Source: Patescibacteria group bacterium (GTDB taxonomy: Bacteria; Patescibacteriota; UBA1384; XYA2-FULL-43-10). Taken from it: a DNA stretch of 32,000 nucleotides. The position numbers and the translations under genes are program-made. Below the pieces are notes generated by a model. The model worked only from the letters and a program-made list of their open reading frames with translations. It ran no database searches and had not been told where the DNA came from. The stretch spans positions 1 to 32,000 of the forward strand of contig JBAYVT010000003.1 in assembly GCA_041674405.1 (NCBI GenBank), given 5' to 3'. Shown in pieces: positions 1 through 32,000 of the stretch (positions are counted from its first letter, which is position 1; each line of letters opens with the position of its first letter).

Positions 1-37
1 CGGCGGCGGGGGCTTATAGAAAGGAGTAGTGTAGAAA

Positions 38-838
38 GTGCTAGACTTCGTGCTAGAGTTGCTCACCTGTCTTCTCCTCGCCGGTTGCACCATCTTCGGC
101 ATTCTGTACCTGCGCCGATGGTGGAAAGACGGCGAGAGCGATCGCAGGCATGAAATGACAAAGGTCGCCCTCGGTCGGGGACACGTTGACCACGAGGCTG
201 GTCGAGATATGCGGGCCCACGCTCGTGCGAATCTCGGCTTCGCCGGCGTGCCTGATTCCGAAGCGGGAGACGTGCTACTTGGCGTCCCCTCCCTCAATCC
301 GGAGAAAGAAGGTTCGTGGGAGACAAATCAGCCAATCCTCACTACCTCGCGGATCATGCAACTGACCGAGGATGGCCCTGTTGACCTCGAGCTTCTGGAG
401 CTGATGGCCAATGGATACGTCCTCCTGGTCAAGGGCTCCAAGGTGTTCCTGCTCAAGCGCTACAACCTGACTGCCCGTCAGGAGCGCTACCTGCAGGAGC
501 AACGCCAGGACGCGGCGGACAGACACGATGGGGTTATTGAGGATTTCCTCGGCAAGCCATGGACCATCAAGATGGCGACCGGGGACACCTTCACTCCCGA
601 CGTGGGCCCTGCCCACAGCACCATCCAGGTGCTTTCGACTCATCCGCGGCTTGGTGAGGAAGGATTCCTGACCGTGCTGCCGCCCGAAGTGATGGACGGC
701 GAGCCGCACAACTACTACGACCTGGAAGCAGTGGCTGACGACGGAAACGTGCTCGTCGCCTTCTACTGCAAGGGCGGCTGGACCTGTATGATCGGGCGGC
801 TCTTGAAGCCCGAAGAGGTTCAAGAGATCCACAGCTAG
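38..838 (+). CDS. hypothetical protein with a single N-terminal transmembrane helix (GC-rich island 1)
   Basis: 266-aa ORF starting at GTG 38, with AAGGAG at 21-26. The N-terminus is hydrophobic (LDFVLELLTCLLLAGCTIFGILYL followed by RRWW). No family recognised. Codon usage is GC-rich, unlike the backbone. Confidence 0.5.
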   Translation: MLDFVLELLTCLLLAGCTIFGILYLRRWWKDGESDRRHEMTKVALGRGHVDHEAGRDMRAHARANLGFAGVPDSEAGDVLLGVPSLNPEKEGSWETNQPILTTSRIMQLTEDGPVDLELLELMANGYVLLVKGSKVFLLKRYNLTARQERYLQEQRQDAADRHDGVIEDFLGKPWTIKMATGDTFTPDVGPAHSTIQVLSTHPRLGEEGFLTVLPPEVMDGEPHNYYDLEAVADDGNVLVAFYCKGGWTCMIGRLLKPEEVQEIHS

Positions 839-906
839 TCGGACAGGCAAGGGTGTTATGCCCGGCCAAAAGCCGTACAATCAAGACCGCGAGAGGAAGA
901 TCAGAC

Positions 907-1659
907 ATGACAGGAACGGAAGAACATGGCAGCCTCGGGGAAGCCTTTGCGAGCTTCTGCCGGGGGATCGTATCACTCCTCACTACCGGCTCATGGGTAG
1001 TCGAGGGCGCTGCCGACAATGCGCGGAGCACCGAGCTTCTGCGCGAGCGCATCCCGGAGGCGGCTGAGCAAGACGCGCAGCGGACCCTCCAGATCGTGGA
1101 CGAAGGCCTGACCAGCTTCGGACTCCTCAAGCAGAAGCTCGAGCGGGCCAAGCAGCAGAAGACAGACTGGGATAAGCGCGTCGAGACCGGCGTCTCGAAG
1201 TACAAGGCCTGCACCGACCCCGAGCAGAAAGCCAAGCTTGGCGATCTGGTCAAGCAGGCGCTTACCGAGCGCAAGAAGACCGAGACCCTCGTGAGCCAGC
1301 TACAGGCCGCCGTTGACGAGGCGGGTCCGGACGCCGAGGCTGCCCTCAAGGCCGCCGAGCAAGCCGGCCTGCGCCGCGAGGCCGCCCTGTCGCAGGTCGA
1401 GGTCCTGAGCATTCAGGATGCGTCGGCCAAAGCCAGGCACAACCTGGCGAGAGCCGCTCAGGGCGACGGCAACTCCCAGGCCACTGAGCTCCTCGCGGAG
1501 CTCGGGCGCAAGGTGCAGAGGCACCAGGCCGAGGCTTGTGCCGGCCAGCAGATCGCCGACGCGCTCCCGAAGAGCGCTGAGCAGATCGGGGCGGAACTCG
1601 ACGATGTGACGGCACATGACGACATCGAGGCCGAGTTCGCCGAACTGGTGGGGAACTAA
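907..1659 (+). CDS. PspA/IM30-family (phage shock protein A-like) coiled-coil protein
   Basis: Long heptad-like A/E/K/Q-rich sequence. The C-terminal pattern (...ELLAELGRKVQRHQAEA...DDIEAEFAELVG) resembles the PspA C-terminus (...FERxExKV...EA...LExxFAxL). ATG 907 is preceded by GAGAGGAAGA at 891-900; the ORF-track start at 853 is a GTG without an SD. Confidence 0.6.
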   Translation: MTGTEEHGSLGEAFASFCRGIVSLLTTGSWVVEGAADNARSTELLRERIPEAAEQDAQRTLQIVDEGLTSFGLLKQKLERAKQQKTDWDKRVETGVSKYKACTDPEQKAKLGDLVKQALTERKKTETLVSQLQAAVDEAGPDAEAALKAAEQAGLRREAALSQVEVLSIQDASAKARHNLARAAQGDGNSQATELLAELGRKVQRHQAEACAGQQIADALPKSAEQIGAELDDVTAHDDIEAEFAELVGN

Positions 1660-1686
1660 TCCGTGGTACAGCCGCGGATAAGCGTC

Positions 1687-1718
1687 GAAGAGGCCGCTGC
1701 AGTTGCAGCGGCCTCTTC
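1687..1718 (+). terminator. GC-rich perfect hairpin ending island 1
   Basis: GAAGAGGCCGCTGC (1687-1700), loop AGTT, GCAGCGGCCTCTTC (1705-1718), giving a 14-bp perfect stem 28 nt after the stop at 1659. The following T-run is weak. Composition turns AT-rich directly after it. Confidence 0.6.
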
Positions 1719-1871
1719 TCATTGTCTAGGCAGGGAATCAGTTTCTACTGTTAGACTAATAATAATGACTACCGTATTATCAAGATTTTGCATCTGGTTT
1801 TTGTGCCTCTGGTAAAGGACGATAGTTTCAACTTTACTTTTTGCCATTTTAAGAGTAACTTTTGAAGTGCA

Positions 1872-2828
1872 ATGACTGAATTTTTGCACAAACCGGTTTT
1901 GCTAAATGAGGTATTGGAGGCGTTCGATTATCTAAAAGATAAGAAGAACGCCGTTTTTGTCGATGGAACTCTCGGGCTTGGCGGACACAGCATGGCTATT
2001 GCCGAAAAGTGGAAAATGGAAAGTGGAAAATGGAAAGTGGTAGCCATTGATAAAGACGAAGAAGCACTACGGATTGCCAAGCTACGGGCCAAGGACCACG
2101 GACTACAAACTAACTTTGTATTCATCCATGATGACTTTCATAATATCGATGGCATATTGGATAATTTAAAGATAAATAAAATCAATGGTATGCTGCTTGA
2201 TCTTGGCGTCTCGTCAATGCAATTAGACTACAAGGACAGGGGATTTTCATTTGAAAATCCAAATGCCCCACTTGATATGCGAATGGATTCATCACAAATT
2301 CAAAGTGCCAAAGATATTTTGAATAATTATTCGATTTCCGACCTTGAGGGTGTGCTCATCCGGGGCGAAGAAAAATATTTCAAATCGATTGCACGGAACA
2401 TCGCCGAAGTCCGCAAAGAAAAGCCATTTAGAACAATAGGGGACTTACTTGAAATTCTCAAAAAATCGATTCCAAAAAAAACAAATGGAAAAAATTTTGC
2501 TACCGATACCTTTCGGGCGCTCAGAATCGAAGTAAACGATGAGCTTGCCCCGCTCGAGAAAACAATCGAGGCGATAGTCCCCCACTTAAATTCCGGCGCA
2601 AGGCTTTCTGTCATTACCTTTCACTCTCTTGAGGATCGAATTGTAAAACAAACATTTAGAAAACTTGAAAATCCATGCACTTGCCCACCGGAATTCCCCT
2701 ATTGTACTTGCGGAAATAAACCCTCGGTAAAACTAGTAAGTAAAAAGGCAATCGAGCCGAATACTGATGAAATTGCGGGGAACCCACGCGCCCGTAGTGC
2801 AAAATTAAGAATCGTGGAGAAAATATGA
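1872..2828 (+). CDS. rsmH: 16S rRNA (cytosine1402-N4)-methyltransferase RsmH/MraW
   Basis: HKPVLLNEV, DGTLGLGGHS, LLDLGVSSMQLD, PLDMRMD, FHSLEDRIVK and NPRARSAKLR motifs, collinear with E. coli RsmH. Confidence 0.95.
   Translation: MTEFLHKPVLLNEVLEAFDYLKDKKNAVFVDGTLGLGGHSMAIAEKWKMESGKWKVVAIDKDEEALRIAKLRAKDHGLQTNFVFIHDDFHNIDGILDNLKINKINGMLLDLGVSSMQLDYKDRGFSFENPNAPLDMRMDSSQIQSAKDILNNYSISDLEGVLIRGEEKYFKSIARNIAEVRKEKPFRTIGDLLEILKKSIPKKTNGKNFATDTFRALRIEVNDELAPLEKTIEAIVPHLNSGARLSVITFHSLEDRIVKQTFRKLENPCTCPPEFPYCTCGNKPSVKLVSKKAIEPNTDEIAGNPRARSAKLRIVEKI
2007..2040 (+). repeat. 14-nt tandem repeat (about 2.4 copies) inside rsmH
   Basis: AAGTGGAAAATGGA at 2007-2020 and 2021-2034, then AAGTGG at 2035-2040. 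It encodes EKWKMESGKWKV in a variable loop. Confidence 0.9.
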
Positions 2829-3379
2829 AAAAACTTTTGTTACATTCTTGTTGTGGGCCATGCTTATCGTCGGTTTACAAAATGACCGAGGCTGATTTCG
2901 AGGTTACTCCATTTTGGTTTAACCCAAATATCGAGCCGGAACGTGAATTTGATTTGCGGCTAGAAACTTTCACTACTCTTTGCAAAAAATACAAAACAAA
3001 ACCAATTATCGAGGAAAGCGGTTTTCGAGAATGGCAGAATCAAATTCGGGGATTGGAAAGTTTGCCTGAGGGTGGCAAGCGGTGCAAAAAATGTATCAAA
3101 TTCCGCCTTACCGAAACGGCAAAAAAAGCGAAGGAATTAAATTTTGACATTTTTGGCACAACTCTTTCTGTTTCACCGCACAAAGATGCCGAGATGATAA
3201 ATCGGCTTGGAAAAGAAGTCGCTGATCGATATGAGGTCGAATTTCTCGAGGCAGATTTCAAGAAGAATGACGGATATGAAAAATCAATAGAACTTTCAAA
3301 AAAATACGATCTCTACAGGCAGAACTATTGCGGTTGCCGATACTCCGACAAAAATTTTGGCAACTTCAAGTCGAGCTAG
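2825..3379 (+). CDS. queH: epoxyqueuosine reductase QueH (DUF208)
   Basis: N-terminal LLLHSCCGPCLS and C-terminal YRQNYCGCRYS cysteine motifs typical of QueH. ATGA start/stop overlap with rsmH. Confidence 0.85.
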   Translation: MKKLLLHSCCGPCLSSVYKMTEADFEVTPFWFNPNIEPEREFDLRLETFTTLCKKYKTKPIIEESGFREWQNQIRGLESLPEGGKRCKKCIKFRLTETAKKAKELNFDIFGTTLSVSPHKDAEMINRLGKEVADRYEVEFLEADFKKNDGYEKSIELSKKYDLYRQNYCGCRYSDKNFGNFKSS

Positions 3380-3429
3380 GGTTTGATCTTTTTGGTTTAT
3401 TTTAGATTCTTTTTATGATTTAATATGAA

Positions 3430-3449
3430 TTGTAGCCTTACGGCTACAA
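3430..3449 (+). terminator. hairpin downstream of queH
   Basis: TTGTAGCC, loop TTAC, GGCTACAA: an 8-bp perfect stem followed by AATTTTG. Confidence 0.4.
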
Positions 3450-3460
3450 AATTTTGTAAG

Positions 3461-3607
3461 TTCACCTAAACCTTTCTTAGAGGCATGGTGAAAAAATCGT
3501 GTCTAGAGACCAGAGATGGTCATCTGTTCGGTACTCTAGACACGTCTATGCTCGAAAGGGCGTAGGGCAAGCCCGCAAGGTCTTGTCGCCGACAGGTGGC
3601 CATTTTT
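3461..3607 (+). ncRNA. candidate structured RNA or 5' leader upstream of the small Cys-rich ORF
   Basis: Locally GC-rich within an AT-rich spacer. Helix TTCACC(3461-66)/GGTGAA(3487-92). An 11-bp perfect inverted repeat CGTGTCTAGAG(3498-3508)/CTCTAGACACG(3534-3544). GNRA-capped hairpins at 3548-3563 (loop GAAA) and around 3572-3581 (loop GCAA). Loop segment 3518-3528 is complementary (with G-U pairs) to 3591-3601, which is followed by CATTTTTG. No known family recognised. Confidence 0.3.
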
Positions 3608-3631
3608 GTAATTAATTTGGAGGGAGATCGA

Positions 3632-3898
3632 ATGGGTGAAAAAGCTGAGGCAACAAAAGTGATTTGTGCTGATTGTGGAAAGATGGTTATTGAAATGAAT
3701 AATTCTGATGAATGTCTAAATCACTTTTGTCATACAAAAAATATTATTTATCCAGAAGGATATAGCAGCACAAGCACACCGGATTTCTTGGAATGTGATT
3801 GTGGAAATATTATTGGAATCCTTGCAGAAGATAAAAACAAAATTCCCGCATATTATTTGATCGCAGGTAGATATAAATTAGAAGTAAAAAGATATTAA
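3632..3898 (+). CDS. small Cys-rich (zinc-ribbon-like) hypothetical protein, 88 aa
   Basis: ATG 3632 lies 6 nt after GGAGGGA (3619-3625); the ORF-track GTG at 3596 lacks an SD. Cysteine pairs CADCG, C..HFCH and CDCG. No family recognised. Confidence 0.6.
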   Translation: MGEKAEATKVICADCGKMVIEMNNSDECLNHFCHTKNIIYPEGYSSTSTPDFLECDCGNIIGILAEDKNKIPAYYLIAGRYKLEVKRY

Positions 3899-3911
3899 TT
3901 CTTCATAGCGA

Positions 3912-4000
3912 AAAACAAACTGATCAATTTATCTAGCCGCTTGGGCTAACTCGCAAACGTAACACTTTCTTCGCGACCACGGAAGAATTGTTACGTTTTT
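3912..4000 (+). repeat. 89-nt dispersed element, copy 1 (small hairpin plus large terminator-like hairpin)
   Basis: Identical to 9253-9341 except A3979 versus G9320. TAGCC-GCTTG-GGCTA hairpin at 3934-3948. AAACGTAAC(3955-63)...GGAAGAATT GTTACGTTT(3981-98) imperfect hairpin followed by a T-run. Confidence 0.95.
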
Positions 4001-4108
4001 ATTTTGACTTTTATTGGAATCATATGCTAGTTTTGACTTGCGCCTTTTGGCGACAACAGATAAGGAGGGATTGCCCTGGCAAAAACAGACAAATATGCCG
4101 AGGACGGG

Positions 4109-5227
4109 GTGGACGTAGAACAAGGCGATCTGTTTAGCGCGTACGCAGGCAAGGTCTGCCATGCAAGCTTTCAGAACTCGCCTCTCATCGAGGTGTTGGA
4201 TCTCTCTGCGGGATACTTCCGCGGAGTTAGGTCCTTCCGGCCAGTCGGACTGCCGGCTGATTGGTCACTCGACTTCACTTCCGACGGCAACGGCACCAAG
4301 CCGATTGTTTCGGATGCGGCAATGAAGCACGAAGGGGCTGCCCATGACCTGGTAGCGATGTGCTGCGGCGACATCACCAGAAACGGCGGCTGTCCCGTAG
4401 TCTTCAACAACCAACTCGATGTCGCCACGCTTGGCAAGGAGGGCGACTCCATCAACATGGTATTCCGCAGCATGATCACAGAACTCGGCGAAGTAGCTAC
4501 GGCCATGAGGATCGTGTTGTTCCGTGGCGAAACCGCCGAACTCGGACCCTGTGTCGGAACAGACAACCCCAACCCGTTTGCTGCGTTCAACTGGTGTGGT
4601 GCGGCGCTTGGTGCCTATCTGCCACAACTGATGATCACTGGCAACAACGTGGCAGAGGGAGACCTGATCATGGCACTTCGGGAAAACGGATTCCGTGCCA
4701 ATGGCATCAGCTCGGTCCGAAAGGCATTTGCCATGCGGTACGGAACCGAATGGTTCGACCATCCCGTGGTGATCGACCAGGGATATCTTCAGCAAGCGGC
4801 AGAGCCGTCCGTGCTCTACGATCCGTTCTTCACTCACCTGAACGGGTGGTGGACCGGAAGCTTCGAACCCCTCATTCAGGTGAAGAAGATCATCCATGTC
4901 ACCGGAGGAGCCTTCGGAGGCAAGCTGGGCGACGACTTCCTGTTCCGTAGGGGAATGTCGGCTGACCTTCCCGATCTCTTCGACCCACCTGAGATCATGC
5001 TCCTCTGCAAGGAGTGGCGCGGCTCGTCAAGCACAGAGGCATACAAGGCCTGGAACGGCGGGCAGGGTGCACTGGCAATCATTAGCCCGTCCGACGCAGA
5101 GGACTTCCTGTCCAACGCCCAGGACTTCGGCCATGATGCCAAGATCTGTGGAGAGGTGACGAGGAGAGACACGCCGTCTATCACGATCACATCCAAGTTC
5201 GACGGAGAGGTCATCACCTATTCCTAA
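4109..5227 (+). CDS. purM: PurM-like protein (phosphoribosylformylglycinamidine cyclo-ligase / AIR synthase family), divergent, GC-rich island 2
   Basis: SDGNGTK, HDLVAMCCGD, RGETAELG, ENGFRANGISSVRK, HVTGGAFG and WNGGQGALAI are collinear with E. coli PurM motifs (TDGVGTK, IDLVAMCVND, GGETAEMPG, SSGPHSNGYSLVRK, HLTGGGF, FNCGVGM). Coordinates follow the ORF-track GTG. The conserved N-terminal YxxxGVD motif lies upstream, so the true start is probably CTG 4076 or ATT 4070, after AAGGAGG at 4062-4068. Confidence 0.8.
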   Translation: MDVEQGDLFSAYAGKVCHASFQNSPLIEVLDLSAGYFRGVRSFRPVGLPADWSLDFTSDGNGTKPIVSDAAMKHEGAAHDLVAMCCGDITRNGGCPVVFNNQLDVATLGKEGDSINMVFRSMITELGEVATAMRIVLFRGETAELGPCVGTDNPNPFAAFNWCGAALGAYLPQLMITGNNVAEGDLIMALRENGFRANGISSVRKAFAMRYGTEWFDHPVVIDQGYLQQAAEPSVLYDPFFTHLNGWWTGSFEPLIQVKKIIHVTGGAFGGKLGDDFLFRRGMSADLPDLFDPPEIMLLCKEWRGSSSTEAYKAWNGGQGALAIISPSDAEDFLSNAQDFGHDAKICGEVTRRDTPSITITSKFDGEVITYS

Positions 5228-5233
5228 CACCGC

Positions 5234-5280
5234 TTTGCTTCTGCCCAGAAAGGAGGCGAAACACCTCGGGTAGAAGCAAA
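5234..5280 (+). terminator. extended GC-rich hairpin 3' of the purM-like gene
   Basis: TTTGCTTCT(5234-42)/AGAAGCAAA(5272-80) 9-bp stem, extended by GCCC/GGGT and by an inner GAGG/CCTC helix. No clear T-run. Confidence 0.45.
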
Positions 5281-5295
5281 TACCATAGCAATTAA

Positions 5296-5316
5296 AGAAA
5301 TTAATTATTAATTTCT
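5296..5316. repeat. AT-rich perfect palindrome
   Basis: AGAAATTAAT T ATTAATTTCT (10-bp arms), nested in a weaker ATACCATA/TGTGGTAT outer pairing at 5280-5323. Confidence 0.6.
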
Positions 5317-5331
5317 GTGGTATATGTTAGC

Positions 5332-5377
5332 AAACGTAACAATTCTTCCGCGGTCGTGGAAGAATTGTTACGTTTTT
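5332..5377 (-). repeat. third copy of the hairpin module of the 89-nt element (perfect stem, inverted loop)
   Basis: AAACGTAACAATTCTTCC(5332-49), loop GCGGTCGT, GGAAGAATTGTTACGTTT(5358-75), then TT. The loop is the reverse complement (7/8) of the copy-2 loop GCGACCGC, so I call the orientation inverted. Confidence 0.85.
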
Positions 5378-5471
5378 ACTGGTTGATGTTCTCTGTAAGG
5401 AATATTGTTGTGTTTTACCTTTTATGTTATTATTGTTGTGCTAATATTTTTGAAAATAAATAAGGAGGGGG

Positions 5472-8400
5472 ATGAAAGCATTAATTAAATTATCTGCCGC
5501 TATAGCGGCATTTTTGTTAATCCTTTTTGCACAGAGTTGCTCCGCATCAGATTGGCCAACACAAAATTCAAACAATCAAAACAACCCGCTCGCTTTTGAC
5601 ACGTTTCGTGAAGGAAATAATTCATATTCTATTAATCTTGGCACAATAACCACCGGCCCAACCAATGTAGTTGCAAATGGAATTATTTATTCCACAGCAG
5701 AGCCGGCCAGTAAAACCCTTTCAGCATACAGACTCTCGGATGGGCAAATAATTTGGCAAAAATCTTACAACACTTCAATATATAATATTGTGTATGATTC
5801 CAGAAACATTTATTTTGCTTCTGACGAGTTTTATTCTCTAGACGCAGAGACTGGCGATCAAAATTGGAAATCAAGTATTTGTGGCACAAAAATATGTAAA
5901 GTTCTCAGAATTGATGGAAATAATATATATGGTTATCGCACCACATCTATTCCCTCAGCTCAAATAATACTTTTGGACAAAATCAGTAGCAATTTAATTG
6001 CACAAAATACCACTGCATCCACCACAATGAATATCGACGTGGAAATTGACAATTCTTCTCTGTATTTGATGTCGCAATATTCCGGTGGCGCGATTACCAA
6101 TGTTTATAAGTTAAACAAATCAGATCTAACGCTCGAAAAACAATTGGATAATTGCCCTGTTCGCGCTTATGGAGGACTGCTTGATATAGAATACAGCAAA
6201 TTATATTTATCTGCTGATACGGTGTTGTGCACCTATGATTTAAACACCCTCACCTTAAACAAGAATTTATCAGCTGGAACTTTTGGTGCTTTTGTCAAAT
6301 ACGGAAATAATATATACGGAAAAGGATCTTACAGCGTCAGTTCCTTTGGGGCAAACGAGACCACACCATTGCCTAAATTTTTCCAAACTATCGGTATGAC
6401 TCCCTCATCCAATGCATTGGTAGTAAACGGAGTCTTATATTACGGCACAAACACCGGCAAAATTTGGGGTTACAATTTAGAAACCGGCCAACAAAAAACA
6501 TGGGATATAGAGGTGGGTTCAGCAATTAACAGCCTCAAATATTCCGATGGCCACTTTATAATTACAAGCCGCGTAAGCAACTTATACAAATTGTTTGTAG
6601 TTGATCTAAATAATTTATCACTCAGATTAACAAATTTTACTCTTAATATTAGCAGTCCCTATAATTTATCCGGCACGAATCAATACCTTGGCCAAATTCA
6701 TTGCCATTATATTCCCGATTTTGCCATATGGAATAAAATCTGGAACAGGGAGCCATCACCGGAATTTACTGCGAATGCTTACAAAGAAAAGGGTTATGAC
6801 TTTGTGGCTCTCACGGAGCATAACCAAGTTGTATCGATGCCAGTGACAGATGGAATTCTGCAGATTCAAAATTCAGAAGAGTCAACGCAAGGACTCGGGA
6901 AACACCACCTGCTAGCGCTAGGAATTAATGATCCAATTAATGATGAGTCGTCTGACCAAGACAGAATTAATCAGATAAATTCCCAGAACGGAATTGCAAT
7001 TCTGGCCCACCCCGACTCATGGGTGTACGGCGCTCTGTCTGCAACGATTGAAAAACTTTCGGGATTGAAATATTTGGAAACATATAGCCATGGTACAAAA
7101 CAATACATGCCCGATGCATTTGCTTTTGATGATTTTGACTACCTCTTATCGAAACGCAACAACAAGTTTCTCACCGCTGGAGATGATTATACACCAGGAG
7201 ATGGCTTTATCGATGGTGGGGCAATAGTCGTATTTGCCCAAAACAACAGTCAGTTGGAAATTATGAATAATATAAGAAATGGAAATTTTTATGCTCTTCA
7301 GGGCTCAGGCGCCCCGCGGATAAATAATATTTCCGCAGATAGCATATCCATGTCCATAAGTGTGAATGAGCCATCAACCATTACATTCATCGGTAAAAAT
7401 GGAAACAAATTAAAAAGCGAAAAAAATGCATCAAGCTCAATATATAGTTTTCAAGGGGATGAAATATATGTTCGAGCTGAGATAAAATCTGATAAAACCG
7501 GCAAATATGCATGGTCCCAGCCAATATATATTTCAGAAGATCAGCAAAGTATAACAATTGGAAGTGGATTACATACTACAACTCTCGAGAATATGATTTT
7601 AAACTCTAATTCAAATAATGCGATTTTTGCTAAAACCGTTGCAACCCAAGACACACCTTCAGCAACTCCGCCAACAGGTTATTTGAGTCCTATCTATCAG
7701 TTTACGACCGAGGGTCAGGTAAACCCTGGAACAATTCTTTCGATTAGTTACAAACATGAAAATCTACCTGTGAATCCCAAAAAATTATCAATTTATTCTT
7801 TTGACGAATTATCCAATTCTTGGAATCCAATCCCGAGTGTAGTGGACGAAGAAAATATGAGTGTCGCAGCAAATCTTGAACACTTTTCCTATTATACCCT
7901 TGGGGCAGATATCCCGGACGATATTGAACCCCCCTCTGTTAGCCTTGTCGAGCCAGTTGATCTTTCCAACATTTCCGGTGAAACATTACTGGTTGCAAAC
8001 GCGAGTGATAATGAGGCAGTGGTATCTGTAAAGTTTTATCTTGATCAAAAACTAATTGACACCGATCTTGACAGCAGAAACGGCTGGACCGCAAATCTAG
8101 ATTCAACCAATACTATTTCCGGAATTCACAAACTTACCATAACCGCAGAAGACCTGGCTGGTAACTTATCGAGCGAAAACTATGATGTTACTATCGCAAG
8201 CCACATCGCAGCTCCCACAATCTCCTTAAATTCTCCATCAGAGAATCAAAGACTTTTTGTGGATTCAGATATTCAGGGTAATTATTTGAGCAGCATCACA
8301 GTTGAACAAATTGGAATTTATCTGGACAATGTTTTTGTTAAAAATGCTAGCGTTGATAAAGAAAAATCAACCTTCCTTGAAAAAATGAATTGGTCACAAT

Positions 8401-8984
8401 TCAAAGAAGGTACCCATACGCTAGGTATAGTTTTGTCTGATACTGAAGGCAACACAACTTCATCTTCGATAAATATCGAGATTGCCCAAAATGTAACTGC
8501 TACAATTATTTCTCCAGCAAATCAAAACTATCTTTCGAACCAAAAAATTGATCTTGTGGTGAATGTTCAGCCAACAAGCGAAAATGTCGTAATTCTAATC
8601 GACGGTAAACAAGTTCCTAACAATACAAAAATTGATTTAATCGGTTACCATCTCGGCAGACATACCATCGAAGTTCAGTTCGGTGATAAAATTATCGCCT
8701 CATCGGAATTTCAAATCGTAACAAATTATGACGACACAAGAAGTATTGTGGCTCGATTATCAAGAGAAAGGCACATTAAAAATGCAGGGATTGCACATGC
8801 GATAATTTCAAAATTGAAAACCGCTCAAATGATGGGCAAACGAAAGAACCCTATCCCCGAGAAAACAGCATTAATAAAGCTTGCATTATATATATTCAGG
8901 CAATCAATCGGGTCCAATGCAAAAATCGATGGCTACGCAAGGAATATTTTATTAGAACATATTAGTTATTTGGTAAAAGATTGA
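5472..8984 (+). CDS. large secreted multidomain protein: signal peptide, PQQ/BamB-like beta-propeller repeats, PHP-type metal phosphoesterase domain, Ig-like domains, helical C-terminal domain
   Basis: AAGGAGGGGG directly upstream of the ATG. N-terminal signal MKALIKLSAAIAAFLLILFAQSCSA (possible lipobox-like Cys). Repeats of the type DGQIIWQK, ETGDQNWK and ETGQQKTWD. PHP-like HCH...ALTEHN...ILAHPD...GDDY. Repeated roughly 90-aa beta-rich modules (e.g. PPSVSLVEP...VKFYLD...LTITAEDLAGN). C-terminal HIKNAGIAHAIISKLKTAQ... helical segment, FIMAH-like from memory. Confidence 0.85.
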   Translation: MKALIKLSAAIAAFLLILFAQSCSASDWPTQNSNNQNNPLAFDTFREGNNSYSINLGTITTGPTNVVANGIIYSTAEPASKTLSAYRLSDGQIIWQKSYNTSIYNIVYDSRNIYFASDEFYSLDAETGDQNWKSSICGTKICKVLRIDGNNIYGYRTTSIPSAQIILLDKISSNLIAQNTTASTTMNIDVEIDNSSLYLMSQYSGGAITNVYKLNKSDLTLEKQLDNCPVRAYGGLLDIEYSKLYLSADTVLCTYDLNTLTLNKNLSAGTFGAFVKYGNNIYGKGSYSVSSFGANETTPLPKFFQTIGMTPSSNALVVNGVLYYGTNTGKIWGYNLETGQQKTWDIEVGSAINSLKYSDGHFIITSRVSNLYKLFVVDLNNLSLRLTNFTLNISSPYNLSGTNQYLGQIHCHYIPDFAIWNKIWNREPSPEFTANAYKEKGYDFVALTEHNQVVSMPVTDGILQIQNSEESTQGLGKHHLLALGINDPINDESSDQDRINQINSQNGIAILAHPDSWVYGALSATIEKLSGLKYLETYSHGTKQYMPDAFAFDDFDYLLSKRNNKFLTAGDDYTPGDGFIDGGAIVVFAQNNSQLEIMNNIRNGNFYALQGSGAPRINNISADSISMSISVNEPSTITFIGKNGNKLKSEKNASSSIYSFQGDEIYVRAEIKSDKTGKYAWSQPIYISEDQQSITIGSGLHTTTLENMILNSNSNNAIFAKTVATQDTPSATPPTGYLSPIYQFTTEGQVNPGTILSISYKHENLPVNPKKLSIYSFDELSNSWNPIPSVVDEENMSVAANLEHFSYYTLGADIPDDIEPPSVSLVEPVDLSNISGETLLVANASDNEAVVSVKFYLDQKLIDTDLDSRNGWTANLDSTNTISGIHKLTITAEDLAGNLSSENYDVTIASHIAAPTISLNSPSENQRLFVDSDIQGNYLSSITVEQIGIYLDNVFVKNASVDKEKSTFLEKMNWSQFKEGTHTLGIVLSDTEGNTTSSSINIEIAQNVTATIISPANQNYLSNQKIDLVVNVQPTSENVVILIDGKQVPNNTKIDLIGYHLGRHTIEVQFGDKIIASSEFQIVTNYDDTRSIVARLSRERHIKNAGIAHAIISKLKTAQMMGKRKNPIPEKTALIKLALYIFRQSIGSNAKIDGYARNILLEHISYLVKD

Positions 8985-8987
8985 ACA

Positions 8988-9218
8988 TCACAAAGCCACA
9001 AATATACCGAATAATCCAACCGCTAGAATTACAATCGACAATATCATCCCAATCACACTCACCCAGAGAGGATATTTTTTGCGATATGTAATTAAAAAAA
9101 TTATAGGGTAGATAATCAACAATACTAATAATGCTCTATATCCCCAAATTAGAAAAAATAACGAGATAACAAAAAGCAACAAGGCTATAGTTCCGCTAAT
9201 TGATGTTTTATTTTTCAT
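8988..9218 (-). CDS. small membrane protein (2-3 predicted TM helices)
   Basis: Hydrophobic ORF. I prefer the start MKNKTSISG at 9218 because AAGGAGGGAA sits directly upstream (reverse complement of 9219-9228). The ORF-track start at 9245 has no SD. Confidence 0.55.
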   Translation of the reverse strand: MKNKTSISGTIALLLFVISLFFLIWGYRALLVLLIIYPIIFLITYRKKYPLWVSVIGMILSIVILAVGLFGIFVAL

Positions 9219-9252
9219 TTCCCTCCTTAATTTTATTTTCAACATTCATTAT

Positions 9253-9341
9253 AAAACAAACTGATCAATTTATCTAGCCGCTTGGGCTAACTCGCAAACG
9301 TAACACTTTCTTCGCGACCGCGGAAGAATTGTTACGTTTTT
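9253..9341 (+). repeat. 89-nt dispersed element, copy 2
   Basis: Same 89 nt as 3912-4000, in the same orientation, with 1 mismatch. It lies between the miaB-like stop (9365) and the small membrane ORF. Confidence 0.95.
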
Positions 9342-9364
9342 CTTCTTGATATGAATTCTAGAAA

Positions 9365-10510
9365 TTATTTTTTATTTACTAAGTCGTTCAGGATTCGCCA
9401 GCGACGCTGTTTTTCGCTCCAGAGAACAGGATCACCGAGCTTGTAAGCTGCAGTGCCGGAGCGGGGTGAATACTTGTTGACGTAGGCAAGAGAAAAATTA
9501 ACTTTTTTGAAAACTTCTATAGTTTCTTCGAAATCCTTTTCTGTTTCCCCCGGAAATCCAACTATTACATCTGTTGTGATCTTGATATCCGAATTTGCTT
9601 TTCGAATTTTGTCGATAATTTTCAAATATTGTGATTTTGTATAGGGGCGATTCATTGCTTTCAAAATTTTATCCGATCCGGATTGGAGCGGAAGGTGAAT
9701 CTCTTTTTTGACTTTTGGCAATATCGCAACTGCTTCAATAATATCACCTGCCATGTCCTTTGGGTGGTTCGACATAAAAGAAATAATGAAATTGCCCGGG
9801 AGATCATTTAAATCTTCCAGTAGTATGGCAAAATCAGATTTACTTTTAAGTTTTGAGTTGAGATCCCTCGACTCCGCTCGGGATGACTCCGCTGCGTCGC
9901 TTTTGATCCCGAAGGGACCCCCTTGGGGCTTTGTCTTTTGATTTATTTTGTATGAATTTACGTTTTGCCCCAAAAGCATGATTTCTGACTCACCACGATG
10001 GATTAGCGCCTTTACATCTAGTATGACATCTTCATACGGCCTCGACTTTTCCCGTCCGCGAGTATAAGGTACAGCACAATATGAACAAAAATTATTGCAC
10101 CCAATCATAATAGGCACATAATTGCTAGTATTGCCTGCCCCGAGCGCAGTCGAAGGGTTGAATTTTTGGATTGTTAAATTGCTGGATGGGCCTACATCTT
10201 TAGGCAATAATTTAGCAAGAGATTCAAAACTAGATGAATCGAATAGCTTGATGCCCCTACTCGTAAATTTCTTTTTGTCGCTATCAAGAATGCAGCCACC
10301 GACCAGAATTTTCTTATCCTTCCAATTTTTTATCCGGCCAAATATGCGGTCGATTGCAGTTTGCCGTACAGAGCAGGCGAGGATAATGACTATTTCTGCG
10401 TCTGCCGGTTTTTTAGTTTCCAAAAAATCAAGCTGGTCGAGAAAATATTTAACTCTCGCGCCATCCCATTCATTGTATTGGCATCCAATTATCCAAAGAT
10501 AATATTTCAT
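9365..10510 (-). CDS. miaB: MiaB-like radical-SAM methylthiotransferase (no evident C-terminal TRAM domain; internal GC-rich insertion)
   Basis: N-terminal IIGCQYNEWDG (MTTase domain), the radical-SAM CNNFCSYCAVPYTRGRE motif, and LLGQNVNSY. It ends about 60 aa earlier than the canonical MiaB I remember. Confidence 0.8.
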   Translation of the reverse strand: MKYYLWIIGCQYNEWDGARVKYFLDQLDFLETKKPADAEIVIILACSVRQTAIDRIFGRIKNWKDKKILVGGCILDSDKKKFTSRGIKLFDSSSFESLAKLLPKDVGPSSNLTIQKFNPSTALGAGNTSNYVPIMIGCNNFCSYCAVPYTRGREKSRPYEDVILDVKALIHRGESEIMLLGQNVNSYKINQKTKPQGGPFGIKSDAAESSRAESRDLNSKLKSKSDFAILLEDLNDLPGNFIISFMSNHPKDMAGDIIEAVAILPKVKKEIHLPLQSGSDKILKAMNRPYTKSQYLKIIDKIRKANSDIKITTDVIVGFPGETEKDFEETIEVFKKVNFSLAYVNKYSPRSGTAAYKLGDPVLWSEKQRRWRILNDLVNKK

Positions 10511-10518
10511 CTGTAATT

Positions 10519-10546
10519 ACAAAATGCCTGAAATCAGGCATTTTGT
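10519..10546 (-). terminator. intrinsic-terminator-like hairpin after rplY
   Basis: ACAAAATGCCTGA / TCAGGCATTTTGT near-perfect 12-13-bp stem with A/T-run flanks, located between the rplY stop (10565) and the miaB-like start (10510). Confidence 0.6.
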
Positions 10547-10564
10547 AAATTTATTTATATCAAA

Positions 10565-11263
10565 TTATTCTTCTTTTTTCTCTTCAGCCGGGGTTTCTTC
10601 AGAACCTTCAGCAGTCTCAGCTTCGCCAGCTTCTTCACCTTCGGCTTTTTCGCCTTCAACTTCGACAGCTTCCACATTTTCGACAACTTCTTCGTTCAGA
10701 GCCTCAAGCTCTTCCTCTGATCTCGGTGGCTGGACAATAACAACTACCTCTTCCGGATCATCAAGGATTTCGATCTTATCCGAAACTCGCAAGTCTCCCA
10801 CTTTGATATTTTGTTCAAAGTCGGTCAAGACCGAAACATCAACATCGATGTGGTCCACAAGATCGGATGGCAAACACTCTACTTCGACAGCGTCTTTGTT
10901 CATGATCATGCTGCCTTCCTGGTTGATAACAAGATCGGTTTCTCCGATGATTTCAAGAGGAATTTCAGTTTTAATCTTTTCTTTAAGATTAACCTTGTAA
11001 AAATCAATGTGTTCGATTTTCTCAGTCACCGGATTTGTTTGAATTTCATGAATAAGGACTTTGATCTTCTGGTCTCCAACGCCAAGATCGACAAGGTTTG
11101 ACGATCCCGCGTCACGGAAAAGCCTGTTAAATGCAGTTTCGTCTACAGAAATATTGATAGGATCGAAACCTTTTCCATAAATTATTGCAGGAATTTTTCC
11201 TGCGTTTCTTATTTTTTTTGCGTTCTCTTCGCGCTTTTCAGCACTAAAGGTAAAATCTGTCAT
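10565..11263 (-). CDS. rplY: 50S ribosomal protein L25 / general stress protein Ctc, with acidic C-terminal tail
   Basis: REENAKKIRNAGKIPAIIYGKG and the L25/Ctc two-domain pattern. ATG 11263 follows GGGAG; the ORF-track TTG at 11275 overlaps that SD. Confidence 0.9.
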   Translation of the reverse strand: MTDFTFSAEKREENAKKIRNAGKIPAIIYGKGFDPINISVDETAFNRLFRDAGSSNLVDLGVGDQKIKVLIHEIQTNPVTEKIEHIDFYKVNLKEKIKTEIPLEIIGETDLVINQEGSMIMNKDAVEVECLPSDLVDHIDVDVSVLTDFEQNIKVGDLRVSDKIEILDDPEEVVVIVQPPRSEEELEALNEEVVENVEAVEVEGEKAEGEEAGEAETAEGSEETPAEEKKEE

Positions 11264-11303
11264 TTCTGCTCCCAAAATGATGAGTATATATCAGTGCAAA
11301 AGA

Positions 11304-11606
11304 CTAAATCTCCTGCTTGAAAATTTCCTGGAATGTCCCCTTAAATTCTTTTAGGAACTTGTGAGTTTCAATTACGTCGTTTGAAATAATTGGATCACCC
11401 GACTTGTTGGTAATTGCAGCCTTGTCATTCAACATGACTGTTGCCAAAAGGGGCATGTGATCTTTACACAAAAGTTCGAGGAAACAGACAGAATCAACAA
11501 CCCCTCGAATTTTTATGTCATCAAAACAATACTGCTTGCCGCATTGAGGGCAACGGACATTTTTCTGAACGGTGCGGATCAAATTCGACAGGTCATTGTG
11601 ATTCAT
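11304..11606 (-). CDS. hypothetical small protein with CPQCG zinc-ribbon knuckle
   Basis: 100-aa ORF containing RCPQCGKQYCF. It has its own strong promoter immediately upstream (next feature) and almost no 5' UTR. No family recognised. Confidence 0.55.
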   Translation of the reverse strand: MNHNDLSNLIRTVQKNVRCPQCGKQYCFDDIKIRGVVDSVCFLELLCKDHMPLLATVMLNDKAAITNKSGDPIISNDVIETHKFLKEFKGTFQEIFKQEI

Positions 11607-11616
11607 ATCTTAACGC

Positions 11617-11646
11617 ATTATACCCAATTAAACCTAAAAAAGTCAA
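11617..11646 (-). promoter_or_regulatory. sigma70-like promoter, probably giving a leaderless or near-leaderless mRNA
   Basis: Minus strand reads TTGACT (rc of 11641-46), an 18-nt spacer, then TATAAT (rc of 11617-22). The ATG at 11606 lies only 10 nt after the -10 and no SD is present. Confidence 0.5.
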
Positions 11647-11654
11647 GTGTGATT

Positions 11655-13655
11655 CTACTTCATCTTAGATTCCAAAATTGTGATTGAGTCGCGAATTTCA
11701 GCTGCTTTTTCAAATTCCAAATTTTTAGCAGCTTCGTACATGTCACGCTCAAGCTCAAAAATCTGTTTTTTCTTTTCACTTTTTGAGAGTACAACAAAAT
11801 CTTTTTCAATAAATTGTAATTTTTTCTCTTGTTTAATTTCTTTTTCTTTCACTGCTTTCTCAATGCTTTTTGGAATAATTCCATGAACTTTATTATATCG
11901 ATCTTGAAGTACCCTTCTCCTTTGGGTTTCGGAAATTGCATACTTCATTGACCTGGTGATGGTGTCGGCATACATGATCACTTTGCCATCTTTGTGCCGT
12001 GCCGCACGGCCAATGGTTTGGATCAAAGAAACAGAAGATCGTAAAAATCCTTCTTTGTCAGCATCCAAAATCGCCACAAGCGAAACTTCGGGCAAATCCA
12101 GACCCTCACGTAGGAGATTTATTCCGACAAGAACGTCAAATTCACCCAGCCTCAAGGAGTGTAATATTTCTGATCGTTCCAATGTGTCGATATCAGAATG
12201 CAAATACTGAACCTTGATTTTTTTCTCAGCCAAAAAGTCAGTGAGTTCTTCTGCCATACGCTTAGTTAGTGTGGTAACTAAAACTCTTTCATGTTTCTCC
12301 GTTCGCTTTTCCATTTCAGAGATCAAATCATTTATTTGGCCTTCTGTTTTTCGAATCTCAACCTCCGGATCCAAAAGCCCGGTCGGACGAATTAATTGTT
12401 CAATAACCGCTGGATAATCCTTGTGCTTACCAGAAACTTCATTATCTTTGGTGCTTTTTTCAATTTCATACTCGTCCGGCGTTGCCGAAGTATATATTGT
12501 TTGGCTTATTTTTTTGTAAAATTCAGGAAATTTAAGCGGGCGATTGTCGATTGCTGCTGGCAACCTAAATCCATATTCAACCAGCTTTTCTTTTCGAGCC
12601 CGATCGCCAGCATACATACCCCGAACCTGAGGAATTGTCATGTGAGATTCATCAATCACTAAAAGAAAATCTTTGGGAAAGTAATCGATGAGCACATTTG
12701 GTGGTTCGCCAGGATTCCTGCTATCAAAATATCTTGAATAATTCTCAATACCGGAACAATAACCGACATTCTCAATCATCTCAAGATCATAATTTGTCCT
12801 TTCTTCTATCCTTTGGGCTTCAAGAAGTTTTCCATCTGATTTAAATTTTGCAACCTGTGCCTCAAGATCTTTTCGAATTTGTTCCGTGGCTCGTTTTTGA
12901 ATATTTTCCGGAGTGATAAAATGTTTCGCAGGAAATACCTCAAATTCCTCCAAGTCTTGCAATTTACCTCCGGTAACCCAATCGATTTCTGAAATTCTTT
13001 CAACCTGATTGCCAAAAAATTCCACTTTAATGGAGTTATTCGCATAGGCGGGAAATATTTCAAAGGTATCACCCTTTAGGCGAAAGGTACCACGTTTGAG
13101 CTCCAGGTCGTTACGGCTGTACTGCTGGTTGGTTAATTTTTTCAAGAACTCGTCACGGGAAATATTTTCACCAATTCGAAATGTAAAGTTTTCTGACCGA
13201 TACAATTCCGGCGAACCGATGCCATAGATGCAGGATACCGACGCGACTATAATTACATCTTTGCGGGTCAAGAGCGCATGAGTGGCTGCGTGGCGCAATC
13301 GATCAATTTCATCATTAATTGATGAATCTTTTTCTATATATGTGTCGGTCTGTGGTATATACGCTTCGGGCTGGTAATAATCATAATAAGAAACAAAATA
13401 ATGAACTGCATTTTCTGGGAAAAATTCGCGGAATTCGTCTGCGAGCTGGGCCGCAAGAGTTTTGTTGTGGGCAATAACAAGTGTCGGTTTCTGCACTTTT
13501 TCAATAACATTTGCAATCGTAAAAGTTTTTCCCGATCCGGTCACACCCAAAAGGGTCTGATGCTTTACTTTTTCATCAATGTTTTTTGCCAATCTCTCGA
13601 TGGCCTGAGGCTGATCGCCCATTGGCTTAAATTTTGAATGTATTTTAAATTTCAT
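11655..13655 (-). CDS. uvrB: excinuclease ABC subunit B
   Basis: [10 protein letters not shown] Walker A, DESHMT helicase motif, the C-terminal UVR motif ([11 protein letters not shown]), and full-length collinearity with UvrB. Confidence 0.97.
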
Positions 13656-14323
13656 TTTTTGTGTTCATTCCGCCATTTTTCGATTTCTGCATGATTTCCG
13701 TTCTGCAAAACTTCAGGTACTTTCCACCCATTATATTCCACCGGTCGGGTATATACTGGATAGTCGGATTCATCGCCGTTCATAAATGATTCGTTGGCAG
13801 CAGATTCCTCTTTGATTACACCCGGAATCATCCTTGATATTGTATCAATCATCACCATTGCCGGAAGTTCTCCACCGGTTAGGACATAATCGCCAATTGA
13901 AATTTCTTCATCAACCAAATGCTCGTGAATTCGCTGGTCAAAACCTTCATAATGCCCGGCAATAAGTGTGAGCTCATCATATTTTGCAAGCTCGATAGCC
14001 TTCTTTTGATCAAATTTCGTGCCAGTTGGAGTTAATAAAATAGTTCTTACTTTTTTTCGATTTGAGATTTGCCCGCCCTGAGCGAGGCCGAAGGGAGATT
14101 TGAGATTTGAGATTGCGTGATCGACAATGTCGACGCGCAAAACCATCCCGGCGCCACCACCATACGGGGTATCATCGACGGTTTTGTGCTTGTCGATGGC
14201 AAAATCGCGCAAATTTATGAGGTTGATATCGATTAAACTATTTTTCTGAGCACGTTTAAGAATACTCTCAGAGAGAGGCCCCTCGAACATCTTTGGAAAT
14301 AATGTAATGACATTGAATTTCAT
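13652..14323 (-). CDS. trmD: tRNA (guanine37-N1)-methyltransferase TrmD
   Basis: [46 protein letters not shown] and [11 protein letters not shown]. 4-nt overlap with the uvrB start. Confidence 0.95.
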
Positions 14324-14374
14324 ATTTGTCCAAAAATTATACTTGATTACTCGTAATTTGTCTATGATAACAAA

Positions 14375-14405
14375 AAGCCGCTAAACAATTGAGCTGTGGC
14401 GGCTT
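14375..14405 (-). terminator. weak hairpin plus T-run between the KH-protein gene and trmD
   Basis: Minus strand reads AAGCCGC, a 17-nt loop, then GCGGCTTTTTG. The stem is short and the loop long. Confidence 0.35.
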
Positions 14406-14436
14406 CTTGTATTGAATGTATTATCTGTGCAAATCT

Positions 14437-14459
14437 GACCCAAAGGGTCCCCTTCGGGG
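14437..14459. other. twin GC-rich mini-hairpins in an AT-rich spacer
   Basis: GACCC-AAA-GGGTC (14437-49) immediately followed by CCC-TTCG-GGG (14450-59). Shares the CCCGAAGGG/CCCTTCGGG core with insertions in the miaB-like gene and trmD. Confidence 0.5.
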
Positions 14460-14479
14460 TGAAATAGATCTGTGAGCGT

Positions 14480-14836
14480 CTATTCTTCGTCCAGTACATC
14501 TCCGGGAATGTCAGACATCTCATCGTTTTTTTCTTCTACTTTTTCTTCTGCAGATTCTTCAGATTTTTCGTCTTTTCTTACGTGATCAGATCCCTCTGGC
14601 TCAACAATCTTCAGGTTAACTCTTGCATTATTTTTGGCCCCGAGAACTCGAAGTAAGGTTCTAATTGATTTTGCAGTTTTTCCCTCTTTACCGATAATTT
14701 TACCCATATCAGCAGGATCAACGGTAAGCTCGATCAAGACTCCCATTTCATCAACAGTTCTCGCAGTTGAAACCTTATCCGGATTGTCAACAATTGCCTT
14801 AACCACGTCTTGCACAAATTGCTCGTCTCTTTCCAT
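14480..14836 (-). CDS. khpA: KH-domain RNA-binding protein (UPF0109/KhpA-like) with acidic tail
   Basis: VDPADMGKIIGKEGKTAKSIRTLL (GxxG KH motif). Occupies the conserved position after rpsP. Confidence 0.85.
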   Translation of the reverse strand: MERDEQFVQDVVKAIVDNPDKVSTARTVDEMGVLIELTVDPADMGKIIGKEGKTAKSIRTLLRVLGAKNNARVNLKIVEPEGSDHVRKDEKSEESAEEKVEEKNDEMSDIPGDVLDEE

Positions 14837-14884
14837 AAAAATCCTTTCTTGCTTGTGCCCCCTCGCATTATTAATGAATAATAA

Positions 14885-15403
14885 TTATTCCTTGCTCGTA
14901 TCTTCTGCTTTTACTTCTTCATTTGTCTCAGTATTTTCAGCAGTTTCAGCCGGGACCTCAGTTTGAGACTCGGGTTCCGTTTTTTCTTCTTGTGGCATTT
15001 CGGTATTTTCCGATTCCTGCGTTTCTTCGGCCGGTTCTGCTACTGCGTTATCCCCCTCAACTTCGGCTTCTTTTGTTTCAGCTGCCGGTTTGGCTTCAGC
15101 ACTTTCTTTCATGGCCTTTTTTGTCTTTTCTCTGCCATATACTTTGTTTATTTTGTCGCTTTTTTTCAAAATCCCCAAATCCGCCATTAAATTGCGAACG
15201 GTGTCTGATGGAATTGCGCCTTTTTCCATCCAAAAAAGAGCCCGATCTTTGTCAATAACAATCTCTTTGGGCTGCAAAATTGGATTATAGTGTCCAATTA
15301 CTTCAATAAATTTTCTTTTAACTGCTCTTCTTCTGTCGGCCACAACCACGCGGTAGGCGGGACTGTTTTTCTTGCCAACTCTGGTTAATCTGATTACTAC
15401 CAT
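14885..15403 (-). CDS. rpsP: 30S ribosomal protein S16 with long acidic C-terminal extension
   Basis: MVVIRLTRVGKKNSPAYRVVVADRR...GHYNP. ATG 15403 follows GGAGAAGGA; the ORF-track start at 15448 is an upstream extension. Confidence 0.93.
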   Translation of the reverse strand: MVVIRLTRVGKKNSPAYRVVVADRRRAVKRKFIEVIGHYNPILQPKEIVIDKDRALFWMEKGAIPSDTVRNLMADLGILKKSDKINKVYGREKTKKAMKESAEAKPAAETKEAEVEGDNAVAEPAEETQESENTEMPQEEKTEPESQTEVPAETAENTETNEEVKAEDTSKE

Positions 15404-15449
15404 TATCCTTCTCCCGATTTTCTTATAAGACTGCTCATAGATTAACAAA

Positions 15450-16784
15450 TTATTCTGAAAATGTCAATTCCTCTCTGTATCCATTTTTAAAATCATCATA
15501 ACTCATTTCATTCTTACCGGCCGGTTTGACACGATCGATAACTAAATGCTTTTCTTTATCCAGATGGGCAGCCGTTATCTGAATTCTTTTACCCTTAATA
15601 TCAGTATATACTCCTGGCCAAGGATAAAATGCTCGAATCATACGATCAACCTCAACCCCACTGGTTTCCGGTACCACTTCCCCGTCTAATTTTTTAAGAA
15701 TTTTGGTGTAAGTCGCTTTTTTTTCGTGCTGAATCACTGGTTTTATGTCACCAGTTATATAATATGGCAAGGCTGTTAATAAAAGTGAAGCACCCAGCTC
15801 AGAAAGATAATCGTGCAATATCTGATAATTTTCACTTCCCGAAAGCTTAATGCTCGTCTGGGCAATAATCGGGCCGCTATCTACGCCTTCATCAATTTTA
15901 ATTATCGATACCCCAATTTTGTGGTCACCATTCAAAATTGCGCTTTGGATCGGAGTTGTCCCTCTGTATTTCGGAAGTAATGAAGGATGAATGTTGAGTG
16001 TTTTGTACTTGGGAATTGTAAATATTTTTTTTGGGATAATAAAGCCAAAATCTGTCACGACACCCAAATCCGGCTTAAGTGATTTTATCTGTTTGAAAGC
16101 CTTGTCGTCTTTGAGTGTTTTGACCTCAATTACAGGGATTTTTAATTTATTTGCAAGTAGTTTTATATTGTTCGCATCAACTTTTTTACCTCGTGCTAGT
16201 TTTTCCGAGCTACCCGTTATCACAGCCTTGACTTTGTATTGTGGATCGCGATGCAAACTTTCGAGAGTATGGAGACCAAAATTTCCAGTTCCAAAAAATA
16301 CCACCGATACTTCCTTAATATGATCGACAAATAGTGTTGAATTTAAGTGATCAATTTCATGCTGTATAACTCTGCCCTGGATGTTATCAGCGCTAATCTC
16401 AATCGGTTTTCCATATCTATCCTGCCCAGTGACAGTAATTTTCTGAGGTCTCTTTATGACCAGTTCCATGCCCGGAAAAGAGAGGCACCCCTCCACCATT
16501 TTACATTGTTCGCTTGAAGCTTTTTTAATTTTGGGATTGCACAAAATTGTTAATGGAAATTTTTTGTAACCTTCTTCTTCGTCTTCTTCATCTGTTTGAT
16601 ATTCACAAACCAAAATTTTTTTTGAATGTCCAACCTGTGGAGCAGCCAGGCCAATTCCATTGTGTTCTCGCATCGTATCCACCATATTGTCAATCAATGT
16701 CTGCAATTCCATATCAAAAGACTCAACCTTTTCAGTGGCCTCTCGTAATACCGGTTCTCCGTCTTTAAATACTTTTAACTTCAT
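15450..16784 (-). CDS. def-fmt: bifunctional fusion: peptide deformylase (N-terminal) and methionyl-tRNA formyltransferase (C-terminal)
   Basis: Def motifs GIGLAAPQVG (aa 43-52), EGCLSFPG (98-105) and HEIDHL (142-147). These are followed directly, from about aa 159, by Fmt motifs VVFFGTGNFG, NIHPSLLPKYRGTTPIQ and IDEGVDSGPII. One uninterrupted 444-aa frame. Confidence 0.9.
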   Translation of the reverse strand: MKLKVFKDGEPVLREATEKVESFDMELQTLIDNMVDTMREHNGIGLAAPQVGHSKKILVCEYQTDEEDEEEGYKKFPLTILCNPKIKKASSEQCKMVEGCLSFPGMELVIKRPQKITVTGQDRYGKPIEISADNIQGRVIQHEIDHLNSTLFVDHIKEVSVVFFGTGNFGLHTLESLHRDPQYKVKAVITGSSEKLARGKKVDANNIKLLANKLKIPVIEVKTLKDDKAFKQIKSLKPDLGVVTDFGFIIPKKIFTIPKYKTLNIHPSLLPKYRGTTPIQSAILNGDHKIGVSIIKIDEGVDSGPIIAQTSIKLSGSENYQILHDYLSELGASLLLTALPYYITGDIKPVIQHEKKATYTKILKKLDGEVVPETSGVEVDRMIRAFYPWPGVYTDIKGKRIQITAAHLDKEKHLVIDRVKPAGKNEMSYDDFKNGYREELTFSE

Positions 16785-17938
16785 CTATTAAATCCTTTCG
16801 GATGGCTTGTGTGCCAATTCCAAGCAGTCTTCGCCATATCGGCTAGAGAATATTTTGCTTTCCATTCAAACATTTTTTCAGCTTTGTTGCTATTTGCGAC
16901 CGAAACTGCCGGATCACCGCTTCGCCGACCAACAAAGCTGTATGCAACTTTTTTGCCCGATGCTTGATTAACAGCAGCAATTACTTCAAGAACAGTCGAG
17001 CCTTTACTAGTTCCCAAATTGAATGTGTCAGAAACAGAAGTTTTGAGCAAATAATTCAATGCTGACACATGCCCAGCTGCTATATCGGAAACATGGATAT
17101 AATCTCGAATGCCAGTTCCATCAGGCGTCTTATAGTCGTTACCGAAAACCTTTAACTCGGGTATTTTTCCAAGAAGATGTAAAATACAAACCACCATGAG
17201 TGTTGTCGGGTTGGCCTTGTCTTCACCAATCTCACCTTCCGGATCAGCGCCGCAAACGTTGAAATAACGCAATACAATTGATTTAATACCAGATATTTTA
17301 TCATACTTTTTAAGAAGAACTTCGTCAAGCATTTTAGATAAGCCATAGATTGAAAGTGGGATTCTCAATGCAGCCAACTCCTCATCGGAAAGAGCAATTT
17401 CTGGCCGGTTAGCGTATATACTATTATATGCGGCAATAAATTTTTGGAAGAATTCTTCACCCTCAACATCAGCCCCTTCCCACTTACCGGCAAGAAGGTA
17501 TGATTTTTCCGGTTTAAACCGTTCAGTGTAATCCTCAACAAAAGGAATTTCTTTCTCATCCTCCGGATTGCCATATGTGGATGCAGTCGAGGATTTGATA
17601 ATATATTTACACCCAACTTCAGACATTACATCGAGCAAATTGACAAAATTTTCGACGTTATTTTTAAGATATTTTTCCGGTTTCTCCATTGATTCGCCGA
17701 CAGCGAGATAAGCTGCAAAATCTATAACTGCATCAGGTTTGTGCTTTTTGAAAATCTGTCTTACTTTTTCTTTATCGGCAAGATCACAAAGTTCAAATTC
17801 CGCTCGTGACTCAATCGATTCTTTGTGTCCAGTCTCTAGGCTGTCGAGTACAACCACATCAAATCCGGCATTCTTGAGTTCTTTAACAGTGTGACTCCCA
17901 ATATATCCGGCACCACCGGTGACTAAAATCTTTAGCAT
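16781..17938 (-). CDS. galE: UDP-glucose 4-epimerase GalE with a roughly 50-aa internal insertion
   Basis: VTGGAGYIGSH Rossmann motif, YGLSK catalytic motif, RYFNVCGADP, IRDYIHVSD and RRSGDPA. Overlaps the def-fmt start by 4 nt. Confidence 0.9.
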   Translation of the reverse strand: MLKILVTGGAGYIGSHTVKELKNAGFDVVVLDSLETGHKESIESRAEFELCDLADKEKVRQIFKKHKPDAVIDFAAYLAVGESMEKPEKYLKNNVENFVNLLDVMSEVGCKYIIKSSTASTYGNPEDEKEIPFVEDYTERFKPEKSYLLAGKWEGADVEGEEFFQKFIAAYNSIYANRPEIALSDEELAALRIPLSIYGLSKMLDEVLLKKYDKISGIKSIVLRYFNVCGADPEGEIGEDKANPTTLMVVCILHLLGKIPELKVFGNDYKTPDGTGIRDYIHVSDIAAGHVSALNYLLKTSVSDTFNLGTSKGSTVLEVIAAVNQASGKKVAYSFVGRRSGDPAVSVANSNKAEKMFEWKAKYSLADMAKTAWNWHTSHPKGFNR

Positions 17939-18003
17939 TTTATATTCCCGTTAATGATTCTATTTCATTTTAACAAAGTTATTAGGTTTAAATCCAGTTT
18001 ATT

Positions 18004-19947
18004 CTATAGCATATCGATCGGATCTACGTCCCAGATGACGTATGGAAATTTATGATAAATTGCGGCCAATTTTTCACTGGGTAATTTTGATATTTTTATT
18101 ATGGCATGAAGCCGACATCGGTTGTTTAATTTCTGAAAAAAACACATGCCGGGACCGATAAATTCTATGCCAGAAATCTCTAGCTCTTTCGTGATTTTTT
18201 CAATTTCAGATCGGGCTCTTTTTTCATTTCTGTCCTCGGAAACGATTCGAACAATGTGTGAAAATGGAGGATAATTTAGTTTTTTTCGATGATTGATTTC
18301 TTCAGAATAGAATTTTTTATAGTCATGAGTTGCAGCATATTTAATCGCCCTTGACCCGGGCCAATAGGTTTGAATTATCGTCCGGCCGACATTATGGGTT
18401 CGGCCAGAACGGCCGGAAACCTGAGTTATGACTCTAAAAGTCTTTTCACTCGAACGAAATTGCGGAAGATGCAGGCCAACATCAGCGGAAATTATTCCGA
18501 CAAGGTCTATCCCCGGAATATCAAATCCTTTCGAAAGCATCTGGGTTCCGATGACGATATCAATTTTGTGATCTTTCAGATCCCGATAAAGCTTCTTATG
18601 GTCTTTCTTGTTTTTAATTGTCGTTGAATCCACCCGAAAAATTCTGGCCCTGGGAAATAATTTGCATATTTCCGCCTCAATTCTTTCTACTCCTGAACCA
18701 AATGACTTTATCTTCGAGCTTTTACAATTTGGGCACTTAGACGGTGTTGAAATTGAATAATCACAATGATGGCAACGAAGATTTTCGTATTTTCCTGATC
18801 CGTAAGAAATCAGCGGGATATCGCAGTTTGAACAATTTATCACCTCGCCACATTCACGACAGGAGGTAAATGTCGATTGACCGCGCCGGTTTAAAAACAG
18901 GAGAACTTGTTTTTTGTTTGAAAGGGTTTTTGCAATTTCTTTTTGCATCCTTTCTGAAATCGGTGAATAATTACCGGACCGCATTTCAGATTTCAAATCA
19001 ACAACTTCTGCTACCGGCATTATCAATTTTTGATATCGCGATTTAAGCTCAAAAAGATCATATATGCCAGAATCGGCCCTAAAGAATGATTCGACTCTTG
19101 GCGTAGCGCTTCCAAAAACTAAAAGAGCATTGGTTTTTTTTGCCAGAACCTCTGCGACCTCTCCAGTATGGTATCTTGGCGCATGGTCCTGCTTGTAAGC
19201 CTCCTCCTGCTCCTCATCAACAATAATTAAACCGAGGTTTTTTGATGGAACCAAAAGCGCTGATCGTGGCCCGATAATAATTCCTTTTTTGCCTTCGTAA
19301 AAATTTTTATAACAATAATATTTTTCCGAATCCGAAAGTCCTGAGTGCATGAGGCAAATATCGTCACCAAAAACTTCGGAAAATCTTTCAACCGTTTGCG
19401 GGGTTAAGATAATTTCTGGCACTAAAACAATTATTTGTTTGCCTGATTTTCTAGCCTCCTCAGCCAGTTTAATATAAACTTCGGTTTTTCCCGAACCTGT
19501 TACACCATAGAGGAGCGCTGGTTTTTTATTCTTGTCAGCAAATTTTGCTTTCAATGATTCAAATATTTTCTTTTGTTCTTCTGAAAGTGTCTTTGTTTTG
19601 ATATCGCAATTAACGTTTGTTTCTTCCATACGGGGCCGGCTAATCACAGGTGGCATAAATAATGAAATTGACTCACCCAAAGAACAAAGGTAGTAAGATG
19701 AAATCCATTTTGCAAGATCGATATAGTGATTCGGCAATGAAAATTTTTCTTCAACCCTTTCGATGTCTTTGGTTTTATATGCTGGCTTCTCCTTATTCAA
19801 ACCAATCACAACACCGCGAATTTTCTTATCACCAAACGGAATATATACTATTGAGCCAATTTTAATTACAAAATCCTCTGGAATATTATAAGAGTAGAAT
19901 TGTTTTTCTTTTGCAGTTCTAATTTCTGGTACAACTTGAGCAATCAT
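18004..19947 (-). CDS. priA: primosomal protein N' (replication restart helicase PriA)
   Basis: [16 protein letters not shown], and the Cys-rich zinc region CRECGEVINCSNCD...CHHCDY...CPNC. Confidence 0.93.
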   Translation of the reverse strand: MIAQVVPEIRTAKEKQFYSYNIPEDFVIKIGSIVYIPFGDKKIRGVVIGLNKEKPAYKTKDIERVEEKFSLPNHYIDLAKWISSYYLCSLGESISLFMPPVISRPRMEETNVNCDIKTKTLSEEQKKIFESLKAKFADKNKKPALLYGVTGSGKTEVYIKLAEEARKSGKQIIVLVPEIILTPQTVERFSEVFGDDICLMHSGLSDSEKYYCYKNFYEGKKGIIIGPRSALLVPSKNLGLIIVDEEQEEAYKQDHAPRYHTGEVAEVLAKKTNALLVFGSATPRVESFFRADSGIYDLFELKSRYQKLIMPVAEVVDLKSEMRSGNYSPISERMQKEIAKTLSNKKQVLLFLNRRGQSTFTSCRECGEVINCSNCDIPLISYGSGKYENLRCHHCDYSISTPSKCPNCKSSKIKSFGSGVERIEAEICKLFPRARIFRVDSTTIKNKKDHKKLYRDLKDHKIDIVIGTQMLSKGFDIPGIDLVGIISADVGLHLPQFRSSEKTFRVITQVSGRSGRTHNVGRTIIQTYWPGSRAIKYAATHDYKKFYSEEINHRKKLNYPPFSHIVRIVSEDRNEKRARSEIEKITKELEISGIEFIGPGMCFFQKLNNRCRLHAIIKISKLPSEKLAAIYHKFPYVIWDVDPIDML

Positions 19948-20747
19948 TCGGATACCTGAAAGTCTACTACCAGATAACCAACACCAAAAGGATGCTCATA
20001 CGATAAGACCTCTGGTTCAATTTTTTTCTGAGCAATAGCGCCCAGCGCAATTAAAAGCGATCGATAACCACACTCTCCTGCAGCCTCCTGCATATCTTCG
20101 TCTGCATAGATAATTTTTTCCGGATCGAATTTTTGCAGGCTATTTCTAACAAGATTGTCAAATTTTTCCGGAGCACCATCGATCCCGCCAAAATTGTTTT
20201 GATGTTTGTGGGATAAATCGCCGGAAGCAATAATTGCGATGCGCCTCTCATCTTTTTCGCAAATTTTACCGATTATTTCCCCAAACGAATAATGGGCCGC
20301 GCGATCGAGCATCGAATATCCAATCGTTACAATTTCAATTTTTGCTGAATCTTTGGTTAAAAAGTAAAGCGGAACCATAACCCCATGGTCTAAAACATAG
20401 TAACCATCATCGTGATTTTGTGTTTCAGCCGGCACTTTTTCTTTTCTTGCACCATTAAGAATATTATTTGAAAGCTCAATATTGCCGGGAAATGACATCG
20501 AGATTTCTGGGGCATTAAATTCTCCAAAATTACCGGAAAACCTGGGAGCCATTCCAATAGTCATCGCGTATGGATTTAAATTCCCATGAGGTGAAATGAT
20601 TAGAACTGAATCAATATCATTTTCTTCAAACCTTTTTGAGAGCTCTAACATCGCTTCTTCAGTTGGCTTAACTTCTTTTAGACTTTCTTTGCCAATTTCC
20701 GGAATAAGGAGTGGTGGGTGAGGAACAAAAGCAGCGAAAACAATCAT
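19944..20747 (-). CDS. LigB-family (class III extradiol dioxygenase subunit B-like / MEMO-like) protein
   Basis: N-terminal FAAFVPHPPLLIPEIG, ISPHG and ASGDLSH motifs typical of this fold. 4-nt overlap with priA. Confidence 0.7.
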   Translation of the reverse strand: MIVFAAFVPHPPLLIPEIGKESLKEVKPTEEAMLELSKRFEENDIDSVLIISPHGNLNPYAMTIGMAPRFSGNFGEFNAPEISMSFPGNIELSNNILNGARKEKVPAETQNHDDGYYVLDHGVMVPLYFLTKDSAKIEIVTIGYSMLDRAAHYSFGEIIGKICEKDERRIAIIASGDLSHKHQNNFGGIDGAPEKFDNLVRNSLQKFDPEKIIYADEDMQEAAGECGYRSLLIALGAIAQKKIEPEVLSYEHPFGVGYLVVDFQVSE

Positions 20748-20758
20748 TTGTCATCCTT

Positions 20759-20780
20759 TCGGGATTGAATAAAATCCCGA
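20759..20780. other. 8-bp inverted repeat in the divergent spacer between the LigB-like gene and der
   Basis: TCGGGATT (20759-66), loop GAATAA, AATCCCGA (20773-80). Function unknown; it could be an operator or a 5'-UTR hairpin. Confidence 0.3.
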
Positions 20781-20822
20781 TATGTGCTATTATTTGTTGA
20801 TTCAATCATTCATAATAATCAT

Positions 20823-22133
20823 ATGCGCAAAGAAGCCATTATTGCAATAATCGGACGACCAAATGTCGGCAAATCAACGCTTTTCAACCGCCTGATCGGG
20901 AAGAGAAAAGCAATTGAAACGCCTACCCCTGGCACAACAATCGATCGCCTATACGGAGATCTTTCTTGGCAAGGTAATAAGTATATACTGATCGATACTG
21001 CCGGAATTGCGGCAGCAGGAAAAGATGAACTAATAAATGCTGCTCTGATCGGAGTCGATCTTGCTCTCGAAGAAGCTGATTTAATAATATTTGTTGTCGA
21101 TTCGACCACCGGCATAGATCCAAAAGATATTGAAATTGCCCGAAGATTGAGAAAAGCCAAAAAACCTGTGGTTTTGGCAGTGAACAAAGCCGACAATGTC
21201 GAGAGAAGTGAAAAAGCATTGGATTTTCGTCGTCTCGGTTTTCCTGATCTTGTACCAGTTTCAGCAATCTCCGGAAAAGGATCAGGCGACCTACTTGAGA
21301 CAATTTCAGATCTTATTCCCAAAAATGCAAAAAAAACTGAAGGAAATAAAAAATCTGATTTCAGCCTGGCAATTATTGGTCGGCCAAACTGCGGTAAATC
21401 AACACTTCTAAATGCAATTGCCGAATCTCCAAAAATGATTGTTTCCAATATCGCCGGCACAACCCGCGATGCTGAAGAACATATTGTCAATTACAAAAGC
21501 AAGAAAATTAAACTCACAGATACGGCAGGAATCAGAAGGAAGAGTAAAATTCCCTACGATTCAATAGAAAGTTACGCACTCCTACGTTCTCTTCGTGCGG
21601 TCAAAGAAAGCGACGTCGTGGTTTATATGATCGATGCGATAGAAGGAATGGCATCAATAGATCAGAATATCCTGGGTGAGGCCAAAGAGCTTGGCAAATC
21701 GATTGTTGTTGCCGTAAATAAAATTGATCAATGGAAAAACCCCGAAGAAGAGATGGCAAGATTCCTCGGCGCCCTGACAAATTCACTCAATTTTATGCCC
21801 TGGGTGCCGGTAGTTTTTATCTCAGCCAAGGAAGAAACTCATATCAGAGAGATGATGAATCAAGCAATCAAAGCTTTTGAGAGCCGATTTATTGAAGCTG
21901 ATAATGAAACTCTAAAAGAAATTCTAGAAAATGGAAAAGCGACTCATCCCGAGCTTTCATACATAAAGGAACTATATTTCGAGCGAACCAACCCTCCGGT
22001 TTTCAAAGCAAAAATTTGGAAAAAAGAAAAACTTCACTTCTCGCACAAGAGATTTCTTGAAAACCGCATCCGTGATTCTTACGGATACGAAGGCTCGCCA
22101 ATCTTTATTGACTGGATCAAGATCAAAAAATAG
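20823..22133 (+). CDS. der: ribosome-associated GTPase Der/EngA
   Basis: Two G domains (GRPNVGKSTLFN and GRPNCGKSTLLN, each with DTAG and NKxD) plus a KH-like C-terminus. ATG 20823 gives the canonical N-terminus. Confidence 0.95.
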   Translation: MRKEAIIAIIGRPNVGKSTLFNRLIGKRKAIETPTPGTTIDRLYGDLSWQGNKYILIDTAGIAAAGKDELINAALIGVDLALEEADLIIFVVDSTTGIDPKDIEIARRLRKAKKPVVLAVNKADNVERSEKALDFRRLGFPDLVPVSAISGKGSGDLLETISDLIPKNAKKTEGNKKSDFSLAIIGRPNCGKSTLLNAIAESPKMIVSNIAGTTRDAEEHIVNYKSKKIKLTDTAGIRRKSKIPYDSIESYALLRSLRAVKESDVVVYMIDAIEGMASIDQNILGEAKELGKSIVVAVNKIDQWKNPEEEMARFLGALTNSLNFMPWVPVVFISAKEETHIREMMNQAIKAFESRFIEADNETLKEILENGKATHPELSYIKELYFERTNPPVFKAKIWKKEKLHFSHKRFLENRIRDSYGYEGSPIFIDWIKIKK

Positions 22134-22134
22134 C

Positions 22135-22767
22135 TTAATTTGCGACGTAAGAGATTCTATGCTCTATCCCAAAACGGTCAAGCGGTTTGATAATGAGCCA
22201 AGCACGACCGATGATATTTGTTTTGGGCAAAACCCCCCATTCACGCGAGTCAGATGAATGTTCTCTGTTGTCGCCCATGACGAAATATTCTTTATCTCTT
22301 AAAGTGATCGAGTAAATTTTTTCTCCGGTTATTGTTTGTGTTCCGGATGGCAAATAAGCCGATTCGTCCAACATAAAGCCGTTTGGATGGTCATTATTAA
22401 TAATTTTAATAGTATTGTTTTCTATTGTAACCGTTTCACCAGGAAGTCCGATAACCCGTTTGATAAAATTGACTGAAGGGTTTTTGGGATATTTAAAAAT
22501 CACTACATCCCCACGATTTGGCTGATATAAGGAATAAGTCAGCTTTTCAGCAAGTAAATACTCTGTATCGATAAAATTTGGCATCATTGAGCTACCCTCA
22601 ACCACAAAAGGCTGGATCAAAAAATACCGAATTGCGAAAGCAATAACAAATACAACAATTCCGGTTTTAAGAAGATCCCATAGAAAATATAAAAAATCCC
22701 TTGCTGGCTGATTTTCTATTGGCATGTTATTTAGCTCTTCACCATTTTGTTCGAATTTCTTTTCCAC
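22135..22767 (-). CDS. lepB: signal peptidase I
   Basis: EGSSMMPNF (catalytic Ser box), GDVVIF, KRVIGLPGE and GDNREHSSDSR. Confidence 0.9.
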   Translation of the reverse strand: MEKKFEQNGEELNNMPIENQPARDFLYFLWDLLKTGIVVFVIAFAIRYFLIQPFVVEGSSMMPNFIDTEYLLAEKLTYSLYQPNRGDVVIFKYPKNPSVNFIKRVIGLPGETVTIENNTIKIINNDHPNGFMLDESAYLPSGTQTITGEKIYSITLRDKEYFVMGDNREHSSDSREWGVLPKTNIIGRAWLIIKPLDRFGIEHRISYVAN

Positions 22768-22812
22768 TGATTTCCTTCACACTTAATTCATTCCTAACCA
22801 TTTTATCTTTTA

Positions 22813-22843
22813 TTGACATCATTGGTCAACCTTAATGTATAAT
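22813..22843 (+). promoter_or_regulatory. candidate sigma70-like promoter for lgt
   Basis: TTGACA (22813-18), a 19-nt spacer, TATAAT (22838-43). The spacer is long. The -10 lies inside the ORF-track N-terminal extension of lgt. Confidence 0.35.
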
Positions 22844-22876
22844 GATGGTGGGCGACAAAAATCGTTTTTTTGTTAT

Positions 22877-23620
22877 ATGATAGGAATTTCACTTTTTAAA
22901 ATTGGTTCGGCAACCATTTATACTTACGGGGCATTCCTAGTAATAGGGGTTCTTCTTTCGTGCCTAGCGATGTTTTTCATGGCTCGCTCCTCCGGTAAGC
23001 AAGCTGCATATTTATTGGATTATATAGTATATACGGCATTATTTGGGATTATCGGAGCCAGAATTTCATTTTATATAATATACCATTCACAATTTTCAAG
23101 CTTTGTAGATATCTTCAAAATCTGGCAAGGCGGTTTAATCTCATATGGCGGCTTCATTCTCGGCATTATTGCTTTTATCCTAATCGTAAGAAGTACCAAA
23201 GAAAAAATTCTCCCTTGGCTTGATATTTTGATTGTGTCGGCACTTTTAGGCTTGGCAGTTGGAAGATTTGGATCATTTCTATCCGGTGAGCTAGCAGGAA
23301 TTGCCGCAACAGGATCGTTTGCGATTAATGGCTTATATCCGGTCACTTTATTTGAAGCAATATGGAATCTGATCATTTTTGCATTTTTCTTTATTTTCTT
23401 CATGCTGGGCAACTCAAGAATAAAGAGCGGGGTTATTGCCGCTCAAGCTCTTGCCATGTATTCATTGGGCAGATTTTTTATTGAATTCTATAGGGCTGAG
23501 GATAAGATTTTTATTGGATTATCCATAAGCCAGATAATATTAATTGTAATTTTTGCATTTGCTTGTATCTTATTTATTAAACAAATTAGTTTCAGGAAAA
23601 AAGGAGCCAGGAATGCTTGA
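22877..23620 (+). CDS. lgt: prolipoprotein diacylglyceryl transferase
   Basis: IYTYGAFLVIG, GARISFY, IWQGGLISYGG and GRFGSFLSGELAG (the GRxGNFxNxE-type motif). The start at 22877 (MIGISLF...) is preferred over 22835 because of the candidate promoter. Neither start has an SD. Confidence 0.82.
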   Translation: MIGISLFKIGSATIYTYGAFLVIGVLLSCLAMFFMARSSGKQAAYLLDYIVYTALFGIIGARISFYIIYHSQFSSFVDIFKIWQGGLISYGGFILGIIAFILIVRSTKEKILPWLDILIVSALLGLAVGRFGSFLSGELAGIAATGSFAINGLYPVTLFEAIWNLIIFAFFFIFFMLGNSRIKSGVIAAQALAMYSLGRFFIEFYRAEDKIFIGLSISQIILIVIFAFACILFIKQISFRKKGARNA

Positions 23621-23945
23621 AAAAAACTTTTTGGAGCAACAAAAGAAATCCCTTCTTGCCGAGAAGGAAAGGCTTGAAACAAAAATAAAAGAACTGAACA
23701 AATTTCCGGAATATGGCGAGAGTGAGGATGACAATGCAATGGAAATGGCGGATTTTGAAAGTAATTTATCAATAGAAGAGCAATTAAAATTTTTATTGAA
23801 AAAAATAAATGATGCACTTAAAGCGATTGATGACAGCACTTATGGCACTTGCAAAAGCTGTGGCGAAGCAATAGAAGAGGGCCGGCTTGAGGCAATGCCG
23901 TATGCCGAGCTGTGTGTGAAATGTTACAAAGATTCAAAAAAATAA
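23613..23945 (+). CDS. TraR/DksA-family C4 zinc-finger protein
   Basis: Coiled-coil N-terminus followed by CKSCGEAIEEGRLEAMPYAELCVKC. ATG 23613 lies after AAGGAG (23601-06) and overlaps the lgt end by 8 nt. Confidence 0.8.
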   Translation: MLEKNFLEQQKKSLLAEKERLETKIKELNKFPEYGESEDDNAMEMADFESNLSIEEQLKFLLKKINDALKAIDDSTYGTCKSCGEAIEEGRLEAMPYAELCVKCYKDSKK

Positions 23946-24328
23946 TCCCATATCTGATAGTTGCTGTAGAAATAGTCTGCTTTTTCTTGGCAGACTATTT
24001 TGCAATCTGGCATGCAGATTTTTTACTCAATAAGAATTTTATTTTTGGCAGTTTTACCGGATTACTTGTGCTTAATATTGCAATAATTATCTTGATTCTC
24101 TTTGCTTTTATTCTCATTCGTCGGTATCAATTCGGAATTGGCTTAATTCTCGCCGGCAGTATTTCCAACCTACTCGATCGTATATTCTACGGCGGCGTGA
24201 TCGATTATTTCCGCCTGCCATTTCGGTTCCCCGCTTTTAATCTCTCTGACATATCGATCTGCTTCGGGGCATTCTTGATAATTCTGACAATCCTGTTTGG
24301 AAATAAACTTACAAACAAGACTTCTTAG
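23921..24328 (+). CDS. lspA: lipoprotein signal peptidase (signal peptidase II)
   Basis: Four hydrophobic segments, with NLLDRIFYGGVIDYF and FNLSDISI (the conserved Asp-containing boxes). The start could be ATG 23921 or GTG 23912. Overlaps the zinc-finger gene. Confidence 0.85.
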   Translation: MLQRFKKIIPYLIVAVEIVCFFLADYFAIWHADFLLNKNFIFGSFTGLLVLNIAIIILILFAFILIRRYQFGIGLILAGSISNLLDRIFYGGVIDYFRLPFRFPAFNLSDISICFGAFLIILTILFGNKLTNKTS

Positions 24329-25613
24329 ATTTCAAAAAAGCTTTTGCTCCAATATCAGTACGGAATTGCATTCCCTCAAATTTTATTTGATCAACCGCCT
24401 GGTAAACGCTATCCAGAGCTTGTTTTAGAGTTTTTCCGGTTGCTGTCACACCAAGTACTCTTCCGCCAGAGGTGCATATACCACCATCTTTGATTTTCGT
24501 TCCGGAATGAAATACAACAACATTCGGAATTTTTTCCGCTCCATCAATGCCAACGATCGGAATCTCTTTTGACTTACTAGCCGGGTAACCTTTGGAGGCA
24601 ATTATTATGCAGGCTGCGAAGCCCAATTTCCACTTCACATCCAGATCTTTTAATTTGCCATCGATACAAGCCTCAATAATTTCGATCAAATCAGAGTCGA
24701 GCAGCCGCATGTATGATTGGGTTTCTGGATCGCCAAATCTGGCATTAAACTCGAGAACTTTCGGTCCGTCTTTCGTCAATTTCAACCCGGGATACAAGCA
24801 ACCGGCATATTCAATATTTTTCTTTTTGAGCCCTACTAAAACTGGCTTAATCACTTTGTTTTCTGCCCATTTAAGATAATCCTTTCCTGCCCAAGGCACA
24901 GGAGCATAAGTTCCCATTCCGCCAGTATTCGGACCTATATCGCCATCGAAAATTTGTTTGTGGTCTTGTGAGGTTGGGAAAATAACTGAAGTTTTTCCAT
25001 CGGTTATGCAATGGATAGAAAGTTCCTGGTCCGATCCCAAATATTCTTCGATAACAACCGAATCTCCGGAGGCGCCAAAAGCTTTCTCAACCATTATTTT
25101 TTTAAGAGCAGCTTTTGCCTCTTCTAGACTATTGCAGATTGAAACGCCCTTACCCAAAGCCAAGCCGTTTGCTTTAATAACAATCGGCATATTTTGTAAT
25201 TTAATATAAGACAAAGCTTTCTCAAAATTATTAAAAGTCCTAAATTTAGCGGTGGGAACAGAAGCAGCCTTCATCAAGTTTTTCGAAAAGATTTTTGAAG
25301 ACTCAATCCGCGCGGCTTTTTTGCTAGGGCCAAAGATTCTCAATCCGGCCTTCTGAAATGAGTCGACTATTCCTAGGGCGAGCGGATCGTCGGGACCAAC
25401 AATCGTAAGGCCAATTTGATTACTTTTTGCAAAATTGATCAATGCCTTAAAGTCTGTCGACTTAATATCAATATTTGATGCCAGCTTAGCTGTTCCGCCG
25501 TTTCCGGGTGCGACAAAAATTTTTGCGACTCTGGGGGATTGGGCAATTTTCCAAACCAGTGCATGTTCTCTTCCGCCACCACCGATAACCAATATATTAA
25601 TCTTCTTCTTCAT
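24309..25613 (-). CDS. purD: phosphoribosylamine-glycine ligase
   Basis: ILVIGGGGREHAL, VAPGNGG, an ATP-grasp core and EFNARFGDPETQ. ATG 25613 gives the canonical N-terminus. Composition is AT-rich, native-like. Confidence 0.95.
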   Translation of the reverse strand: MKKKINILVIGGGGREHALVWKIAQSPRVAKIFVAPGNGGTAKLASNIDIKSTDFKALINFAKSNQIGLTIVGPDDPLALGIVDSFQKAGLRIFGPSKKAARIESSKIFSKNLMKAASVPTAKFRTFNNFEKALSYIKLQNMPIVIKANGLALGKGVSICNSLEEAKAALKKIMVEKAFGASGDSVVIEEYLGSDQELSIHCITDGKTSVIFPTSQDHKQIFDGDIGPNTGGMGTYAPVPWAGKDYLKWAENKVIKPVLVGLKKKNIEYAGCLYPGLKLTKDGPKVLEFNARFGDPETQSYMRLLDSDLIEIIEACIDGKLKDLDVKWKLGFAACIIIASKGYPASKSKEIPIVGIDGAEKIPNVVVFHSGTKIKDGGICTSGGRVLGVTATGKTLKQALDSVYQAVDQIKFEGMQFRTDIGAKAFLKSKKSCL

Positions 25614-25643
25614 AACTCTATTATAGTGGTAAATTTGAGAATC

Positions 25644-25676
25644 AAAAAACCGCCTCATAGATCTCGGCGGTTTTTT
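25644..25676 (-). terminator. bidirectional intrinsic terminator after rplT
   Basis: AAAAAACCGCC, loop TCATAGATCTC, GGCGGTTTTTT, 22 nt downstream of the rplT stop. Confidence 0.7.
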
Positions 25677-25697
25677 GCAAATATCTGAAATTGGTTC

Positions 25698-26039
25698 TTA
25701 TTTTACTTCGGCGACCAGCTTTTCCATTACTTCAGGATTGTTTTTGGCAAGGTCAGCAAGGATTTTGCGGTTTAGATCTATCTTTTTCTCGGCAAGTTTG
25801 TGTATGAACTCGGAATAGGAAATCCCCTTGTCTGAAAGAAATGCATTGATTCGGACGATCCAAAGTGAGCGGAATTCTCTCTTTTTCACTCGTCTGTCAC
25901 GATATGAATACTTACCAGCCTTAAGGACTGCTTGCTTGGCAAGCTTAAAAACGGACTTTCTTCGTCCAGTATATCCTTTTGCCGCTTTGATAATTTTTTT
26001 GTGTTTGGCATGTCTTACCGTGCCACGTTTTACTCTCAT
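25698..26039 (-). CDS. rplT: 50S ribosomal protein L20
   Basis: MRVKRGTVRHAKHKKI...YRDRRVKKREFRSLWIVRINA. Confidence 0.97.
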   Translation of the reverse strand: MRVKRGTVRHAKHKKIIKAAKGYTGRRKSVFKLAKQAVLKAGKYSYRDRRVKKREFRSLWIVRINAFLSDKGISYSEFIHKLAEKKIDLNRKILADLAKNNPEVMEKLVAEVK

Positions 26040-26048
26040 TGTTCTCCT

Positions 26049-26234
26049 TTATAGGTATGGGGCAAGTTTTTTAACTTTCTTGATATCTGCAGTTGTAACT
26101 CTTTGCGGCACCTTCTTGCGATCAGATTTATGGGTAAGGAGGTGGGAAACCGCAGCTTTGTCTCGCATCAAAATACCAGATCCGGTTTTTCGGACTCGTT
26201 TTACTGTTGCTTTGTGAGTTTTAAGTTTTGGCAT
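26049..26234 (-). CDS. rpmI: 50S ribosomal protein L35
   Basis: MPKLKTHKATVKRVRKTGSG...HLLTHKS. Conserved infC-rpmI-rplT order. Confidence 0.93.
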   Translation of the reverse strand: MPKLKTHKATVKRVRKTGSGILMRDKAAVSHLLTHKSDRKKVPQRVTTADIKKVKKLAPYL

Positions 26235-26236
26235 GT

Positions 26237-26776
26237 CTAATCCTCTTTTTCCGATTCGTTTGATTCTTCTCTAATTCCCTTAACCATCGCATTTAGCATA
26301 TTTCCTAGTTTACCAGGCCTAGATTCGTAAATAAGGCCAGAAGCTTGTGAAAATCTATCAAATACATTAATCGCATTTCCTACAAAGGCATTCTCCCTGC
26401 CACGGAGACGCATTGAAACTTTGATTTTGAATCCTTTGTCGAAAAGTTCCCTTGCCTGTTTTGCTTTGTATTCAATATCATGGTCACCGATATTGGCAGT
26501 AAGGCGTATCTCTTTTAGGCCGGTTTCTTTTTGTTTGGCTTTGTTTTCTTTGTCTTTTTTAGCCAATTCGTATTTATAGCGGCCAAAATCCATAATTTTG
26601 CATACAGGCGGGCGAGAAGTAGAATTTATCTCCACAAGATCAAGCCCTTTTTCCTTGGCAAGGCTAATAGCCTCGGCGTTGGATATTTCCCCGAGCTTGT
26701 TTCCTTCTTCGTCTATGACAAGAAGCGGTGAGAACCGGATATTTTCATTGATCCGGATAAATCTGTTCTTGCTAAT
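26237..26776 (-). CDS. infC: translation initiation factor IF-3 (probable ATT start)
   Basis: RINENIRFSPLLVIDEEGNKLG, GLDLVEI, PPVCKIMDFGRYKYE, MRLRGRE. In-frame ATT (rc of 26774-76) lies 6 nt after AAAGGAG (rc of 26783-89). The ORF-track TTG at 26818 would add 14 non-conserved residues and overlaps the promoter -10. Confidence 0.9.
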   Translation of the reverse strand: MSKNRFIRINENIRFSPLLVIDEEGNKLGEISNAEAISLAKEKGLDLVEINSTSRPPVCKIMDFGRYKYELAKKDKENKAKQKETGLKEIRLTANIGDHDIEYKAKQARELFDKGFKIKVSMRLRGRENAFVGNAINVFDRFSQASGLIYESRPGKLGNMLNAMVKGIREESNESEKED

Positions 26777-26808
26777 TCTGAACTCCTTTTTTCCTTTTTG
26801 CAGCCCTA

Positions 26809-26837
26809 AGAATAACAAAAAGTTGGCGAAAAGTCAA
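26809..26837 (-). promoter_or_regulatory. candidate sigma70-like promoter of the infC-rpmI-rplT operon
   Basis: Minus strand reads TTGACT (rc of 26832-37), a 17-nt spacer, then TATTCT (rc of 26809-14). Confidence 0.4.
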
Positions 26838-26851
26838 CAAACAATTAATAG

Positions 26852-26879
26852 AAAAAAGAGATGTGAAAAAAGAGATGTG
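26852..26879. repeat. 14-nt tandem duplication upstream of the infC promoter
   Basis: AAAAAAGAGATGTG at 26852-65 and again at 26866-79. Confidence 0.85.
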
Positions 26880-26942
26880 AAAAACTAGGAAACTGGCTTT
26901 GAAAATCCAGATTTCTCAGTGCAAATTTTTCGATACCCAAGT

Positions 26943-27710
26943 TCAATCTTCAATATGCTTACCAACAATTAACCTCAATTTTTCATCCGTACTTTCGATA
27001 TATTGTGGAGTTTTTGATATTACTGACCCTCCCGATGTTATAAATACCGACTTATTGGTAAAAATTCTCATCGATCTTGCGCGAAAGGTGCTAATATTTT
27101 TTTCAAGTATTTTATTCAATGTAAACAAACCTGATATTTTTTCCAGAATACCATTTTCATGTTGAATATCAGATTGGATTGTTACGTCCAAATATTCCGG
27201 TTTCGGTTTTTTCACATTGGGTTCAATATTTGAAATCGTCATTTTGCTGACTTTTGCCTGAACTAGATAACCCTTGAATTCGATCGTAATTTCCGTGGAT
27301 TTCTTAAGTTCGAGCTCGGCAGATGTAATAAAATGCCTTCTGTTTCCAGTCATGCCAAGATTAATCTCTTTGATTCTGCGAAATCTTAGAACATCGATAG
27401 CATCTCTTGGATTTCTAACCCCGATAACATTTTCGATTTCGGCCGATGCCTCGAGTGGAATTATTCCCATGGCTTCTGGTTTACCAACCATTTTGTCAGC
27501 TACTTGATTTATAATATCATCAGAACCAACCGCGACGATTGTTGAATATTTTTTTCGCAGTCCAATCTCAGCAAGCTCTGAAGCTGATTGCACACCAGTT
27601 ACATAAGTGAATTCACCAGAAATACCAATATGGGCAAGCTGGTCCTTGATTGCTTCAACCTGAGTTTTCTTCTTACATTTTTTCGGATCAAAAATATAGT
27701 AGTACATCAA
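26943..27710 (-). CDS. diacylglycerol/lipid kinase-family (DAGK_cat, YegS-like) protein with a degenerate GGDGT motif
   Basis: Family layout: IFDPKK..., IVAVGSDDIINQVADKM (at the GGDGT position), GIIPLEASAEIENVIG (at the PlGTgNdfa position). Confidence 0.65.
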   Translation of the reverse strand: MMYYYIFDPKKCKKKTQVEAIKDQLAHIGISGEFTYVTGVQSASELAEIGLRKKYSTIVAVGSDDIINQVADKMVGKPEAMGIIPLEASAEIENVIGVRNPRDAIDVLRFRRIKEINLGMTGNRRHFITSAELELKKSTEITIEFKGYLVQAKVSKMTISNIEPNVKKPKPEYLDVTIQSDIQHENGILEKISGLFTLNKILEKNISTFRARSMRIFTNKSVFITSGGSVISKTPQYIESTDEKLRLIVGKHIED

Positions 27711-27794
27711 TATATCTAAAAACTAATATCTAATAACTAAAACCGCAGGAAATATTCTTGAATGACCTAGCAACTAGTCACTAGAAACTAGAAA

Positions 27795-28220
27795 CTACTT
27801 TTTATTTTTATCCCAGAAGCCTGCCTTGGGAGTGCTTTCGGCTATTACTTCATCTTTGAGTTCATCTTTTTCAGTTTTTCCAGGGGTTTCTTTGGCACCA
27901 GCCATAATACTATTTCCATTGAAAATTGCACCTTCGCGAATAATCAGGGTTTTGGTTTTAATATCGCCGGAAACCGCTCCGGTCGGATCGAGCTCAACTT
28001 TTTCAGTCGCTTCCACCACCCCATCAACTTTGCCCGAAACCAAAATATTTTTGGCCATCACCGGACCCTTCACACTCGCAGAAGAACCAATGGTCACATT
28101 TTCATCGCTCTTAATCTCCCCCTCGACATTACCATTGATCTGAATCGAACCCTTGTTTTTCAAGTTCCCCTTGACGCTGACATCCACACCAATGATTGTG
28201 TCTGCTTGTTGGGCTTCCAT
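27795..28220 (-). CDS. bactofilin (DUF583) cytoskeletal protein
   Basis: Beta-helical repeat pattern: I.G.V.G.L...G.I.I.G.VEG.I....V.I.....V.G.V.A....V.G.V.G. Confidence 0.88.
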   Translation of the reverse strand: MEAQQADTIIGVDVSVKGNLKNKGSIQINGNVEGEIKSDENVTIGSSASVKGPVMAKNILVSGKVDGVVEATEKVELDPTGAVSGDIKTKTLIIREGAIFNGNSIMAGAKETPGKTEKDELKDEVIAESTPKAGFWDKNKK

Positions 28221-28320
28221 TTTGCTCCTTATGATTGATTAGTATTTACTATTTTCTTTACTAAATCATATCACAGATAAATTTTCAAAGAAGGGGATAA
28301 ATATGTTGATAAAACTTGTA

Positions 28321-28347
28321 CCGCTCGCCCATACCAGGGGCGAGCGG
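28321..28347 (-). terminator. GC-rich hairpin abutting the stop of the DHOD-like gene
   Basis: CCGCTCGCCC (28321-30), a short loop, GGGCGAGCGG (28338-47), giving a 10-bp stem immediately after the stop codon at 28348-50. Confidence 0.65.
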
Positions 28348-29226
28348 TCAGTCAGTGTCTGGTAACCCCCAGATCCGTATCCAGAGGAAAAGGAACAAAG
28401 TAAGAAATAGGTGCTGCGTTAGCACGGAGCCAAGGGAGAAATATGTGGCTCCGGCTCGCCGAAAGCGGTAGAGGTCACGATAGCGCATTATGCCGCCGCC
28501 GCCGATGATGGGGAATCCCTTCGGCAAAACACTCCTCAAAGTCGTGATCGTTTCGCGGGCAATCTTCTGGATCTTGCTTCCCGAAACGGCGCCTTTTACT
28601 CCGAGCCATCGCTCGAGCGGGGAGGGTTTGTTCCCAAAGATGCGTTCCCAGCGAACGGTATTGATAGCGCTCACGGCCTGTATATAACCTTGTCTCGCTG
28701 CACAAGCAACTGCCTTTATTTGCCGCTCGTCAGCGGCAATTTTGGCAATGACAGGTCGTGGGAGGAACCTGGCAACCCTCAGGATTCCCAAGAAGTCGAT
28801 GGCTTCGGCGACGTTCGGGCATGAGAGATTAATCTCGAACGCCAGAACGTGCCTGAACCACTCCGGATGAAGCTTGTGGTATTTTCTCACAAGCCGAACC
28901 ATCATAGCCATTTCGGCCGGAGACTTGGCATGAAGTGATACGATTACGTCGTGCCGCAGCCTAGGAAGAATGACCAGTAGAAGATGCAATAACCCTTTGT
29001 TACCGAGGGCCATAGCATTGACACAACTTTCCATTCCCCACAGCATACGGAGGGCTTTCCACGGAGGATTGCCTTTGTTAGGTAGGTAGGTGACGGATTT
29101 TAGTACCGGAATCATTGCGACCATCCAGTAATAAATCCGCTGCAGTGGAATCCAACCCATGCCTGTCATCCCCATCGCGCCAGAAGCGACGATGAGTTTT
29201 TTGGGCAGAAGCAGTGTCTTACTCAT
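28348..29226 (-). CDS. class-1 dihydroorotate dehydrogenase-like FMN TIM-barrel protein (PyrD/DPD family), GC-rich island 3
   Basis: IVASGAMG, KSVTYLPNKGNP, NAMALGNKG, EINLSCPNV (catalytic-Cys box), IAKI, AINT, GAVSGSKI, IIGGGGI and GATYFSLGS are collinear with Lactococcus DHOD-A as I remember it. It has an unusual hydrophobic C-terminal tail. AAGGAAG SD. Confidence 0.78.
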   Translation of the reverse strand: MSKTLLLPKKLIVASGAMGMTGMGWIPLQRIYYWMVAMIPVLKSVTYLPNKGNPPWKALRMLWGMESCVNAMALGNKGLLHLLLVILPRLRHDVIVSLHAKSPAEMAMMVRLVRKYHKLHPEWFRHVLAFEINLSCPNVAEAIDFLGILRVARFLPRPVIAKIAADERQIKAVACAARQGYIQAVSAINTVRWERIFGNKPSPLERWLGVKGAVSGSKIQKIARETITTLRSVLPKGFPIIGGGGIMRYRDLYRFRRAGATYFSLGSVLTQHLFLTLFLFLWIRIWGLPDTD

Positions 29227-29302
29227 CGACTCACTTCCTTTGCAATGTTGTCGGTGCCTCGAAAAAAGTATATTCGAAAATCCGAAAGATCACAAATGGA
29301 TG

Positions 29303-29329
29303 ATTATAACCCTTGAAGAATCTTGACAA
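29303..29329 (-). promoter_or_regulatory. candidate promoter for the DHOD-like gene, located in AT-rich host-type sequence
   Basis: Minus strand reads TTGTCA (rc of 29324-29), a 15-nt spacer, then TATAAT (rc of 29303-08). The spacer is short. Confidence 0.3.
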
Positions 29330-29341
29330 ATGGTGTATAAT
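29313..29341 (+). promoter_or_regulatory. candidate sigma70-like promoter for uvrA
   Basis: TTGAAG (29313-18), a 17-nt spacer, TATAAT (29336-41), 31 nt upstream of ATG 29373. Confidence 0.4.
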
Positions 29342-29372
29342 TGCATAGATTTTTGCGAATCAGAAAGTATAT

Positions 29373-32000
29373 ATGGATCAAATCAAAATACATGGTGCCA
29401 GAGAGCATAATTTAAAAAATATAAGCCTTGATATACCAAGGAATAAGCTTGTTGTGATCACCGGATTATCCGGTTCGGGCAAGTCTTCCCTCGCCTTTGA
29501 TACGATTTACGCCGAAGGCCAGAGAAGATATGTTGAAAGCTTGTCATCCTATGCAAGGCAATTTTTGGGCATAATGCAAAAGCCAGATGTTGACTATATT
29601 GAAGGATTATCTCCGGCCATTTCGATCGACCAGAAGTCAGCGTCTAGAAATCCAAGATCAACCGTGGGAACAATCACTGAAATTTATGATTATTTAAGAT
29701 TACTTTTTGCCCGGGTTGGAATTCCACATTGCCCGAATTGCGGCAAACCAGTTTCTCGTCAATCGGTTTCTGAGATTACAGAGCAGGTTTCAAAATCAGG
29801 AAATAACACTCGCCGAATAGCAATTTTAGCACCACTTATTACTGATAAAAAAGGTGAACACAAGCAAATTTTTGAACAAATTAAACGCGGCGGCTTTGCT
29901 CGCGTCCGGCTTGACGGCACAATTATGGACCTTGAGGAAGCTGAGAATCTTGAGCTCGATAAACAAAAAAAACACTCCATTGATGTTGTCGTCGATCGCC
30001 TTATTATTGAACCCCTCGACCTTGCTCGAGGTAAAAAAGGTATTGACGAATCAAACCGGAAGCGCCTCTTTGATTCTATAGAAAAGGCTCTCGAAGTTTC
30101 GGGTGGGAAACTTACCGTTTATAACTTTGAAACCGATAAATCAAAGTTTTATAGCGAGAATTTCGCTTGCGCTACTTGTGGCATTTCAATGCCAGAGTTA
30201 GCGCCGCGATCATTTTCTTTTAATTCTCCTCATGGCGCTTGTTCTTATTGCCAAGGACTCGGCACTCGCCGGGAAATTGACCCGAAGTTAGTTTTGCCTA
30301 ACCCAAAATTATCAATTCTGGAGGGAGCAATTCGCCCATGGATTCGTTCGACTTCGAATTCAACCTGGTATTTTAGAATTATGGAAGCTGCTGCCCGCGC
30401 ACACAAGGTTGACCTTGGTAAACCTATTAAGAACCTGAGCAAAGATGATCTGAGGGTAATTTTATTTGGCACAGGTGAAGAAGAATTCAATGTCCGAGGA
30501 TATATTACAAAGTATGAAGGTGTCATACCCAACTTAATGCGACGTTATAAAGAAACTGATTCCGATTATGTAAAACGAGAAATTGAAAAATACATGGTTG
30601 TAAAAACTTGTCCATCATGCGGTGGAGCCAGATTGCGTCCGGAAGTATTGGGTGTAAAAATTAATGACAAAAATATTGTTGAAATTTCTCAAATGACGAT
30701 TGAAAATTCGGCTGCTTTTTTTGATTCACTTGATAAAAAACTTACTGAGAGTGAAAAAAATATTGCCAAGCAAATTATTAAAGAAATTTCCCAGCGTCTG
30801 AATTTCTTAATTAATGTTGGCTTACCATATTTGACCATCGATCGAAATGCTGCCACCCTAGCAGGTGGAGAAGCACAAAGAATTCGCCTGGCAACCCAAA
30901 TTGGTTCTGGCCTCATGGGTGTTTTATACATATTGGACGAGCCTTCGATTGGCTTACATCAGCGCGATAACGGAAGGCTTTTGACAACACTTAAAAATCT
31001 AAGAGATCTCGGAAATACCGTTATTGTAGTCGAGCATGATGAGGAAACAATGGAAGAATCAGACTATCTCATTGATATTGGTCCTGGTGCCGGTGAGCAC
31101 GGCGGAAATGTTGTGTGCCAAGGCACACCAAGCGAGGTGAAAAAAATGAATGGATCTGTGACGGCTGATTATCTGTCTGGTAGAAAAAAAATTGACATAC
31201 CTAAAATCCGCAGAAGCGGTTCGGGAAATTTTCTGGAAATTATCGGAGCCGAGGAAAACAACCTTAAAAATATTGACGTGAAAATTCCATTAAACGCTTT
31301 TGTTTGTGTCACAGGGGTCTCGGGTTCAGGCAAATCAACATTGATCAATGATATCCTAGCCAAAGATCTTTCGCATAAATTTCATCGATCTCAAGAACTT
31401 CCTGGAAAACACAAGGAAATAGTTGGATATGAAAATTTGAACAAGATTATCGATATTGATCAGTCTCCAATTGGTAAATCTCCACGCTCCAACCCCGCAA
31501 CTTATACTGGGGCTTTTACCCCAATCAGGGAACTTTTTGCTAGCACCCAGGAAGCAAGAATGCGCGGTTACAGGCCTGGTAGATTCTCCTTTAATGTCAA
31601 AGGTGGACGCTGTGAAAAGTGCCGCGGTGATGGCGTTATTAAAATAGAAATGCACTTTTTGCCCGATGTATATATAACTTGCGAGGAATGTAAGGGCAAA
31701 AGATACAATAAAGAAGCTTTAGAAATTCATTATAAAGGTAAATCGATTGCCGATGTGCTAGATATGACAGTTGAGGCAGCAACAGAATTTTTCAAAAATA
31801 TTCCGAATATATACCAAAAATTTGTGGTCTTAAGTGAAGTTGGTTTGGGCTATGTTAAGCTCGGACAGCCAGCAACAACTCTTTCTGGCGGCGAAGCTCA
31901 GCGAATTAAGCTTGCTACCGAACTTGCTAGGCGCGGAACTGGAAAAACCCTCTACATTCTCGATGAGCCGACAACCGGCTTGCATTTTGATGATGTGGGG
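29373..32000 (+). CDS. uvrA: excinuclease ABC subunit A (3' end beyond the window)
   Basis: Not in the ORF track because no stop lies within the window. The frame from ATG 29373 is open for 876 codons to position 32000. [50 protein letters not shown], zinc modules CPNCG...CATCG and CPSCGG...CEKCRG, a second Walker [11 protein letters not shown], and [12 protein letters not shown] ... [13 protein letters not shown]. Confidence 0.95.

Follow-up and report, generated by a model that had tools for sequence, protein, structure and literature searches.

The window, that is, the whole stretch of DNA analyzed here, comprises 32,000 nt and forms the first part of a 152-kb Patescibacteria contig. The repeat-family count and the gene annotation covered the window and extended along the contig to position 39226 (39 kb). 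Three related bacteria of the candidate phyla radiation (CPR), designated L148, L149, and L150, were used as comparison genomes, L148 being the nearest relative among them. An earlier note on this DNA had placed two cassette-like modules between queH and a miaB-like gene. As listed below, the MiaB-like gene indeed forms the right flank, but ORF88 and a LOOT RNA intervene between queH and the first repeat.

3632..3898, plus strand: ORF88, a Cys-rich small protein with the LOOT RNA 5' of it; left flank of repeat 1
3912..3954, plus strand: copy 1 of the 43-nt 5' part of the repeat, flanked by the ORF88 stop codon and palindrome c1; identical to 9253-9295
3955..3998, plus strand: palindrome c1, with an imperfect left arm and then TTTTT (67.5 bits, model R2)
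4109..5227, plus strand: divergent PurM-type (AIR-synthase-related) gene, which is module A; the family is found across CPR
5332..5375, plus strand: palindrome c2, near-perfect, with a 20-pair stem (fold and family search)
5472..8984, plus strand: 1170-aa Ig-like/beta-propeller surface protein, conserved with the palindromes and a PaaX-like gene in L148, L149, and L150
8988..9218, minus strand: ORF76, a small membrane protein (two TM helices), converging on the big gene
9253..9295, plus strand: copy 2 of the 43-nt part, whose native setting is the upstream region of minus-strand ORF76
9296..9339, plus strand: palindrome c3 (71.3 bits)
9365..10510, minus strand: MiaB/RimO-family methylthiotransferase, right flank and end of a conserved syntenic core block
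Contig 32235-32278: palindrome c6, after UvrA
Contig 37255-37298: palindrome c4, touching the PaaX-like stop codon
Contig 37893-37936: palindrome c5, overlapping the PaaX-like start codon

The purM-like gene is GC-rich (57.7%, GC3 70%) against roughly 39% GC for the host genome. ORF88 had no homologue in the related loci, and the top homologue of the MiaB-like protein in a homologue search was 62% identical.

Alignment of positions 3912-4000 with 9253-9341 bore out the direct 89-nt repeat described earlier. As observed, 88 of the 89 nt were identical, the sole mismatch being A3979 versus G9320, and extended alignment (3912-4003 with 9253-9344) gave 98% identity. The 35-nt 5' part of the repeat occurred twice in the window (expected, 0), and the 18-nt arm GGAAGAATTGTTACGTTT occurred four times (expected, 0.07). 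The repeat structure is no assembly artefact, because a JGI contig and the breakpoints of Logan unitigs agree. The JGI contig (L135) reads through repeat 3 including both flanks, and the Logan unitigs break at window positions 3941, 3949, and ~9290, exactly as k=31 predicts for a two-copy repeat, while retaining the A/G variant of the two 89-nt copies.

Next, we analyzed the palindrome family. Six copies were found in the 39 kb, all intergenic, with c1 to c3 in the window and three more in the next 7 kb; their arms are the most repeated non-trivial 10-12-mers of the contig. Five of the six lie just after a stop codon (0-104 nt 3' of it) and have a T-run. Specifically, c1 is 56 nt 3' of the ORF88 stop codon and 110 nt 5' of the purM-like start, c2 is 104 nt 3' of the purM-like stop codon and 96 nt 5' of the start of the 1170-aa gene, and c3 is 25 nt after the stop codon of the minus-strand MiaB-like gene and 77 nt 5' of the ORF76 start. 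The 44-bp consensus was TGT-N3-ATTTT/ATTCTT-N-CGATCG-N-AAAAT/AAGAAT-N3-ACA, a geometry of 6-bp inverted hexamers 26-28 bp apart around a conserved CGATCG centre. The outer hexamers were TGTAAC-N26-GTTACA (c5) and CGTAAC-N26-GTTACG (c1-c4) in this genome, TGTGGT-N26-ACCACA in L148, TGTAGC-N26-TCTACA in L149, and TGTCCT-N28-AGGACA in L150. These hexamers are genome-specific and changed symmetrically (8 pairs altered on both sides, 18 cells), which 0 of 500 shuffles reached, whereas the CGATCG centre and the inner sequence were conserved across the genomes. No Rfam family matched at E <= 10.

The RNA folds of the three window elements had energies of -25.6, -26.9, and -29.6 kcal/mol (z-scores, -4.3, -3.9, and -6.3, respectively). 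A third hairpin copy had been described at 5332-5375 with an 18-bp stem and an 8-nt loop; the hairpin is present, but the computed fold has a 20-pair stem and a 4-nt loop. It had also been taken as an inverted copy, since its loop is the reverse complement (7/8) of another copy's loop. This loop relation holds. However, an inversion is unneeded to explain it, because the c2 flanks (GC...TTTTT) agree, in direct orientation, with those of copies 1 and 3, a single transition separates either GACC or GGTC from the GATC on which other family members centre, and c4, whose arms are inverted, keeps GACC on the same strand.

The copies c4 and c5 flank a gene about 28 kb further along the contig, outside the window, which encodes a 198-aa PaaX-like protein with a winged helix and a Cas2-like central domain. 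It matched PF20803 (PaaX central Cas2-like domain) with E = 5.5e-21, the range across three genomes being 5.5e-21 to 2.8e-15. Its alignment to E. coli PaaX (PDB 8A39) was weak (E = 0.029), and the PaaX C-terminal domain is absent (198 aa versus 316 aa). The homologues in L148, L149, and L150 are 70%, 73%, and 28% identical to this protein, respectively. In L148 and L149, a palindrome (h2 and h3, respectively) abuts the PaaX-like ATG, and in L150, 54 nt separate p2 from the start codon downstream of it. Beyond the stop codon, h1 follows at 8 nt in L148 and p3 at 19 nt in L150. A palindrome is accordingly found on, or at most 54 nt upstream of, the PaaX-like start codon in 4/4 genomes, and these sites (c5, h2, h3, and p2) lie in divergent promoter regions. 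Family matches were absent from 88 kb of CPR loci without a PaaX-like gene.

The palindromes are similarly tied to the gene for the 1170-aa surface protein. A site was located 86-130 nt upstream of the big gene in 4/4 genomes, h2, h3, and p1 (L150) being the positional counterparts of c2. The promoter of the big gene (-35 and -10) is conserved 3' of the palindrome, and the sites lie 22-54 nt upstream of the -35, not over the promoter. The central 15 nt of c3 are identical to those of h1, which likewise follows MiaB directly. Furthermore, the pair of the big gene and an ORF76-type small ORF is conserved in the four genomes. In L148, the pair adjoins MiaB and the PaaX-like gene; L149 and L150 likewise keep the trio of PaaX-like gene, big gene, and small ORF. 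Compared with L148, the block made up of the big gene and its small ORF has the reverse orientation with respect to MiaB, and the PaaX-like gene is displaced by about 28 kb. Module B had been regarded as an accessory cassette, which its conservation beside MiaB and the PaaX-like gene in L148 contradicts. Because the big gene, the small ORF, and the sites occur at corresponding places in the relatives, module B is, on this sequence comparison, a native, conserved partner of the palindrome system and not an insertion. The dispersal of the repeat suggested in the earlier note was confirmed by the six copies in 39 kb; however, this conserved family is no free REP/MITE, since it is tied to the PaaX-like and surface-protein genes.

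The palindromes look like the sites of a regulator, because they lie beside the PaaX-like and giant surface-protein genes in four genomes. With about even confidence, we propose from this adjacency and from the site geometry that they are operators of the PaaX-like regulator which, in this genome, also serve as terminators. The E. coli PaaX operator is TGATTC-N27-GAATCA, and PaaX represses its own promoter (PMC9493321). The similarities to the PaaX repressor and operator of the E. coli and Pseudomonas phenylacetate catabolon are an N-terminal winged helix and central Cas2-like domain, a pair of 6-bp inverted repeats spaced by about three helical turns (6-N26/28-6 here, 6-N27-6 there), and a site at the regulator's own promoter, as at the autorepressed Px promoter. 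In contrast, the 198-aa protein is without the C-terminal CoA-ligand domain, the hexamers differ in sequence from those of E. coli, the 26-bp spacer is itself palindromic with the conserved CGATCG centre, and sites also occur at the regulator gene's 3' end. Instead of paa genes, the neighbours here encode a giant surface protein and a small membrane protein, and the host is a CPR bacterium. The entire 44 bp are palindromic, which is beyond the needs of a 6-N27-6 operator and typical of hairpins or REP-like elements, and h1 lies between two convergent genes, with no obvious target for an operator.

Under the operator proposal, a dimer of the PaaX-like protein would occupy the two outer hexamers, like E. 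coli PaaX, and the protein would control its own gene and probably its neighbours, including the 1170-aa surface protein and ORF76. Here, the sites are extended by A- and T-runs; once transcribed, they would form stable hairpins with U-tracts, and most of them would probably act as intrinsic, partly bidirectional terminators as well. How CPR bacteria regulate their genes has hardly been explored, and the giant proteins on their surface are leading candidates for attaching them to hosts. Here, a small regulator and a recognisable, conserved 44-bp site beside the gene for such a protein form a candidate regulator-operator pair open to direct testing.

Alternatively, the hairpins may be plain intrinsic, partly bidirectional terminators that were locally copied or homogenised and have no dedicated binding protein, which we consider rather unlikely. 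The stems are stable (folds of -20 to -30 kcal/mol). Read in the direction of the upstream gene, c1, c2, c4, and c6 are each followed by a T-run; for c3, this is just UUU toward MiaB but UUUUU on the plus strand. As in intrinsic bidirectional terminators between convergent genes, a stable stem-loop is combined with an upstream A-tract and a downstream T-tract, which permits two-way action; c3 is situated between transcription units, and c1, c2, c4, and c6 after stop codons. However, sequence and not structure alone is conserved here, which is unexpected between genomes whose proteins are just 58-73% identical, and the centre and inner arms are kept while the outer arms change symmetrically. 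Copies in the relatives are without usable T-runs (none in L150, weak in L148), and c5, h2, h3, and p2 occupy divergent promoter regions, at or next to the PaaX-like start codon.

It is improbable that the palindromes are REP/REPIN-like selfish elements with the PaaX-like wHTH/Cas2-like protein as cognate protein, which would have spread by copying while recombination shuffled the blocks and left the 89-nt repeat as a footprint. Like REP/REPIN sequences and their RAYT genes, these are short, imperfect extragenic palindromes in several dispersed copies, often after stop codons, with a genome-specific variant, and the putative cognate gene has family members at both ends in three genomes. The imperfect left arm shared by c1, c3, and c4, despite a spacing of about 28-33 kb, suggests copy-and-paste spread, and the inverted big-gene block and displaced PaaX-like gene would suit such shuffling. 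Nevertheless, the flanked gene is PaaX-like (PF20803) and not Y1_Tnp, neither a Y1 gene nor an HUH/Y1 domain was found within 39 kb, and PaaX-family proteins are known as repressors, not transposases. The copy number seems low (6 in 39 kb), the positions kept across genomes indicate stability, and no matches were obtained in phage, plasmid, and viral collections.

Quite improbable, too, is a recombination-active form of this idea, in which the palindromes and the wHTH/Cas2-like protein constitute a REP/RAYT-like system specific to this CPR clade, the protein binding and perhaps cutting the palindromes. Exchange between copies would then move or invert blocks, namely the big block, the PaaX-like gene, and the captured GC-rich purM-like gene. 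If true, an integrase-free cassette-shuffling mechanism would have left the 89-nt duplication as its fresh footprint, and palindromes serving as recombination substrates would help explain gene-order change in these small genomes with few mobile elements.

The earlier note had also suggested mobility boundaries, that is, attL/attR repeats of an integrated element or attC-like hairpins used by a site-specific recombinase. As noted, direct repeats identical at 88/89 positions flank 5.25 kb, module A is of foreign base composition, and removal of the block would leave a tidy convergent pair of ORF88 and MiaB with one common hairpin. As in integron attC sites and CALIN arrays, an imperfect palindrome with AAC...GTT at the stem base, here with an asymmetric bulge in the left arm, separates gene modules. 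An attC site has the architecture R''(RYYYAAC)-L''...L'-R'(GTTRRRY), with an unpaired spacer and extrahelical bases, and spans about 55-141 bp; integron cassettes are co-oriented, mostly promoterless, end each in attC, and vary between relatives. In contrast, the element here is 44 nt long, ACGTAAC and GTTACGT each match the R boxes at 6/7 positions, and neither c2 nor c5, which are near-perfect or perfect palindromes, has extrahelical bases. The module B genes are convergent with their own conserved promoters, and c2 and c3 have same-position counterparts in the relatives. The top homologues of the cargo are merely 69% and 55% identical, so that no recent spread is visible. No integrase had been noticed in the window, and Pfam annotation of all genes in the window and the contig to 39226 likewise revealed no recombinase or integrase, including IntI. 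The att/attC reading is largely refuted by the lack of a recombinase within 39 kb, the deviating 44-nt architecture, the native module B, and the counterparts of the sites in relatives, and it is highly improbable. Caution is called for, since hairpin repeats that delimit modules near a gene of foreign composition may mimic integron or att boundaries while being, in fact, conserved sites of regulation or termination.

Returning to the operator proposal, the 89-nt repeat results from the recent copying of one such site along with 43 nt from upstream of ORF76, and this duplication alone still points to a recent recombination event. In a separate, recent event, c3 and the 43 nt would have been copied to the junction of ORF88 and the purM-like gene, probably during the rearrangement or acquisition that put the GC-rich gene there, with the palindrome as homologous anchor. 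We infer this mechanism, and such an anchor would only partly explain why the 43 nt were duplicated with the palindrome. Copy 1 of the 43-nt part is probably the derived one. This part, which contains a small hairpin (TAGCC-GCTTG-GGCTA in the fold of copy 1), had no further copy in the 39 kb of contig or in the related genomes. A promoter scan placed a promoter-like site at 9276..9248 on the minus strand; copy 2 carries the -35-like TAGATA and meets the -10 box (9248-9253) at its left edge. Upstream of the ORF76-type small ORF, a -10 ATTATA and an SD are conserved in L148 and L149, and ATCTAGC..TAA of copy 2 was also found in the region beside p2 in L150.

Sequence comparison bore out the 89-nt repeats and the third hairpin copy described in the earlier note. 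Positions 3912-4003 and 9253-9344 are direct repeats with 98% identity, the sole mismatch inside the 89 nt being A3979/G9320, and the third hairpin copy (copy 2) lies at 5332-5375. The window contains four occurrences of the 18-nt arm (0.07 expected) and two of the 35-nt 5' part (none expected). RNA folds of the three elements gave -25.6, -26.9, and -29.6 kcal/mol (z-scores -3.9 to -6.3), the stem of copy 2 comprising 20 pairs. The window covers the first 32 kb of an ENA contig that is 152 kb long and belongs to a Patescibacteria (CPR) MAG. The arrangement is no assembly artefact, because the JGI contig L135 (3300037067) runs through repeat 3, the 9253 copy, plus both flanks, and Logan unitigs of another sample end at window 3941, 3949, and ~9290, with the A/G variant kept, so that the breaks fall exactly at the k=31 prediction for a two-copy repeat. 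The gene context of the repeats, with c1, c2, and c3 denoting their palindromes, was as follows.

Left of repeat 1 (the 3912 copy): RsmH, QueH, a full-length LOOT RNA (3463-3587, plus strand; Rfam RF03000, 70.7 bits versus a gathering score of 46.4) and, directly downstream of it in this CPR genome, the small, Cys-rich ORF88 (3632-3898; CxxC...CxC)
Between c1 and c2 (module A): a divergent PurM-type gene, 57.7% GC, GC3 70% (genome ~39% GC)
Between c2 and c3 (module B): the gene of a 1170-aa protein of the Ig-like/beta-propeller type and, convergent with it, a 76-aa membrane ORF (ORF76)
Right of c3: a MiaB/RimO-family gene, then a long core-gene block

Within this block, a 444-aa peptide deformylase/methionyl-tRNA formyltransferase fusion is encoded at 15450-16784 (minus strand), and the fusion is kept in two related loci (L138 and L139).

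Three further members of the palindrome family were found on the continuation of the contig up to 39226 (L144).

c4, contig 37255-37298: imperfect left arm identical to that of c1 and c3
c5, contig 37893-37936 (L144 1291-1334): perfect palindrome TGTAACAATTTTATCACGATCGTGATAAAATTGTTACA
c6, contig 32235-32278: 16 nt past the UvrA stop, with a compensatory outer-arm change GTAGG/CCTAC

Among non-trivial 10-12-mers of the 39 kb, those of the arms recur most often, and a covariance model from nine members found exactly six copies in the contig to 39226 and no other match; no family copy lies in the 23 kb of syntenic core genes at 9.4-32.2 kb. The centre is GATC in c5 and c6, GACC in c1 and c3, and GGTC in c2 and c4, the latter two each one transition away from GATC. 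The common imperfect arm of c1, c3, and c4 suggests that these may have arisen by copying. The claim that copy 2 is inverted, drawn from its reversed loop, was not shown: c4 has inverted arms yet GACC on the strand of c3, so a reversed loop is no proof of inversion, and, read in direct orientation, the flanks of copy 2 (GC...TTTTT) agree with those of copies 1 and 3.

Searches in wider collections returned no relatives of the element itself. Among at least 120 matches listed for AAACGTAAC-N20-32-GTTACGTTT in a contig collection, none had the inner stem, and these unrelated hairpins reached only 32-45 bits with model R1. A 20-mer scan of metagenome contigs gave seven unrelated matches, and the collection evidently does not include the JGI sample with this organism; L135 carries repeat 3 yet was not returned, and negatives there are no evidence of absence for this organism. 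Viral contigs scanned with the 18-mer arm, a 23-mer of the 5' part, and the 24-mer conserved centre, or searched with the PaaX-like protein described below, gave chance matches or none; BLAST of the 89-mer against phage and plasmid collections gave no match, and no Rfam family matched the hairpins at E <= 10. The arm motif is almost confined to the palindromes, which led us to reject an uptake-signal (DUS/USS-like) reading: ACGTAAC occurs only there, and GTTACGT and a 10-mer occur once elsewhere (27178-27187). A PurR-box reading of GCAAACG...CGTTT was also discarded, as c4-c6 are without the GC.

A gene for a 198-aa protein lies between c5, which overlaps its start codon, and c4, which touches its stop codon. 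Its central Cas2-like domain is that of PaaX (PF20803, E = 5.5e-21), and the protein weakly aligns with E. coli PaaX (PDB 8A39) over the winged helix and the central domain. Relatives of the 1170-aa protein are rare, with only 11 others in 5.8 billion proteins, and all three relatives' contigs that were read show the association of palindromes, PaaX-like gene, and big gene, as listed here with h1-h3 and p1-p3 denoting their palindromes.

L148: MiaB, h1, PaaX-like gene (minus strand), h2, 1179-aa gene, small convergent ORF; h1 is 8 nt past the PaaX-like stop, and h2 touches the PaaX-like ATG, 86 nt upstream of the big gene
L149: PaaX-like gene (73% identical), h3 at its ATG, 1173-aa gene 117 nt on
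L150 (a more distant relative, with 28% PaaX-like identity): p1, the big gene 130 nt downstream of p1, the small convergent ORF, p2 54 nt upstream of the PaaX-like start, p3 19 nt past the PaaX-like stop

Of the relatives available, L148 is closest (ORF100 82%, PaaX-like 70%, MiaB 58% identical), and the MiaB of the nearest relatives is only ~60% identical. Five other CPR loci (88 kb) lacking a PaaX-like gene gave no family match. Judged by gene order, module B is thus the conserved native partner of the palindromes and the PaaX-like gene, and its earlier description as an accessory insertion was not borne out, since the association is kept in L148, L149, and L150. The positional counterparts of c2, upstream of the big gene, are h2, h3, and p1, and those of c3 are h1 (after MiaB) and p2 (upstream of the small ORF). 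Compared with L148, the block of big gene and small ORF is inverted relative to MiaB, and the PaaX-like gene is displaced by ~28 kb along with two flanking palindromes; synteny breaks beyond MiaB in all relatives. In the four genomes, the big gene and the two-TM small ORF run towards each other with 3-33 nt and no terminator between their ends (window 8984-8988; L148 8745-8758; L149 4224-4258; L150 13552-13556), an arrangement that points to overlapping antisense transcripts or to a functional pairing.

Alignment of the sites from the four genomes gave the skeleton TGT-N3-5-ATTTT-N3-4-CGATCG-N3-4-AAAAT-N3-5-ACA. The outer hexamers are uniform within a genome ([C/T]GTAAC here, TGTGGT in L148, TGTAGC in L149, TGTCCT in L150) and between genomes always differ symmetrically; both-sided changes were counted in eight pairs and 18 cells, and the observed value was reached by 0 of 500 shuffles. 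Hairpins and dyad-symmetric protein sites alike should show such symmetric change, which alone cannot decide between them. Sequence is conserved in the inner arms, in the centre, and likewise in the asymmetric left arm; c3 and L148 h1 agree at all of their central 15 nt. The hexamers are spaced 26 bp apart (28 bp in L150). E. coli PaaX represses its own promoter, and its operator is TGATTC-N27-GAATCA (review PMC9493321).

The best-supported reading, to which we give about an even chance, is that the palindromes are operators of the PaaX-like regulator, as predicted from the regulator-gene adjacency in all four genomes, the start-codon site, the PaaX-type spacing, the conserved centre, and relatives without T-runs. 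The PaaX-type operator is the closest working parallel. The present system departs from it in having a truncated protein, a spacer that is palindromic throughout, sites at the 3' as well as the 5' end of the regulator gene, and another regulon. Four observations speak against the operator reading: the 44-bp palindromy runs throughout, which is more than an operator requires; the sites stop short of the conserved -35 box of the big gene, 22-54 nt upstream of it; h1 lies between convergent genes; and the imperfect arm common to c1, c3, and c4 suggests copying. In three genomes, the PaaX-like start codon directly abuts a palindrome without an SD sequence, and the proximal arm of this start-site palindrome (contig 37893-37936) contains the extended -10-like TGATAAAAT; these features suggest that the PaaX-like transcript may be leaderless and autoregulated.

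In this genome, the A/T-extended palindromes very probably also act as terminators, because five of the six copies lie 0-104 nt past a stop codon. That the family consists of terminators and nothing else is nevertheless unlikely: T-runs follow the elements here, are weak in L148, and are absent in L150, and therefore termination cannot be the conserved function. The earlier note's second option, a REP/MITE-like terminator family, was right about a dispersed, terminator-like family and missed the conserved link to a regulator. A selfish family of the REP/RAYT kind with the PaaX-like protein as its partner is rather improbable; the likeness lies in a gene flanked by its own repeats, but the transposase test failed. 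Mobility boundaries of the attL/attR or attC type, the first option, are very improbable, as recombinase (none among the genes of the window), size, architecture, and, for module B, cargo variability are all unmatched here. The repeats are not a new kind of mobile element. Instead, these results describe a predicted regulator-site-surface-protein module that is conserved in CPR bacteria and previously undescribed, plus a recent duplication.

This 89-nt duplication is an event separate from the palindrome family. Its 43-nt 5' part is in its native place at c3, where it forms the ORF76 upstream region and its left edge meets a -10 box (TATAAT, minus strand, 9248-9253). The -10 box and SD of ORF76 are conserved before the small ORF of L148 and L149, and an ATCTAGC..TAA motif recurs beside p2 in L150; the 43-nt part as such had no significant similarity elsewhere in the contig (to 39226) or in the relatives. 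Because this part is native at c3, the 3912 copy is probably the derived one. With it comes a new junction 13 nt past the ORF88 stop, and the purM-like gene, foreign in composition, follows shortly downstream. On the right, the duplication ends where the palindrome plus T-run ends, and the left junction shows microhomology only. A plausible origin would be recombination anchored in the palindrome, for example homology-facilitated illegitimate recombination, perhaps when the purM-like block was inserted or rearranged. Simple Campbell-type integration at the 44-bp palindrome would leave the extra 43 nt unduplicated.

The purM-like family is spread across CPR. In the CPR locus L143 the gene adjoins purN, purL, and purQ, and its product is therefore probably the genuine PurM in these organisms. 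The best homologue (L141 8001-9146) is only 69% identical, and therefore no recent cassette spread is visible. It is GC-rich too (54.7% within a 40.6% GC contig), and the family apparently keeps a high GC content in AT-rich CPR hosts. Three genomes (window ~5236-5327; L141 9155-9250; L143 8397-8490) share two conserved, successive hairpins directly 3' of the purM-like stop that differ by compensatory changes, the first holding an SD-like AAAGGAGGYGAAA in its loop. These hairpins had no Rfam match and hence may be an undescribed 3' UTR motif. Adjoining its purM-like homologue, L141 has its own unrelated family of 28-nt palindromes (CACTTCTCTACTCTAGAGTAGAGAAGTG) without a T-run, with three copies (9445-9480, 9785-9815, and 11035-11065) in 1.6 kb around a Trp-repressor-like gene. 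In the contig of the window, another apparent GC-rich hairpin repeat (1687 and 36995) was a chance 13-mer within a coding region. The genome of ~39% GC has two GC-rich islands, at window 1-1720 and 4040-5283; the second is the purM-like gene, and the first comprises an ORF (38-838) and a PspA-like ORF (853-1659) with 60-65% GC and GC3 74-80%, followed by its own GC-rich terminator at 1687-1718.
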